55,161 nt of DNA from Victivallaceae bacterium (GTDB taxonomy: Bacteria; Verrucomicrobiota; Lentisphaeria; Victivallales; Victivallaceae). Each line of letters starts with the position of its first letter. The first letter of the stretch is position 1. Below are positions 1 through 55,161 of the stretch, piece after piece. The stretch is from the NCBI GenBank assembly GCA_024405715.1, contig JAKSOG010000001.1, positions 1-55,161 on the forward strand, given 5' to 3'. The notes beneath the pieces were generated by a model. It saw only the letters and a list, made by a program, of their open reading frames with translations, searched no databases and was not told the DNA's origin. Position numbers and translations under genes: made by a program.

Positions 1-472
1 TTTCCGCCCGGCTGAAGTAAAGCGCCCGATTCCCGGCGCCCATCACGACCTTGACGTTGTCGGGCGTCATATTCCCCCTTTTTCCGGGGACGGCGACCGT
101 CGCCATTTCACAGCCGGGGTCGCCGCGCATCAGATCGATCAGCGCGTCGATCACGCTGCTGGGCATCAGCGGTTCGTCGCCCTGCACGTTGACGACCAGA
201 TCGTACTCTTCCGGCAACGCCGCGACCGCCTCGGCGATGCGATCCGTCCCGGAGGGATGATCGCTTCGCGTCATCACCGCTTCGCCTCCGAAACCGCGGA
301 CGGCGTCGAAGATCCGGCGGTCGTCCGTGGCGACCAGCACCCGGTCCGCCTGCGAAGCGCTCGCGCGTTCCCAGACGTGCCGGATCATCGGTTTGCCGCC
401 GAGCACGGCAAGCGGCTTGCCGGGGAAACGGCTGCTGGCATAACGGGCGGGGATCACGATCACGCTTTTCAT
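1..472 (-). CDS. kdsB: CMP-KDO synthetase (3-deoxy-manno-octulosonate cytidylyltransferase), N-terminal ~157 codons; 3' end lies outside the window
   Basis: Own translation of the reverse strand from the ATG at 472-470 gives MKSVIVIPARYASSRFPGKPLAVLGGKPMIRHVWERA...VNVQGDEPLM, the KdsB nucleotidyltransferase signature. It is absent from the ORF track because it runs off the edge. The start overlaps the hldA stop by 4 nt. Confidence 0.85.
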   Translation of the reverse strand, partial: MKSVIVIPARYASSRFPGKPLAVLGGKPMIRHVWERASASQADRVLVATDDRRIFDAVRGFGGEAVMTRSDHPSGTDRIAEAVAALPEEYDLVVNVQGDEPLMPSSVIDALIDLMRGDPGCEMATVAVPGKRGNMTPDNVKVVMGAGNRALYFSRAE

Positions 473-1470
473 CGCAAATTCTCCATTTCAGCCCTCAATT
501 CTTCCGCGAAAATCGGGGCGGTCCCGACTTTCCCGACGACCACGCCGGCGGCGCGGTTCGCCAATTCAGCGGCGACACAGGGAGACGCCCCCGACGCCAA
601 CGCCAGCGTATAGACGGAAATCACCGTGTCGCCCGCGCCGGAAACGTCGTAAACTTCCCGCGCCCGGGTCGGGATCACGTCGACCCCGTTGTGGGAAAAC
701 AACGCCATTCCCTGCGACGCCAGCGAGATCAGCAACTGCTCCGGCGCCCATTTTTCGGCGATGACGGCGGCGACTTTTTTCAGATTTTCATCCGCTTCCG
801 GCGCTCCCGACGGGATCGTTTCGGCGATCTTCGCCAGAGCGAAAGCTTCGGAACGGTTGGGTTTCATCACCGTGATCCCGGGCACCGGCGCAAGCCGCCC
901 CGGTTTCGGGTCCAGCGCCGTGATGATCCCGTTTTCACGCGCGGCGGCGACGATTTCCGCAACCATTTCCGTCGAAAGCAACCCCTTGGCGTAATCCTCG
1001 AAGATCACCGCATCCACCGCGCGTTCGCGGATCTGCCGCAACAACGGCTCGATCACCGCCGCACGCACCTCCTCGCCGATCGGCGACGCATCTTCGTAAT
1101 CGACCCGCATCAACTGCTGATTGCCCGCGACGATACGCCGTTTTTCCGTCGTACAGCGCGCCGGCGTCCGAACCAGAAATGAAGTGTCGACGCCGAGTTT
1201 TTTCAATTCATCCTCCAGCAATCCGCCCGCCGCATCCGCGCCGCACGCGCCGAAAGCGACCGCACGCGCTCCGAGCGTGGCGATGTTGCGCATCACGTTG
1301 GCGGCGCCGCCGGGACACGTCGTGCGGCGGATGACGTTGACCACCGGAACCGGAGCTTCCGGAGAAATGCGCGTCACCTGCCCCCACAAATAAACGTCCA
1401 GCATCACATCCCCCAGCACGGCGATGCGGCATCGGGGAAACTTTTGGATCAAATCAAGCGCGGAAACCAT
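469..1470 (-). CDS. hldA: D-beta-D-heptose 7-phosphate kinase (RfaE domain I type, PfkB family, monofunctional)
   Basis: 333-aa ORF. N-terminus RIAVLGDVMLDVYLWGQVTRISPEAPVPVV and C-terminal DVSGAGDTV...ANRAAGVVVGKVGTA are PfkB/RfaE kinase motifs. No adenylyltransferase domain is present. Confidence 0.85.
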   Translation of the reverse strand: MVSALDLIQKFPRCRIAVLGDVMLDVYLWGQVTRISPEAPVPVVNVIRRTTCPGGAANVMRNIATLGARAVAFGACGADAAGGLLEDELKKLGVDTSFLVRTPARCTTEKRRIVAGNQQLMRVDYEDASPIGEEVRAAVIEPLLRQIRERAVDAVIFEDYAKGLLSTEMVAEIVAAARENGIITALDPKPGRLAPVPGITVMKPNRSEAFALAKIAETIPSGAPEADENLKKVAAVIAEKWAPEQLLISLASQGMALFSHNGVDVIPTRAREVYDVSGAGDTVISVYTLALASGASPCVAAELANRAAGVVVGKVGTAPIFAEELRAEMENLR

Positions 1471-1953
1471 TTATTTCTCCTTGTTAAGCAGAGAATTGAC
1501 GTATCTCGACGTATCCAGCCGGTACTCCCGGGAAACCGTTTTTTTCGTGGCGATGCGGTTGACAAACGTCGCCATTTGCTGAAACCGCGACGTCAAATCG
1601 GCGATTTCCGCGTCCGAAAGATATTGCTTTTCCCGGCGCAGATACCCCGCCCACAAATTGGCGTCCCACTGGATCAACCGCAATTCCGCCAGCGCCAGTT
1701 CGTCTTTTTCCCGTTTGGATACCGCTTCGATCCGGTAACGCAGTCCGTCCAGCGCCGCCGCCATCCGGTAACGGGCGACTTCCCGTGCCATCGTGTTTTC
1801 GCGCTGCAAATAAGCCGGGATGCAGATCGCCAACGCGACTTCAAAGAAAAGGATCAGAAAGAACGCCCCCATCGCCGTCAACGCGATGTAGTCCCGTTTG
1901 AATTCCGCGGAAAACGTCAACGTTTCCGCCTTGCGCCGTTTGAACGCCATCAT
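1471..1953 (-). CDS. Hypothetical membrane-anchored coiled-coil protein (160 aa)
   Basis: This is the in-frame C-terminal part of the 466-aa track ORF. The ATG at 1953 overlaps the upstream stop (ATGA). There is one hydrophobic segment (ALTAMGAFFLILFFEVALAICIPAY) followed by charged helical sequence. The rest of the long ORF is Arg/Gly-rich antisense noise. Confidence 0.6.
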   Translation of the reverse strand: MMAFKRRKAETLTFSAEFKRDYIALTAMGAFFLILFFEVALAICIPAYLQRENTMAREVARYRMAAALDGLRYRIEAVSKREKDELALAELRLIQWDANLWAGYLRREKQYLSDAEIADLTSRFQQMATFVNRIATKKTVSREYRLDTSRYVNSLLNKEK

Positions 1954-2615
1954 CGTTCCCTTTCCCAATCGACCACGGGCATTTTCCGCTTTTGCGCTTC
2001 CCGCAGCAACGCCGGAGACGGATTCACCGCCACGGCTTCGCCGACCGCCGCCAGAAGCGGCAGATCGTTGATGCTGTCTCCGTAAGCGCGGCAATCCCGC
2101 AACGTCGTCCCCGCGCCGGCGGCGATCTCCCGCGCCGCCGCGACCTTCCCTTCGCCGCAGGGGAAAACCCCCTTCAGGCGATCCGTCACGCGGCCGTCGC
2201 GCGTTTCGATTTCCGCTCCGTAAAGATGTCCGATCCCGAAATATTCCGCCACCGGAGTCGCCAAAAAGCGGCAGGTCGATGTCAAAATCCACAATTGCAT
2301 CCCCGCCCGACGGCATTTTTCCACTTCGTCGAACGCCGCTTTCCGGCAATGCGGCAGGATCTTTTCCGCAAAATTTTCCCGGCAGAGCGCTTCGACTTCC
2401 GCCACCGTGCGGCCCGCGAATTCCCTCCATTGGAAACGCAGAAAATCCCGCACCTCCAACGTACCGGCATCGTACTCCGCCATAAACCGGTCCGCTTCCG
2501 CCAACGCCGACGCATCGGCAAGGCCGCGCCCGACCGCAAATTGCTTCCACGCCCAATCGCTGTCGGTACCGATCAGCGTATGGTCCATATCGAAAATCGC
2601 GATCCGTATGCCCAT
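1950..2615 (-). CDS. HAD-superfamily hydrolase, subfamily IB (SerB-like phosphatase)
   Basis: 221 aa with the HAD motifs: I (IAIFDMDHTL), II (ILTST), and III/IV (K...GDSINDLPLL). Confidence 0.8.
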   Translation of the reverse strand: MGIRIAIFDMDHTLIGTDSDWAWKQFAVGRGLADASALAEADRFMAEYDAGTLEVRDFLRFQWREFAGRTVAEVEALCRENFAEKILPHCRKAAFDEVEKCRRAGMQLWILTSTCRFLATPVAEYFGIGHLYGAEIETRDGRVTDRLKGVFPCGEGKVAAAREIAAGAGTTLRDCRAYGDSINDLPLLAAVGEAVAVNPSPALLREAQKRKMPVVDWERER

Positions 2616-2635
2616 AAAACACTCCGTTCCCTTTT

Positions 2636-2664
2636 AATATACCCCTTATATACCCCTTATGCAA
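2636..2664 (-). promoter_or_regulatory. Sigma70-type promoter for the HAD-hldA-kdsB operon (TTGCAT-17-TATATT)
   Basis: The reverse strand reads cTTGCATaaggggtatataaggggTATATT. The -10 lies about 20 nt upstream of the ATG at 2615. The spacer consists of an 11-bp tandem duplication. Confidence 0.55.
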
Positions 2665-2686
2665 GAGCCGTTTCCCGTCCCGCGCC

Positions 2687-2715
2687 TTGAAAAATCTTCT
2701 CTCCGGCACTATGTT
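2687..2715 (+). promoter_or_regulatory. Sigma70-type promoter for tRNA-Pro (TTGAAA-17-TATGTT)
   Basis: Hexamers at 2687-2692 and 2710-2715 with a 17-nt spacer. The tRNA 5' end at 2731 is about 9 nt after the expected TSS. Confidence 0.6.
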
Positions 2716-2730
2716 AGGAAAAAATATCCG

Positions 2731-2806
2731 CGGGGCGTAGCGCAGTGGCGAGCGCGTCTGCTTTGGGAGCAGAAAGTCGCGGGTTCGAATCCCGCCGCCC
2801 CGACCA
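2731..2806 (+). tRNA. tRNA-Pro (anticodon UGG)
   Basis: Manual cloverleaf. Acceptor stem CGGGGCG/CGCCCCG, D stem GCGC/GCGC, and anticodon stem TCTGC/GCAGA with loop TT-TGG-GA. T arm GCGGG-TTCGAAT-CCCGC, discriminator A, and an encoded CCA. Length 76 nt. Confidence 0.93.
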
Positions 2807-2865
2807 TTCCCCTTGAAAAATGCTTCCCCGCTTCCGGCAACGGTGTGCGGGTGATGATGCTCCTG

Positions 2866-2894
2866 TTGCAAACATCGGTGATTTATGTTATTCT
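2866..2894 (+). promoter_or_regulatory. Sigma70-type promoter (TTGCAA-17-TATTCT) for the secreted CBM9-like protein
   Basis: Hexamers at 2866-2871 and 2889-2894 with a 17-nt spacer. The SD ggagaaag lies upstream of the ATG at 2921. Confidence 0.5.
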
Positions 2895-2920
2895 ATAAAA
2901 GCGGAGAAAGGGCGGATAAA

Positions 2921-5032
2921 ATGAAACGATCCATCGTCATATTGTCGTTGTTCGTGATGGTGTTGTGCCGGGCACAAGAGCGGTTGATGATCCGCGGCGG
3001 AGCCGGAGAAACGGGATGTTTTGCGGCGCCGGACGGGGAAATGGCGCGGATGACGCCGCACGTAAAACTGGCTTTTTCCGGTGAAGAGGTGAAAATCGAA
3101 GCGGAGATCCCGCATCCGGAAAAAGAATATCTTCTTGCGGGCAAAGCGGATGACGATGCGGCGATTTTCGGCGGAGAAGTATTGGAAATAATGCTTGCTC
3201 CGGCGCCGGAAACGGGAAAATATTATCACATCGGGGTAAATCCGGACGGGTATGCCTATACCGCGTGCAAGCGGGATAAGACGTGGGGGAAAAACGTCCG
3301 GATCCGTGCGGAAAAAAGCGCGGGATCGTGGCGGGCGGAAGTCGTGATCCCTTTCCGCGAAATGGAAGTTGCGCGTCCGCAAAGCGGCGGCGTTTGGCGG
3401 GGCAATTTCGGGGTCGCGCTGAAAGCGGGAAAGGCGTTGTTTCCCGTGAACTGGCAGGGCGCGACGAGTTTTCACGATATTTCGGAATTCGGGGAGATCG
3501 TTTTCGGCGGGGATGACTTTCCCGTGATGGATTCATGGCGTTGTGCAAATGACACGGTGGAAGCAGCGATATGGACTCCGGAAAAATTCACCCGTTCGTT
3601 TTGCCGGATCGGCGAAAGCGTTTTTGAAGGCAAAAAAGAAGGCGGCATCTTCCGCTTTGATTTCCCGCTGCCGGAATATGTCGGAACGCTGAAAAACCGT
3701 TTGGACTGCCGGTTTTTCGCAGTTGATGATTCCGGCGCGGAAGTCCTTGTACGCCAGGGGCTTGCACCGTTTGAAAAGCATGACCGCTTTGAATTGGATT
3801 CCTTTTACTGCCGGGCGGGCGACGGTTTTCTTTCCTATACACATCAGGCGGAGGGAAAGGCGGTTCTGGTCGTTTGGTGGCGGGGAGAAAAAGAAGTCTT
3901 TTCCTGCGTCGGGGCGCCGAAGTCGGGCAAGATCCCGTTGGCGGGCTTGGCACCGGGGCGTTATACGGTGGATTTGACGGCGGGGAAACGGCGGACGACG
4001 GCGTTGTTTTTCGTGGTGCCCGAAGATTTTGCGCCGCCGGAAATCGGAGAAAACGCGGTCTTGACGGCGCAGGACGGAATGCTTCGGCTCGACGGGAAGC
4101 CGCTTTTTCTTTTCGGCGGTTCGGAAGCGCCGAAGTTTCCGCTTCCGTTCGATGCGGCGTTCAATCTCGGCAACGGCAAAGATGCGTTTCAGCGCAACGC
4201 AATACGGTTCACGCCGCAGCCGGGGATCAAACGGAGCGCGGTTTATCCGGACGCCGGACGCATCGTCGGAGATCTCGTCCCGCAGATCGCCGAAGCGTAT
4301 GCGAAAAATCCCGACCACAAAAGAAAATTCGCGCGTCTTGCTTACGAGGGGCAGCTCCCGCTTCGGGTCCGCACGGCGGAAGGCAAAACCGGAATGCTCG
4401 ATCCCGCGGCGGTATTCTGCGATTTATACGAAACTCTCAAAACCCGTTTCCCCGAAAGGTATTATTCCATTCACGTCGATCATCTCGATCTGGTGCCGCG
4501 TTATCGGAAAGCCTGCGACATTTTGGAACTGACTTCCTGGCGCAGTACGTTTTCCGCGTATCCGGCGCGTTTTCTCGCTTCGGACATGCGCCGCGCGAAA
4601 GAACTGGCGGGCAAAAAGCCGGTGCTTTTCTGGTTCGGCGCCTCGCTGCCGTCGGTCGAATTACGTCCGGCGGAAATTCTGCGTTTCGCCGTTTATACGG
4701 CGATGCTGGAAAGAGTGAACGGGATCGTCTTTCACCTCGGTCACGGCGGTGTCCCGCGCGAAAAGGGCCGGATCTGGTCGCTGCTTTCGGGGATCAACGC
4801 CGAAACGCAGGCGATTTACCCGGCGCTGGCGGGCGGGCGCGACATACCGGATTTCGTCAGGACTCCGGCGCCGGACTTCCGGCTGGCGGCACGGGAATTC
4901 GGCGGCGCGATCTACTTTGTCGCCGTCAATCTGAGCGAGGAGGAAAAAGTTCTCGCCGTCGAAACGCGAAGCGGCGCGGTGCGGGAAAGATTCGCGCCGC
5001 TGGAAGTGAAAGTCCGCGTCTTTACGCCGTAA
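2921..5032 (+). CDS. Secreted protein with an N-terminal CBM9/DOMON-like carbohydrate-binding domain and a large uncharacterised C-terminal region
   Basis: The start was moved to MKRSIVILSLFVMVLCRAQE (signal peptide, SD upstream). The segment VLEIMLAP...YYHIGVNPDGYAY...WRAEVVIPF...WRGNFG resembles family-9 carbohydrate-binding modules. I do not recognise the remainder. Confidence 0.6.
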   Translation: MKRSIVILSLFVMVLCRAQERLMIRGGAGETGCFAAPDGEMARMTPHVKLAFSGEEVKIEAEIPHPEKEYLLAGKADDDAAIFGGEVLEIMLAPAPETGKYYHIGVNPDGYAYTACKRDKTWGKNVRIRAEKSAGSWRAEVVIPFREMEVARPQSGGVWRGNFGVALKAGKALFPVNWQGATSFHDISEFGEIVFGGDDFPVMDSWRCANDTVEAAIWTPEKFTRSFCRIGESVFEGKKEGGIFRFDFPLPEYVGTLKNRLDCRFFAVDDSGAEVLVRQGLAPFEKHDRFELDSFYCRAGDGFLSYTHQAEGKAVLVVWWRGEKEVFSCVGAPKSGKIPLAGLAPGRYTVDLTAGKRRTTALFFVVPEDFAPPEIGENAVLTAQDGMLRLDGKPLFLFGGSEAPKFPLPFDAAFNLGNGKDAFQRNAIRFTPQPGIKRSAVYPDAGRIVGDLVPQIAEAYAKNPDHKRKFARLAYEGQLPLRVRTAEGKTGMLDPAAVFCDLYETLKTRFPERYYSIHVDHLDLVPRYRKACDILELTSWRSTFSAYPARFLASDMRRAKELAGKKPVLFWFGASLPSVELRPAEILRFAVYTAMLERVNGIVFHLGHGGVPREKGRIWSLLSGINAETQAIYPALAGGRDIPDFVRTPAPDFRLAAREFGGAIYFVAVNLSEEEKVLAVETRSGAVRERFAPLEVKVRVFTP

Positions 5033-5040
5033 CGGGAAAG

Positions 5041-6669
5041 TTATTTTTCCCGGAGCTTGCGGAGCGTGTACTGCACGGGCGACGGCTTTTCCTGCGATGC
5101 GGGAAGAGCCGCCATTTCCTCGATGCTTTCAAACAGCGCGCGCCAGGCGTATTCGTAATCGACCTTTCCGAGATCGGAGATCAGCCGGATCGCGCGGTCG
5201 ATCAGTTTTTTGTTGGAAACATTGACCCAGCTCATCCAGTTTCCGGCGACGCGCCCGAATTTCACCATCGTTCCGGTCGAAATGGTGTTGAGGACAAGTT
5301 TCACCGCCAGATGATCCATCAGATGAAGCGGCGTATCGTCGCATCCCGAAGATATTTCAATTTCGCGTTTCACGGCCGGCGCGGCGCGGCGGAGTTGATC
5401 GTTGCCCGGCGCGCGGTCGACCGTTACCAGCACGGCGGCATCGGCTTCGCGTTGAAAACGCTGTTGGCACGCTTCTTTCCCGACGAGCATTTCAAAGAGG
5501 TTTTCGCGGCCGATTTTCGGCGGATCGGCGATGATGGACTCCGGCGCGTTCATCGCGCGGTAATCGGCGGAAGTCCATTCCAGACAGCGCGGCGGACGGT
5601 GCAGCGTTCTTTCCCATATCGCGGGGGCGTTCGCCGTCGGATTTTTGACGAAAGCCCACGGTTCGGGGGAGTCGGGCATCGAAGAGAGTTTGAAAGGCGG
5701 AAGCATGAACGTCGGCGTGCGTTCCGCGGTGTCGGTGAAAAGATCGAGCAGATAAGCGTCGGCGAAATAGGTGATGCGTCCTTTTCCGCGGTACGTTTCC
5801 GTTTCGAAATCGATTTGATCGGCGATGCGCTTGACGGAAGCGTCGCTTTCGAGATGATCGAGAAGTTTTTCAAATTCGGCGGCAAAATCCTTTTCCGGCA
5901 GATCGGACCGGCGGGCGACGAGCGTTTCGAGAAATGCGCCCGCGATGAGTTCTTCGGACGTGGTCGCCTGCATGCGCGTCGAGCCCGCGAGCGCCATCGG
6001 ACCGCAGGAAAGATCGAGGATCGTCACGCGCGGATCGTCGATGACCTCGCGGCACCGGGCCAGATGCTTCCGCAAAAGTTCCGCCGGATTGTTGAACATC
6101 AGAAAGACGCGGCATCCGCGGTCGGCGGCTTCTTTGACCGTGCCGATGACGGAACTGGTCTCACCGCCCTCGGTGATCGCCAGAAGCATATCGTGCGCTC
6201 CCATCCCGGCGTCGGCGACCTGGCGGCGGCCGAAACTTTGATAGTCCTCGAAAAATTCGACGGCGCGCCCCAGCGCGAAGTCGCCTCCCGTCATAATGCT
6301 TTCCGTCGAAGCGGCGTCGAAGCGCGGATCTTTTTCGGCATATTCGCGAAGCATCGCTTCAAGAAGGATACTCAATCGTCCCGTCGCGCCGCATCCGGAA
6401 AAAACGATGCGGCCTTTTTCGTCGAGCGTTTTCATTCCGGCGTCGACAAGGTTTGAAAACGCCGCGCTTTTGAAGACGCGGCGTGCCATCTCCAACACGG
6501 CACGGTCGGGCGACTGAAGTGTGCGCACGCCCTTTTCGGTGTCGCACAAAAAGTCGGACTCCATATTTTTCGTCAACGGGTGGGATTGCTCCGTCGGCAG
6601 AAATCCGAGATGAAATTCTTTTTCCTCACGCAAAAAACGTTCGGCATTGCGGTCGCTGATTTCGCTCAT
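5041..6669 (-). CDS. Double-SIS-domain protein of the MurQ etherase / glucokinase-regulator (GCKR) family
   Basis: The start at MSEISDR (6669) overlaps the upstream stop (ATGA). LPTEQSHPLTKNM and FSGCGATGRL...AITEGGETSSV match MurQ/GCKR-type SIS motifs. At about 542 aa it is nearly twice the MurQ length. Confidence 0.65.
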   Translation of the reverse strand: MSEISDRNAERFLREEKEFHLGFLPTEQSHPLTKNMESDFLCDTEKGVRTLQSPDRAVLEMARRVFKSAAFSNLVDAGMKTLDEKGRIVFSGCGATGRLSILLEAMLREYAEKDPRFDAASTESIMTGGDFALGRAVEFFEDYQSFGRRQVADAGMGAHDMLLAITEGGETSSVIGTVKEAADRGCRVFLMFNNPAELLRKHLARCREVIDDPRVTILDLSCGPMALAGSTRMQATTSEELIAGAFLETLVARRSDLPEKDFAAEFEKLLDHLESDASVKRIADQIDFETETYRGKGRITYFADAYLLDLFTDTAERTPTFMLPPFKLSSMPDSPEPWAFVKNPTANAPAIWERTLHRPPRCLEWTSADYRAMNAPESIIADPPKIGRENLFEMLVGKEACQQRFQREADAAVLVTVDRAPGNDQLRRAAPAVKREIEISSGCDDTPLHLMDHLAVKLVLNTISTGTMVKFGRVAGNWMSWVNVSNKKLIDRAIRLISDLGKVDYEYAWRALFESIEEMAALPASQEKPSPVQYTLRKLREK

Positions 6670-7394
6670 CGGGAAATAACTCCTTTTCCGTTTCGGGAAT
6701 ACCACGCCCGGGTGTCGGCAAGATTTTTTTCAAACGGCGTCGCGGGAGATTTTCCGGTCGCCAGAGCGCAAAGCGTTTCCCACAGCCGCGGCAGCGATTC
6801 GTGATATTCGTCGGCGATGCGGACCGTGCCGGAAGTCCGCGGATCGAGCACCCGGTCGATGATTGCGTCGACAAGCGTTTCAACGTAGATAAGATCGAGC
6901 ATGACATCGTCGATCTTTTCGGGGACTTTCCCGGCGGCGCTCAAAAAACAGAAAGTGGAAACAACGGAATTGTAAAAAACTTTCCCGCCCGGACCGAACG
7001 TGTTGGGCATCAAGAGGATCGCCGAATCTTTCCCGCTGTTTTCAAAAAGGCGCGCGAGGTCGCGTTTGGAGCGGTGATACTCCGTATCGCGGCCGATGTG
7101 GGTCGTCGAAGCAAGAAAAAGTTTCGGTTTCGCGCCGGGGATCGAGCGCGCGCACGCGACGAGTTTTTCGCCGAGTCCGAGATTAACGCGGTAAAGGAAA
7201 TCGCCGTCTTCGTGGCGGCTCAATCCGGCGAAATGCACGATCGCGTCGCAACGGGCCGTTTTGCCGTATAGCCGTGCGGTATCGGCGAAATCTTCGCGGC
7301 CGATCACGACGCAGGGGACGTTTCGCGCGGCGAGCCGGCGCACAAGATGCGATCCGATAAATCCGGACGCCCCGGTAACTCCGCAGACCGTCAT
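6666..7394 (-). CDS. Short NAD(P)-dependent epimerase/dehydratase-like SDR (242 aa)
   Basis: Rossmann motif VTGASGFIGSHLV and a YHRSK catalytic dyad. The ATG at 7394 overlaps the ribF stop (ATGA). Confidence 0.7.
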   Translation of the reverse strand: MTVCGVTGASGFIGSHLVRRLAARNVPCVVIGREDFADTARLYGKTARCDAIVHFAGLSRHEDGDFLYRVNLGLGEKLVACARSIPGAKPKLFLASTTHIGRDTEYHRSKRDLARLFENSGKDSAILLMPNTFGPGGKVFYNSVVSTFCFLSAAGKVPEKIDDVMLDLIYVETLVDAIIDRVLDPRTSGTVRIADEYHESLPRLWETLCALATGKSPATPFEKNLADTRAWYSRNGKGVISR

Positions 7395-8317
7395 TCTTTT
7401 TCCCTCCGGCAAAATTCAAGATCGGCGGCGATCTGCCGCTTCAATCCGGCGACGGAAGAAAACTTTTTTTCTTCCCGGACGAAACGGAGCAATTCCAAAT
7501 GCAACTTTTCGCCGTATGCATCACCCCGGAAACCGATGAGATGCGCTTCGATGCGGCGGGGACGTCCGTCAAACGTGGGGGCGACGCCGATATTGATCGC
7601 CGCCGGATACGCTTCCCCGGAAGCGAAGACCGCGCGTCCGCAATAAACGCCGTCGGGCGGCAAAACGCCCGCCTGAAGTTCAATGTTGACCGTCGGCGCG
7701 TCGAGCAGATCCGTCGCATCGCCGAAACCGTGGACGACGACGCCGTAAAGCGCCGCCGGACGGCCGAGCATCCGACGGGCGTCGGCAAGATTTCCCGCGC
7801 CGATCGCGTCGCGGATGCGGCTGGCGCTGATGATCTCCCCGCGGAACGTTTCTTCCTCGACGGCGACGCTTTCGACGCCGAGTCCGGAAAAAACTTCCGC
7901 CAAAGCCCGGGCGTCGCCGGATGCTTTCGCTCCGAAACGCCACCGGCGTCCGACGACGACACCCGCGAGCCGAAAATCTTTTTCCCGGGTCAGCGTCCGG
8001 CAAAAAGTTTCCGGCGCCATCGTCGCAAATTCCCGCGTGAAGTCGATCATTCCGACCGCGTCGCAACCGGCTTCCCGCAGTTGCGCGATCCGCGCTTCCC
8101 GCGTCAGCAAAAGCAACGGCGGCGCGCCGAAAAGCACTTCCCGCGGATGAGGGAAAAATGTGACCGCTCCGACCGCAGCGCCAAGCTTCCGCGCCAAAGC
8201 CGCCGCGGCACCGACGATCTGCCGGTGGCCAAGATGCACCGCGTCGAAAACGCCGAGCGCCAGCACCATCGGATGGCGCCCGGAGGGAATGTCCGTCAAA
8301 AACCGTACCATCGTCAA
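7391..8317 (-). CDS. ribF: Bifunctional riboflavin kinase / FAD synthetase
   Basis: 308 aa with LALGVFDAVHLGHRQI (nucleotidyltransferase HxGH motif) and a C-terminal riboflavin kinase region (PTFDG...EAHLIGF.GDAYGE). Confidence 0.9.
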   Translation of the reverse strand: MTMVRFLTDIPSGRHPMVLALGVFDAVHLGHRQIVGAAAALARKLGAAVGAVTFFPHPREVLFGAPPLLLLTREARIAQLREAGCDAVGMIDFTREFATMAPETFCRTLTREKDFRLAGVVVGRRWRFGAKASGDARALAEVFSGLGVESVAVEEETFRGEIISASRIRDAIGAGNLADARRMLGRPAALYGVVVHGFGDATDLLDAPTVNIELQAGVLPPDGVYCGRAVFASGEAYPAAINIGVAPTFDGRPRRIEAHLIGFRGDAYGEKLHLELLRFVREEKKFSSVAGLKRQIAADLEFCRREKE

Positions 8318-8319
8318 AA

Positions 8320-8348
8320 TTGCATTTTATCCGAAAAGAGCATATAGT
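8320..8348 (+). promoter_or_regulatory. Sigma70-type promoter for coaD (TTGCAT-17-TATAGT)
   Basis: Hexamers at 8320-8325 and 8343-8348 with a 17-nt spacer. It lies back-to-back with, and nearly overlaps, the ribF promoter. Confidence 0.55.
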
Positions 8349-8352
8349 ATAT

Positions 8353-8381
8353 AAAATATCTTTCTTTTATCGACAAGTCAA
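8353..8381 (-). promoter_or_regulatory. Sigma70-type promoter for ribF (TTGACT-17-TATTTT)
   Basis: The reverse strand reads gaTTGACTtgtcgataaaagaaagaTATTTT. The -10 is about 35 nt upstream of the ribF ATG at 8317. Confidence 0.55.
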
Positions 8382-8402
8382 TCGCGGGAGTTCTCCGACA
8401 CT

Positions 8403-8885
8403 ATGAAAACCGTTATTTATCCCGGTTCTTTCGATCCCTTCACCAACGGGCACCTTGACCTGATCCAGCGCGCCTGCCGCCTTTTCGACCGCGTCATCGT
8501 CGCCGTCGCCGTCAATTCCGGTAAAAATCCGCTCTTCACGCTCGAGGAGCGACGGCGGCTCATCGAAGAAAGCTGCCGCTCCGTTTCCGGTCAGGTGGAA
8601 GTCATCGCCACCGAAGGACTGATCGTCAACACGCTCAAACAGTACAACGCCCAGGCATTGTTGCGCGGATTGCGCGCTTTTTCCGATTACGAATACGAAC
8701 TTCAAATGGCGCTGATGAACCGGCGTCTGCTCGCCGGATGCGAAACGATCTTTATGACTCCGACGTTGAAAAATTCCTTCGTTTCGTCGACGCTCATCAA
8801 GGAAGTCGCTTTCCATGGCGGGGATTTTTCCATCTACGTCCCCGGGCCCGTCGAAAAAGCCATACGCGCCAAGTTTCAGAATTGA
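8403..8885 (+). CDS. coaD: Phosphopantetheine adenylyltransferase
   Basis: 160 aa. MKTVIYPGSFDPFTNGHLDLIQRA is the canonical CoaD N-terminus. Confidence 0.93.
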   Translation: MKTVIYPGSFDPFTNGHLDLIQRACRLFDRVIVAVAVNSGKNPLFTLEERRRLIEESCRSVSGQVEVIATEGLIVNTLKQYNAQALLRGLRAFSDYEYELQMALMNRRLLAGCETIFMTPTLKNSFVSSTLIKEVAFHGGDFSIYVPGPVEKAIRAKFQN

Positions 8886-8907
8886 TTCCGGCGCACCGGA
8901 CGACGCT

Positions 8908-9636
8908 TCAAAAGGAAACGTTGACGTCGCCTTGAAGCCGGTAGGGTTCCGCCATCAGGCAGATCCCGGCGGGTTCCGACCAGTCGCGATCCCAGTCCAG
9001 CAACATCAGCGGATCGGTCGGCGGTCCCCAGACGTTGAAGTCGATGAGCAGAATTTCCCATCCCGACGTGAAGTAAATATCCGCCACGATATTGCCGGCG
9101 GGAAGACGGTCGGAAATCATCTCGGCGAAATCCGCCGCCATTTGCCAATAGCGGTCGCGATACCCCTCGAGCCGCCGGAAATGGCGCACGAGATGATACT
9201 GGCTCATCGCGGAAAGTTTCCCGTCGCGGATGAAAAGGCGGAATTCCCGGGGCCAGGACATCCGGCGGAAGGGTCTGATGCAAATGTTTTTCATCGCTCC
9301 GGCGGCGGCGGCGGCGCGGACTTTCGCACTGGACGCAAGATTGAAAAAAGTGCTTTTTGCGGAATAGGTCGCGCCGCGTTTTCCGGCGTAACGTTCGGTA
9401 TCGGTAGGCGCACAGCCGTCGATCGAGGCGAAGCAGTTTCCGGGCACGCCGGCAAGAACTTTTTTCAGCTCGGAAATCATCGCGTCGGCGAGCGGACTCG
9501 CCGCGACGGCTTCGGCATCTCCGGAAGCGATGAGCCGCGCGAGTTCTTCCGGAACAGGGACAAAACGGGTCGGAAAGGCGTATTCGGAAAGCGCCTCATA
9601 CCATACAGGCATACGGCAGAATTCGTCAATCGTCAT
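8908..9636 (-). CDS. Cdc123/D123-like ATP-grasp family protein (242 aa)
   Basis: The start was moved to MTIDEF (9636). CFASIDGCAPTD, REFRLFIRDGKLSAMSQY and IVADIYFTSGWEILLIDFNVWGPPTDPLMLLDWD align by eye with the eukaryotic Cdc123/D123 blocks (FVKLNWSSPKDA, EFRCFV..L.GISQR, FV.DVY....v.LIDfNPf...TD.LLF.W). It overlaps the upstream membrane-protein gene by 11 nt. Confidence 0.6.
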   Translation of the reverse strand: MTIDEFCRMPVWYEALSEYAFPTRFVPVPEELARLIASGDAEAVAASPLADAMISELKKVLAGVPGNCFASIDGCAPTDTERYAGKRGATYSAKSTFFNLASSAKVRAAAAAGAMKNICIRPFRRMSWPREFRLFIRDGKLSAMSQYHLVRHFRRLEGYRDRYWQMAADFAEMISDRLPAGNIVADIYFTSGWEILLIDFNVWGPPTDPLMLLDWDRDWSEPAGICLMAEPYRLQGDVNVSF

Positions 9637-10555
9637 AAAAACCTCCTTGCGGCGCGGAATCGTTTCCGCTCCATTGGTGTTTGTAACGCGCAAGCACCGT
9701 CATCCAGTAAACCAGCAACGCGAAAAAATAAACCTGCGCGTAATTGAAAAACGGCAGTTCCAACAACGGGAAACATCCTCCGATGAGCATCCCGGGAAAT
9801 CCGGCGTAAATACCGCTTTTCCAAAACGTCAGATACCGCTTGAAAAACGACGGAGAATCGCCCCCCCGGTTTCCCGTCGCGACAAACAAGGAGAAAAATC
9901 CGGTCGAAAAAAGCGCGACGGTCAACGCGACCAATCCTTCAAAGACGAAAAGCGCCGTCCAATAGGCGCTCAAAAGGATCTTTTCGAGCGAGGGAACCGT
10001 CATCTCAACGCGTTCCCCGACCGCGCCGGAAACATCGCGGGGCTCCGGCTCCAGGATGAGAAACTGCAACGCGGATTCCGCGTCCGGAGCGGAAAAAACG
10101 TTCTCGGTCTCTCCGGCGCGGATGATCGCCCAGGAACGGTCGTCTCTCCGGTAGCCGACGGCGAATGATCCGCCGCGCCAGAGTACCAGATAATCGACGC
10201 CGCCGAGATCGCCGATCGCCCGGACGGCGTCGGGATGGTTCCCGGCATAACAGAGTCGGCCCTTGCGCGGCAAAACGATCGACCGCGCCTTTTCTTCATC
10301 GCGTCCCGGAAAAACGCCGCGACCGTCGAAAACGACGCGTTCGCCGAATGCGCCGATGAAAGCCCGGCGCAAACCGGAAAAATCCCGGTACAATTTGACG
10401 CCGTGCCATGTGGCGACGGCAAAAGCGATCAGCAACGAGAGCAACAGCAAATGCCAAAATACTTTGCCGAAGTGATTGCGGACGAAAACCGGAAAACCCG
10501 CAGTCCCGCGGCAAACGGAAAAAAGCGTCGCGAAAAAACCGGGACTTGGATTCAT
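9626..10555 (-). CDS. Hypothetical polytopic membrane protein (309 aa)
   Basis: The start was moved to MNPSPGFFATLF (10555), which overlaps the def stop (ATGA). There is an N-terminal TM (VFWHLLLLSLLIAFAVATW), a soluble domain of about 130 aa, and 3-4 C-terminal TM segments. The first 87 codons of the track ORF overlap def and are Arg-rich noise. Confidence 0.55.
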   Translation of the reverse strand: MNPSPGFFATLFSVCRGTAGFPVFVRNHFGKVFWHLLLLSLLIAFAVATWHGVKLYRDFSGLRRAFIGAFGERVVFDGRGVFPGRDEEKARSIVLPRKGRLCYAGNHPDAVRAIGDLGGVDYLVLWRGGSFAVGYRRDDRSWAIIRAGETENVFSAPDAESALQFLILEPEPRDVSGAVGERVEMTVPSLEKILLSAYWTALFVFEGLVALTVALFSTGFFSLFVATGNRGGDSPSFFKRYLTFWKSGIYAGFPGMLIGGCFPLLELPFFNYAQVYFFALLVYWMTVLARYKHQWSGNDSAPQGGFYDD

Positions 10556-11139
10556 TTTTTCGGCTCCCGCAGAAAATTCCGCCGCCGGCCCTTTTCCCGC
10601 AATTCGGCGAGGGGCCGTGCGATGCGCTCCGCTTCCGCGGAGTCCAGACGGTCGGTGAAAACGATCCCGTGCAAATGGTCGATCTCGTGCTGCAGACAAC
10701 GCGCGAGCAGATGATCGCATTCGATCTCGATTTCCTGATTCGCCAGCGTAGTGAAATGCACGACGACCCGTTGCGGACGAACGACTTGCGCGTAAATTCC
10801 GGGGACAGAAAGACACCCTTCCTCGCGGGATGCCATCCCGCCCGCCGAGGAAACGATCCGCGGATTGACCAGCGCCAACGGCATCTGATGAAGCAACAAT
10901 TCCTCTCCGGGAGAAAGCACGGTGTCCTTTTCCGCGGGGACGTCGATCACCACCAGTTGCCGGGAAATTCCGATCTGCGGAGCGGCAAGCCCGATCCCGT
11001 CGTAGCGGTACATCACTTCGACCATGTCGCGGGCGAGCGCGACCACGTCGGGCGTGATCGCAAGGATCGGTTCCGCTTCACGTCCGAGTACCGGATCTCC
11101 GCTGGTATGAACGGGATGTCTGATTTTGCCGCCGAACAT
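10552..11139 (-). CDS. def: Peptide deformylase
   Basis: All three PDF motifs are present: GIGLAAPQIG, EGCLSVPG and QHEIDHLHG. Confidence 0.93.
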   Translation of the reverse strand: MFGGKIRHPVHTSGDPVLGREAEPILAITPDVVALARDMVEVMYRYDGIGLAAPQIGISRQLVVIDVPAEKDTVLSPGEELLLHQMPLALVNPRIVSSAGGMASREEGCLSVPGIYAQVVRPQRVVVHFTTLANQEIEIECDHLLARCLQHEIDHLHGIVFTDRLDSAEAERIARPLAELREKGRRRNFLREPKK

Positions 11140-11148
11140 ATTTTCACC

Positions 11149-11180
11149 AAAAAAAAGCCGTCGGATTTTTTTCCAACGGC
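11149..11180 (-). terminator. Rho-independent terminator after the TolC-like gene, ending 10 nt before the def ATG
   Basis: The reverse-strand RNA reads GCCGUUGGA-AAAAAA-UCCGACGGC followed by U8. The stem is 9 bp (6 GC pairs, one G.U). Confidence 0.65.
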
Positions 11181-11196
11181 GAAAAGTCCGTAGCGT

Positions 11197-12978
11197 TTAG
11201 GGAAGCGCCGTAGCGGAAGCGGGGATCACCGGAATTTCGGATTTCTTTTTTTCCGCTTCCGGAGCTGCGGGAGCCGCTGTTTCCTGCGTTACCGCGGGAA
11301 CCGCGCCGGTCGTTTCGGACGCCTGCGGCTGAGTAACCTCTTCCGCGGGGACCTTCATTTCCTGCGCTGCCACCGGAGCCGCGTCGGTCGTTTCGGGCGT
11401 CTGCGGCTGAGGCGCCGCTTCTGCTGGAGCCGGCGCAGCGGCAGGCACGGAAACATCCGCATCGGGCGGATTTTCCGTCACCGGCTTCGTTTCGGGATTG
11501 TCGGCCTCCGGAGCTTCGGCGGAGGGCTGATTTTCATAGAAATCGGCATTGTTGACGCCGACGGCGGAATCAAGCGCGGCGCGCGCATTCTGAATGTTGA
11601 TGTAGCTCGACGCGAGATTCGCTTCGGCGTCGACGAAGTCGCGCTGCGCCTCGTTGAGTCGGGTCAATTCGGTATTGCCGGCACGGTATTCGTCATCCAC
11701 GAGGTCGCGCTGTTTCGCGGAAAGATCGCGCACTTTCTGGACCATTTTCGTCTGCCGGACGCTCTGCATATACGCGGCGTACGCGGTACGCACGTCGTTG
11801 ACCACCTGAAACCACTGCGCGGCGGTGCGATAGTTGGCGACCGCCAGATTCGCCTCGTACTCGCGCACTTTGTTGTAGCGGCGGAATCCGCTGAAAATCA
11901 CCCAGTCGGCGTTGAGCCCGTAGGCGATGTTGCTGTTTTCCGAAAAAGAACGGCTCGAACCGGGACCGAATTGATTGTTGTCGTCGTTTCTGTACGAACC
12001 GTCGGCGCTATAACCCCAGCTGAAATATGCGCTCGCGGTCGGCGAGAAACTGCCGTACTGCTGATAGAGTTGATATTTGGCGATTTCCAACTGTTCGCGA
12101 TACCCTTTCAGGTCGGGACGGTTGGCGAGCGCCGCGTCGAGATAGACCTCGACCGCGGGCAGATCGACGAAGTTCGTTTTGATGTGTCCGGAAAACGTCA
12201 CTTCCTTGGGGAACGTGCCGTCCGGATAACCCATCAGCAGCGCCAGCGCATAAAGCGAACTTTCATACTGGTAATCCGCCTTGATGAGCGCGACTTCGGC
12301 GTTGTCCATAAGGATCTCGAAGTTCAGCACGTCGCTCAACGGGACCGCGCCGGCTTCGAACTTGTATTTCGTATCGCGCAACGACGTCATCTGGAAGTTG
12401 CGGTCTTCTTCGGCGATGCGGCGGTTTTCGATCGCCAGCAAAACGCTGTTGTAGGCCTGCGCGACCGCCAACATCATCGTCCGGCAGGCGTCGGCGTCCA
12501 AGTGCGCATAATATTTTTCGGAACTGCTGGCTTCCATCACCTGAAATTCACGGATGAGACCGTCGAAGAGCAAAAGCTGCGCGGAAACCGAGAAATTCCC
12601 GTTCAAACTGTCCGAACGGGGATGGGAAACTTTTGAATATTGACGGCCGTTGCCGCTGACCACCCAGGAGTTGCCGCCGCCGAGCCCCGCGCTCGCCGTG
12701 ATCTGCGGCATATAACCGGCGAAACTCTGCAAATAGCGCATATGCGCCGCCGCCACCGAATGGTGCGCCGCGATATAGGTCGGGTTGTTGTGAAGCGCGA
12801 TGCGCTGGGCGTCCGCCAGCGACAGACTGTGCAATTCGTTGAAAAGTTCGTCCGCCGCGTCGCGCTCGCGCTGCGTATAACTTTCGCCGAGCGTCGCCAC
12901 GGGGGGCGCCGGGTAATCGTAACAGCCGCCGAGCATCGCCGCGACCGCCAAAAACGGCAGGATTTTGTCTCTGAACAT
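11197..12978 (-). CDS. TolC/OprM-family outer-membrane efflux lipoprotein with a Pro/Ala/Glu-rich C-terminal tail
   Basis: 593 aa. Lipobox LGGC at residues 16-19. Two TolC-like repeats with long helical stretches (e.g. SLSLADAQRIALHNNPTY...). The last ~110 aa are low-complexity with an internal 26-aa repeat. Confidence 0.75.
   Translation of the reverse strand: MFRDKILPFLAVAAMLGGCYDYPAPPVATLGESYTQRERDAADELFNELHSLSLADAQRIALHNNPTYIAAHHSVAAAHMRYLQSFAGYMPQITASAGLGGGNSWVVSGNGRQYSKVSHPRSDSLNGNFSVSAQLLLFDGLIREFQVMEASSSEKYYAHLDADACRTMMLAVAQAYNSVLLAIENRRIAEEDRNFQMTSLRDTKYKFEAGAVPLSDVLNFEILMDNAEVALIKADYQYESSLYALALLMGYPDGTFPKEVTFSGHIKTNFVDLPAVEVYLDAALANRPDLKGYREQLEIAKYQLYQQYGSFSPTASAYFSWGYSADGSYRNDDNNQFGPGSSRSFSENSNIAYGLNADWVIFSGFRRYNKVREYEANLAVANYRTAAQWFQVVNDVRTAYAAYMQSVRQTKMVQKVRDLSAKQRDLVDDEYRAGNTELTRLNEAQRDFVDAEANLASSYINIQNARAALDSAVGVNNADFYENQPSAEAPEADNPETKPVTENPPDADVSVPAAAPAPAEAAPQPQTPETTDAAPVAAQEMKVPAEEVTQPQASETTGAVPAVTQETAAPAAPEAEKKKSEIPVIPASATALP
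11301..11411. repeat. Two copies of a 33-nt unit, 78 nt apart, within the TolC-like C-terminal tail
   Basis: 11301-11333 is ccgcgccggtcgtttcggacgcctgcggctgag and 11379-11411 is ccgcgtcggtcgtttcgggcgtctgcggctgag (30/33 identical). The 78-nt offset corresponds to 26 codons (QPQTPETTDAAPVAAQE / QPQASETTGAVPAVTQE). Confidence 0.8.
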
Positions 12979-13038
12979 GTTTCGACCCTTTCCGAAAAAA
13001 TAGAAAAAACAGTTAAGTGCTAAAACAAAAATCTCTAT

Positions 13039-13067
13039 AAGATAGCATCACGCGCGCGCTTTTTCAA
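13039..13067 (-). promoter_or_regulatory. Sigma70-type promoter for the TolC-like gene (TTGAAA-17-TATCTT)
   Basis: The reverse strand reads cTTGAAAaagcgcgcgcgtgatgcTATCTT, about 60 nt upstream of the ATG at 12978. Confidence 0.5.
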
Positions 13068-13083
13068 GCCGCACACGGAAATA

Positions 13084-13440
13084 TCAGAAGCGGAAATAAA
13101 GAAACGGATTAAAAGAAGAATCGGCGATCGCAAGCCCGGAAAGGATCAGCAATCCGATCAGCGCGGCGTCCCGCAGGACCGCATACCGCAAATCATTTTG
13201 CAGCCGGACGGAAAAAATCTTTTTCTGCACTCCGGACGCCAAAAAACATCCGAGCAAAAGCAAATACAAATGCCTGACGGGAAGCAACCAGGGGTTGGTC
13301 GCCCGGTGCCATCCCGTCATCCTCTCGAAAAGGATGAACACTCCGTGCCAAATCCCCCAAACAACAAAAGTCCACTCCGCACCGTGCCAAATGCCCGTGA
13401 CGAGAAAAACGATTCCTTGATCGAGTTGTTGAATTGCACG
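13084..13440 (-). pseudogene. C-terminal remnant (~115 aa) of an MBOAT-family (AlgI/DltB-like) membrane O-acyltransferase
   Basis: IVFLVTGIWHGAEWTFVVWGIWHGVFILFE carries the conserved MBOAT His motif, and the ORF ends ...NPFLYFRF, like AlgI/DltB termini. The roughly 350 N-terminal residues expected for the family are absent. Confidence 0.65.
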
Positions 13441-14716
13441 ATCAGGATCTGCGTTCCGAAATCCAGAATGTCCTTTGCCCAGTATTTCATGTTCCAATGG
13501 GATTCTCCGCCGAAATTGGTACGGAGTTTCTGCGTCTTCCGGAAAGAATAGGGTAGAAATACCACGAAATTTTCCGTCGTGGAAGACCCGAGGATCGTCA
13601 CGGTATAGCGCCCTTCGGGGAAAGAATACTTCGCCACTCGCGGCGAAAACACTTTCCCCGCGTTGCTGCGGGACAGCATCCCGCTACGGTGATGTGTGAA
13701 GTAAGGATATTCAAAGCGTGCAAACGGAAACGGAACCGATCCGAGTACGGTCCGTTCCAGACTCCCTTTGGAAAAATCCCGATCCGCGCCGCTGCGGACG
13801 TCGCGGCTCATCCGGACGTCGAAATCGGTTTCATCGACGCACGGTAGTCCGGAAAATCTTTCCGGATGATATCCATCAGATCGCGATACCCCAGATAGGC
13901 GCCCCATTCGGTCCAGTGATGATCCGTCTGGAAATAGGCCGGATACCGTTTTTTTCCCTCCTCCATTTGCCGGAACGGCCATGAAATCGTCACGCCGGTC
14001 GATTCTTCCAGCCGACGGGTCAGGCGTTCAAAAAACTCCGCATCGCAGTGGCGATAATTGCAGTAACTGTATTCGCGGTACACGATGGTACGGTCGGGAC
14101 ACACGGAAACGTAGAGGTTTATGTTATGCCGGTCACACCACTTTTTCAATGCGGACAAATTTTTTTCGCATCGCGCGATTTGTTCTTCCGAGTAGTTTTC
14201 TTTCACGGGCTGGCAGATCCATCCGGACCGCCCGATAAAAGTGCCGTCGGGCGCGTGCTCTTTGTAGCCGTTCAGGACCAGACGCAACTTTTTGTAGAGG
14301 CTGATCAATTTGTCCCGGCTGCGGAAATGATCCGAGAAAAATTCTTCAAAAAGCGGCCCGAATTTCCAATTCAATTTCCCATCGGAAAAAAGATCCGGTC
14401 CCGTCGCCAGTGTGCGATATTCTTCGACGGACATTTTGTTCGAGTCCACGGCGGATGCCGGATATACGAGAATGCCCGCCATCACCGCGAGGAAGACGAT
14501 CCCCGCGCAACGGCGAAGGCAATCCCTCCGGTTCAAATCGCGTACCACCCGGTAAAACGCAAAATAGAGCAACGCCGCCGCGATCAGCATTCCCGCCGAC
14601 AAAACGACCGGATTTATTTTCAGCCGACCCTCCGGTTTGATCGAACCGGGAATATCGGTATAACCCTTTTCCGTCCGGAGTCGGCGGCCGTTGACTTCCA
14701 ATTTTTTGAATTTCAA
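13317..14716 (-). pseudogene. DHHW-family (AlgJ/AlgX-like SGNH) O-acetyltransferase accessory protein, split by a 1-nt frameshift near 13835-13860
   Basis: ORF 13808-14716 has an N-terminal TM segment and the FQTDHHWTEWGAYLGY motif but stops about 35 aa later. Family-like sequence continues in the adjacent frame (ORF 13317-13982: ...RYTVTILGSSTTENFVVFLPYSFRKT...DILDFGTQILIVQFNNSIKE). Confidence 0.6.
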
Positions 14717-14757
14717 CTTGCTTCCGGATTTGAGAGGCCGCGTACAACGGGTTTTTC

Positions 14758-14786
14758 TTGAAAAGCGTCGCTTCGTCCGGTATATT
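14758..14786 (+). promoter_or_regulatory. Sigma70-type promoter for thiI (TTGAAA-17-TATATT)
   Basis: Hexamers at 14758-14763 and 14781-14786 with a 17-nt spacer. The ATG is at 14830. Confidence 0.6.
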
Positions 14787-14829
14787 ATCCCGCAAAAAAA
14801 GCGCGTCCGATTTTTACCAGGAAAAAATT

Positions 14830-16026
14830 ATGTACAACTGCGTCATCTGCCGTTACCACGAGATCGCCACCAAAGGCAACAACCGCGGGATGTTCGAACG
14901 CGTTCTCGCCGAAAACATCCGCCATCAGCTCCGGGATTTACCGGGACTACTGGTCCGGCGCGTCAACGGACGCGTCTGGATCGGGAGAGAAGACCGATCT
15001 CCCCTCATCGGCGAGGAGATCCGGGCGATACGGGAAAGACTTCCCCGCGTCTGCGGTCTGGCGAGTTTTTCTTTCATCGTGATGACCCGCGTCGACATCG
15101 GCGAGATCCGCCGCGCGGCGCAGACGCTGGCGCCTGAAATTTTTGCGGGAAAAGGCGAAAAGCCCTCCTTCCGCATCCGCGCCCGCCGGAGCAATAAGCG
15201 TTTTCCGATGCGGAGCCGCGACATCGAGATCGATCTCGTCAGCCGCATCGCCGAAACGCCCGGCGTGCCGGATTTCGTCATCGACCTCGATCACGCCGAC
15301 ATCACCCTCGGCGTCGAAGTGCGCGACGAATTCGCCGCGCTCTACACGGAATCGCTCCCCGGTCCCGGCGGATTGCCGACGGGCAGCAATCCGCGCGTGC
15401 TGACGCTGCTTTCCGGCGGGATCGATTCGCCCGTCGCCGCCTATTTGATGATGAAACGCGGATCGCCGACCGACTACATCAGTTTTCACAGCGCACCCTA
15501 CACGCCTCCGGAAACGACCGACAAAGTGATCGGTATCGCCCGGCATCTCAACCGGTATCAGATATCCGGAAAACTTTATCTCGTGAATCTCGCCGAATTT
15601 CAGAAGGAAGTGCGCGACCGCTGTGAAGAACGCTTCCGCACCGTGCTTTACCGCCGCGCGATGATGCGCATCGCCGAAAAAATCGCCGCCGGACACAAAT
15701 GCCGCGCCCTCGCCACCGGCGAAGCGCTCGGACAGGTCGCCAGCCAGACGCTCGTCAATCTCGACGTCATCAACCGCGCCGTCGATATGCTGATCCTGCG
15801 TCCGGTCATCGGCGAAGACAAACTCGACACCATCGCCACGGCGGAAAAGATCGGCACGATGGCGCTTTCGGCTCCCCAGGTACCCGACAGTTGCACCGTC
15901 TTCGCTCCGGCGAGTCCCGCGACCGCGGCGCCGCTGCGGCAGATCGAGATCCAGGAAAGTCTCATCCCCGGCTACGGAGCGCTGCTCGAAAAGATCGTTG
16001 CCGAAACCGAAACCGTGATCCCGTGA
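14830..16026 (+). CDS. thiI: tRNA 4-thiouridine(8) synthase ThiI (no rhodanese domain)
   Basis: The start was moved to MYNCVICRYHEIATKGNNR. PP-loop LLSGGIDSPVAAYLMMKRG, and an N-terminal ferredoxin-like/THUMP region. Confidence 0.9.
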   Translation: MYNCVICRYHEIATKGNNRGMFERVLAENIRHQLRDLPGLLVRRVNGRVWIGREDRSPLIGEEIRAIRERLPRVCGLASFSFIVMTRVDIGEIRRAAQTLAPEIFAGKGEKPSFRIRARRSNKRFPMRSRDIEIDLVSRIAETPGVPDFVIDLDHADITLGVEVRDEFAALYTESLPGPGGLPTGSNPRVLTLLSGGIDSPVAAYLMMKRGSPTDYISFHSAPYTPPETTDKVIGIARHLNRYQISGKLYLVNLAEFQKEVRDRCEERFRTVLYRRAMMRIAEKIAAGHKCRALATGEALGQVASQTLVNLDVINRAVDMLILRPVIGEDKLDTIATAEKIGTMALSAPQVPDSCTVFAPASPATAAPLRQIEIQESLIPGYGALLEKIVAETETVIP

Positions 16027-16041
16027 CCGGCGGAACGTTTT

Positions 16042-17295
16042 TCACGCCAGCACGAAGCGCGTACCGTCGCGTTCCAATTCGGTGATCGCCCAGACGAGCG
16101 CGTCCATGCGGTCGGGCGACGCGGCGCTCGTCGCGGGGGAAAATCCGGTCATCTGATCTTCGAGTTCGGGAAATATCCCGACGTGATGGACCCGGTTTTT
16201 TTCGTAAAGGGCGGCGACCGGTTCGGCGCGGACGATCTTGCCGCGGCTGGCGCTGACGGCGCGGAAACTCAAATCGGGGTCGATTTGCCGGAGCATCGCT
16301 TCGATGAGATCGCCGCCGTTGTTGACTTCGCCGACGATGCGGTCGGCTCCGAGTTCACGGTAGAGTTCGGCGACGCGGTGTCCCCAATCCAGCGGAGCCA
16401 GACGCCCGCTCGCATCGCGGAGGACGTAATATTCCCCCCGGTCGTCGACGGCGGCGGCGACGATCCCCGTCGAATCGCTTCCGGATGTGCAAGTGACCGC
16501 GGGATCCACGCCGATGACGATGCGCACGAGATCTTCGGGCGGGCGCAGGACCCGCGCCGCGTCGATTTCCGCGATGCTCCAGAGCGCACCGGGAGTTTCG
16601 TCGAGAAAACGCCCTTCGAGAAACCGCTCGCGCTGCCGGGCGGGGAGATTGGCGAGCGTGAATTTGATGTAATCTTCGGGCAGATTTTCGGCGTTGTCGG
16701 CGGGATTGATCCGGAATGCGACGTAAAGCCGCGGATCCGCGAGCGCAGTCCGGTCGACGGGATCGACCTTTTCGATGAACAACCGGTAAGTCCAATGGGT
16801 CTTCCCCGGCGGATTGCAGTCAAAGAGCGCCTTGTTGCGCAGCGGCGGCGCATTCTGCGCCAGCCGGGTCAGCGCGGTCTGGACGCTGGAATAATCCAGT
16901 TCGCTGCACTCGTTGAAGTAGAGCGTCGAAAATTCCTTGCCGAGAATCTTTTCGGCGCGCCGGTCGTCGTCAAGCCCGATCAGCCAGATCTCCGCTCCAT
17001 TGGGCAACCGGAAAAAACATTCGCTCCGGTTGAAATCGGCCTTCACCCCGGGGAAACGGCATTCGAGCGCCTTGGGAAGCGTATCCATCCCGACGGAAGT
17101 CTTGACGCTGTTGAAGTGACGGCGGATGACGGCGTGACGGCTTCCCGGAGCCCGCAACGCGCGCACGAGCAAAGCACAGCAGAGCAGAAAGGTCTTTCCG
17201 CTGCGGCTGCCGCCGAAAAGCATAACGCGGCAGGCGTTTCCGGAAAGAATTTTCAACGCCGCGCGTTGCGCCGGAGTGTAACGGAACTCTTTCAA
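16042..17295 (-). CDS. Phage terminase large subunit
   Basis: Walker A is FGGSRSGKTF and the Walker B-like motif is LYFNECSE. The RNaseH-like nuclease acidic motifs are IGVDPA, GEVNNGGD and DRMDALVWA. The preferred start is the TTG at 17295 (TTGA overlap with the upstream stop). The track ATG at 17475 would add 60 Pro/Arg-rich residues overlapping the upstream gene. Confidence 0.8.
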   Translation of the reverse strand: MKEFRYTPAQRAALKILSGNACRVMLFGGSRSGKTFLLCCALLVRALRAPGSRHAVIRRHFNSVKTSVGMDTLPKALECRFPGVKADFNRSECFFRLPNGAEIWLIGLDDDRRAEKILGKEFSTLYFNECSELDYSSVQTALTRLAQNAPPLRNKALFDCNPPGKTHWTYRLFIEKVDPVDRTALADPRLYVAFRINPADNAENLPEDYIKFTLANLPARQRERFLEGRFLDETPGALWSIAEIDAARVLRPPEDLVRIVIGVDPAVTCTSGSDSTGIVAAAVDDRGEYYVLRDASGRLAPLDWGHRVAELYRELGADRIVGEVNNGGDLIEAMLRQIDPDLSFRAVSASRGKIVRAEPVAALYEKNRVHHVGIFPELEDQMTGFSPATSAASPDRMDALVWAITELERDGTRFVLA

Positions 17296-17837
17296 GAGAG
17301 CGTTTCCCGCCGTGCCGTATTGCGGGAAAAAGCGCTCCGGCTCCGGCGGACTTTCCGGAACGTCAATTCCAGAAGATGCGCGATCTCGGGATTTTTCCGC
17401 GCCGAACGCAACATCTTGCGGTGGATCGCCTGACGGGTGCAGCGGTGTACCCGCGCCAGTTCGGCGACGGAGCAACGCTCCGCCGTATCGGGCCGCGGCA
17501 CGATGATTTCGGAAAGGATCCCGAGCGTATAATCGTCGAGTTCGAGCATAAAGCGCAGAAATCGCGCCATTCCGGGGATCTCGGGCGCGGCTTTGCCGTC
17601 CTGCGCGGGATTCTCCGGAACCGGTTCGGCGCCGGGCACATGGACGGTATCGGCGATGAGGTCGCTCCAGTTCTGCACGAATTCAAAGCTGACCATATTG
17701 AGGCGGCTTTCCATTTTCGGAGCGCTTTCGGTGTAATAACGGCACGAACGGCCGAATTCGCATTGGGCGCATGCGGCGCGGTCTTCCGGGTATTTCCCGT
17801 AACACGCCGGCGCGTCGGAAACGTATTCGCTTTTCAT
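17292..17837 (-). CDS. Phage-module protein with an N-terminal Cys4 cluster and a C-terminal helix-turn-helix (181 aa); possible pac-recognition or regulatory protein
   Basis: The start is at MKSEYVS (17837). The cysteine cluster is ACYGKYPEDRAACAQCEFGRSC. The C-terminal CSVAELARVHRCTRQAIHRKM resembles a sigma-region-4/HTH segment. The gene sits directly upstream of, and is coupled to, terL. Confidence 0.45.
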   Translation of the reverse strand: MKSEYVSDAPACYGKYPEDRAACAQCEFGRSCRYYTESAPKMESRLNMVSFEFVQNWSDLIADTVHVPGAEPVPENPAQDGKAAPEIPGMARFLRFMLELDDYTLGILSEIIVPRPDTAERCSVAELARVHRCTRQAIHRKMLRSARKNPEIAHLLELTFRKVRRSRSAFSRNTARRETLS

Positions 17838-17841
17838 AATC

Positions 17842-18225
17842 TTATCCGCGTTTGATCTGCAATGCTCCGGAAAGAGTCGCCCCCGCAAGAAGCGCCCGTG
17901 CGCGGCTTCCCAGCGTCGAGGAAGAAACGTTTTCCGCGACCTTGTAGGTGCAACTGCCGACGCCGTCGATGCTTTCCGAGACGATCCGCCGGTCGGGAAC
18001 GCCGCTCAACGCGTCGCGGTGAAGCAAAAGGTGGATCGTCTGTTCGGCGAGCGCCGCCCGCAGCAACGCGTCGTCTTCGTCGGTGACGGGACGGCCGAGT
18101 TCCGCGGCGACGTCGAGATCGGCGGCGTTGAGCGCCGCCTGTTTTTCCGCCGTGGAAAAGCCGTTCAGTTCTTCACAGAGCAAATGCGTATTGAAATACG
18201 CCTGTAAAACCGTTTCGGAAATCAT
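17842..18225 (-). CDS. Small phage structural protein, putative head-tail adaptor/connector (127 aa)
   Basis: The call rests on position immediately after the major capsid gene, the size, and a helical acidic N-terminal half, all typical of gp6-like connectors. No strong motif was recognised. Confidence 0.4.
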   Translation of the reverse strand: MISETVLQAYFNTHLLCEELNGFSTAEKQAALNAADLDVAAELGRPVTDEDDALLRAALAEQTIHLLLHRDALSGVPDRRIVSESIDGVGSCTYKVAENVSSSTLGSRARALLAGATLSGALQIKRG

Positions 18226-18288
18226 ATCGCAAAACTCCGGAAAGACCGGGAAAGGTCAACCCCTTCCCGGTCGCGTGAAAACAAACGA

Positions 18289-19473
18289 TCAGTCGCCGGA
18301 AACCGTGCCGCCGGAAACACTTTCGGACGATACGCGCATTTCCGCGATCGCGGCGGCGGCGCCTTTCACGTTGGCGATGCGGCAGACGCGCTGTTTCACG
18401 TTTTTGAATTCAAACGTCAACTCGCCGAGCGCCGTGCGGCGCACGCCGTCGAAACCGCGCGGCGTCGCGTCGCCGTCGGAAATTGCGCGTCCTTTGAGAT
18501 TGGCCATCGCGAAACCGCTGGGATCGACGACCCAGACGTCGGTGTCGGGCACGTCGGGATCCGCCATCACGGTCAATCCGCGGCCGTTGATCTCGTTGAC
18601 GATGACGGCGACGTAAGCACTGCGGCGGTCGTCGGAACGCAGGATCTGCAACCGGTCCTTGTATTCGTTGGAGATCACGCGCGCCTGACCGGGACTGCAG
18701 AGCACCTGGACGGGATCGCCTCCTTCGGCGAGCACCATCTGGGCGGCGTCGTTGATAAGATAACTGTCGATGCGTTTTTCCTGCGCGTCAACGGTCAGCG
18801 CACCGGACCCCGTGGCGAAATAGTAAAGTCCGCCGGCTTCGCCGCGCACCGACGCCGTCGCTTCGACGCGGCGTCCGAAAAGCGCCACCCGGTTGAGATC
18901 GCGGGCGAGATCGCTCAACGCGAAAGCGGTCTGGCGGTTGAGTTGATTGTCGACGGAACCGTAGACCCCGACGGCGAGCGCCGAACCGGAAAGCACGATT
19001 TCCTTGCGGAAGATCTGGGTCGTGTTGTATTCGGTGCCGCAAACGGCGTAGTTTTCCTCGCCGTCGCCGTTGACGCTCGCTTCGGACATCGGCGTCGAAA
19101 CGATGATGAAATTCCCGGAAGTGAGCGTCGCGGCGGTCAGCGACGATCCGTTGGCGGCGCCGAGCGAAACGACCGCAGTCGTGCCGGAAACGCTCTCGAC
19201 CTTGAAGAGCGCGGGATCGTCCTTTTTCGCGATCAGCGTGCCGACCCGCAACTTGGCGGCGTCGGCACTTCCGAGGGTAAGCGTCCCGCCGGAAACGGCG
19301 GTCGTTCCGAAACCGCGGCCCGTCAGCTGATCTTCGAGCCATTCGTGTTTGCGGCTGGTCGCGTCCGCGGCGCGGCGGAAATTGGAAATGAAGCGGGGTT
19401 CGTCTTTGACGACCTGCGACAGCACATCCGAAAGATCGCGCTTTTTGTTGGAGAAACTGTAACTGTACAACAT
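18289..19473 (-). CDS. Phage major capsid protein (HK97-fold, SU10/DUF5309-like)
   Basis: 394 aa. The N-terminus DLSDVLSQVVKDEPRFISNF...RKHEWLEDQL and the position after the scaffold gene are characteristic of this capsid family. Confidence 0.75.
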   Translation of the reverse strand: MLYSYSFSNKKRDLSDVLSQVVKDEPRFISNFRRAADATSRKHEWLEDQLTGRGFGTTAVSGGTLTLGSADAAKLRVGTLIAKKDDPALFKVESVSGTTAVVSLGAANGSSLTAATLTSGNFIIVSTPMSEASVNGDGEENYAVCGTEYNTTQIFRKEIVLSGSALAVGVYGSVDNQLNRQTAFALSDLARDLNRVALFGRRVEATASVRGEAGGLYYFATGSGALTVDAQEKRIDSYLINDAAQMVLAEGGDPVQVLCSPGQARVISNEYKDRLQILRSDDRRSAYVAVIVNEINGRGLTVMADPDVPDTDVWVVDPSGFAMANLKGRAISDGDATPRGFDGVRRTALGELTFEFKNVKQRVCRIANVKGAAAAIAEMRVSSESVSGGTVSGD

Positions 19474-19501
19474 TTTTCGGGAGTCCTTTCTCTGTTAAAC
19501 G

Positions 19502-20035
19502 TTACTCCTTGAACGGCACTTTGCCGATCGTTTGCATCAACGCGCCGATGCGGGAAACCGGATCGGGAAACGCGCATTCTCCGTCGTCGCGCTCGAGCGT
19601 TTCGGCGCAACCGGAACCGCCGCCGCTTTGCAAGCGGGAAAAAAATGCGGACGGATGACTTTTCGTCAGGTCTCCGATCATCGCCGCCACGGCGGCTTCG
19701 TCGTCGAGATCGACCGCCCTTTTTCCGGCGAGAAAATCGAGATAATCGGCATCGGCGCAACCGGCGTCGCGGGCGATCCGATCGATTTTGTTGCGGCGTT
19801 CGAGCGCGCGGTATTTCTTTTCGATCTCTTCGCGTTCGGCGAGCGCGCCGTCGAGCGCTTTTTGCATTTTTTCGGTTTCGCTGAGCTGGGCGTTTTCGGC
19901 GGCGTCGAGTTTCCGGCGCAGTTCGGCAATTTCCCGGGACATCGCGTCGGGATCGCGTTGCAGCCACGCCTGCCGTTCGTTTTCGTCCAGCGGCGATTCG
20001 GCGATGAATTTTTTCCAAAGGGCGGACACGTTCAT
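19502..20035 (-). CDS. Phage scaffolding protein (177 aa)
   Basis: This is the in-frame C-terminal part of the spurious 663-aa track ORF. It is charged and coiled-coil (EIAELRRKLDAAENAQLSETEKMQKALDGALAEREEIEKKYRALERRNK). The ATG at 20035 overlaps the portal stop (ATGA), and the SD is aaggagag. Confidence 0.65.
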   Translation of the reverse strand: MNVSALWKKFIAESPLDENERQAWLQRDPDAMSREIAELRRKLDAAENAQLSETEKMQKALDGALAEREEIEKKYRALERRNKIDRIARDAGCADADYLDFLAGKRAVDLDDEAAVAAMIGDLTKSHPSAFFSRLQSGGGSGCAETLERDDGECAFPDPVSRIGALMQTIGKVPFKE

Positions 20036-21444
20036 TTTTTCTCTCCTTGATTTTCGCCCGGGGAGGCGAGTTCTTCTTTTTCTCCGGACGGCATCGCGGC
20101 GACGCCGCCGAGCAGTTCGACCGCGGCATTCCGGACCGCCCGGCGGTAGGCGGCGTCGCCGGAAAGTTGCGACAGTTGAAGCAGTCCGGAAATCGTTTTC
20201 TGCAGATCGCGTACCGCGAATTCGCGGTTGTAGGCGATCTCCGGTACCGGAATGCCGCGGTCGAAACGGTGGATCATTTTCCATGCGGAAATTTCCGCCT
20301 CTTCCAGTTGCGCGGCGCGTTCGGCGAGAAACCAGTCGACGTGCCGGAAATCCCATTCCTTGGATTCCGCTGTACGGTTTTCGCGCCCGCGCCCCTGGAC
20401 CGCCAGTCCCACCACGTCGTAGAGTTCCTGTTTGAGTTGCAGATTTTCCTGACGGATCACCTCGCTCGCCACACCGGAAGGACCGATGTAACGGCTGATC
20501 CCCTTTTCTTCGACCGATTCGATGATCGCCGCGCTCCGGGCGACGGTCGCGGCGAAACCGGCGGCGGAATTGCCCGCCGCAAGTTTCCGGGCGCCGCGGG
20601 CGAAGGAATCCGACACGACGAGCATTCCGAACATCTGTTTGACGATATTCATCTGGGATTCGGATTCGTTGTTGAGGATCGCTTCGCTGATACGCACCAC
20701 GTCTTCGAACCAGTGGTTGGCGTCCATCCCGAAACCGTCGATTTCCTCGACGGAAACAAGCGGGACTTCGCCGATCGGATTGACGCCGCCGCCGACCTCG
20801 CGGCAGCCGGACGCCGTCCGCTCGAAAACGCGCCACCGGTCGCGCTCGAGCAACCGCATCCGCTCCCGGCGCACTTCGGAAGAAAAAGGATCGCTGTGAT
20901 CGACCGCTTCCTCGGAAATCAGCGCCCAGAGCAATTTCCCGTCGGCGCCATATGCCCAGTCGGTCACGTCGAGCGCCGAAAGCGTCCGCACATAAGGCCG
21001 CAACCGCTCCTCGGCGGCGCGGCGCAACGAAACTTCGCCCTCGAAACGGGGCGATTCGACCAGAAGATACGCCTTCCCGTAAACGCTGAGCATCGTCGAC
21101 AACTGCCGCATCACCCCCGTCGCGCGCAACCCCGAACGGCTCCAATCCTCGACCAGTTCCGCGTCGGCGTTGCGCCGCACCGGTTCCGTGCCGAGCACGC
21201 TCTGGGTGATCTGGCGCGCGATCGAACGAGGATAATTGAAGTAATAGGCGCGCCGGCGTCTTTCGGAAAATTCGAGTTCGATCTCGGAAACGTGACGGAT
21301 CAGCGCCGCTTCCAGATAGCCGCTGCCGCCGGAATAGGCGTCGCGGCTCTTTTTCCATACATCGCGCCGACGCGCGTAATCCGGGTGCATACGCGTGAAA
21401 AGCACGTCGGGATCGCGGGAAAGATGATCTTCGCTTTTTTTCAT
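20032..21444 (-). CDS. Phage portal protein
   Basis: About 470 aa. The N-terminus (RRRDVWKKSRDAYSGGSGYLE...RRRRAYYFNYPRSIARQIT) resembles podovirus-type (DUF4055-like) portals. The ATG at 21444 shares one base with the terS stop (TGATG), and the SD is aaggag. Confidence 0.75.
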   Translation of the reverse strand: MKKSEDHLSRDPDVLFTRMHPDYARRRDVWKKSRDAYSGGSGYLEAALIRHVSEIELEFSERRRRAYYFNYPRSIARQITQSVLGTEPVRRNADAELVEDWSRSGLRATGVMRQLSTMLSVYGKAYLLVESPRFEGEVSLRRAAEERLRPYVRTLSALDVTDWAYGADGKLLWALISEEAVDHSDPFSSEVRRERMRLLERDRWRVFERTASGCREVGGGVNPIGEVPLVSVEEIDGFGMDANHWFEDVVRISEAILNNESESQMNIVKQMFGMLVVSDSFARGARKLAAGNSAAGFAATVARSAAIIESVEEKGISRYIGPSGVASEVIRQENLQLKQELYDVVGLAVQGRGRENRTAESKEWDFRHVDWFLAERAAQLEEAEISAWKMIHRFDRGIPVPEIAYNREFAVRDLQKTISGLLQLSQLSGDAAYRRAVRNAAVELLGGVAAMPSGEKEELASPGENQGEKK

Positions 21445-21842
21445 CACAACTCCTTTTCTTCGGCGGAAAACGTGATCTTGACCGGTTCTTCAAGCACGAC
21501 GTTCCTGCGGTCGCGCCATGCGTCGGGGCGGCGGTTTTTCAACCAGAAAACCGCCGCTTTGACATCCGCCGGGACGTGGCGTACCGCGTCGTCGCAGCCG
21601 ACGTCGTATCCGGTCGCCCGGCGGAAAAGCGCCGCTTCGACCTGATCGTCCGCCAGTTCGGCGGCGCATTTCCGGCATTCCGCCAGCAGCGTTTCGAATT
21701 CCGGATATTTTTTGCGGTAGCGGCGCAAGGTTTCCGCCGACAGATTCAACCTTGCGGGCAGATCGCGCTCGGCGCCCCCCGCGCATAAAAAGGCGCGGAT
21801 CGACTCCCAGGCGGGTTTGACGATCATTTCATATCGGTCCAT
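21444..21842 (-). CDS. Phage terminase small subunit (132 aa)
   Basis: The start was moved to the ATG at 21842, preceded by GGAGGA. An HTH-like segment (LNLSAETLRRYRKKYPEF) is followed by VEAALFRRATGY...AAVFWLKNRRPDAWRDR, typical of small terminases. Confidence 0.7.
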   Translation of the reverse strand: MDRYEMIVKPAWESIRAFLCAGGAERDLPARLNLSAETLRRYRKKYPEFETLLAECRKCAAELADDQVEAALFRRATGYDVGCDDAVRHVPADVKAAVFWLKNRRPDAWRDRRNVVLEEPVKITFSAEEKEL

Positions 21843-21964
21843 AAATCCTCCGAAAGATCCGGCTTTCCGGAATCTTTTTTCATCCAACAGAATCTTTGTC
21901 AACCGTTTTTCCGCCCCGCCGGAAAATTTTTCTCTTTTTTCGCCGGAACGGGTCGCACGTCATT

Positions 21965-21993
21965 AATATAAGACTTAATTTTCGATATGTCAT
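21965..21993 (-). promoter_or_regulatory. Sigma70-type promoter for the phage-derived module (ATGACA-17-TATATT)
   Basis: The reverse strand reads gATGACAtatcgaaaattaagtctTATATT in an AT-rich stretch. It lies about 120 nt upstream of the terS ATG. Confidence 0.5.
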
Positions 21994-22090
21994 CGGCGAA
22001 TAAACATTCGCTATGTGCCTGACGGAAAGGGATTTACAACTTTTCTGAAATGTGTTTTTTTCTTCCCGGCATCCGGTGCCGCGCCCCGTC

Positions 22091-22137
22091 TTTTCCGCCG
22101 CGGAAAAATTCCGGAGTGCGGATTTTCCGCGGAAAAA
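22091..22137. promoter_or_regulatory. Two related palindromes (TTTTCCGC-c-GCGGAAAA and TTTTCCGCGGAAAA) about 30 bp apart, abutting the aroF -35; candidate operator sites
   Basis: 22091-22107 and 22123-22136 are (near-)perfect inverted repeats. The second ends 2 nt before the -35 at 22139. Confidence 0.35.
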
Positions 22138-22138
22138 G

Positions 22139-22167
22139 TTGTAAGATGCTCCGTTTGACAGTATATT
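22139..22167 (+). promoter_or_regulatory. Sigma70-type promoter for the aro operon (TTGTAA-17-TATATT)
   Basis: Hexamers at 22139-22144 and 22162-22167 with a 17-nt spacer. The aroF ATG is at 22212. Confidence 0.6.
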
Positions 22168-22211
22168 TTAGCGACGGTGAATCGTAATGGACAAAAAAGC
22201 GGAGTTTCATC

Positions 22212-23216
22212 ATGGTCGTCATATTAAAAGAAAATCCGGATCCGAAGCAACTGGAAAATCTCACCCGGTGGCTGAAAAGTCAGGATCTCGTCATCCACAG
22301 CAGCAACGGGATCCATCAGACGGTACTCGGGCTTGTCGGCGACACCAGCCGCATCGACATCGACCTCATCAAAGCGCTCGACATCGTCGAAGACGTCGTG
22401 CGCATCCAGGATCCCTTCAAAAGCGCCAACCGTAAATTCCACCCGCTCGACACGGTGGTCGAAGTCGGCCCCGCCCGGATCGGCGGCGGAAATTTCGCGC
22501 TGATCGCCGGACCGTGTTCGATCGAATCCGAAGAGCAGATCTGCTCCATCGCCGAAGCGGTCAAAAAATCGGGCGCGGCGATCCTGCGCGGCGGCGTTTT
22601 CAAGCCGCGCACCAGCCCTTACGCATTTCAAGGATTGCGCGCCGAAGGGATCAAACTCCTTCTGGAAGCGAAAAAGGCGACGGGGCTTCCCGTCGTCACC
22701 GAGATCATGGATATTTCCCAGCTGGATCTTTTCGGCGAGATCGACATGATCCAGGTCGGAGCGCGCAACATGCAGAATTTCGAGCTGCTCAAACAATTGG
22801 GGAAAAGCGACAAACCGGTCCTTTTGAAACGCGGTTTCGCCAGCACCATCAAAGAGCTTCTGATGAGCGCCGAATACATCCTCGCGGGCGGGAACCATCG
22901 CGTGATCCTCTGCGAACGCGGCATCCGCACCTTTGAAACAGCGACCCGCAACACGCTGGATCTCGCCGCCGTGCCGGTGTTGCACAACCTGTCGCATCTG
23001 CCGGTCGTCGTCGATCCGAGCCATGCGACCGGCGTCGCCAAACTCGTCGAACCGATGACGATGGCGGCGGTGGCGGCGGGATGCGACGGCGTGATGATCG
23101 AAGTCCACAACGATCCCGCGCACGCGCTCTGCGACGGGCCCCAGTCGATCCTGCCGGAAAATTTCGACGCGATCGCGCGCCGGAGTCTCATTCTCCGCGA
23201 GGCGCTGAAAAAATGA
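22212..23216 (+). CDS. aroF: DAHP synthase, type I-beta, with an N-terminal ferredoxin-like regulatory domain (Thermotoga type)
   Basis: 334 aa. MVVILKENPD...VVRIQDPFK (regulatory domain) is followed by IAGPCSIESEEQ...LRGGVFKPRTSPYAFQGL...LLKRG...CERGIRTF...DPSHA. Confidence 0.9.
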   Translation: MVVILKENPDPKQLENLTRWLKSQDLVIHSSNGIHQTVLGLVGDTSRIDIDLIKALDIVEDVVRIQDPFKSANRKFHPLDTVVEVGPARIGGGNFALIAGPCSIESEEQICSIAEAVKKSGAAILRGGVFKPRTSPYAFQGLRAEGIKLLLEAKKATGLPVVTEIMDISQLDLFGEIDMIQVGARNMQNFELLKQLGKSDKPVLLKRGFASTIKELLMSAEYILAGGNHRVILCERGIRTFETATRNTLDLAAVPVLHNLSHLPVVVDPSHATGVAKLVEPMTMAAVAAGCDGVMIEVHNDPAHALCDGPQSILPENFDAIARRSLILREALKK

Positions 23217-24091
23217 AGACCGTCGGGATCGTCGGCTGCGGATTGATCGGCGGAAGTTTCGCCAAGGCGATCAAGGCGAATCTCGACTGCCGGGTAGTCG
23301 GTTTCGACCGCGACGAAAGCGCACTGTGCCTCGCCGAACTTGAAAAGGCGATCGACGGACGCCTCACGGAAAAAAACCTCGCGAAGTGCGACCTTGTTCT
23401 CATCGCACTGCCGCCGCAGGGCGTTCTTGATTTTCTGCATCAATACGGAAAATTCATCGGCAAAGGCGCCGTCGTCGTCGATTGCGCCGGAGTCAAACGC
23501 CGGATCTGTCCCGAAGCGTGGAAGACCGCCGCGGAAAATGGATTTGTTTTCGTCGGCGGTCATCCGATGGCGGGCAAGGAAAAATCCGGCTTCGGCCGTT
23601 CGACGGAAACGCTTTTTTCCGGCGCGTCGATGCTGCTCGCTTTCGAGGGACTGCCCGAACCGGATTTTCTGGAAAAGTTCAAAGCGTTTTTTCTCGCGCT
23701 CGGTTTCACCCGCGTCGTGCCGACGACTCCGGAAAAGCACGACCGCATCATCGCCTACACTTCGCAACTGGCGCACGCGCTTTCAGCGAGTTTCGTATGC
23801 AGCGCGACCGCCGACGAACATGCCGGGTATTCCGCCGGAAGTTTCCGCGATATGATCCGCGTGGCTTCGGTCGATCCCGGATTATGGAGCGACCTCTTCC
23901 TCGACAACGGCGATTTTCTGGCGAAAGAAGTGCGGACGCTCATCAAGAATCTCGCTTCCTTCGCCGACGCGCTCGAAACGAAAGACCGCGACGCGCTCGT
24001 CGCGTTGCTTGAAAAAGGCGCCGCGCGCAAAGCGAAAATCGAAAGTCTGCGCACGTTGCGCGCCGCCGCCAAAGGAGAAACGGCGCGATGA
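23213..24091 (+). CDS. tyrA: Prephenate dehydrogenase
   Basis: The start is at MKTVGIVGCGLIGGSFA (ATGA overlap with aroF). GGHPMAGKEKSG and HDRIIAYTSQLAH motifs are present. Confidence 0.85.
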   Translation: MKTVGIVGCGLIGGSFAKAIKANLDCRVVGFDRDESALCLAELEKAIDGRLTEKNLAKCDLVLIALPPQGVLDFLHQYGKFIGKGAVVVDCAGVKRRICPEAWKTAAENGFVFVGGHPMAGKEKSGFGRSTETLFSGASMLLAFEGLPEPDFLEKFKAFFLALGFTRVVPTTPEKHDRIIAYTSQLAHALSASFVCSATADEHAGYSAGSFRDMIRVASVDPGLWSDLFLDNGDFLAKEVRTLIKNLASFADALETKDRDALVALLEKGAARKAKIESLRTLRAAAKGETAR

Positions 24092-25128
24092 CGGACTTTG
24101 CCATCGGCAGTTGCCGCATTGAAATCGGGACGGGACTTCTTGACGTCCTCGGCGACCGGATCCGCGCTTCGGGCGGAGAAAAATCCCTGCGTTGCGCCGT
24201 CGTCACCGATGCGAACGTCGCCGCGCTCCACCTTGAAAAAACGAAACGCTCTTTCGCCCGGGCGGGGATCGGAACCGATGAATTCATCCTCGCGCCGGGG
24301 GAAAAATCCAAAACATTTCCCGTTTATATGCAACTGCTTTCCTTTCTCGCGGCATGGCACTTCACGAGAAGCGACGCGATCCTGGCGCTCGGCGGCGGCG
24401 TCGTCGGCGATCTCGCCGGTTTCGCGGCATCGACCTTTCTGCGGGGGATGCGTTTCTTTCAGGCGCCGACGACACTGCTGGCGATGATCGACAGCGGGAT
24501 CGGCGGAAAAACCGCCGTCGATCTGCCGGAAGGGAAAAATCTCTGCGGCACTTTTTATCCGGCGGAAAAGGTTTTCTGCGACGTTTCCGCGCTGGCGACG
24601 CTTCCCCGCGACATCTTCGCCGACGGCTCCGCCGAAGCGGTCAAATACGGAGTCATCCGCGATGCGCGCCTTTTCGGGGAAATCGAAGACGGCGCACTCG
24701 TTTCCGATGCGGAAAAAACGATCGCGCGATGCGCCGCGATCAAAGCGGAGATCGTCGCCCGCGACCTTTACGACCAGGGCGAAAGACGATTGCTCAATTT
24801 CGGCCACACGTTCGGTCACGCGATCGAGATCGCTTCGGATTTCAGCTTTTCCCACGGACGCGCCGTCGCCGTCGGAATGATGGAAATCACCCGGATCGCG
24901 GTCCGCCGGAAACTTTGCGGATCCGACGTCGCCGTCCGATTGGAAAAGACCTTGCAAAAAGCGGGGCTCCCGACGGAAAATCCCTATGATCGCGCCGCGC
25001 TCGCCGAAATTATGCTCAACGACAAAAAACGCCGCGGCACAACGCTCGAATGGGTCGTGCCGCGCGCGATCGGGCGCGCGGAGCTTTTCCCCGTGGAGAT
25101 CGGTAATCTGAAAGAATTTTTGTCCTGA
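24088..25128 (+). CDS. aroB: 3-dehydroquinate synthase
   Basis: 346 aa with GGGVVGDLAGFAASTFLRGMRFFQAPTTLLAMIDSGIGGKTAVDL and NFGHTFGHAIE. Confidence 0.92.
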   Translation: MTDFAIGSCRIEIGTGLLDVLGDRIRASGGEKSLRCAVVTDANVAALHLEKTKRSFARAGIGTDEFILAPGEKSKTFPVYMQLLSFLAAWHFTRSDAILALGGGVVGDLAGFAASTFLRGMRFFQAPTTLLAMIDSGIGGKTAVDLPEGKNLCGTFYPAEKVFCDVSALATLPRDIFADGSAEAVKYGVIRDARLFGEIEDGALVSDAEKTIARCAAIKAEIVARDLYDQGERRLLNFGHTFGHAIEIASDFSFSHGRAVAVGMMEITRIAVRRKLCGSDVAVRLEKTLQKAGLPTENPYDRAALAEIMLNDKKRRGTTLEWVVPRAIGRAELFPVEIGNLKEFLS

Positions 25129-26370
25129 ATGAAAATCATCACGCCACGGAAAACGATCAACGGCTCCGTCGATGCGCCGCGTTCCAAATCGGCGGCGCAC
25201 CGCATCCTCATCGCGGCGGCGCTCGCCGATACGCCGACGACCGTCGATCTCGGAAACGATTTCGGCGAGGACGTCGCGGCGACGCTTGATTGTCTGCCCG
25301 GCGTCGGGGCGGAAATTTTCCGCGACGGCGGATGCGTACGGGTGCATCCGGCGGGGATATGCCGGGGCGATTTTCCCTGCCGCGAAAGCGGTTCGACGCT
25401 CCGTTTCCTTTTGCCCGTCGCCGGAGCGAGGGGAGCGCAAGGCGTATTTTCCGGCGCGGGACGCCTGCCGGAACGGCCGCTCGGCGCCTTGCTCGACGCA
25501 TTGCAAACCTGCGGCGTCGCCGCTTCGGCGCCGCGGCTTCCGTTGCAACTGCAAGGAACTTTCCGCCCGCCCGAAGAAGTGGTCTTGCCCGGAAACGTCA
25601 GCAGTCAATATGTGACGGGATTTCTTTTCGCGCTGGCGGCGGCGGGCGGCGGGCGCATCCGGTTGCGTTCGGCTCTGCAAAGCGCCGGTTACGTCGCACT
25701 GACCATCGGCGTTCTGAAAAAATTCGGTGTCGCCGTCGAAACGTCCGCGGATGGATTCCGCGTGTCGGGGAAATTCCGTTCGCCGGGCTTTTGTCGCGTC
25801 GAAGGCGACTGGTCCAACGGCGCGGCGTATCTCGCGCTCGGCGCGCTCGCGGGAAAAGTTTCCGTGCGCGGACTCGACCCGCATTCCCCGCAGGGGGACA
25901 AACGGATCGTCGAACTGCTCCGCCGCTTCGGCGCGAAGGTCGCTCCCGACGGCGACGTCGTCACGGCGGAAACGGCTGATCTGCACGGCGCGGGCGAAAT
26001 CGACATCGATCCTTCGATCGATCTTGCCCCCGTACTCGCGGCGGTCGCCGCCAAGGCGCAAGGCAGGACGATCCTCGGCAACGCGGGAAGATTGCGCCTC
26101 AAAGAAAGCGACCGGCTGGCGAGCATCGGCACGATGCTGACGGAACTGGGCGCCGATGCCCGTACCGACGGCGACGCGCTCGTCATCGACGGCAAAGGAT
26201 TCATCCCCGGCGGCGGCACGGTTTCCGGCGCGGGGGATCACCGCATCGTCATGGCGGCGGCGCTCGCCGGGTGCGCCGCGAAAAAAAGCGTTTCGATCGA
26301 GGGGGAAGGAGCCGTCGCCAAATCGGCGCCGGATTTTTTCCGTCAACTGGCGGTTTTATCGGGAGAATAA
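25129..26370 (+). CDS. aroA: 3-phosphoshikimate 1-carboxyvinyltransferase (EPSP synthase)
   Basis: 413 aa with SKSAAHRILIAAALAD, LKESDRLA and the GDHRIVMAAALAG motifs. Confidence 0.92.
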   Translation: MKIITPRKTINGSVDAPRSKSAAHRILIAAALADTPTTVDLGNDFGEDVAATLDCLPGVGAEIFRDGGCVRVHPAGICRGDFPCRESGSTLRFLLPVAGARGAQGVFSGAGRLPERPLGALLDALQTCGVAASAPRLPLQLQGTFRPPEEVVLPGNVSSQYVTGFLFALAAAGGGRIRLRSALQSAGYVALTIGVLKKFGVAVETSADGFRVSGKFRSPGFCRVEGDWSNGAAYLALGALAGKVSVRGLDPHSPQGDKRIVELLRRFGAKVAPDGDVVTAETADLHGAGEIDIDPSIDLAPVLAAVAAKAQGRTILGNAGRLRLKESDRLASIGTMLTELGADARTDGDALVIDGKGFIPGGGTVSGAGDHRIVMAAALAGCAAKKSVSIEGEGAVAKSAPDFFRQLAVLSGE

Positions 26371-26374
26371 AAGT

Positions 26375-27466
26375 ATGGCGTCCACATTCGGCAAAGCATT
26401 GAAATTTTCGATTTTCGGGGAATCCCACGGTCGCGCGATCGGCGGCGTCGCCGACGGTTTCCCGCCGGGGGAAAAAATCGACGAGACCGAACTCGCGCGT
26501 TTTCTCGCGCGCCGGAAACCGGGACAAAAAGGCACGACGCCCCGCCGCGAAAGCGACCGCATCGAGATCCTTTCCGGAGTATATCGCGGAAAAACGACCG
26601 GGGCACCGTTGGCTCTCCTGATCGAAAACCGCAATACCCGGAGTGCCGATTACGAAGCATTGCAGGACGTGCCGCGCCCCGGACACGCCGATCTCGCGGC
26701 GCTGTTGCGCTACGGGGAAAGCGCCGACCGCCGCGGCGGCGGACATTTTTCCGGCAGATTGACGGCTCCGCTCACCGCATTCGGCGGGATCGCGAAACAA
26801 ATCCTCGAACGCCGTTCCGTTTTCATCGGCGCGCATCTGGCGGCGGCGGGCACGATTTCCGACGCGCCCTTCGACGCCGTTTCGCCGACGCGCGAAGCGT
26901 TGCTCGCGCCCGGAGAAAAGAGTTTTCCCGTCCATGATGACGCGGCGGGGACGGCGATGCAGAAAGCGATCTTCTCCGCCGCGAAAGCGGGCGATTCGCT
27001 CGGCGGGATCGTCGAATGTTGCGCGCTCGGATTCCCCGAAGGCATCGGAACTCCGATGTTCGACCGGATCGAATGCCGTCTGGCGCAACTCCTTTTCGGG
27101 ATCCCCGCCGTGCGCGGAGTCGAATTCGGCAACGGCTTCGGCGCGGCGGCGCTTTCGGGTTCCGAAAACAACGATCCTTTCGTCCGGAAAGGGAAAAAAA
27201 TCGTCACGGCAAGCAACCGCCACGGCGGCGCGCTCGGCGGCATTTCCAGCGGGATGCCGATCCTTTTCCGGGTCGCTTTCAAGCCGACGCCGTCGATCGC
27301 GGCGGAGCAGAAAAGCGTCGATCTGCGCACCGGAAAAACGGCAAAACTTTGTGTCGCCGGACGCCACGATCCCTGCGTCGCCGTCCGCGCCGTGCCGGTC
27401 GTCGAAGCGGCGGCGGCGTTGGTGTTGCTGGATTTGTTGCTTTCGGAAAAAAAAGTCGTTTTTTGA
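26375..27466 (+). CDS. aroC: Chorismate synthase
   Basis: The start was moved to MASTFGKALKFSIFGESHGRAIGGV. GHADL...RSSARET-like and GGISSGMPI motifs are present. Confidence 0.9.
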   Translation: MASTFGKALKFSIFGESHGRAIGGVADGFPPGEKIDETELARFLARRKPGQKGTTPRRESDRIEILSGVYRGKTTGAPLALLIENRNTRSADYEALQDVPRPGHADLAALLRYGESADRRGGGHFSGRLTAPLTAFGGIAKQILERRSVFIGAHLAAAGTISDAPFDAVSPTREALLAPGEKSFPVHDDAAGTAMQKAIFSAAKAGDSLGGIVECCALGFPEGIGTPMFDRIECRLAQLLFGIPAVRGVEFGNGFGAAALSGSENNDPFVRKGKKIVTASNRHGGALGGISSGMPILFRVAFKPTPSIAAEQKSVDLRTGKTAKLCVAGRHDPCVAVRAVPVVEAAAALVLLDLLLSEKKVVF

Positions 27467-27473
27467 GGTGTTT

Positions 27474-27968
27474 ATGCGCGAAAACGTCATTTTGATCGGA
27501 ATGCCCGGTTGCGGCAAGAGCCGTCTGGGCAGACTCGTCGCGAAAAAACTCGGTTTCGATTTCGTCGATCTCGACGAGAAAATCGAAAGCGCCGCCAAGA
27601 TGCCGATCCCGGAAATTTTCCGGCGTTTCGGCGAAGCGGGATTCCGCCGGCTTGAACGCGAAGCGGTACTCTCGCTTGAAAGCCGCACGCGCACGGTCGT
27701 CGGCACGGGCGGAGGAGTCATTCTCGATCCGGAAAACGTCGTGCTGTTGCGGCGCATCGGGTTCGTCTGCCACGTCGAACGGCCGCTTGACGAACTTGCC
27801 GTCGGCGGCAAACGGCCGCTGTCGACTTCCCGCGAAGCGCTTCAGCGCCTTTACGAAGAGCGGCGCGACCTCTACAAACACGCGGCGGACGCGACGATCG
27901 CCAATTCTTCCGCATTGTCTCCGGCAGAAGTCGCCGACAGGATCATCGGAGCGTTTTATGAAAATTAA
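27474..27968 (+). CDS. aroK: Shikimate kinase
   Basis: MRENVILIGMPGCGKSRLGRLVAKKLGFDFVDLD (P-loop), 164 aa. Confidence 0.88.
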   Translation: MRENVILIGMPGCGKSRLGRLVAKKLGFDFVDLDEKIESAAKMPIPEIFRRFGEAGFRRLEREAVLSLESRTRTVVGTGGGVILDPENVVLLRRIGFVCHVERPLDELAVGGKRPLSTSREALQRLYEERRDLYKHAADATIANSSALSPAEVADRIIGAFYEN

Positions 27969-28419
27969 AGTCGTCAACGGTCCGAATCTCAATCTGCTCG
28001 GCGTCCGCGAGCCGGAAATCTACGGAAAAAAAAGTTACGCCGATCTGGAAAAGACGATCCGCGATTACGCCGCGGCGCACGGTGCGGAAGTGGAAATTTT
28101 TCAATCCAACGGCGAAGGCGAGATCGTCGACGCGATCCAGCAATGTCTGGGCCGTTTCGACGGCATCGTCATCAATCCCGCCGCTTATACGCATACGAGC
28201 GTGGCGATCCTGGACGCCTTGCGCGCGGTCGCGCTTCCGGCGGTCGAAGTACATCTTTCGGACGTGGACGCGCGGGAAAATTTCCGTCGCGTTTCTTATG
28301 CGGGGATGGCGTGCGAAGCGCGTTTCACGGGACAGGGATTCGACGGCTATCTGCGGGCGATCGACTGGCTGCTGGCGAAAACAACGGGAGGGAAACTCAC
28401 TCCGTCGTGCGGACGGTAA
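27958..28419 (+). CDS. aroQ: 3-dehydroquinate dehydratase, type II
   Basis: MKIKVVNGPNLNLLGVREPEIYG...NPAAYTHTSVAILDA...EVHLSD. It overlaps aroK by 11 nt. Confidence 0.9.
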   Translation: MKIKVVNGPNLNLLGVREPEIYGKKSYADLEKTIRDYAAAHGAEVEIFQSNGEGEIVDAIQQCLGRFDGIVINPAAYTHTSVAILDALRAVALPAVEVHLSDVDARENFRRVSYAGMACEARFTGQGFDGYLRAIDWLLAKTTGGKLTPSCGR

Positions 28420-28774
28420 GCGAAAACGTCCGTTCCGGCGGAACTTTTTCCCAGACGCGGCGGTAAACGAATTTCAATTCGCTTTGCCCGGAAAAATCGG
28501 CGCGGACAAGAAACGTTTCCGTACCAGCGGCGCCGCAAAGGCCGCGCCGTTCTTCGGGGATGCGGAAGTCGCGGCGCTCGATCTTGCACTGCGTCGGGAG
28601 AACTTCCCAGCCGAACCCGGTCGAGGGATTGGAAACGAGTTCGACTTCAAACCGGGCGCCTTTTTGCACGGCGACGGTTTTTCCGGCGTCGTTTTCCGTA
28701 AAACGGGGAACCGCCGGAGCCGTGGCGCAACCGGCGAGAAACAAGCAAAATCCGAGCGAAAAAATTTTGTTCAT
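28397..28774 (-). CDS. Chagasin-family (I42) cysteine-peptidase inhibitor lipoprotein
   Basis: 125 aa with the lipobox LFLAGC. LVSNPSTGFGWEV matches the chagasin/ICP NPTTG(Y/F).W loop. The predicted fold is an Ig-like beta protein. Confidence 0.7.
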   Translation of the reverse strand: MNKIFSLGFCLFLAGCATAPAVPRFTENDAGKTVAVQKGARFEVELVSNPSTGFGWEVLPTQCKIERRDFRIPEERRGLCGAAGTETFLVRADFSGQSELKFVYRRVWEKVPPERTFSLTVRTTE

Positions 28775-28854
28775 TGCATCACCTCCTGAAAAATATAATC
28801 GTCCGCGGAAGATCTTGCAAGCCGGAAAAAGTCCGGAAAAAGCAAAAATCGGGT

Positions 28855-28883
28855 TTGCTTTTTGGCTGAAGCGGCATTATATT
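28855..28883 (+). promoter_or_regulatory. Sigma70-type promoter for tRNA-Glu/tRNA-Val (TTGCTT-17-TATATT)
   Basis: Hexamers at 28855-28860 and 28878-28883 with a 17-nt spacer. The tRNA-Glu 5' end is at 28903. Confidence 0.6.
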
Positions 28884-28902
28884 ATATCTCACTTTCCGGC
28901 AA

Positions 28903-28978
28903 GTCTCCGTCGTCTAGAGGCCTAGGACATCGGGTTTTCATCCCGGCAACACGGGTTCGACTCCCGTCGGAGATGCCA
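28903..28978 (+). tRNA. tRNA-Glu (anticodon UUC)
   Basis: GTCTCCGTCGTCTAGAGGCCTAGGACATCGGGTTTTCATCCCGGCAACACGGGTTCGACTCCCGTCGGAGATGCCA. The layout is very close to the E. coli tRNA-Glu layout. The anticodon loop is TT-TTC-AT, and CCA is encoded. Confidence 0.92.
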
Positions 28979-28982
28979 TTTT

Positions 28983-29059
28983 GGGCGTATAGCTCAGTTG
29001 GTTAGAGCGCCGCTTTCACACGGCGGAGGTCACAGATTCGAGTTCTGTTACGCCCACCA
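28983..29059 (+). tRNA. tRNA-Val (anticodon CAC)
   Basis: Acceptor stem GGGCGTA/TACGCCC and D arm GCTC-AGTTGGTTA-GAGC. Anticodon stem CCGCT/GGCGG with loop TT-CAC-AC. T arm ACAGA-TTCGAGT-TCTGT, and CCA is encoded. Confidence 0.9.
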
Positions 29060-29072
29060 TCTTTTGAGAGAT

Positions 29073-29096
29073 AAAAAACCGCGCCCGCGGTTTTTT
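29073..29096. terminator. Bidirectional Rho-independent terminator (A6-CCGCG cc CGCGG-T6)
   Basis: A GC stem flanked by an A6 run on one side and a T6 run on the other. It lies between the tRNA operon (+) and the 3' end of the minus-strand sugar operon. Confidence 0.6.
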
Positions 29097-29174
29097 CATC
29101 GTCCGGGAAGTTTCTCCGCAAAACGTGCGACCCCCCGCAATCGCCGTTCCGGGAAAACGCATTGCGCCCTTTTG

Positions 29175-29993
29175 TTATAACGGTAAATTCAAATTCCCTT
29201 CGACGAAAGCACAAACATCCTCGAATGCTTCCCTCTGACGTTCCCGTTGCAATGCGTAAAAAAATCCGTGTTCCATCAACGGATAAAGTTTCCATTGGGA
29301 CGGGATGCCCCATTCCCGATGCCGTTCGGCGATCACGCGGGTATGCTTCGGAAGGAAGAGGTGTTCCAATCCGGCTTCCAAAAAAAAGAGGCGTGGATTC
29401 TCCGGACGGATGTAATTGCGCAACGAGAGTTTTTCATAACGTTCCGGACATTGCTCGTAATCGGCGTTGGCGGCACTCCGGTACAATTTCCAGGTCTGGG
29501 GCATCATCCCGTCCCACGGCAGTAAATCCACGGGGGTGGCTTGCAACATCCCGCATACCGGTTTCACCCAGTCGTTGACCAATTTCGCCTTTTCGCCGCA
29601 TTCGCCGGGTTCGGCGCACAGCAACAGCGATGCCAAATGAGCCCCTGCGGAACCGCCGTATACGGCGATTTTCAACGGCCGGTTGCGTTGCTTCAAAAAA
29701 CTCGTCAACCGGTCATAGGATTCGCGGACGTCGGCCAATTGTTCCAATGCGCCCGGAGCGTCGAGCCGGTAATCGGTACTTGCGCTCATATAACCCCTTT
29801 TCGCCAATTCCGCCATAATGACGTGATGCGCCGTCCGCGAACCCGCCCGCCAGCCACCGCCGTGAATAAAAAAAATCACCGTATCCCGAAGCGGGGCTTC
29901 CGGCTCGAAAACATCCATAACCCGTCCGGGGACGATTTCCCGATCCAGATAAATGCTGGTAAAAACAAATCCTTCCAATTCTTTGCTGTTCAT
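29175..29993 (-). CDS. Alpha/beta-hydrolase fold esterase (HGGG / GxSxG type)
   Basis: 272 aa with the FFIHGGGWRAGS oxyanion motif and the nucleophile elbow YGGSAGAHL. Confidence 0.75.
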   Translation of the reverse strand: MNSKELEGFVFTSIYLDREIVPGRVMDVFEPEAPLRDTVIFFIHGGGWRAGSRTAHHVIMAELAKRGYMSASTDYRLDAPGALEQLADVRESYDRLTSFLKQRNRPLKIAVYGGSAGAHLASLLLCAEPGECGEKAKLVNDWVKPVCGMLQATPVDLLPWDGMMPQTWKLYRSAANADYEQCPERYEKLSLRNYIRPENPRLFFLEAGLEHLFLPKHTRVIAERHREWGIPSQWKLYPLMEHGFFYALQRERQREAFEDVCAFVEGNLNLPL

Positions 29994-30017
29994 ATGAAAT
30001 CCATCCTCTTTTTTGGG

Positions 30018-31025
30018 TCAACGCGACTTTGGGATACCCCCGGAACACTGGTCGGCAAAGTCCTGAATCTCCAACGTTTTGCGGGCGGAAAACAACAATG
30101 ACACGGTCTCCGGATCCACGGTTTTTCCCTCGACATCGTCCAAAAAACGGCTCAGATAATCCCCTTGATTTACGGCGTCCGGAACGAGAATTTCGCATTG
30201 TTTTGCCTGCGCGCGGTAAAGGCGCACTTCGTCTGCGCAGGAAAATTCCACCATCCCCCGCGTTCCCCAAATGTTGAAGCGCCAATACGTCGGCAAACCG
30301 AATCCGAAAGAATCCAACGCGGAATAGGAAACGTCGCCGATCACGCCGCATCCATTTTTCAGAGAAAACCCCATCTGCGCCGCGTCCGCGAGGGCCGTTT
30401 CCGCCGCAAGCGGCGTCTGCCAGGTACGCGCAAAAACGATGTCCCGGATCGGCGACGCGGTCAGCCACATAATCAAATCCACCGCGTGACCGGCAAGATC
30501 GTTGATCGTGCCGCCGTGTTTGCCCGGCTCGAAATACCATCCCGGACGATGCGCGCGATCCAACGGATGCTGACCGTTGAATTGGATTTGCGTGATCTCT
30601 CCGAGAGTTCCGGAAGAAATCAGCCGCTTGACCGCGAGGGCGCTTTTCAGATACCGCAATTCGTACATGCAGCCGATTTTCAGTTTCCGGTCGCGTGCCA
30701 CCGCTTCGATCTCATTGAGCTGGTGTAGCGTTGTGCAAAGCGGCTTGTCCGAAATGATATGTTTTCCCGCCCGCAATGCACGCAAAGCCGTTTCGCCCCG
30801 TTTCGCATAGAAATCTCCGATCGCGACGATGTCGCAATCCGTCGAAGCGAGCATTTCCGCAAAATCGCGGTGCGTGATTTTGACTTCCGGATGTCCCGAC
30901 AGCAAATCCCAATCGGGATCTTCTTCGCATACGGCAACGATTTCCAATCCGGCGGCGACGGCTTTTTTCAGCAACGAAAAAATATGCGCGTGACGCAATC
31001 CGGAAAATGCGATTTTCAATCCCAT
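30018..31025 (-). CDS. Gfo/Idh/MocA-family oxidoreductase
   Basis: 335 aa with an N-terminal Rossmann fold (LKIAFSGLRHAHI...), the DKPL motif (ISDKPLCTT), and the C-terminal alpha/beta domain. Confidence 0.75.
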   Translation of the reverse strand: MGLKIAFSGLRHAHIFSLLKKAVAAGLEIVAVCEEDPDWDLLSGHPEVKITHRDFAEMLASTDCDIVAIGDFYAKRGETALRALRAGKHIISDKPLCTTLHQLNEIEAVARDRKLKIGCMYELRYLKSALAVKRLISSGTLGEITQIQFNGQHPLDRAHRPGWYFEPGKHGGTINDLAGHAVDLIMWLTASPIRDIVFARTWQTPLAAETALADAAQMGFSLKNGCGVIGDVSYSALDSFGFGLPTYWRFNIWGTRGMVEFSCADEVRLYRAQAKQCEILVPDAVNQGDYLSRFLDDVEGKTVDPETVSLLFSARKTLEIQDFADQCSGGIPKSR

Positions 31026-31040
31026 GATCGAACCTCCTTT

Positions 31041-31949
31041 TTATTGCAGATTCAGCAATTTCAGCGCATTGGTACGCCCGACTTTCAGCAACTCGCTTTC
31101 GCTTAAAAAATCGAGCGAACGCAAATAACGCATACACATTTCCATCGTGGCGACCGATGCGACCAGACATTGCCGATCGGGATTATACAATCGTCCGCAA
31201 GATTCGAGGACCGCCCGGTTACCCCAGAGACGGTATTCTCCCGGTGCGTTGCCGCAAAGCGAACAGGCATCGCTGGTAACGATGATGCCGTCCGCGCCTT
31301 TCACCCGGAAAAACAATCGCACGAGTTCTCCCGGCAGATGATGCCCGTCGGCGATGATCATCGCCGTCATCCGGCTTTCGGCGAGACCGGCAAAAATCGG
31401 GTTTTCATGCCGCCCGATTTGATTTGGACAAGCGTTGCCGAGGTGGGTGAGCAACGGCGCTCCCGCATCGGCGGCGCGGCGGACTGCATCATAACCGGCG
31501 AGATGATGCCCGACGCTCGGGATGATCCCGAGTTTTTTCGCTTCCGCAATCGCTTCCGCCGAATGCGGTGCGTCGGCAGCAAGCGTCATCATGCGGATGA
31601 AACCTTCTCCGATATGATGGCAAAAATGCACGTTTTCCGGAGTACACTCCAAAATCAGGGAGGAATCATGCGCGCCGGGGGCTGTGATCATCGGTCCTTC
31701 GAGATGCACGCCGGGGATTTGTCTTTCCAGGCGGTGTTTTTCGACGGCGCGGCGGATCAGCGGCAGATTGCACCGATACAATGCCGCATCCCGGGTAACA
31801 AGTGTCGGTAGAAAAACTTCGGTCCCGGCGGCGAAAAGTTCGTCCGCCGCCCGCAGAAAATCCGATTCCGTCAGATCCGGCGCGGAAAAATCGACGCCGC
31901 AATGCCCGTTGACCTGCAGATCGACCCATCCGGACTTTTCGTTACACAT
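31041..31949 (-). CDS. NagA-like amidohydrolase (N-acetylglucosamine-6-phosphate deacetylase family) lacking the N-terminal beta-sandwich
   Basis: 302 aa. VDLQVNGHCGVDF matches the E. coli NagA block DVQLNGCGGVQF, and HLEGP and GHHLAG..THLGNA blocks are present. It starts about 50 residues later than canonical NagA. It overlaps the nagB stop by 8 nt. Confidence 0.65.
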   Translation of the reverse strand: MCNEKSGWVDLQVNGHCGVDFSAPDLTESDFLRAADELFAAGTEVFLPTLVTRDAALYRCNLPLIRRAVEKHRLERQIPGVHLEGPMITAPGAHDSSLILECTPENVHFCHHIGEGFIRMMTLAADAPHSAEAIAEAKKLGIIPSVGHHLAGYDAVRRAADAGAPLLTHLGNACPNQIGRHENPIFAGLAESRMTAMIIADGHHLPGELVRLFFRVKGADGIIVTSDACSLCGNAPGEYRLWGNRAVLESCGRLYNPDRQCLVASVATMEMCMRYLRSLDFLSESELLKVGRTNALKLLNLQ

Positions 31950-32694
31950 ATTCTCCTTTCAGGCGCGACGACGCCTTTTCGTCAAGAAAAACGAAATAGT
32001 TTTTGTGACGCTGCATAATGGATGCCGGAACGCGGTTGGTGACGGGACCTTCCAATGCCAGCGCGACGGCTTGCGCCTTGCGCAGATCGGGAACCGAATT
32101 GACGATCACGCGGGCGCGCATGATCTCGCGGCAACTCATCGTAATCGCCGTTTTCGGCACGGCATCCATCGACGGGAACCACCCTTCTCCGCATTGCTGT
32201 TTGCGGCATGCTCCGTCGAGGGAGGCGACAAGATACGCTTTGTCCGTTTCGAAATCGGCGGGGGGATCGTTGAACGCGACGTGTCCGTTTTCACCGATCC
32301 CGACAAATGCAACGTCGATCACGCACTGTTTGATGATCCGGTCGAGTTCTTCAATAACACGGCAAACGTCCGTCGCATCGCCTTCGATGGGATGGAATTT
32401 CCGGACCGGAACGGGCAGACGGTCAAGCATCGTTTTGTGCAGATTCATCCGGAACGACGCGGGATGATCCGCCGGCAGACCGACGTATTCATCAAGATGA
32501 AAGGCGTTGACTTTTCCCCAGTCGATGCCGGGCTCGGAAACCAGTGCGTCATAAGTCCGGTTCTGACTCGGCGCACAGGCGAGCACGATGTTGGCTTCGC
32601 CACGGTCGCGGATCGCCTCGCGAATGTATTGCGCGCCGACGGCGGCGGCTTTTTTGCCCAGCGATTCCGGATCGCGACTGATCGAAACTTTCAT
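31942..32694 (-). CDS. nagB: Glucosamine-6-phosphate deaminase/isomerase family protein
   Basis: The start was moved to MKVSISRDPESLG. NIVLACAPSQ..., FHLDEYVG and GIGENGHVAFNDP are NagB/6-phosphogluconolactonase-family motifs. Confidence 0.8.
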   Translation of the reverse strand: MKVSISRDPESLGKKAAAVGAQYIREAIRDRGEANIVLACAPSQNRTYDALVSEPGIDWGKVNAFHLDEYVGLPADHPASFRMNLHKTMLDRLPVPVRKFHPIEGDATDVCRVIEELDRIIKQCVIDVAFVGIGENGHVAFNDPPADFETDKAYLVASLDGACRKQQCGEGWFPSMDAVPKTAITMSCREIMRARVIVNSVPDLRKAQAVALALEGPVTNRVPASIMQRHKNYFVFLDEKASSRLKGEYV

Positions 32695-32707
32695 AACATA
32701 CTCCTTT

Positions 32708-33985
32708 TCAATAGGAAAATCCGTTTCCGGAAAGCGTCGAAAGATCAACGACGCCTCCGCGTCTTTCGTAAAGTCCGGGATGGCGTTTTTCCAATTCGCG
32801 CGACGCTTCCGGATAAAATTGCGGCGCGTTGCATTCCACGCCTTTGATCGTGCCGACGTGCGCCGCCAGCAAAACGTGCGGAATGGTCGCCAACATCGGA
32901 TTGGTCAAATCCTGCACCATCAATTGCATTCCGTTTTCTTTCGCCCAGCAACCGGAAAGCAACGCCCCCGTCATCGTTTTGCAGACTTTGAGCGCAACGC
33001 CCGTCCACCCCAGCGAACGCCCGAGTCTGACGAATTTCCAGTCGTGGGCGCTTTCATCCATAAAAAGCGGTTTCCGCGCGGCGCAACTGTGCACGTCGAT
33101 GCGGTTGTTGTGCAGATCATAGGGGAAAGGTTGTTCCACATAAAGGATCCGGGCAAAAATTTCCGGTTCCTCTTTTTCAAGCCGGTCGAGGACGGCGTTC
33201 ACATAAGCCGGAGTACGCACACGGCAGTTGAAGTCGGGTGACAGCGCATCGCACCGGTAACGCAGGGCGATTTTTCCCACGTCGGTCAGGCGGCGGTAAT
33301 CCCATTCGGCGTCGTCGCCGCGCAACTTGATCTTCAGACATTTCAAGCCGTCGCGCTCAATCCACTTTTCCAACGAAACGGGATAACCGTCGTCGGGCTC
33401 ATCGCCACATCTTTGCGATTCGAGCAGAAGATCGCGCCCTCCTACGAGATGCCACACCGGCAACACGTCGGGGCGGGGGATCACAAAATAGTCCCGCGGA
33501 TATTTTCCGGCGAAAGCGGGATCGCCGAAAAAACGGGCGAGATCGCATTTCATCCAGTTGCGGTCATAGGTATCGAATGACGGTTTCCCGACCGCTTTTC
33601 CGAATGCATCGTGCAGCGCGACATCAAAAGCGGAAACGCAGATCAGCGCAGCGAGATACGGCATTTTGCATTCGCCGCTGTTGAAATTTTCAAGCAGAAG
33701 CGGAAGTTTCCGCGTTAAAAACGCATATCCTGCGGACAGAGGATCTTCGCCCGTCACGACGTATTCCTTTTCGAGCAGACGGCAGAAATCCGCCATTTTT
33801 TTTTCACGAAAGGAAAAATCGATGTCCGCCGGCCAAGCCCAGAGAACGGAAAGCGGCGTTTCGCCGATCCCCGTCGCTCCGAATGCTTCAACTTCGGCGT
33901 GCGCGAGCAAAATGGAACGGATCGTGCCGCTTCCGAATTTCAGCGGCAACCGCATCGGGACGGAAATAAAGCGAAGCGAATTCAT
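32708..33985 (-). CDS. Enolase-superfamily enzyme, mandelate-racemase subgroup (acid-sugar dehydratase-like)
   Basis: 425 aa with the KxK motif (LKIKLRG). The metal ligands lie in SPDFN, YVEQPFP and FMDESAHD. Confidence 0.65.
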   Translation of the reverse strand: MNSLRFISVPMRLPLKFGSGTIRSILLAHAEVEAFGATGIGETPLSVLWAWPADIDFSFREKKMADFCRLLEKEYVVTGEDPLSAGYAFLTRKLPLLLENFNSGECKMPYLAALICVSAFDVALHDAFGKAVGKPSFDTYDRNWMKCDLARFFGDPAFAGKYPRDYFVIPRPDVLPVWHLVGGRDLLLESQRCGDEPDDGYPVSLEKWIERDGLKCLKIKLRGDDAEWDYRRLTDVGKIALRYRCDALSPDFNCRVRTPAYVNAVLDRLEKEEPEIFARILYVEQPFPYDLHNNRIDVHSCAARKPLFMDESAHDWKFVRLGRSLGWTGVALKVCKTMTGALLSGCWAKENGMQLMVQDLTNPMLATIPHVLLAAHVGTIKGVECNAPQFYPEASRELEKRHPGLYERRGGVVDLSTLSGNGFSY

Positions 33986-35025
33986 CTTTCAAAATAATGC
34001 GGTTTTCCCGTCTTGACGGAATCGTAAATGCCGCAGATGAAATCGACGCACCGGCGCCCTTCCATTGCGTTCAGCAACGGGGGACGCCCCTGCGCGATCG
34101 CATCGGCGAGATCTCCGATCTGGACGGAATGTCCGTCACTCCGGATGTTGCGGGGATCACTGCCCCCTGCGGCGGAGACGGCTCCGGCGGCATCGCCGCG
34201 GATTTGTCCGTCTTCCGGCTTTTCCCGGTCGAAGACCCAGCGGACGATCTTATCTTCCTCGATGACCGCCGAGCCGCAGTCTCCGACGAATTCGATGCGA
34301 CGCGGGAAGCCGGGACGGCACGAAGTACTCACTTCGATGGTACCGAAGGAACCGTTGGCAAATTCAACGACAGCGGCGAGGTTGTCTTCGACTTCGATCG
34401 CATGGGTCTTGGTCGCGGCGACCGCCCGGACGCATTTTGCGGCGCCGTTGATGTAAAGCATCTGGTCGATGTGGTGGATCGCCTGATTCATCAGGACACC
34501 GCCGCCGTCGATCGCCCATGTGCCCCGCCAGTTCGACGAGGCATAATAGGCGTCGTCGCGGAACCAGTGCATCTGTACACTGCAGAAAAGCATTTTCCCG
34601 AAACGACCGGAATCCATCGCTTCTTTGACCAGCCGGATCGCCGGCGTGAAACGGGTCTGGAAAACCGGCACGAGAAAAACGTCGTTTTCTTTGCAACACC
34701 GGATCAGTTCGTCGCATTTTTCAACAGTGATTTCCAGCGGTTTTTCGCAAAGGATGTGTTTGTGCGCCCTCGCCGCAGGCAACACCGCCAGATGATGCAA
34801 TCCCGACGGAGTGGCGACCGTAACCGCCTCAACCTCCGGATCGGAAAGAAGTTCCTCCAACGTCGCATAGTCGCGGCAATGGAATTGTCCGGCCCGCTTT
34901 TTCGCCGCGTCCCGGCGTTCGTCGAAAAAGCCGCACAGTTTCGCGTTGGCGAGAGAAGCGATGGACTTCGCGTGGAATTCCGCAATCATACCCGCCCCGA
35001 TGATCCCGAATCCGATTTTTCTCAT
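33982..35025 (-). CDS. Gfo/Idh/MocA-family oxidoreductase
   Basis: The start was moved to MRKIGFGIIGAGMIAEFHAKS. The EKPL motif (LCEKPLEIT) is present. Confidence 0.8.
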   Translation of the reverse strand: MRKIGFGIIGAGMIAEFHAKSIASLANAKLCGFFDERRDAAKKRAGQFHCRDYATLEELLSDPEVEAVTVATPSGLHHLAVLPAARAHKHILCEKPLEITVEKCDELIRCCKENDVFLVPVFQTRFTPAIRLVKEAMDSGRFGKMLFCSVQMHWFRDDAYYASSNWRGTWAIDGGGVLMNQAIHHIDQMLYINGAAKCVRAVAATKTHAIEVEDNLAAVVEFANGSFGTIEVSTSCRPGFPRRIEFVGDCGSAVIEEDKIVRWVFDREKPEDGQIRGDAAGAVSAAGGSDPRNIRSDGHSVQIGDLADAIAQGRPPLLNAMEGRRCVDFICGIYDSVKTGKPHYFER

Positions 35026-35038
35026 TTTTCCCTTCCTT

Positions 35039-36199
35039 TCAGAACACCGGCGTGATGCGCGCCTGCGAAATCGACAGCGTCCTGCCAAGTTCAAGCGATT
35101 CGATCGCGCGATTGGCGAGATACGTTGCGCGGAATCCGTCTAATTCCGTACACGGAGTCGGCCCGTCATGAAGGATCGCCTGCACGAAACCGTCCAGCAT
35201 CGCCCGGTGCCCTTTGTCGGGGAACAAGGGGGCGCTGTTCTCTATTTTTTTCAGATTGTCGCACCCCTTCACCCGCGCCCGGTAAGCGGCGAGATAATCG
35301 TCCAGCCCTTTTACGGCAGGACCATATTGGAGCGGAAAATATTCGGACGCACAGTCCGGGATCCCGTAGTAATCGTTTTCGACGAAAAAAAGCGAGCGAA
35401 AAAGCGCCGCATTATGCGTCACTTCGTACTGTTCCTTGGGATAATCAAACGTGCCGCCGCAACTGAAATCGAGCGTCATCGACGCTCCGGTATCGAATTT
35501 CAGATGGATCCCGTGCGAAAACCTGCTGGATCCCCACGCTGTAATCTCGACCGGAACGGCGGGAGAAAAAAACCAGCAGGCGAGATCAAGCCAATGCACA
35601 CTCTCCCCGATGATGAGCCCGCCTCCTTTAAGCGGATTCATATGAATCGTCGAATACGAGGAACTTTCATCCTGGATGCGGACGATCAGATGGGGATCGT
35701 TTTCCTCGGGCAACACGTCGCGCCATCCCTTTTCGATGTAACGCCACGGATTATGCCGCGGATGCGCGGACTGGTCGAGATAATGACTGCGCAACGCTTG
35801 CATCGCCGGCGCCATCCGGCGATTGAGATCGACGCAAAATTTGATACCGCTACGGCGGACGATTTCGATGATCCGGTATCCTTCCGCATCGTCGAGCGCC
35901 ATCGGCTTTTCGCAGAAAACGTGCTTCCCCGCTGCCGCCGCCGCGCGCACAATCGGCAAATGTGCATCGTGACTGGTCGCCACTTTGATGAAATCGACTT
36001 CGGGATCGGCGACGATCTCCTCGATCCGGTCCGTAGCACGCCCGACCCCGAAATGGCGCGCCGCACGTTGCGCGCCTTCGCGGTCGATGTCGCACAGCCA
36101 TTTGAGCGAAACGTCCGGATGATCGAGCAAATTGGGAATATCCTGCGCCCAGGCGAACTTGCCGCATCCGATTTGAGCGGCGGTCAATTTGGCACTCAT
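35039..36199 (-). CDS. Gfo/Idh/MocA-family oxidoreductase
   Basis: 386 aa with AAQIGCGKFAWAQDIPNL and FCEKPMAL motifs. It is the first gene of the minus-strand operon divergent from the AraC regulator. Confidence 0.75.
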   Translation of the reverse strand: MSAKLTAAQIGCGKFAWAQDIPNLLDHPDVSLKWLCDIDREGAQRAARHFGVGRATDRIEEIVADPEVDFIKVATSHDAHLPIVRAAAAAGKHVFCEKPMALDDAEGYRIIEIVRRSGIKFCVDLNRRMAPAMQALRSHYLDQSAHPRHNPWRYIEKGWRDVLPEENDPHLIVRIQDESSSYSTIHMNPLKGGGLIIGESVHWLDLACWFFSPAVPVEITAWGSSRFSHGIHLKFDTGASMTLDFSCGGTFDYPKEQYEVTHNAALFRSLFFVENDYYGIPDCASEYFPLQYGPAVKGLDDYLAAYRARVKGCDNLKKIENSAPLFPDKGHRAMLDGFVQAILHDGPTPCTELDGFRATYLANRAIESLELGRTLSISQARITPVF

Positions 36200-36219
36200 A
36201 AAAATGCTCCTTTTTTTCG

Positions 36220-36248
36220 TTGCTTCCCTCTTGCATTTCTAATATATC
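36220..36248 (+). promoter_or_regulatory. Sigma70-type promoter for the AraC-family regulator (TTGCTT-17-TATATC)
   Basis: Hexamers at 36220-36225 and 36243-36248 with a 17-nt spacer. Its -10 overlaps a reverse-strand TATATT (36241-36246). Confidence 0.45.
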
Positions 36249-36262
36249 ACGATATCTTAATA

Positions 36263-36282
36263 AAAAAATGCGAAAAAATGCC
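36263..36282. promoter_or_regulatory. Tandem 10-bp direct repeat (aaaaaatgcg aaaaaatgcc); candidate AraC-type activator site
   Basis: The two adjacent copies are 9/10 identical. They lie at about -20 to -40 relative to the reverse-strand -10 at 36241-36246, where no good -35 exists. Confidence 0.3.
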
Positions 36283-36342
36283 TTTTTTATCCGTATTTGC
36301 ACCGCTTCCGCTTTTTGAAAACATTTCCGGGAACGAGGAAAA

Positions 36343-37131
36343 ATGATCGAATTGTGTTATTGGGGATACGCATCCGGCGGCGAAGGACATCGTGTCGCAT
36401 CTCACGCGCACGACTATCTCCAATCTGAATTCGTCGTTTCCGGAAAATGCGATGTCACGGCGGACGGAAAGATTTTCCCGTTGAAAACCGGAGACATACT
36501 CTTTCTCGCCCCCGGAGTCGTACACTCATTGCATTACCGGTCCGATTTTCTCGCCTACACGTTCAAATTCCGAAGCGATCTCATCGGTTTTGAGAAAATC
36601 CTGCACCTTTCCGGCGGCGGATTCGCCACCGGCGCGCAAAAAGCGGTCGAAGCGGTTTTTCAGACGACGTTTCCCTCACGCTTTTTCGGCGTTTCGGAAG
36701 GAGCGGTCATCCTGCGCGAGGACCGTTATCAGTATTTGATGGAAGGACTCCTTGAAGGCATCCTGCGGCATCTTTCGGCGGAAAAAGACAAACTCACGGG
36801 ACCGCTGGCGCATTTCAGGGAAATTCTTTCCGGACCCGGCGGACATTCTTTTTCCGTGGCGGAAGCCGCAGAAAAATGCGGCTGCTCCCGCAATCGCTTT
36901 TCGTTGCTGGTCAAACGCTGGAGCGGGCAGACCGCAAAAGATTTTCTGACCCGCCTCCGTGTCGAAGATGCCATACGTTTTTTGCGTTTTTCTGATCTGA
37001 ACGTCGGAGAAATTTCCCGCCGTTTAGGATTTTCGAGCCCGTTTCATTTTTCCGATTTTTTCAAAAGGGAAACGGGACTTTCGCCGCTTCACTACCGTCG
37101 GAAGTACTTCTCTCCTGAAAAGGAAAGGTGA
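36343..37131 (+). CDS. AraC-family transcriptional regulator (cupin sensor plus 2x HTH)
   Basis: 262 aa. The N-terminal cupin-like domain reads HAHDYLQSEFVVSG...GDILFLAPGVVHS. The C-terminal segment SVAEAAEKCGCSRNRFSLLVKRW...FSSPFHFSDFFKRETGLSPLHYR is the AraC HTH signature. Confidence 0.85.
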   Translation: MIELCYWGYASGGEGHRVASHAHDYLQSEFVVSGKCDVTADGKIFPLKTGDILFLAPGVVHSLHYRSDFLAYTFKFRSDLIGFEKILHLSGGGFATGAQKAVEAVFQTTFPSRFFGVSEGAVILREDRYQYLMEGLLEGILRHLSAEKDKLTGPLAHFREILSGPGGHSFSVAEAAEKCGCSRNRFSLLVKRWSGQTAKDFLTRLRVEDAIRFLRFSDLNVGEISRRLGFSSPFHFSDFFKRETGLSPLHYRRKYFSPEKER

Positions 37132-37172
37132 CCTTTTCGCGCCCGCCGCGGTGCGCTTTTCCGCAAAAAGAG

Positions 37173-37201
37173 TTGCGTTTTGCCCCTTTCCGATGTATAT
37201 T
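37173..37201 (+). promoter_or_regulatory. Sigma70-type promoter (TTGCGT-17-TATATT) for the oxidoreductase-ispE-gmhB operon
   Basis: Hexamers at 37173-37178 and 37196-37201 with a 17-nt spacer. The ATG is at 37248. Confidence 0.55.
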
Positions 37202-37247
37202 ATGTCCAAATAGATATAAAAAGAGCATTTTCGGAAAGGATTCGGCT

Positions 37248-38246
37248 ATGGATACGGCGGAAAAAATCAAAATCGGCGTCATCGGCGTCGGCGCTCTGGG
37301 ACATCACCACGCACGGCTCTACGCCGCCAACCCCGGCGCGGAAGTCGTCGGGGTTTTCGACGTGCAGAGCGCGACCGCGGAAGCCGTCGGCAGGGAATAC
37401 GGTCTGCCGGTCTATGCCGACTGGCGGCAACTCGCGGAAAAATGCGACGCATTGAGCGTCGCCGTGCCCGCCAATTACCATATGCAGGCGACCTTGCCTC
37501 TCCTCGAAATGGGGAAACACGTCCTCGTCGAAAAACCCATCGCCTCGACGATCGAAGAAGCGCAAAAAATGGTCGAAACGGCAAAAAAATACAACGTCAT
37601 CCTCGGCGTCGGCCACGTCGAACGCTTCAATCCGGCAATGGATTTCATACGCAAGTACAATGAACCGCCCCGCTTCATCGAAGCCCACCGCCTGGCAACC
37701 TATCCCCCGGCACGTCCGGGATTGCCTCGGCGCGGTACCGAAGTGAGCGTAATCGTCGATCTGATGATCCACGACATCGACCTGATGCTGACGATGGTCG
37801 ATTCGGAAGTCGAACACCTCGACGTCGTCGGCATCCCCGTTTTGAGCAAGACCGAAGACATCGTCAACGCGCGCATCAAATTCAAAAACGGCACGGTCGC
37901 CCAACTGACCGCGAGCCGCGTCAGCCAGGAACCGTTGCGCCGCTTCCGGGTCTTTCAGGAAGACTGCTACATCTCGATGGATTACAGCAAGCGTTTCGCG
38001 ATGGTCATCAAACGCAACAAACTCGGCGTCGCCCGCAAAGACGTGGTGCTCGACGAAAAAAACGCGCTCGAAGAGGAACTCGACGATTTCCTCGCCGCCG
38101 TGCGGCGTTCCCGTGAAACCGGCGTACTGGCTTCCCCGCGCGTGCCCGGTGAACAGGGGTTGAAGGCGCTGGAACTTGCGATCGCCATCGAAACCGAAGC
38201 GCGCCGTTACAACGCTTCCTACGGTTATTATCAAAAGGAAATGTGA
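37248..38246 (+). CDS. Gfo/Idh/MocA-family oxidoreductase (WbpB/GnnA-like sugar-nucleotide dehydrogenase candidate)
   Basis: The start was moved to MDTAEKIKIGVIGVGALGHHHARLY. VEKPIAST and GHVERFNPA blocks are present. The specific substrate is not inferable from the sequence. Confidence 0.7.
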   Translation: MDTAEKIKIGVIGVGALGHHHARLYAANPGAEVVGVFDVQSATAEAVGREYGLPVYADWRQLAEKCDALSVAVPANYHMQATLPLLEMGKHVLVEKPIASTIEEAQKMVETAKKYNVILGVGHVERFNPAMDFIRKYNEPPRFIEAHRLATYPPARPGLPRRGTEVSVIVDLMIHDIDLMLTMVDSEVEHLDVVGIPVLSKTEDIVNARIKFKNGTVAQLTASRVSQEPLRRFRVFQEDCYISMDYSKRFAMVIKRNKLGVARKDVVLDEKNALEEELDDFLAAVRRSRETGVLASPRVPGEQGLKALELAIAIETEARRYNASYGYYQKEM

Positions 38247-38255
38247 GTTTTCACG

Positions 38256-39118
38256 ATGGCGCCGCAACGTTTTTTTGCCGGCGGGAAAATCAATCTTTTC
38301 CTGAAAACCGAACGGTTGCGCGCCGACGGGTTTCACGACATTTCGACGCTTTTTCTGCCCTTTTCCCGTCCGGCGGACATCCTGACGGTCGAATGGGAAG
38401 CGCCCCTCGGCATACACGTCACGGCGTCTTCCCCCGACGTCCCCGAAGGGAAAGACAATCTCGTTTATCGCGCCGCGATGCGTTACGCCGAAGCGGCGGG
38501 CATCGCTCCGAATTGGTCGATCCATATTGAAAAACATCTTCCGGTCGCGGCGGGCGTCGGCGGCGGCAGCGCCGATGCCGGATGCATCCTCGCCGCGCTG
38601 GAAAAACGCTATACCCGGCTCGGCGGGGACGCGCTTTTTAAAATCGCCGCTTCGGTTTGGATGTTCCCTTTTTCCTCGCCGGAGAGCCCCGGGCGGCGTC
38701 GGGACGCGGCGAGATCCTCCGCCCCGTGGAAAAATTCCCCTTCCCGCCGATCGTACTCGTTTTTCCGGGATTTCCGGTAACCGCGAAATGGGCTTACGCG
38801 CAGATCACCCCCGAACTCCGCCGCGGCGCCGCAGCCGATGCGGCGGACAAACTCGCCGGTGCGCTCGCCGCGCGGGATTACGCGCGCGCCGCCGCGATGT
38901 TGCACAACGATCTGGAATATGCCCTTTTCGATAAATTTCCGCTTCTGGAAATCCTGCGTTCCGGACTGCTTGCTTCCGGCGCGCTGCGCGTTGTCGTTTC
39001 CGGCAGCGGCAGTTCTCTTTTCGCATTGATGCCAAATCACGAGACCGCGGAACGCGCCGCCGCCGGATTCGACGGAAAAGACGGCTGCCGCGCCTGGCAC
39101 CTCGGAGGCGGAAAATGA
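38256..39118 (+). CDS. ispE: 4-diphosphocytidyl-2-C-methyl-D-erythritol kinase, interrupted by an apparent 1-nt deletion near 38649-38651
   Basis: Frame A (38256-) reads KINLFLKT...DGFHDI...HIEKHLPVAAGVGGGSADAG...LFKIAA. Homology continues in frame B (ORF 38657-39118: FGLDVPFFLAGEPRAASGRGEIL...VVVSGSGSSLFAL). Adding one base restores a 287-aa IspE. Confidence 0.8.
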
Positions 39119-39678
39119 AACGGGCGCTGTTTCTCGATCGCGACGGCGTCATCATCCGTCAAAAACCTTACCTGCATTCGCCCGATCAGGTCGAACTGGA
39201 AAACGGCGTCGCCGCAGGGCTCCGGGAATTCCGCGCGGCGGGGTTTCTCATCGTCGCGGTCACCAACCAATCGGGCGTCGCCCGCGGTCTTTTTACGCTC
39301 GCCGACGTCGAAAAAGTCCACCGCCGGATCGAAGAACTTCTGGCGGCGGAAGACGCTTCGATCGATGCGTTTTACATTTGCCCCCATCATCCCGATTTCG
39401 GGTCGCCGTGCGACTGCCGCAAACCGGCTCCGGGGCTTTTACTGCAAGCGGCGCGCGAACTCGACATTGATCTTGAAGCGTCCGTGATGTGCGGCGACAA
39501 ACTCGGCGATCTTGAAGCGGGAAAAAACGCCGGCTGTCCCGCCTGTATACTGCTGCGAACCGGATACGGACGCGACGAAGAAGCAAACGTGCGCGTGGCG
39601 GGATTTTCCGCCGTCTGCGACGATTTCCCCGCACTGACGCATTTTTTGCTCGGCGGTCATCCGTCGCGCGGAAGATGA
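39115..39678 (+). CDS. gmhB: D-glycero-beta-D-manno-heptose-1,7-bisphosphate 7-phosphatase (HAD-IIIA)
   Basis: 187 aa with LFLDRDGVII, VTNQSGVARG and the Zn-binding CPHHP...CDCRKP motif. It overlaps the ispE stop (ATGA). Confidence 0.88.
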   Translation: MKRALFLDRDGVIIRQKPYLHSPDQVELENGVAAGLREFRAAGFLIVAVTNQSGVARGLFTLADVEKVHRRIEELLAAEDASIDAFYICPHHPDFGSPCDCRKPAPGLLLQAARELDIDLEASVMCGDKLGDLEAGKNAGCPACILLRTGYGRDEEANVRVAGFSAVCDDFPALTHFLLGGHPSRGR

Positions 39679-39698
39679 TTTTCTTCACGTTCCGCACC

Positions 39699-39727
39699 TT
39701 GTAAAAAAAAGGCCGTTCCGCTATATT
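39699..39727 (+). promoter_or_regulatory. Sigma70-type promoter for greA (TTGTAA-17-TATATT)
   Basis: Hexamers at 39699-39704 and 39722-39727 with a 17-nt spacer. The SD aaggag precedes the ATG at 39770. Confidence 0.6.
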
Positions 39728-39769
39728 ATACGACAAGGATTGTTTTCTTTACACAAGGAGTTGAACAAA

Positions 39770-41857
39770 ATGGCTGATCTCGACGATCTGGTAATGGCGG
39801 CGGGCGAAACGCCGGACAAGACGAATCTCGTCGCGCTGACTCAGGCGCTGAAGGAAAATCCCTTTTCGGAGGCGACGGCGGAAAAACTTTCAGTCCTCTG
39901 GGAAGCGTGGGAAAACACCGCCCTTTCCAAGGATATGGGCGATTTCATCCGCTTCGCGGCGGAACGTTTCGCGACCGATCCCGGTGCGCTTTTCCGCAAA
40001 AAATTCTGCGACACCGCGCGGATGATCCTGCCGCGCGACCTCGCCCATAATCCGATCATGCGGTCGCTGGGCATCCGCAACGAACATATGCCGGTCGCGG
40101 AAATCGCCGCGCGGCTGACGCGGCTCCTCGTGTTGCAGGTCGGCGGCGTCATCTTTCTGCCGTCGACGGCGCGTTGGGGCGCCGTCACCGCGATCGACGC
40201 CGTCAACGGCGCGGTCGGCATCGGGCCTTTCCGCGGGAACGGCGGCGCGCTTTCCACGCCGCTGGACATCGTGCTGGGCGAAGCGGTCATTTTCAGCGCC
40301 GACGAAGACCTCAAAAACCTGATGGAATCTTCCACCGCTCCGGTGGCTTCGACGCGCTTCCGCGACATCGTCGGGCGCCGCGCCAAACTGCCGGTTTCCG
40401 ACAAGGAAATGCGGTCGATGGCGCTCGCCGGATCCGCGAAGAAAATGACGGAAGATGCTTTCAACGCCTGGTGGAATTCGACCGCCGCCGCGCAGGCGGC
40501 GGCGCAACGCCGCGGTTGCGAAGGACGCAATCTTCAGGAAATGGCCCTGCTCCTCGCCGACGAAGAGAAAAAACCCTTTGCGGAAGACGAATACCGCGCG
40601 TTCGCCGCGTTTTTCACCCGGCTCAAACCGGAAATCGCCCGGCGCGAAGTGAAAACGCTCGCGTCGATCATCGCGGAAATGATCGGCCGTTCCGAAACCG
40701 CCGCGTTCAAGGAAACGCTGGCGCCGCTCACCGGCAAAGCGGTCTTCTGGCCCGCGACGCCCGATGCCGTGCAACTGGACGATCTGGTCATCTGGGGCGA
40801 ACTGCCCGCCAAAACGCTGACCAACCTCGGCAAAGCGACGGCGGCGACATTCGGGCGCGAATATCTCACCGCGCTGATGACGCATCTGCCGCTCAAAGCG
40901 CTCAACGCGTTCGGCGAATTGATCGATCCCGCCGCGCTGGCGGACGCCGTTGCCGCGCAACACTTCTGCAGCGCCGACGTCCTCTGCTGGATCTGGAAAA
41001 ACCGCAAAAAAGCGACTCCGCAACTTCTGGAAATGCTCAACATCGAAACCGTCGTGCGGGTACTCGGCGCCGGAAATCTGCCCAAGGAATGGGGCGCCGC
41101 GATGCGCGAATTGCGCCAATATCTGATGGACAACGCCGATTTCCAGAAATCGCTGATCGGCAGAGCGGCGGGCGACGCCAAAATGTTCACGGCGACGCTC
41201 TGCGGCGCGCTCTTCCTTTCCGCAGGCGAACGCCAGAGTCTGCTGGTCAAACTTTCACGCGTTTCCTCGCTTTTGCAGGACGCGCTCGAAGGCGGCGACG
41301 CCAACCGGATCCTTTCCGCCGGCATCGGCGGCAAGAAAAACGCCGAGATCAAAGCTCCGGCGGTCGACGAACCCTTTTTCACCAGCGTCAAGTCGCATCA
41401 CCGGCTCATCCGGGAATTCGAGGACCTCATCAACGTGCAGATCCCCGAAAACCGCGAAGCGCTCAAGACCGCCCGCGCGCACGGCGATTTCCGCGAAAAC
41501 GCCGAATTCGACGCCGCCAAGGAACGGCGCAATCAGCTTTCCCGCCGCCGCTCCGAACTGGAACGCGATCTCGCCCAGATCCAGCCGATCATCATGAGCG
41601 GCATCACGGTCGGCGATCAGGCGGTCATCGGTTCGGAAATCGACCTGGTTTACTCCGACGGCGAAAAGGAAAACTGTTATCTGCTCGGCGCCTGGGACGG
41701 CGATCCCGAACGGCGGATGCTCAGTTACCGCACCCGCCTCGGCGGCGCGCTCCTCAACCGGCGCGTCGGCGAAACCGTCGATCTCGGCAACCGCAAATGC
41801 ACCCTCGCGGCGGTGCGCGCGCTCCCGAAAGAACTGGCGGCGGAGCTGGACGATTGA
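39770..41857 (+). CDS. greA: N-terminally extended GreA-family transcript-cleavage factor (695 aa)
   Basis: The C-terminal ~155 aa (TSVKSHHRLIREFEDLI...IPENREALKTARAHGDFRENAEFDAAKERRNQL...LSYRTRLGGALLNRRVGETV) form a complete GreA coiled-coil plus globular domain. The preceding ~540 aa are helical with no motif I recognise. Confidence 0.8.
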   Translation: MADLDDLVMAAGETPDKTNLVALTQALKENPFSEATAEKLSVLWEAWENTALSKDMGDFIRFAAERFATDPGALFRKKFCDTARMILPRDLAHNPIMRSLGIRNEHMPVAEIAARLTRLLVLQVGGVIFLPSTARWGAVTAIDAVNGAVGIGPFRGNGGALSTPLDIVLGEAVIFSADEDLKNLMESSTAPVASTRFRDIVGRRAKLPVSDKEMRSMALAGSAKKMTEDAFNAWWNSTAAAQAAAQRRGCEGRNLQEMALLLADEEKKPFAEDEYRAFAAFFTRLKPEIARREVKTLASIIAEMIGRSETAAFKETLAPLTGKAVFWPATPDAVQLDDLVIWGELPAKTLTNLGKATAATFGREYLTALMTHLPLKALNAFGELIDPAALADAVAAQHFCSADVLCWIWKNRKKATPQLLEMLNIETVVRVLGAGNLPKEWGAAMRELRQYLMDNADFQKSLIGRAAGDAKMFTATLCGALFLSAGERQSLLVKLSRVSSLLQDALEGGDANRILSAGIGGKKNAEIKAPAVDEPFFTSVKSHHRLIREFEDLINVQIPENREALKTARAHGDFRENAEFDAAKERRNQLSRRRSELERDLAQIQPIIMSGITVGDQAVIGSEIDLVYSDGEKENCYLLGAWDGDPERRMLSYRTRLGGALLNRRVGETVDLGNRKCTLAAVRALPKELAAELDD

Positions 41858-41861
41858 TCTT

Positions 41862-41893
41862 CCGCCGGAAAATCCCCCCTTATTTTCCGGCGG
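41862..41893 (+). terminator. 12-bp perfect hairpin after greA (ccgccggaaaat-cccccctt-attttccggcgg); possible terminator without a U-tract
   Basis: The inverted repeat begins 5 nt after the greA stop. No T-run follows it. Confidence 0.35.
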
Positions 41894-42015
41894 ACATCCT
41901 CCATCGGGAAAGGGCGGAGCGTTATCGACGCGTGCGGAACGCGCCGACCGTCGACCGCGACGGCGTCGGCGACTGCCGGGTCGTCCGCAAAAAAATCGCT
42001 TCCCGCGGCGGCGGA

Positions 42016-42702
42016 ATGAAAAGACAACTGCTTTTTCTCGCGGATCTGCAGTACAACGGCGATGCAAAAGGCCGTCGGCGCGTCGCGGCGCTCCGCGATT
42101 TCCTCCGCCGCGAAAAAATTTCGGGGATCGTCATCAGCGGCGATGCCGTCGGAGACGCCGTCCGGCTGCCGGAATTTTCCCCGTTTCTGGCGGAATGGTC
42201 GCGCGAAGTCGATTTCGCCGTCGCTTCGCCGGGGAACTGGGAACAGGGCAAAAGTTGGCTTTCCGTCGATTTTTGGAAACGCCTTTACGCCGAAGGGGGC
42301 TTCGACTATCTCGTCAACGAAGGGAAATCGTACGACGGCATTTTTATCGCCGGAGTCGCCAGCGCCAACCGGGGGATCCCCCGGAGCGTCGCCGTCCCGC
42401 CCGAAGCGGAAACGGCGATTTTGCTCGCGCACAGCGCCGACGACGTGATCTATCTCGACGAAAACGACGCGCTCGCGGATTACCGGACGGCGCTTTGCGG
42501 CCATTTCCACGGCGGGCAAATGCGATTGCCGTTTTTCGGAGCGTTGTACATACCGAGTTTTTACGGACGCCGTTTCGATCAGGGCGTTTTCCGCCGCGAC
42601 GGCGCGGCACCGGAAATTTTCGTCACGCGCGGCGCGGGCGAACTGTCCTGTCCGCGGCGGTTTTTCTGCCGCCGCGAGATCGCCGTTCTTGAAATCGGGT
42701 GA
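42016..42702 (+). CDS. Calcineurin-like metallophosphoesterase (YaeI-like)
   Basis: This is the last 228 codons of an otherwise spurious 842-aa track ORF. LFLADLQYNG, VISGDAV, GNWE and CGHFHGGQ are the phosphoesterase metal-binding motifs. Confidence 0.75.
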   Translation: MKRQLLFLADLQYNGDAKGRRRVAALRDFLRREKISGIVISGDAVGDAVRLPEFSPFLAEWSREVDFAVASPGNWEQGKSWLSVDFWKRLYAEGGFDYLVNEGKSYDGIFIAGVASANRGIPRSVAVPPEAETAILLAHSADDVIYLDENDALADYRTALCGHFHGGQMRLPFFGALYIPSFYGRRFDQGVFRRDGAAPEIFVTRGAGELSCPRRFFCRREIAVLEIG

Positions 42703-42705
42703 ATC

Positions 42706-43407
42706 ATGAAAAAGGAAATTTTCTGCCGCACCGAAAAACTCCTCGGCGCCGCCGCGATGGAAAAACTGGAAAAATGCGCCGTATTGCTCTTGGGCGTCGG
42801 CGGCGTCGGCGGTTATGCCGCGGAATTTCTCGTGCGTTCCGGCATCGGACACATCACCTTTGTCGACGGAGACGTCGTCGAGGAAAGCAATTGCAACCGG
42901 CAGATCGTCGCGCTCGTTTCGACGCTCGGCAAAAACAAGGCCGCCGTCATGGCGGAACGTGCGGGAAAAATCAATCCGCAAGGCGTCTTCACGGCGGTCC
43001 CGCGCCGGATCCCCGCCGGGGGAGCCGCCGCGCTCTTCGACCGCGCCTGGGACCTCGTCGTCGATTGCATCGACGACACGCAAGTCAAAGTTGAAGTGAT
43101 CGAAGAGGCGTTAAAACGGGACATCCCCGTCGTATCTTCGATGGGCGCGGCGGGGAAACTTGATCCGACGAAAATCGAACGCGCCGACATTTCCGCGACG
43201 AAAAATTGTCCGCTCGCCCGCGCGGTGCGGCGCCGATTGAAAGAAAGAGGCATCCGGTCCGGCGTTTCCGCCGTTTTTTCCGCGGAAAAAAGCGTGCCGC
43301 GTACCCCGGGCGACGCTTCGTTGCCGGGAACTTGCGCCGCCGTCGTCGCCGCATTCGGAGCCGCCGTCGCCGCCGAAGCGCTGAAATTGCTGTTGGAGGA
43401 AAGTTGA
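42706..43407 (+). CDS. tcdA: tRNA threonylcarbamoyladenosine dehydratase (ThiF/MoeB-like E1 fold)
   Basis: 233 aa with LLLGVGGVGGYAAEFLVRSGIGHITFVDGDVVEESNCNRQ and DCIDD...SSMGAAGKLDPT. Confidence 0.8.
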   Translation: MKKEIFCRTEKLLGAAAMEKLEKCAVLLLGVGGVGGYAAEFLVRSGIGHITFVDGDVVEESNCNRQIVALVSTLGKNKAAVMAERAGKINPQGVFTAVPRRIPAGGAAALFDRAWDLVVDCIDDTQVKVEVIEEALKRDIPVVSSMGAAGKLDPTKIERADISATKNCPLARAVRRRLKERGIRSGVSAVFSAEKSVPRTPGDASLPGTCAAVVAAFGAAVAAEALKLLLEES

Positions 43408-43408
43408 A

Positions 43409-44554
43409 ATGCAAATCATCCGGACTTTTTTGTTCGCCGCCGCTTTGTGTGCGGCAGGATGCCGGCATACGGAGAAAAAAACGATGAAAAATCTTTCCGA
43501 GATCGACCGCAATATGGCGGTCGCCGAAGCGACAGAAAATCTCCGTTGGCTCGATGCCGACGCCCCGCCGATGCGTTTGAGCGGGATGGCCTTCCGCAAG
43601 GCCGGAGAAAAATTTTTCCGTGTTCCGCAACAGGGACTGCCGCCCGACGTGATGTACCTCGGCCGATGCACCGCCGGAGTCCAACTCGCATTCAAAACCG
43701 ATTCGACTAAAATTTCCGTGCGCGTCACGCTCGATCCCCCGATACAGATGGATCATATGGCATCGACGGGAAGTTGCGGGTTCGACCTTTATTGCGGCAC
43801 GCCGGGAGCGCGGCGTTACTTCGGGTGCGCCCGCTTTGCCGTATCGCGCGAAAAACCGGACTATACGGCGGAGATCGTCGGCGGGATGAAAAAGGAAATG
43901 CGGGAATACCTCGTCAATTTCCCGCTTTACAGCGGCATCAAAAGTTTTGAACTCGGGCTTGATTCCGATGCAAAAGTGGAAGCGCCGTCGCCTTGGAGTT
44001 GCGACCGCCCGATCGTCTGGTACGGCACATCGATCACTCAGGGCGGATGCGCGAGCCGTCCGGGAATGGCGGCGACCAATATTTTGAGCCGGAAATGGAA
44101 CCGCCCGATCCTCAATTTCGGTTTTTCGGGTAGCGGCAAAGGGGAGCATTCCGTCGCCGGAATGCTTGCCGAAATTCAAACGCCTGCAATGTATATCCTT
44201 GATTATGAAGCCAATGCGAAACTTCCGCTTTTGCAGAAAACGCTCGACGGCGTGATCGGCACGCTCCGCGCGAAACATCCGGAAGTTCCCATCGTTGTCT
44301 TGAGCCGTTCGATCCACTGCAAGGATTTTTATCTTGCTCTCGATACCGATGCCGCCCGTGATTTTCAGCGGGAAACCGTGGAACGCCGCCGCGCTTCCGG
44401 AGATGAAAATATTTATTTCATCAATGGTTCGCCGGAAATTCCGGGGACGGATGAATGGACGGTGGACGGCATCCATCTGACGGACAACGGCTTTGCCCGT
44501 CAGGCGGAATATCTGGCGCCGCAATTGGAAAAAATCCTGCAGGAGAAAAAATAA
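43409..44554 (+). CDS. SGNH/GDSL-family hydrolase lipoprotein with an N-terminal beta-sandwich domain (sugar O-acetylesterase-like)
   Basis: Lipobox ALCAAGC, block I IVWYGTSITQGG, block III GFSGSGKGE, and the C-terminal DGIHLTD catalytic block. Confidence 0.7.
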   Translation: MQIIRTFLFAAALCAAGCRHTEKKTMKNLSEIDRNMAVAEATENLRWLDADAPPMRLSGMAFRKAGEKFFRVPQQGLPPDVMYLGRCTAGVQLAFKTDSTKISVRVTLDPPIQMDHMASTGSCGFDLYCGTPGARRYFGCARFAVSREKPDYTAEIVGGMKKEMREYLVNFPLYSGIKSFELGLDSDAKVEAPSPWSCDRPIVWYGTSITQGGCASRPGMAATNILSRKWNRPILNFGFSGSGKGEHSVAGMLAEIQTPAMYILDYEANAKLPLLQKTLDGVIGTLRAKHPEVPIVVLSRSIHCKDFYLALDTDAARDFQRETVERRRASGDENIYFINGSPEIPGTDEWTVDGIHLTDNGFARQAEYLAPQLEKILQEKK

Positions 44555-45444
44555 TGCGATCCCCGGAAAAACTTTACTGTTTCGGCGTCGAAGTACGTTA
44601 CAGCCCGCTTCCGGGTGACGAACTTTTCGCGGCGCTGGGATTCGATTTCAGCAGTTACGAAGATCTGGAAAATCACACGTTCCGCCATACCGTTTACGCG
44701 GCAGACGAAACGGAGCGCGCGCAGAAATGCGCCGCTTTCGAGCGCGCCGCCGCAGTATGGAAACGCGATCTCGGCGTCGAACTCGGCGAAACGCAATTTT
44801 TCGTCCTCGACCGCGAAGACTGGTCGGAAGCATGGAAAAAGTATTTTCATCCGATCGAAATTTCCGAACGGCTTCTGGTTTGTCCTTCGTGGCTCGACGC
44901 CGCGCGCCGCCCCGGGCAAAAGATCCTGACCATCGACCCCGGCATGAGTTTCGGCACCGGTCAGCACGCGACGACGCTTTATTGTCTGCAATGCATCGAC
45001 CGTCTGGCGGCGACGGAAAAAATCACTTCGATGCTCGACGCCGGATGCGGGTCGGGCATCCTGAGCATCGCCGGAGCGTTGTCCGGAATCGAAAACGTGG
45101 ACGCTTTCGACCTCGATCCCGATGCGGTGCGCATCGCGCGGGAAAACCTTGCGATCAACAAAATATCCGGCGTTTTTCCGGAAGTCGGCGACGCCGCCGT
45201 CTATCCCGGCCGCACGGAAAAATACGATCTCGTCTGCGCGAACATTCTGGGGCATCTGCTCGTCAAATTCCGGTACAACATCGCCCGCTGGGTCGGCGAC
45301 GGGAAACATCTCGTCCTCGCCGGTATCCTCGAACGCGAATTCGACGAAGTTTCGGCGGCGTTCCGTGAACTCGGTTTCGTTGAAACGGAACGCAACACGC
45401 TCCGCGAATGGACGGGCGGATACTTCCGCAAAACGGGAAAATAA
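44554..45444 (+). CDS. prmA: Ribosomal protein L11 methyltransferase
   Basis: The start at MRSPEKLY shares one base with the upstream TAA. DWSEAWKKYFHPIEI, IDPGMSFGTGQHATT and LDAGCGSGILSIA are present. Confidence 0.88.
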   Translation: MRSPEKLYCFGVEVRYSPLPGDELFAALGFDFSSYEDLENHTFRHTVYAADETERAQKCAAFERAAAVWKRDLGVELGETQFFVLDREDWSEAWKKYFHPIEISERLLVCPSWLDAARRPGQKILTIDPGMSFGTGQHATTLYCLQCIDRLAATEKITSMLDAGCGSGILSIAGALSGIENVDAFDLDPDAVRIARENLAINKISGVFPEVGDAAVYPGRTEKYDLVCANILGHLLVKFRYNIARWVGDGKHLVLAGILEREFDEVSAAFRELGFVETERNTLREWTGGYFRKTGK

Positions 45445-45447
45445 ACG

Positions 45448-46173
45448 ATGCTCGAAATCAGAAATCTTACCCGGCGCTTCGGAAAAAAGACCGTCCTTGA
45501 CGGCATTTCCTTTTCCGTGCCGGAAAACACGGTCTGGGGCATCGTCGGCGCCAACGGCGCGGGCAAAACGACCTTGTTGCGCACCGTTTCCGGACTCGAC
45601 GAAGCCGACGGCGGCGATGTCCTGTGGCGGGGGAAATCCCTGCTGATGCGGCGCGATCTGCCGCTCGACACGGCGGCGCTGATGCCGGACCGTCTTGCGG
45701 ATGCGCCCGATCTGACGGTCGCGGAATACCTTGATTTCTACGCGCGCGCGGAGTTTTCCGATGCACACGCCGCCGAAACGGCGGAAAAAAACGCGCGTAT
45801 TTGCGGCGGCGTCCAGGACGAATGGAACGACCTTTTTCTCGCGGATTTATCGCGCGGGATGAAACAGCGCGTATCGCTGGCGCGCATGCTGATCCTTTCG
45901 CCCGCCGTACTGCTTTTCGACGAACCGGGGGCGGGACTCGACCCGCATGCGCTCGCCGATCTGCGCGCGCTTTTGCCGCGGCTCGCATCCGAAGGACACA
46001 CCGTCGTCGTTTCGTCGCATTTGCTCGGGGAACTTTCCGAAATCGCCGACGGCGCAACCTTTCTGGAAAACGGCGCGGTCGTCTGTTCGGGACGGAAAGA
46101 GGATCTTTTTGAAAAATACACCGTCCGGAATATGGAAGCGCTGTATTTGAAGATCATGCGAAAGGGGTTTTAG
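45448..46173 (+). CDS. ABC transporter ATP-binding protein
   Basis: Walker A GANGAGKTT, signature LSRGMKQR, and Walker B LLLFDEPGAGLD. Confidence 0.88.
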   Translation: MLEIRNLTRRFGKKTVLDGISFSVPENTVWGIVGANGAGKTTLLRTVSGLDEADGGDVLWRGKSLLMRRDLPLDTAALMPDRLADAPDLTVAEYLDFYARAEFSDAHAAETAEKNARICGGVQDEWNDLFLADLSRGMKQRVSLARMLILSPAVLLFDEPGAGLDPHALADLRALLPRLASEGHTVVVSSHLLGELSEIADGATFLENGAVVCSGRKEDLFEKYTVRNMEALYLKIMRKGF

Positions 46174-47391
46174 ATGTACGCCGTTTTCCGCAAAGAACTT
46201 CTGCAGATCCGGCATCATACGCATCTGCGCGTCTATTTCGCGATGCTGGTGCTTGCCGACGCGGCGCTGGTGCTTTGCGAGATCCGGTATCCGGGGGGAT
46301 TTCCGTGGCTTCGGGCGGCTTTCCGCGCGGCGCTTTTTTTCGGGATCTTCACGCTCGTCGCCCTTTTCAGCATCCGCTGGGCGCGCGAACGCAACGATAT
46401 TTCGATCGACCCCGTGCTGACGACGCGCCTCGCCCCGCACCGGATCCTCGCCGGAAAATTCGCCGCGCTTTTTTTGATCGCGGCGGCGCTTTCGCTCGCC
46501 GGGAGCGCGATCGATTTCCGGACGGCGGCGACATCCGCGTATTGGGAAAATCTTTTGCTCGAAACCGGACGCTGGGGCGTGTTGACGGCGTTCGTACTCG
46601 CTTTCGGCGCTTTCCGGAAAAAAAATCCGGCGCACGCGGCGTTGAGCGGAGCGGCGGCGCTTTTGCTCGCGCTGATCCTGCTCGTTGCGGCGGCGGGGCG
46701 CGACGTTTTCGCGCTTCTTCTGCCGCGTTTCGCGGAAGCGGGCGCCTTTGACCGGCTTTTCCCCGCGGAGATCTGGCTCACGGCGTTCGGACTTCTCGTC
46801 GCCGATGCGGGACTCGCGAAAAAAAGTTCCGACCGGATGGCGAAACTGCACGGATTTTTCATCGTTTCGGCGCTCGCATCGCCGCTCTGGCTGTGGAAAA
46901 CGACCGGCGCGTTTTCCGCGGGGACGTTCCGCGCGTGTTTCGCCGCCGCCGCGCTGATCTTTCTTTACGCCTCGCTCGTCGAAAGGAGACGGCGGACGCC
47001 TCTGCAGCGGAACGTCCCCGCTTTTCCCTTCCTTGCAACGGGAAGTTTTCCCGCCTGGTGCTGGAGTGCCGTTTTCACCGCGGCGGCTTTTTTCACGGCG
47101 CCGGCCCCGGCGGCGCGGCTCGCCGATCTCTCAAACTGGACGCTTTCCGGATTTTACATCGCGCTCGCGCGGATTTTTTCCCGCAGGCACACCGTCGTCG
47201 CTTTCGGGATCGTCGTCCTGCTCTGCAATCTGCCGGCGCTTTTCGCGGAACGTCTGCCGTTTCTGGCGGCGTTGTCGGCGGACGGCACGTCCGTACATGA
47301 TTCTTATTTCCGCGCAGGGATCCTTTTCGCCGCATCGATCATTTTGCGCATTCCGGAATTCGCCGCCTTTTTCCGGCGCGAGAAAATTTGA
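46174..47391 (+). CDS. Polytopic membrane protein, putative ABC-2-type permease partner
   Basis: 405 aa with about 10 hydrophobic segments. It starts immediately after the ATPase stop. Confidence 0.6.
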   Translation: MYAVFRKELLQIRHHTHLRVYFAMLVLADAALVLCEIRYPGGFPWLRAAFRAALFFGIFTLVALFSIRWARERNDISIDPVLTTRLAPHRILAGKFAALFLIAAALSLAGSAIDFRTAATSAYWENLLLETGRWGVLTAFVLAFGAFRKKNPAHAALSGAAALLLALILLVAAAGRDVFALLLPRFAEAGAFDRLFPAEIWLTAFGLLVADAGLAKKSSDRMAKLHGFFIVSALASPLWLWKTTGAFSAGTFRACFAAAALIFLYASLVERRRRTPLQRNVPAFPFLATGSFPAWCWSAVFTAAAFFTAPAPAARLADLSNWTLSGFYIALARIFSRRHTVVAFGIVVLLCNLPALFAERLPFLAALSADGTSVHDSYFRAGILFAASIILRIPEFAAFFRREKI

Positions 47392-47416
47392 CTTTCGCGC
47401 CGGCACGCGCTATATT
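47388..47416 (+). promoter_or_regulatory. Sigma70-type promoter (TTGACT-17-TATATT) driving the prs leader
   Basis: Hexamers at 47388-47393 and 47411-47416 with a 17-nt spacer. The -35 overlaps the permease stop codon. Confidence 0.6.
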
Positions 47417-47438
47417 ATAACGTTATTCAGGTGTTTCT

Positions 47439-47551
47439 GGAACCTCGATCCCGGACAAGTCCGGCATCGATGGCGGCGCCGAACGCGCCGCCGGTACCGT
47501 GAGGTTTCCGCCCGGCAAAGGAGCGCGCCGCGAAAAAAGCGCGTTTTCTTT
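47439..47551 (+). promoter_or_regulatory. Structured ~200-nt 5' leader of prs: three-way junction plus terminator-like hairpin with U-tract; candidate riboswitch or attenuator of unknown class
   Basis: P1 pairs 47439-46 with 47501-09. P2 is the hairpin 47447-47468. P3 pairs 47472-79 with 47485-92 (8 GC-rich bp). The terminator stem pairs 47524-28 with 47539-43, followed by TTTTCTTT. An alternative pairing of 47473-79 with 47525-31 is possible. Confidence 0.4.
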
Positions 47552-47621
47552 CCTTTCCGGACGTCCGCCCTCCGGCACCGCTTCCACAAACGGAAAAAAG
47601 GCAACGGCACGAGGGATTTTT

Positions 47622-48581
47622 ATGGAAATGGAAGAAGCCAAACACATCCGCATCTATTCCGGTACGGCGCACCCCGAATTGTCCCGGCAGATCGCCGAAT
47701 ATCTCGGCGAAGAACTGGGCAAAGTCCACATCACCCACTTCCCCGACGGCGAAATTTTCGCGCAGTTCGAGGAAAACGTCCGCCGTGCCGACGCCTTTCT
47801 GATCCAGCCGACCTGCAACAAGCCCAATGACAATCTGATGGAATTGCTCATCATGATCGACGCCGCGCGCCGCGCCAGCGCGGCGCGCATCACCGCGGTG
47901 CTGCCTTACTTCGGTTACGCGCGGCAGGACCGCAAGGACAAACCCCGGGTGCCGATCACGGCGAAACTCGTCGCCAATTTGCTCACCTGCGCCGGCGCCG
48001 ACCGCGTGCTGACCGTCGATCTCCACGCCCAGCAGATCCAGGGCTTTTTCGACATCCCGGTGGATCACCTCTACTGCCGCCCCGTGCTGGTGCCCTATCT
48101 GAAACAACTCATCGGCGACAACGGCGTCGTCGTCGCGCCCGATTCGGGCAGCGCCAAAATGGCGATGATGTACGGCGATATGCTTGAAGCCGGTTTCGCG
48201 GTCGTCACCAAACGGCGCATCAACGCGACGACCGTCGCGTCGAGCCACCTCGTCGGCGAAGTGAAAGACCGCGTCTGCGTCATCACCGACGATTTGACCA
48301 GCACCGCCGGCACGCTCTGCGCCGCCGCCAAGATCCTCAAAGAACACGGCGCCGCCAAAGTCTACGCGGCGGTCTCGCATTGCCTGCTCAACGAAAAGGG
48401 GCGCGAAAAACTTCTGGCGACGCCCGAGATCGAGCAACTCATAACCACCGACGCGGTCCCCGTCACGGAAACGCTCGACGGCAAGATCAAAGTCGTGAGC
48501 GTCGCGCCGCTCCTCGGCGAAGCGATCCGGCGCATCCACGACGGCAAATCCATTTCCTCGTTGTTTTACATCAAGCATTGA
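47622..48581 (+). CDS. prs: Ribose-phosphate pyrophosphokinase (PRPP synthetase)
   Basis: The start was moved to MEMEEAKHIRIYSGTAHPELS. HFPDGE, YFGYARQDRK, DLHAQQIQGFF and the VITDDLTSTAGT PRPP-binding loop are present. Confidence 0.92.
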   Translation: MEMEEAKHIRIYSGTAHPELSRQIAEYLGEELGKVHITHFPDGEIFAQFEENVRRADAFLIQPTCNKPNDNLMELLIMIDAARRASAARITAVLPYFGYARQDRKDKPRVPITAKLVANLLTCAGADRVLTVDLHAQQIQGFFDIPVDHLYCRPVLVPYLKQLIGDNGVVVAPDSGSAKMAMMYGDMLEAGFAVVTKRRINATTVASSHLVGEVKDRVCVITDDLTSTAGTLCAAAKILKEHGAAKVYAAVSHCLLNEKGREKLLATPEIEQLITTDAVPVTETLDGKIKVVSVAPLLGEAIRRIHDGKSISSLFYIKH

Positions 48582-48645
48582 GTTTGATGCTCGCATAGAA
48601 CCAAACCACGACTTTTGCTTACAAAACCATAACGAAAGGGAATCA

Positions 48646-49311
48646 ATGAGCAACGAAAGTCACAAAATCGCGGTGCTGAAGCGCGATGCGTTCGGAAACA
48701 ACGCGTCCCGCCGGCTCCGTCGTGCCGGATCGATTCCGGCGGTCGTCTACGGCCGGGGCAAGGCGGCTCGCGCCTACTCGGTCAATGCGGATGAATGGAA
48801 AAGCTTTTCGCAGCACGGCGCCCAGCTCGTCACGCTCCTCGACGGAGCCGCCGAGATCCCCGCGCTCGTCCGCGAAGTCCAGTACAATCATTTGAAAAAC
48901 TACGTCGTCCACATTGATTTCCAGGAAATCGACCTCAATGCGGAAATCGCTTCCAAAGTCCCGGTGCACGCGCACGGCGAATCCTACGGCGCGGCCCACG
49001 GCGGTCTTTTGGAACAGGACCTCTTCGAACTCGAAGTCGTCTGCCGCCCGCAGGATCTGCCGGAAGCCGTCCGCGTCGACGTCACGAAACTCAACATCGG
49101 CGACTCGCTCACGGTCGCGGATCTCGTCCTGCCGCAGGGCGTCCGTTGCGAACTGGACCCCGAAACGCTGGTCTTCCACGTGATCCTGCCGCGCGAAGAA
49201 GCCGAACCGGAAGCGTCTGCCGAGGGCGCCGCCGCGGAGCCCGAAGCGATCAACGAAAAGAAGGCCGAAGCGCGCGCCGCCGAAAAGGAAAATCAGAAGG
49301 AGAACAAATAG
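48646..49311 (+). CDS. rplY: 50S ribosomal protein L25 / general stress protein Ctc (long form)
   Basis: 221 aa. RLRRAGSIPAVVYGRG is followed by a beta-barrel region and an acidic/Lys-rich tail. Confidence 0.88.
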   Translation: MSNESHKIAVLKRDAFGNNASRRLRRAGSIPAVVYGRGKAARAYSVNADEWKSFSQHGAQLVTLLDGAAEIPALVREVQYNHLKNYVVHIDFQEIDLNAEIASKVPVHAHGESYGAAHGGLLEQDLFELEVVCRPQDLPEAVRVDVTKLNIGDSLTVADLVLPQGVRCELDPETLVFHVILPREEAEPEASAEGAAAEPEAINEKKAEARAAEKENQKENK

Positions 49312-49317
49312 TCCGCT

Positions 49318-49941
49318 ATGACCGGATCGCGTGACGGAATGGACCCGATCATTTTGATCGTCGGCCTCGGGAACCCCGGGGACGAATACCGTTCGAGCCG
49401 TCACAACTGCGGATTCATGGTCGTCGAAAAACTTCTCGCGGGATTTCCCGCCGGGCGTTTTGAGGAAAAGGCAATGGCGCAAAGCCGGGTTTTCAGCGGG
49501 AAATACCGCGGCAGGGAACTGACGTTGCAAATGCCTTTGACCTATATGAATTTAAGCGGTGAAGCGGTCGGGCCGCTGTGCAGAAAGTTGCAAATCAAAC
49601 CGGAAAACGTGCTGGTCGTCGTCGACGATATGGATCTGCCCCTCGGACGGCTTCGTCTGCGGCGCAGCGGCGCTTCCGGCGGACACAACGGACTCAAATC
49701 GATCATCGGAGAACTGGGCGGCGAAAATTTCAATCGTCTGCGGCTGGGTATCGGCCGGCCGGAAAAAAGAGGCGAAGTCGATTTCGTGCTTTCCGGTTGT
49801 GAAGGCGAAGAAAAAAAACTTTTCGACGCCATGATCGAACGGGCGGTTCAGGCGGTGCAATATGTTTTGAAAGCGGGAATGGCGGCGGCGATGAATTCCT
49901 TCAACGCCGCGCCGGAACCGGAAACGGAAAAACAACCCTAA
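49318..49941 (+). CDS. pth: Peptidyl-tRNA hydrolase
   Basis: ILIVGLGNPGDEYRSSRHNCGF, DDMDLPLGRLRLR and GGHNGLKSI motifs are present. Confidence 0.92.
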   Translation: MTGSRDGMDPIILIVGLGNPGDEYRSSRHNCGFMVVEKLLAGFPAGRFEEKAMAQSRVFSGKYRGRELTLQMPLTYMNLSGEAVGPLCRKLQIKPENVLVVVDDMDLPLGRLRLRRSGASGGHNGLKSIIGELGGENFNRLRLGIGRPEKRGEVDFVLSGCEGEEKKLFDAMIERAVQAVQYVLKAGMAAAMNSFNAAPEPETEKQP

Positions 49942-49957
49942 AAAAGAGAGGTTTATT

Positions 49958-50281
49958 TTGAAAAAATACGAGGCAGTTTTCATTCTGGACATCCGCAAAA
50001 CGGATGACGACGGCGCGGCGTTCTGCAAGGAATTCGCCGATCTCGTGAAAAATCTGGGCGGCGTTCTCGGAGAAAGCACTCCGATGGGTCGCAAACAATT
50101 CACCTATCCGATCGACAAACGCCGGGCGGGACTTTATTTCGATTTCGTTTTCGAGATCGAGACTTCCGGTGTCAAGGCGATCAAGGACAAGTACCGGCTC
50201 GACGAACGCGTGCTTCGCAATATGATCCTCGCTTTCGACCGTCCGGACAATCCGGTCACCGCCAAACTCGGCGACGAGTAA
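49958..50281 (+). CDS. rpsF: 30S ribosomal protein S6 (TTG start)
   Basis: KKYEAVFILD...MGRKQFTYPI..., in conserved rpsF-ssb-rpsR-rplI order. The start codon is ttg at 49958. Confidence 0.88.
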   Translation: MKKYEAVFILDIRKTDDDGAAFCKEFADLVKNLGGVLGESTPMGRKQFTYPIDKRRAGLYFDFVFEIETSGVKAIKDKYRLDERVLRNMILAFDRPDNPVTAKLGDE

Positions 50282-50342
50282 CGGTCCGGTACGGTACGGG
50301 AAAAAGCGACCACGACAACCGATTTTTACGGGAGATTTTACA

Positions 50343-50834
50343 ATGGCGACCTTGAACAAAGTTTTTTTGCTGGGCAATCTCACCCGTGATCCCGATTTGC
50401 GCGGTTTGCCCAGCGGGCAAAACGTCTGCGAACTGCGCATGGCGGTCGGCCGGCGCTATCAGAACAGCAGCGGCCAGGAAGTCGATGAAACCTGTTTCGT
50501 CGACGTCGTCGTCTGGGGCCGCACCGCCGCCAATTGCAAACAGTTTCTGAGCAAGGGGTCCCAGGTGATGGTCGAAGGACGCTTGCAACTCGACCAGTGG
50601 GAAGACCGCAACGGCGGCGGACAGCGTTCGCGGTTGCGGGTCGTGGCGGAGCAAGTCCAATTCATGAGCCGCCGCAATCCCGACGGCGCCGCGCCCGGCG
50701 CCGCCCCCGCGGAAGCCCCCGCTCCGAGCGCCGATCCCTATACCCGTTCGGTGCGTCCGACGCCTCCGGCGGCGATGCCGCCGATGCCTCCCGCGACGCC
50801 CGACGCGCCGCCGGAAGACGATATTCCGTTTTAA
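50343..50834 (+). CDS. ssb: Single-stranded DNA-binding protein
   Basis: OB-fold N-terminus (LNKVFLLGNLTRDPDLR), a Pro/Ala-rich linker, and the C-terminal acidic tip EDDIPF. Confidence 0.92.
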   Translation: MATLNKVFLLGNLTRDPDLRGLPSGQNVCELRMAVGRRYQNSSGQEVDETCFVDVVVWGRTAANCKQFLSKGSQVMVEGRLQLDQWEDRNGGGQRSRLRVVAEQVQFMSRRNPDGAAPGAAPAEAPAPSADPYTRSVRPTPPAAMPPMPPATPDAPPEDDIPF

Positions 50835-50864
50835 AGAAAAATTCAACCGAAAGGATATGTAATT

Positions 50865-51098
50865 ATGCAAGGACCGAAAAGACAGGGCCGCCGTCGCAGC
50901 GCGGCGAAACCGAAAATTTGCCGCTTCTGCGAAGCAAAAGTCAACTACATCGACTTCAAAGACGCCGAAACGCTGATGAAGTTCCAGACCGAAAAAGGCA
51001 AGATCATGCCCCGCCGCATCACCGGCAACTGTCTGGACCACCAGAAAATGCTTGCCTCCGCCATCAAACGCGCCCGCATCATCGCGCTGGTTTACTAA
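50865..51098 (+). CDS. rpsR: 30S ribosomal protein S18
   Basis: 77 aa with CRFCEAKVNYIDFKD...ITGNCLDHQKMLASAIKRAR. Confidence 0.92.
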   Translation: MQGPKRQGRRRSAAKPKICRFCEAKVNYIDFKDAETLMKFQTEKGKIMPRRITGNCLDHQKMLASAIKRARIIALVY

Positions 51099-51114
51099 GG
51101 AGCTTCGGAATTTT

Positions 51115-51564
51115 ATGGCTAACGTAACGTTGATTCTGCTCGATGACGTGGAAAACCTCGGCCTCGCCGGCGATAAAGTCCACGTCGCGCCGGGTTATGC
51201 CCGCAATTATCTTCTCCCCCGCGGTCTCGCCGCCAAGGCGACCGCCGGCACGCTCCGCCAGATCGAGAGCCGCAAGGCGCTGATCGCCCAGCGCCGCGCC
51301 GACGAACTGGCGAAAGCCAAGGACACCGCCGCGAAACTCGCGGACGTTTCGATCACGATCGCGATGCAGGCGACCGAAGACGATCAGCTTTTCGGCTCGG
51401 TCACGCCCCGTATGATCGCCGAAGAACTCGCCCGCCAGGAAATCAAAGTCGACCACAACCGCATCAAAGTCGACGCGATCAAAACGCTCGGAGAATTTTC
51501 CGCCGACGTCAAACTGCATGCCGAAGTGACGGCAAAAGTCGCCGTCCGGGTCGTCCGCGGCTGA
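51115..51564 (+). CDS. rplI: 50S ribosomal protein L9
   Basis: The start was moved to MANVTLILLDDVENLGLAGDKVHVAPGYARNYLLPRGLA. Confidence 0.92.
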   Translation: MANVTLILLDDVENLGLAGDKVHVAPGYARNYLLPRGLAAKATAGTLRQIESRKALIAQRRADELAKAKDTAAKLADVSITIAMQATEDDQLFGSVTPRMIAEELARQEIKVDHNRIKVDAIKTLGEFSADVKLHAEVTAKVAVRVVRG

Positions 51565-51576
51565 CGGAGTTTCTCC

Positions 51577-52989
51577 ATGGCCGAAGATCGTCCGATACGC
51601 GACGCGCAACCGGTCGGGGTCCTACCCGACCGGGCGCGCCCGCATGCAGAATCGGTCGAAAAGGCGGTGCTCGGCGCAATGTTGCGCGAGCCCGTCAACG
51701 CGATCGAAACGGTGATCGAACTCTGTCGTCAGGAGCAGCTTTTCTACTTTGCGGCGCATCAGGAAATCTACCGCGCGCTGTTGGAACTGCACCGTACCGA
51801 CGACAAGAGCGTCGATCTCGTTTCCGTCGCCCAGTATCTGCGCGAACACAAAAAACTCGAAGCCGTGGGCGGCGAAGTCTATCTCGCCGACCTTTACGAT
51901 TCGATCGCGACCACCGTCAACCTCGAATCGTGGTGCAAGACGCTGCAAAAATACGCGACGTTGCGCCGGATGATCGACGTCTGCGCCGGTGCACTGACGC
52001 GCTGTTACGACGCCGACGCCGACGCCGCGAAACTCGTCGACGAGATCGAGAGCGATGTCTACTCGATCCGCAACGGCGAGGAAACCCATTCGATCACCGA
52101 TCTGGAAGAATTGCTCAAAAAGCAGTTCGAACTCCTGATGGACATCCTTGAGCATAATGTCGAACCGGGAATCCCGACGGGGTTCGCGCCGATCGACGAA
52201 TGTACCGGAGGGTTGAAGCCCGGCGAAATGTTCGTACTCGCCGCGCGGCCTTCCATCGGCAAAACCAGTCTCGCGCTCAACGTGATCCGCAACGTCACGG
52301 TCAATTGTCCCAAACCCCGCCCCGTCGCCTTTTTCAGTTTGGAAATGACCGACGGACAAATCGCGCGACGGTTGCTTTGCACGCAGGCGCGCGTGCCCGA
52401 AGCGGCGTTCTGGAACCACAATTTCAACCGCAACGACACGACCCGCCTCACCGGAGCCGTCGACAAATTGAAGAAAGCGCCGCTTTACATCGACCCGACA
52501 CCGGGGCTGACCCTCGCCGAACTGCGGGCGAAAGCGCGGCGGCTCTACAGCGAGAAAAAAATCGAACTCATCGTCATCGACTATCTTCAATTGATGCATT
52601 CCGACGGCCGCGTCGAAAGCCGTCAGCAGGAAGTCGCGGAAATTTCCGGCGGCATCAAAAAACTGGCGAAAGACCTCAGCATCCCGATCCTGGTGCTCGC
52701 CCAGCTCAACCGCGAACTCGACAAGGACAAAGGGCAGAACGCCCGCCCGAAACTCGCGCATCTGCGCGAATCCGGCGCCATCGAGCAGGACGCCGACATC
52801 GTCAGGTTCCTGCACCGCGACCGCGAAAAAACCAAGGGGATGGAATCGGGCAGCGCCGAAGCGGAATGGATCATCGAAAAAAACCGTAACGGGCGGACCG
52901 CCAATTGCAAGCTGATCTTTTATCCCGAACGGATGGAATTTATGGCGGCGTCGCCGGAATCGTCGGCGTTCGCGCCGCCGCGAAAATGA
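51577..52989 (+). CDS. dnaB: Replicative DNA helicase
   Basis: 470 aa with PHAESVEKAVLGAML, Walker A ARPSIGKTS, IDYLQLM and ESGAIEQDADIV. Confidence 0.93.
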   Translation: MAEDRPIRDAQPVGVLPDRARPHAESVEKAVLGAMLREPVNAIETVIELCRQEQLFYFAAHQEIYRALLELHRTDDKSVDLVSVAQYLREHKKLEAVGGEVYLADLYDSIATTVNLESWCKTLQKYATLRRMIDVCAGALTRCYDADADAAKLVDEIESDVYSIRNGEETHSITDLEELLKKQFELLMDILEHNVEPGIPTGFAPIDECTGGLKPGEMFVLAARPSIGKTSLALNVIRNVTVNCPKPRPVAFFSLEMTDGQIARRLLCTQARVPEAAFWNHNFNRNDTTRLTGAVDKLKKAPLYIDPTPGLTLAELRAKARRLYSEKKIELIVIDYLQLMHSDGRVESRQQEVAEISGGIKKLAKDLSIPILVLAQLNRELDKDKGQNARPKLAHLRESGAIEQDADIVRFLHRDREKTKGMESGSAEAEWIIEKNRNGRTANCKLIFYPERMEFMAASPESSAFAPPRK

Positions 52990-53008
52990 CAAAAAAAGGG
53001 GGATCAAA

Positions 53009-55161
53009 ATGAACATCCGCGGCATCGCGCTGACGCTGTTTTTATGCGCCGGACTGCTCTCGGCCGCCGAGATCGCGGAGGTCGTTTTCGACCAGTCCTC
53101 CGCCGTCAAGATCCCCGAGGCGGGCTTGATCCCCCGCATCAAACTCCACAAGGGCGGCGAATTCGACCGCCGCACGCTGAGCGAAGACAATAAACGCCTG
53201 TACGAAACCGGCAATTTCGCCGACGTCGTCAGTGAAACGGAAACGCTTCCCGACGGCAAAGTCAAGGTGATTTTTCATCTGCGCGCACGACCGCGCGTGT
53301 CGCGGATCGAGATCGACGGAAACGCCAAATTCGAGACCCACGAGCTCGGGCGGGAGATCACGCTCAACGAAGGCGGTCTTCTCAACGACCGTCAGTTGCA
53401 GGAAAGCGCCCAGAAATTGCGTACTTTTTACGTCGAGCGCGGTTACCGCGACGTCGAAGTGATGCCCAAAATCGAAGCCGATCCCCAATCGTCCGAAAAC
53501 GTGATCGTGACGTTCAAGATCGGCGAACATCTCCGGCTCAAGGTCAACGACGTGACCTTCGAGGGGATGACGATCTTTTCTGAACGGGAAATGCGTTCGT
53601 CGATCGCCAACCAGTACAGTTATTTCAATCTGGTGCCCTTTCTCAACGATTTTCTCAACCGCGGATTGCTCGACCGCCGGGAACTCGACCTCGATCGCGC
53701 CCGTATCCGCGAAAAATATCTCGACCGCGGCTATCTCGACGCCAAAGTCGTCAACGTCGAAACCACGCCGACCGAAAACGATCCCGAATACGTCGACGTA
53801 AAATTTTTCATCGAGGAAGGCGAACCGTACACGGTCTCGAAAGTGACGATTTCCGGCACGGAAAAGTTTTCCGCGGAAGAACTCGCTCCGGCGGTCGTCC
53901 TCAAAGAAAACGAAACTTTTTCTCTTGCGCTGGAACAGCAGACTTCCCGTAACATCACAGGGCGTTACGAAACCTTCGGCTATTGCGACATCAGCTGCCG
54001 CGCCGTCCGTTCCGAAAAATTCGAGGACCACACCGTCGCGGTCGATTTCGTCGTCGCCGAAGGACGCGCTTATCATGTACGCGACGTCATCATCGTCGGC
54101 AATACCGAAACCAAAGACAAAGTGCTCCGCCGGGAACTCGCGATCCAGCCGGGCGACCCCGTCGACCGCAACCGCATCGAAGTCAGCCGTCAACGGCTGC
54201 TCGGAATGGGCTATTTCACCAAGGTCGAAGCCGACGCGATCAATGCGGACGCCCTCGACGAAAAAGACGTGCGCATTTCCGTCGAGGAAAACAAGGAACG
54301 TTATCATCTGCGCATCGGCGCCGGCGTTTCCGATTTCAGTTCCTTCTTCGGCATGGCGGAAATTTCGAGCGACAACTTCGACATCCTCAATCCCGGAAAC
54401 TGGTTCTACGGCGGCGGTCAGCGCATGCGCATTCAGGGCATTCTCGGCGTCGAGGACGCCGGTTTCAACATTGATTTCATCGAGCCGTGGCTTTTCGACA
54501 TCCCGTTGCGTTTTGAACTTTCCGGGTTTATGAACTGGACCGAATACGACCAGTGGAGAGAAAACCATCTCGGCGCCCGCACCTCGTTGCAGCACAAAGT
54601 TTTCGACGACTTCACCACGCTGTCGCTCGGATACAAATTCGAGGTCGTGCGGGTGACGGGCGTCAACCACCGTATCAAAGATTATTTCCACAAACACGAT
54701 CTCGACGGCACGTTCCGCACCAGCCAGATCACGCTGATGCTCGACCGCGACACCCGCGACAGTTTGCTGGATCCGACCGAAGGATACAACATCAACCTAC
54801 TCGCCGCCATTTCGCCGCGCGCCCTCGGTTCGAGCAGCGATTATTACCGGTTGGAAGCCAAAGGCAGTTACTTCATCAGCTTTTTCGACAAGGCGATCAT
54901 CGCGATGATCGGCGCGAAAATCGGCACCGTCGCAAGCTTTTCCGGCAGGACCGACGATGTGCCGGTCTACGAACGTTATCTGCTCGGCGGCGGCAATTCG
55001 ATCCGCGGTTTCTCCTACCGCAGCATCGGTCCGCATGTAAACGGAGAAAACATCGGCGGCGAAACGATGCTGGTGATGACCGCCGAAGTCAGCCACCCGA
55101 TCTGGGGTCCCCTGCGCGGCGCCTTTTTCGTCGACGCCGGCAGCGCCTGGGAACGTTCCTG
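53009..55161 (+). CDS. bamA: Outer-membrane protein assembly factor BamA (Omp85), N-terminal ~717 codons; 3' end lies outside the window
   Basis: Own translation from the ATG at 53009 gives a signal peptide (MNIRGIALTLFLCAGLLSAAE) and repeated POTRA-like units (...GNTETKDKVLRRELAIQPGD...). The beta-barrel follows, with YLLGGGNSIRGF near the end. It is not in the ORF track because no stop codon falls within the window. Confidence 0.88.
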   Translation, partial: MNIRGIALTLFLCAGLLSAAEIAEVVFDQSSAVKIPEAGLIPRIKLHKGGEFDRRTLSEDNKRLYETGNFADVVSETETLPDGKVKVIFHLRARPRVSRIEIDGNAKFETHELGREITLNEGGLLNDRQLQESAQKLRTFYVERGYRDVEVMPKIEADPQSSENVIVTFKIGEHLRLKVNDVTFEGMTIFSEREMRSSIANQYSYFNLVPFLNDFLNRGLLDRRELDLDRARIREKYLDRGYLDAKVVNVETTPTENDPEYVDVKFFIEEGEPYTVSKVTISGTEKFSAEELAPAVVLKENETFSLALEQQTSRNITGRYETFGYCDISCRAVRSEKFEDHTVAVDFVVAEGRAYHVRDVIIVGNTETKDKVLRRELAIQPGDPVDRNRIEVSRQRLLGMGYFTKVEADAINADALDEKDVRISVEENKERYHLRIGAGVSDFSSFFGMAEISSDNFDILNPGNWFYGGGQRMRIQGILGVEDAGFNIDFIEPWLFDIPLRFELSGFMNWTEYDQWRENHLGARTSLQHKVFDDFTTLSLGYKFEVVRVTGVNHRIKDYFHKHDLDGTFRTSQITLMLDRDTRDSLLDPTEGYNINLLAAISPRALGSSSDYYRLEAKGSYFISFFDKAIIAMIGAKIGTVASFSGRTDDVPVYERYLLGGGNSIRGFSYRSIGPHVNGENIGGETMLVMTAEVSHPIWGPLRGAFFVDAGSAWERS

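Follow-up and report, generated by a model that had tools for sequence, protein, structure and literature searches.

The GTAs known so far have genes for both head and tail, and mostly for lysis as well, even where these are split over several loci. We know of very few GTA-like systems outside the Alphaproteobacteria. In the literature searched, no GTA-like system was reported in the PVC superphylum and no GTA in the Lentisphaerota/Lentisphaerae, and nothing relevant was found on prophages in the Victivallaceae. The cf-PICIs (EcCIEDL933 and KpCIDSM30104) are mobile islands of 10 to 18 kb with an integrase/recombinase (or GIY-YIG), a replication module, a protease, a connector, and an HNH endonuclease. 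In lateral transduction (S. aureus 80alpha and P22), DNA is packaged in situ from a pac site without excision, and adjacent host DNA is taken up by headful, a side effect of the life cycle of a complete phage. The production of DNA-filled tail-less capsids that gain tails later is an established mechanism (10.1101/2025.02.11.637232).

Here, a locus of a gut bacterium of the family Victivallaceae was analyzed within a stretch of 55,161 nucleotides (the window). Seven intact phage head and packaging genes occupy 5.8 kb of the minus strand (positions 16042 to 21842), in the order terS, portal, scaffold, SU10-type major capsid protein (MCP), adaptor-like p127, Cys-rich/HTH p198, and terL. Our preferred reading, to which we assign a probability of about 0.5, is that these genes form a host-fixed, selected operon, derived from a single ancestral siphophage reduction, that makes DNA-filled tail-less heads and is both GTA-like and cf-PICI-like.

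Gene content and setting of the module

The module is flanked by the ThiI and DAHP synthase genes. Both were confirmed by Pfam, as were prephenate dehydrogenase, DHQ synthase, EPSP synthase, OEP, and deformylase in the flanks. All seven co-directional genes listed in an earlier note on this DNA, which was made from the sequence alone, were recovered, with families assigned by Pfam/PHROG to terS, portal, scaffold, MCP, and TerL. The coupled junctions were read as claimed there (TGATG at 21444, ATGA at 20032 to 20035, and TTGA at 17292 to 17295), and SD-like sequences 5' of terS, portal, scaffold, MCP, and p127 bear out the statement that most of the genes have one. The features of the module are as follows.

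21444..21842, minus strand: terS, small terminase subunit, 132 aa (phrog_309, 1.8e-22)
20032..21444, minus strand: portal protein, 470 aa (phrog_145, 7.7e-50); the start, ATG 21444, overlaps the terS stop
19502..20035, minus strand: scaffolding protein, 177 aa (PF06810, 1.1e-5; phrog_194, 2.5e-5); the start overlaps the portal stop
18289..19473, minus strand: major capsid protein, SU10/DUF5309 type, 394 aa (PF17236 SU10_MCP, 3.6e-47)
18244..18272, minus strand: GC-rich stem-loop followed by TTTCC, GACCGGGAAGGGGTTGACCTTTCCCGGTC, read from the sequence between the MCP and p127 genes
17842..18225, minus strand: p127, 127 aa, probable head-tail adaptor (Ad1/gp6-gp15-like), by gene position and weak PHROG matches
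17292..17837, minus strand: p198, 181 aa, Cys-rich N terminus and C-terminal HTH; start at ATG 17837
16042..17295, minus strand: terL, large terminase subunit, 417 aa (Terminase_6N, Terminase_3, and Terminase_6C; phrog_979, 3.4e-69)

The terS start is most likely ATG 21842, not TTG 21902, judging from the GGAGG SD upstream of it and from its alignment with the terS start of L001, a locus of the same subclade. The MCP scored 161.7 bits against PF17236, above the Pfam gathering cutoff of 24.1. The stem-loop that follows the MCP gene is a candidate attenuator that may set the ratio of capsid to minor proteins. The terL start, TTG 17295, is coupled to the p198 stop, and the 417-aa product agrees with the database gene call. 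The Walker A, Walker B-like, and nuclease acidic motifs noted earlier in TerL (GGSRSGK, YFNECSE, VDPA, EVNNGG, and SPDR(M)DA) show no or almost no variation across 37 relatives.

The two small proteins near the 3' end of the module were harder to assign. The p127 family was found in at least 51 loci, including the three-gene loci and complete phages described below, and its gene invariably lies straight after that for MCP. Members have weak matches to phrog_541 and phrog_477 "head-tail adaptor," and Pfam searches of every member returned no family. An AlphaFold2 model of p127 (pLDDT 66) is helical with a beta-hairpin. Foldseek gave no significant match for the model, and the two top-ranked, nonsignificant matches were phage neck proteins. 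The word-indexed homologue search for p127 yielded five proteins and thus a shallow alignment. The adaptor label, which is probable but a weak assignment, draws on gene position, the weak PHROG matches, and a moderate AlphaFold model lacking a significant fold match. The p198 gene is invariably directly 5' of terL, in complete phages as well. Across 20 relatives, its residues C10, C24, and C30 and the SRQ-HRK helix show no or almost no variation, and Pfam gave only weak generic HTH matches; p198 may act in DNA recognition or as an accessory to packaging. Searches of PDB sequences with the p127 and p198 family profiles returned nothing meaningful. A single-sequence AlphaFold2 model of p198 (pLDDT 45) was too poor for use.

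Besides the seven genes, the 55 kb yielded no gene of phage type, and no other homologue of the related complete phages was found in the rest of the window. No lysis gene or complete tail module was found in the module, in the window, or within 10 kb of the relatives' loci, and integrase, replication, and excision genes were found neither at the locus nor, in relatives, up to 10 kb away from it. No tRNA adjoins the module, and a repeat search found no att-like flanking direct repeats, in agreement with the earlier reading on both points. The GC3 of the module is 0.70 to 0.78, versus 0.63 to 0.78 for host genes, and codon usage in the module correlates with that of the host at 0.95 (0.98 between two halves of the host genes). 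The composition of the module is fully host-like, as had been judged by eye.

Promoter and operator DNA upstream of terS

Three elements were identified upstream of the first gene.

21965..21993, minus strand: sigma-70-like promoter P1, ATGACA-17-TATATT (10/12 matches in the promoter scan)
21997..22010, minus strand: palindrome CGAATGTTTATTCG just 5' of the -35 hexamer, candidate operator specific to the subclade of the window
21896..21904, minus strand: GGTTGACAA box, a second -35-like element 55 nt 5' of the terS ATG, invariant in the subclade

P1 is the host-type promoter that had been proposed earlier, and the scan recovered it. Its -10 hexamer and surroundings are invariant in all four members of the subclade (the window locus, L001, L002, and L057), and its positional equivalent in repressor-controlled relatives is TTGAAA-17-TATATT. 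The palindrome is kept as (A)GCGAATnTTTATTCG in the same four loci and stands where other seven-gene loci have TTGCA-N4-TGCAA operators. Those operators lie within the TTGAAA-17-TATATT promoter; outside such regions, their motif is essentially absent. A divergent HTH+Peptidase_S24 (CI-like) repressor is present at 27 GTDB loci of the seven-gene class, with the Ser/Lys dyad kept in 19 of 26. The repressor and the TTGCA-N4-TGCAA operators are both absent from the window's own subclade. Most modules sit behind S24 repressor/operator control, which the window's subclade has replaced. The GTTGACA box also occurs 5' of the first module gene in complete phages and in both classes of reduced loci. TTTTCCG...CGGAAAA palindromes upstream of terS were considered as operators and rejected; they are conserved in no relative and recur elsewhere in the window.

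Distribution, selection, and inheritance

The loci of relatives were annotated with a codon-score gene caller and HMM scans. A related MCP, 60 to 85% identical, was found in 80 species genomes, nearly all Victivallaceae/Lentisphaeria. Thirty-seven of these carry the seven-gene module (class A), as do further metagenome contigs, and another 37 species carry scaffold, capsid, and adaptor only (class B). Portal identity among class A loci is 54 to 75%. Class A modules, which span about 7 kb in relatives when the repressor is included, sit among varied housekeeping genes. Searches up to 10 kb from them in the 37 relatives yielded no tail, neck, lysis, integrase, or replication gene. An IMG/VR scan for the MCP returned four contigs, one of which is a class A module mis-flagged as viral. 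In a representative library of 1.84 billion proteins, two full-length MCP representatives exceeded about 51% identity (67% and 60%), and the next full-length representatives were 37 to 51% identical. Cultured Lentisphaerota with the three-gene form include zth2 and possibly WC36.

Every gene of the module is under purifying selection. In ten head-only pairs with dS of 0.2 to 1.5, dN/dS was 0.03 to 0.43 for all seven genes, far from 1, and a phage pair fell in the same range. The fastest-evolving genes are those for the adaptor, scaffold, and p198. Across about 40 loci, a single gene is interrupted (the MCP gene of L057, which is split). Concatenated portal and MCP trees, rooted on class Bp, recovered class A as monophyletic to the exclusion of the phages, which form its sister group, in 99 of 100 bootstrap replicates. 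Trees of single genes gave a less clear picture: phages fell outside class A in just 51 of 100 replicates of the portal-only tree and inside class A in the terL neighbor-joining tree.

These data bear directly on whether the module is a neutral, well-preserved prophage remnant without current function, one of the readings that the earlier note had left standing. Its phage derivation, its incompleteness, and the split MCP gene of L057 would fit such a remnant. Set against these are the dN/dS values at substantial divergence, the retention of all seven genes in 37 species, the invariant TerL catalytic motifs, and the conserved promoter and operator DNA. The relaxed selection, pseudogenes, and sporadic, lineage-specific distribution that mark cryptic prophages are not the pattern of these loci. 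Selection and conservation together effectively exclude the neutral remnant, which we regard as very improbable. The alternative favored in the earlier note, a retained and ameliorated module as opposed to a random stump, is strongly supported by the 37 species, the monophyly, the dN/dS values, the single disruption, and a divergence that follows that of the flanking housekeeping genes.

Inheritance was followed through the neighborhoods of the module. The synteny comparison suggested earlier was made: L001, L002, and L057 carry the head-only module adjoining aroF, as in the window, and neither a complete prophage nor a decay series was found at that site. The module site is constant across species within each subclade and differs between subclades. 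MCP identity tracks the identity of flanking housekeeping genes (r = 0.68, P = 2.5e-7, 45 pairs); between the window locus and L001, identities are 69% for the flanks, 83% for MCP, 75% for portal, and 77% for TerL. The module has a single origin, is intact, and has diverged together with the chromosome under purifying selection, with its regulatory DNA conserved.

A still-mobile minimalist satellite that relies wholly on helper-phage functions in trans for excision, replication, and transfer would also have head-only content, as cf-PICIs do. Neighborhoods that vary by subclade, modules inverted in place in L022, L026, and L023, and the related complete prophage that two genomes additionally carry point the same way. 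Such mobility is nevertheless quite improbable given a locus with no integrase, replication gene, or flanking repeats, a constant site within subclades, divergence that matches that of flanking genes, the monophyly of class A, and the fully host-like composition.

Related complete phages and dispersed loci

Complete siphophages of about 45 kb share the unusual gene order of the module (L013, L025, and the 44.8-kb contig behind L086). The order in this lineage is terS-portal-scaffold-MCP-adaptor-[MuF]-p198-terL-neck-tail. The earlier note was right that the distal position of terL is unusual; however, the order reflects no rearrangement at the window locus and is ancestral to the parental phage lineage. 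The complete phages additionally carry DnaB/primase, which is confined to them, as well as tail genes and genes for a MuF-like minor capsid protein and an HK97-gp10-like neck protein. Two genes that lie 3' of terL in phages, the gp10-like neck gene and f44, a head-closure candidate, are missing from the module, and filled heads might therefore leak. A related complete prophage was found in only two of the sampled genomes (L013 with L062 and L025 with L019), and a resident helper would thus usually be absent. Identity to the nearest deposited phages reached no more than 28% for MCP (phages of Bacillus, Brevibacillus, and Vibrio) and 48% for TerL (Synechococcus phages).

The module is 55 to 70% identical to complete phages that infect the same bacterial family, a level at which cross-assembly is plausible. 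Its capsid, portal, and terminase proteins could then sabotage related siphophages by mixed assembly, terminase cutting, or PICI-like capsid theft, with gene transfer not being the selected function. The CI-like repressor and its operators could also confer immunity, and a lone MCP copy on an IMG/VR phage contig (L085), which lies amid DNA-metabolism genes and nests inside class A, could be a countermeasure. We consider such interference distinctly unlikely. PADLOC defense models matched none of the seven module proteins, and no toxin or abortive effector is present at the locus; nor is it obvious why interference would need all TerL catalytic motifs and seven genes under purifying selection. 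The S24 repressor of relatives gave only a 0.005 match to RmrA in PADLOC.

Alternatively, the head module could be one of several dispersed, coregulated loci of a split GTA, with neck, tail, and lysis genes elsewhere, as in RcGTA, so that the host would make complete particles alone. Phage-derived genes are indeed dispersed in class B: in L062, a distance of 8 kb that holds housekeeping genes separates portal and f44 from scaffold-MCP-adaptor, and in several class B loci a tube-like or f79-like gene follows the adaptor or lies a few kilobases off. An identical GTTGACA box precedes each separate unit. The paper on the class B strain zth2 describes hexagonal particles and a lone gene listed as "terminase large subunit" that is induced 16-fold and lies away from a P2-like prophage; homology of that gene to the TerL of the module, and a link of these findings to the present family, are putative. 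Class A, however, is compact rather than dispersed, and neither the window nor the 10 kb around each class A module yielded a tail, neck, or lysis homologue. A metagenome scan with a narrow alignment of the parental-type tail gene f79 returned four loci, all in complete-phage contexts. We regard a split GTA as unlikely, though it deserves more weight than interference or mobility.

Proposed mechanism

Under our preferred reading, of an operon that makes tail-less heads, the module would stem from one ancestral reduction of a temperate Victivallaceae siphophage lineage that shares its odd gene order. When the upstream promoter fires, scaffold and MCP would assemble on the portal. For most relatives, the predicted trigger is loss of the divergent CI-like S24 repressor from operators inside the promoter; in the subclade of the window, a different palindrome occupies the position of those operators. 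TerS, perhaps with p198, and TerL would then cut DNA and pump it into the head, and the adaptor-like p127 would cap the portal. The predicted product is a tail-less head filled with DNA. Since the locus has no excision or replication genes and is about 8-fold smaller than the parental-type phage of about 45 kb, the packaged DNA would be mostly chromosomal, taken either at random (GTA-like) or, as in lateral transduction, outward from a pac site that lies in the module or close to it. Release and delivery would call for lysis, head-closure, neck, and tail functions in trans, for which related phages are the most plausible source, by tail piracy as shown for cf-PICI capsids.

A whole family that is abundant in rumen and hindgut keeps tail-less phage head and packaging genes under strong selection. 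If capsids are made and filled, they would be a new route of chromosomal DNA mobilization in gut communities and a natural intermediate between prophage, satellite, and GTA. The complete-phage, seven-gene, and three-gene states form a rare series in which to compare what hosts retain of a virus and why. The conserved repressor and operators offer a direct handle for induction, and cultured strains with the three-gene form exist, making the system testable.

Comparison with known systems

The SU10-type (DUF5309, PF17236) phages have an MCP of the same Pfam family as that of the module, at the low identity to deposited phages given above. In lateral transduction, in situ packaging accompanies a complete phage; a similar process would be expected of the module, an element reduced to head and packaging genes.

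Like GTAs (RcGTA type; BaGTA, VSH-1, Dd1, VTA, and FpGTA), the module is a phage-derived cluster of structural genes that is chromosomally fixed, passed on vertically across a family, and kept by purifying selection. Replication and integration functions are missing from both, and their small size rules out meaningful self-packaging. In contrast to GTAs, the window and the 10 kb around the module in 37 relatives yielded no tail gene, and in most class A loci a phage-type CI/S24 repressor and its operators directly gate the operon, whereas known GTAs use host global regulators.

The module differs from cf-PICIs in its small size and in having a scaffold instead of a protease; no recombinase, replication module, connector, or HNH endonuclease was found in it. 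It also differs in lacking att repeats, in its vertical inheritance, and, in most relatives, in control by an S24 CI-like repressor. Both nonetheless encode their own capsid, portal, adaptor or adaptor-like protein, TerS, and TerL without tail or lysis genes. In cf-PICIs, the adaptor diverges between islands far more than other parts of the packaging module do, and the adaptor of the present module is likewise among its fastest-evolving genes. Both would be expected to give DNA-filled tail-less heads that need foreign tails. Tentatively, and with more doubt than confidence, we suggest that the family maintains an undescribed domesticated head-only system of one siphophage origin, vertically inherited and gated by a CI/S24 repressor of SOS type, with class B pared to three genes, that packages chromosomal DNA in situ, as a fixed lateral-transduction engine would, and has pirated tails or none. 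Such a system would offer a snapshot of the birth of GTA- and cf-PICI-like elements, and would stand between GTAs and cf-PICIs.

Module genes and flanks in the window

Seven co-directional genes, none of them interrupted, occupy 16042-21842 on the minus strand of the window. Profile searches identified five of them and returned no family match for p127 (the 127-aa adaptor-like protein encoded after the major capsid protein [MCP] gene) or p198 (the Cys-rich, helix-turn-helix [HTH] protein of about 181 aa).

Module genes in the window (in addition to p127) and their profile-search matches
terS, small terminase: start ATG 21842 behind GGAGG, minus strand; phrog_309, 1.8e-22
portal: start ATG 21444, minus strand; phrog_145, 7.7e-50
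scaffolding protein: minus strand; PF06810, 1e-5
MCP, SU10/DUF5309 type: minus strand; PF17236, 3.6e-47
p198: start ATG 17837, minus strand; about 181 aa, between the MCP and TerL genes
terL, large terminase: start TTG 17295, minus strand, 417 aa (length from the database gene call); Terminase_6N/6C and phrog_979, 3e-69

The genes reported in the earlier note are thus present, with the likely starts of terS, portal, p198, and terL slightly shifted. The coupled junctions (TGATG, ATGA, and TTGA) read as they had been given, SD-like sequences precede five module genes, and the promoter ATGACA-17-TATATT (21993-21965) was recovered by a promoter scan. Pfam confirmed the core-gene flanks: the ThiI gene converges with terL, 15 nt from the terL stop, on a side that also holds an OEP/TolC-type protein, a deformylase, and CoaD; DAHP synthase, prephenate dehydrogenase, DHQ synthase, and EPSP synthase are encoded on the other. 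As first noted by eye, no tRNA lies next to the module, and GC3 and codon use do not distinguish its genes from host genes; a repeat search found no att-like repeat at the module.

Distribution of the family

Hundreds of proteins are closely related to the MCP (67-83% identical), and all the named ones come from Lentisphaerae/Lentisphaeria MAGs. Scanning GTDB with one genome for each species turned up 103 relatives; 80 of these loci were retrieved, nearly all labelled Victivallaceae, Victivallales, or Lentisphaeria. The 80 loci were sorted with HMMs built from the loci and run on their six-frame translations. In 37 of them the seven genes recur in identical order (class A); another 37 hold only scaffold, MCP, and p127 (class B), some on contigs so short that missing genes cannot be judged. 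The portal gene adjoins or lies near this trio in four loci (class Bp), and two loci, L013 and L025, are complete prophages.

In four further contigs, database gene calls and Pfam labels show housekeeping genes immediately on either side of the module (phosphoglucomutase, nusA-infB-rbfA, feoAB, mutL, ETF/acyl-CoA dehydrogenase, lpxC/fabZ, MoxR/VWA, and type II secretion genes), and tail, lysis, integrase, and replication genes were not found in the 10 kb around it. In the window's nearest relatives (L001, L002, and L057), a head-only module adjoins aroF-tyrA-aroB-aroA, with coaD, ribF, def, and tolC on the terL side. No complete prophage occupies the site in these relatives, so a decay series, which would have spoken against a retained module, is absent. 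The thiI-tolC block of the window is inverted and transposed relative to these three loci.

Parental phages

The prophages L013 and L025 and a 44.8-kb IMG/VR contig (source of L086) carry the head genes in the module's unusual order within a full phage. Upstream of the head genes are DnaB/primase, ParB-like, and methylase genes, and a MuF/"minor capsid protein 2" gene separates p127 from p198. After terL come a small protein of family f44, an HK97-gp10-like neck protein, and f79, followed further on by a probable major tail protein, chaperones, and more tail genes. The distal terL, rightly described earlier as atypical, is therefore ancestral to the phage lineage and not a rearrangement of the locus. 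Only 16027-21959 of the 55-kb window is homologous to these phage loci; the module is a phage without all replication, integration, entry, and exit functions.

Two metagenomic related phages (L091:131-10723 and L092:3-11641) share portal, scaffold, p127, MuF, f44, f79, and f80 with this group. Their terL is in the usual position before portal and their MCP is not recognised by the family HMM, suggesting that capsid genes are exchanged as modules in the phage group. The MuF-like gene is missing from all head-only modules. In prophage L025 its product (11897-13495) has a C-terminal extension resembling an ADP-ribosyltransferase toxin domain (R...STS...E-x-E pattern); the C terminus of the L013 counterpart differs.

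Descent and selection

The MCP, portal, and TerL trees contain the same subclades, indicating that the module evolves as a unit. In a concatenated portal and MCP tree rooted with class Bp, 99 of 100 bootstraps recover class A as a clade that leaves out the phages, and the phages are its sister; the single-gene values are weaker (portal, 51/100; MCP, 97/100). The module site is constant across species within each subclade, and neighbourhoods differ between subclades, with local inversions. In L022, L026, L023, and L031, the whole module, from repressor to terL, seems to have flipped in place with respect to the adjoining gene blocks that it shares with sister species. Among the 45 locus pairs with at least three flanking gene families in common, those with a higher mean flank identity tend also to have a higher MCP identity (r = 0.68, p = 2.5e-7). 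As a rule, the MCP is better conserved than neighbouring genes; the window and L001 are 69% identical in the flanks, 83% in MCP, 75% in portal, and 77% in TerL.

All seven genes gave dN/dS ratios of 0.03-0.43 (Nei-Gojobori, ten head-only pairs), which are approximate for the window's own pairs because dS is high; an intact-prophage pair fell in the same range. The Walker A, Walker B, and nuclease motifs of TerL do not vary among 37 sequences. Among about 40 loci, one module gene is interrupted, the MCP gene of L057 (9977-11055, two reading-frame segments), owing either to a frameshift or to misassembly; contig ends or lineage-specific N termini account for the remaining short matches. A well-preserved neutral remnant, one reading offered in the earlier note, is excluded for practical purposes by single origin, vertical descent, and the evidence of purifying selection (low dN/dS, intact genes, and invariant TerL motifs).

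Class B loci

Class B loci come from 37 other Victivallaceae/Lentisphaeria species, the cultured strain zth2 (L047, CP071032) among them; OY761536 and CP085689 are further complete class B genomes. Scaffold, MCP, and the p127 gene lie amid housekeeping genes, the MCP is 60-68% identical to that of the window, and dN/dS is 0.05-0.28. Portal and terminase genes were not found within 10 kb.

Class B features
Scaffold-MCP-p127 loci, MCP at about 10001-11150 in each: L034, L036, L038-L044, L046-L048, L050-L056, L058-L061, L063-L068, L070-L072, L074, L075, L077, L079, L080
Tube-like/Ig-like gene after p127: L056:11628-12518, L036:11600-12073, L052:8841-9284, L050:11644-12075, L061:5958-6575

The gene after p127 matches phrog_2175 (3.6e-7) and the major tail family phrog_885 (0.006). 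In L056 and L060 the tube-like/Ig-like protein also carries, as a fusion, a domain with homology to f79, whose gene belongs to the neck/tail block of the phages; in L061, L068, and L075, f79-like genes are found at a distance of a few kb. Locus L062 has portal and an f44 neck-like gene on the opposite strand, 8 kb from the trio (782-2493 and 9362-11554), with housekeeping genes between; the same genome holds the complete related prophage L013.

Such dispersal bears on a split GTA, in which the head module would be one of several scattered loci of the same genome. The distant portal and f44 genes of L062 and the tube-like or f79-like genes adjoining or near the trio in several class B genomes favour it, but for class A, in the 55-kb window, the 10 kb around the modules, and metagenomes, tail homologues were seen only inside complete phages, and we consider this reading unlikely for the module.

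Regulation

A protein of about 300 aa with an XRE-type HTH and Peptidase_S24 (phrog_4, "transcriptional repressor," 1.3e-23) is encoded divergently from the module in 27 of the GTDB class A loci. The Ser/Lys dyad is kept in 19 of 26 repressors. The homologues in L022, L026, L027, L028, L029, and L033 are without the G-x-S-M-x-P serine motif, and those of L027-L029 and L033 are also shorter (about 190-210 aa); judged by sequence, these six may no longer be RecA*-cleavable.

The repressor-terS intergenic region is strikingly conserved across 27 species. A TTGAAA-17-TATATT promoter is directed at terS, with a palindrome, TTGCA-N4-TGCAA, in its spacer and one or two more copies flanking it (up to three in all); a T-rich hairpin and a small conserved ORF (motif DP-I---G--YS--GL) follow. 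The palindrome is essentially confined to these regions in 0.75 Mb of loci. A GTTGACAAT box lies directly ahead of terS in repressor-bearing loci, and the GTTGACA box is also found before the terS of the phages, the class B scaffold gene, and the Bp portal gene. The operators occur without an adjacent repressor in L003 and L081. The window's subclade (the window, L001, L002, and L057) has neither the S24 repressor nor these operators; it retains the promoter and a GGTTGACAA box, and a conserved palindrome particular to this subclade, CGAATnTTTATTCG, lies at the -35 edge.

Regulatory sequence features
Repressor-terS region, examples: L014:1247-1619, L018:7333-7777, L011:7378-7764
Candidate operator, putative regulator target: CGAATnnTTATTCG
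Leader (T)AAnGCGTGGTCACTCACGTAAAAAAG, one class B subclade: L047:9263-9335, L052:6267-6340, L056:9270-9340; also L058, L060, L061, L066, L067, L074, L075
TTTTCCG(N0-6)CGGAAAA in the window: 22120-22134, 22091-22107, and 21906-21925 (upstream of terS); 18143-18159 and 21454-21470 (inside the module)

By its predicted architecture the module is a switchable operon, probably SOS-responsive in most members. The class B leader, downstream of the GTTGACA box and with the hairpin CGTG-GTCACT-CACG, is a possible operator or RNA element. The TTTTCCG(N0-6)CGGAAAA palindromes were rejected as module operators, being missing from the equivalent regions of all relatives; the shorter TTCCG-N-CGGAA occurs at 16 sites in the 55-kb window.

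Proposed function

Relative to the phages, the module has lost the MuF-type injected protein, head closure, neck, tail, lysis, replication, and integration. As predicted from sequence, what it retains is exactly what a filled head would require: scaffold, MCP, portal, TerS, TerL, a protein in the adaptor position, and the putative DNA-binding p198. The adaptor-position protein, p127, has weak PHROG adaptor matches and a predicted model of helices and a beta-hairpin; a fold search gave no significant match, with neck proteins as top hits. Conserved cysteines and an HTH characterize p198, which has generic HTH matches only and whose gene always precedes terL.

Because the retained genes match these needs, we favour a reading in which the module genes, on induction, would yield DNA-filled, tail-less heads. 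The module has no replication or excision functions and, at 5.8 kb, is far smaller than the parental genome of ~45 kb, so the packaged DNA would be mostly chromosomal. Delivery would need tails supplied in trans; released tail-less cf-PICI capsids pick up tails from various phages (10.1101/2025.02.11.637232). Counting against this reading, the module has no head-closure gene and no lysis gene, and a related resident prophage was seen in only two sampled genomes.

A role in defence or phage interference appears less probable still than a split GTA. PADLOC gave no matches for the module proteins, but a 52-kb IMG/VR phage contig (L085) carrying a lone copy of a module-type MCP among DNA-metabolism genes is suggestive. 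That MCP (9936-11141) is intact and 67% identical, and an NJ tree places it inside class A; its neighbours are RecD/Dda-like helicase, ERCC4 nuclease, DNA polymerase exonuclease, PAPS-reductase-like, and radical SAM genes, and no portal or terminase of the module family adjoins it.

Comparison with known systems

Deposited phages are distant (MCP, ≤28% identity; TerL, ≤48%). In a representative library of 1.84 billion proteins, the family forms about two clusters, and the next relatives are 37-51% identical. No GTA or head-only element in Lentisphaerota is described in the literature searched. Hexagonal particles are reported to be released without lysis in zth2/WC36 (PMC11361711), and in zth2 (CP071032) a stand-alone gene listed as "terminase large subunit" (JYG24_06675), separate from its P2-like prophage, is induced 16-fold with laminarin (PMC11361711, Supplementary file 2).

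The filled-head module would work most like the packaging module of a cf-PICI, and the adaptor is among the most divergent module genes in both; unlike a cf-PICI, it has no recombinase or replication module and is below the cf-PICI size of 10-18 kb. Its population genetics are those of a GTA; known GTAs, however, have a tail, and none was found for the module in the 55-kb window or in the 10 kb around its class A relatives. It falls short of the defining features of both systems, and there is a genuine possibility that it is something more distinct than a variant of known systems.
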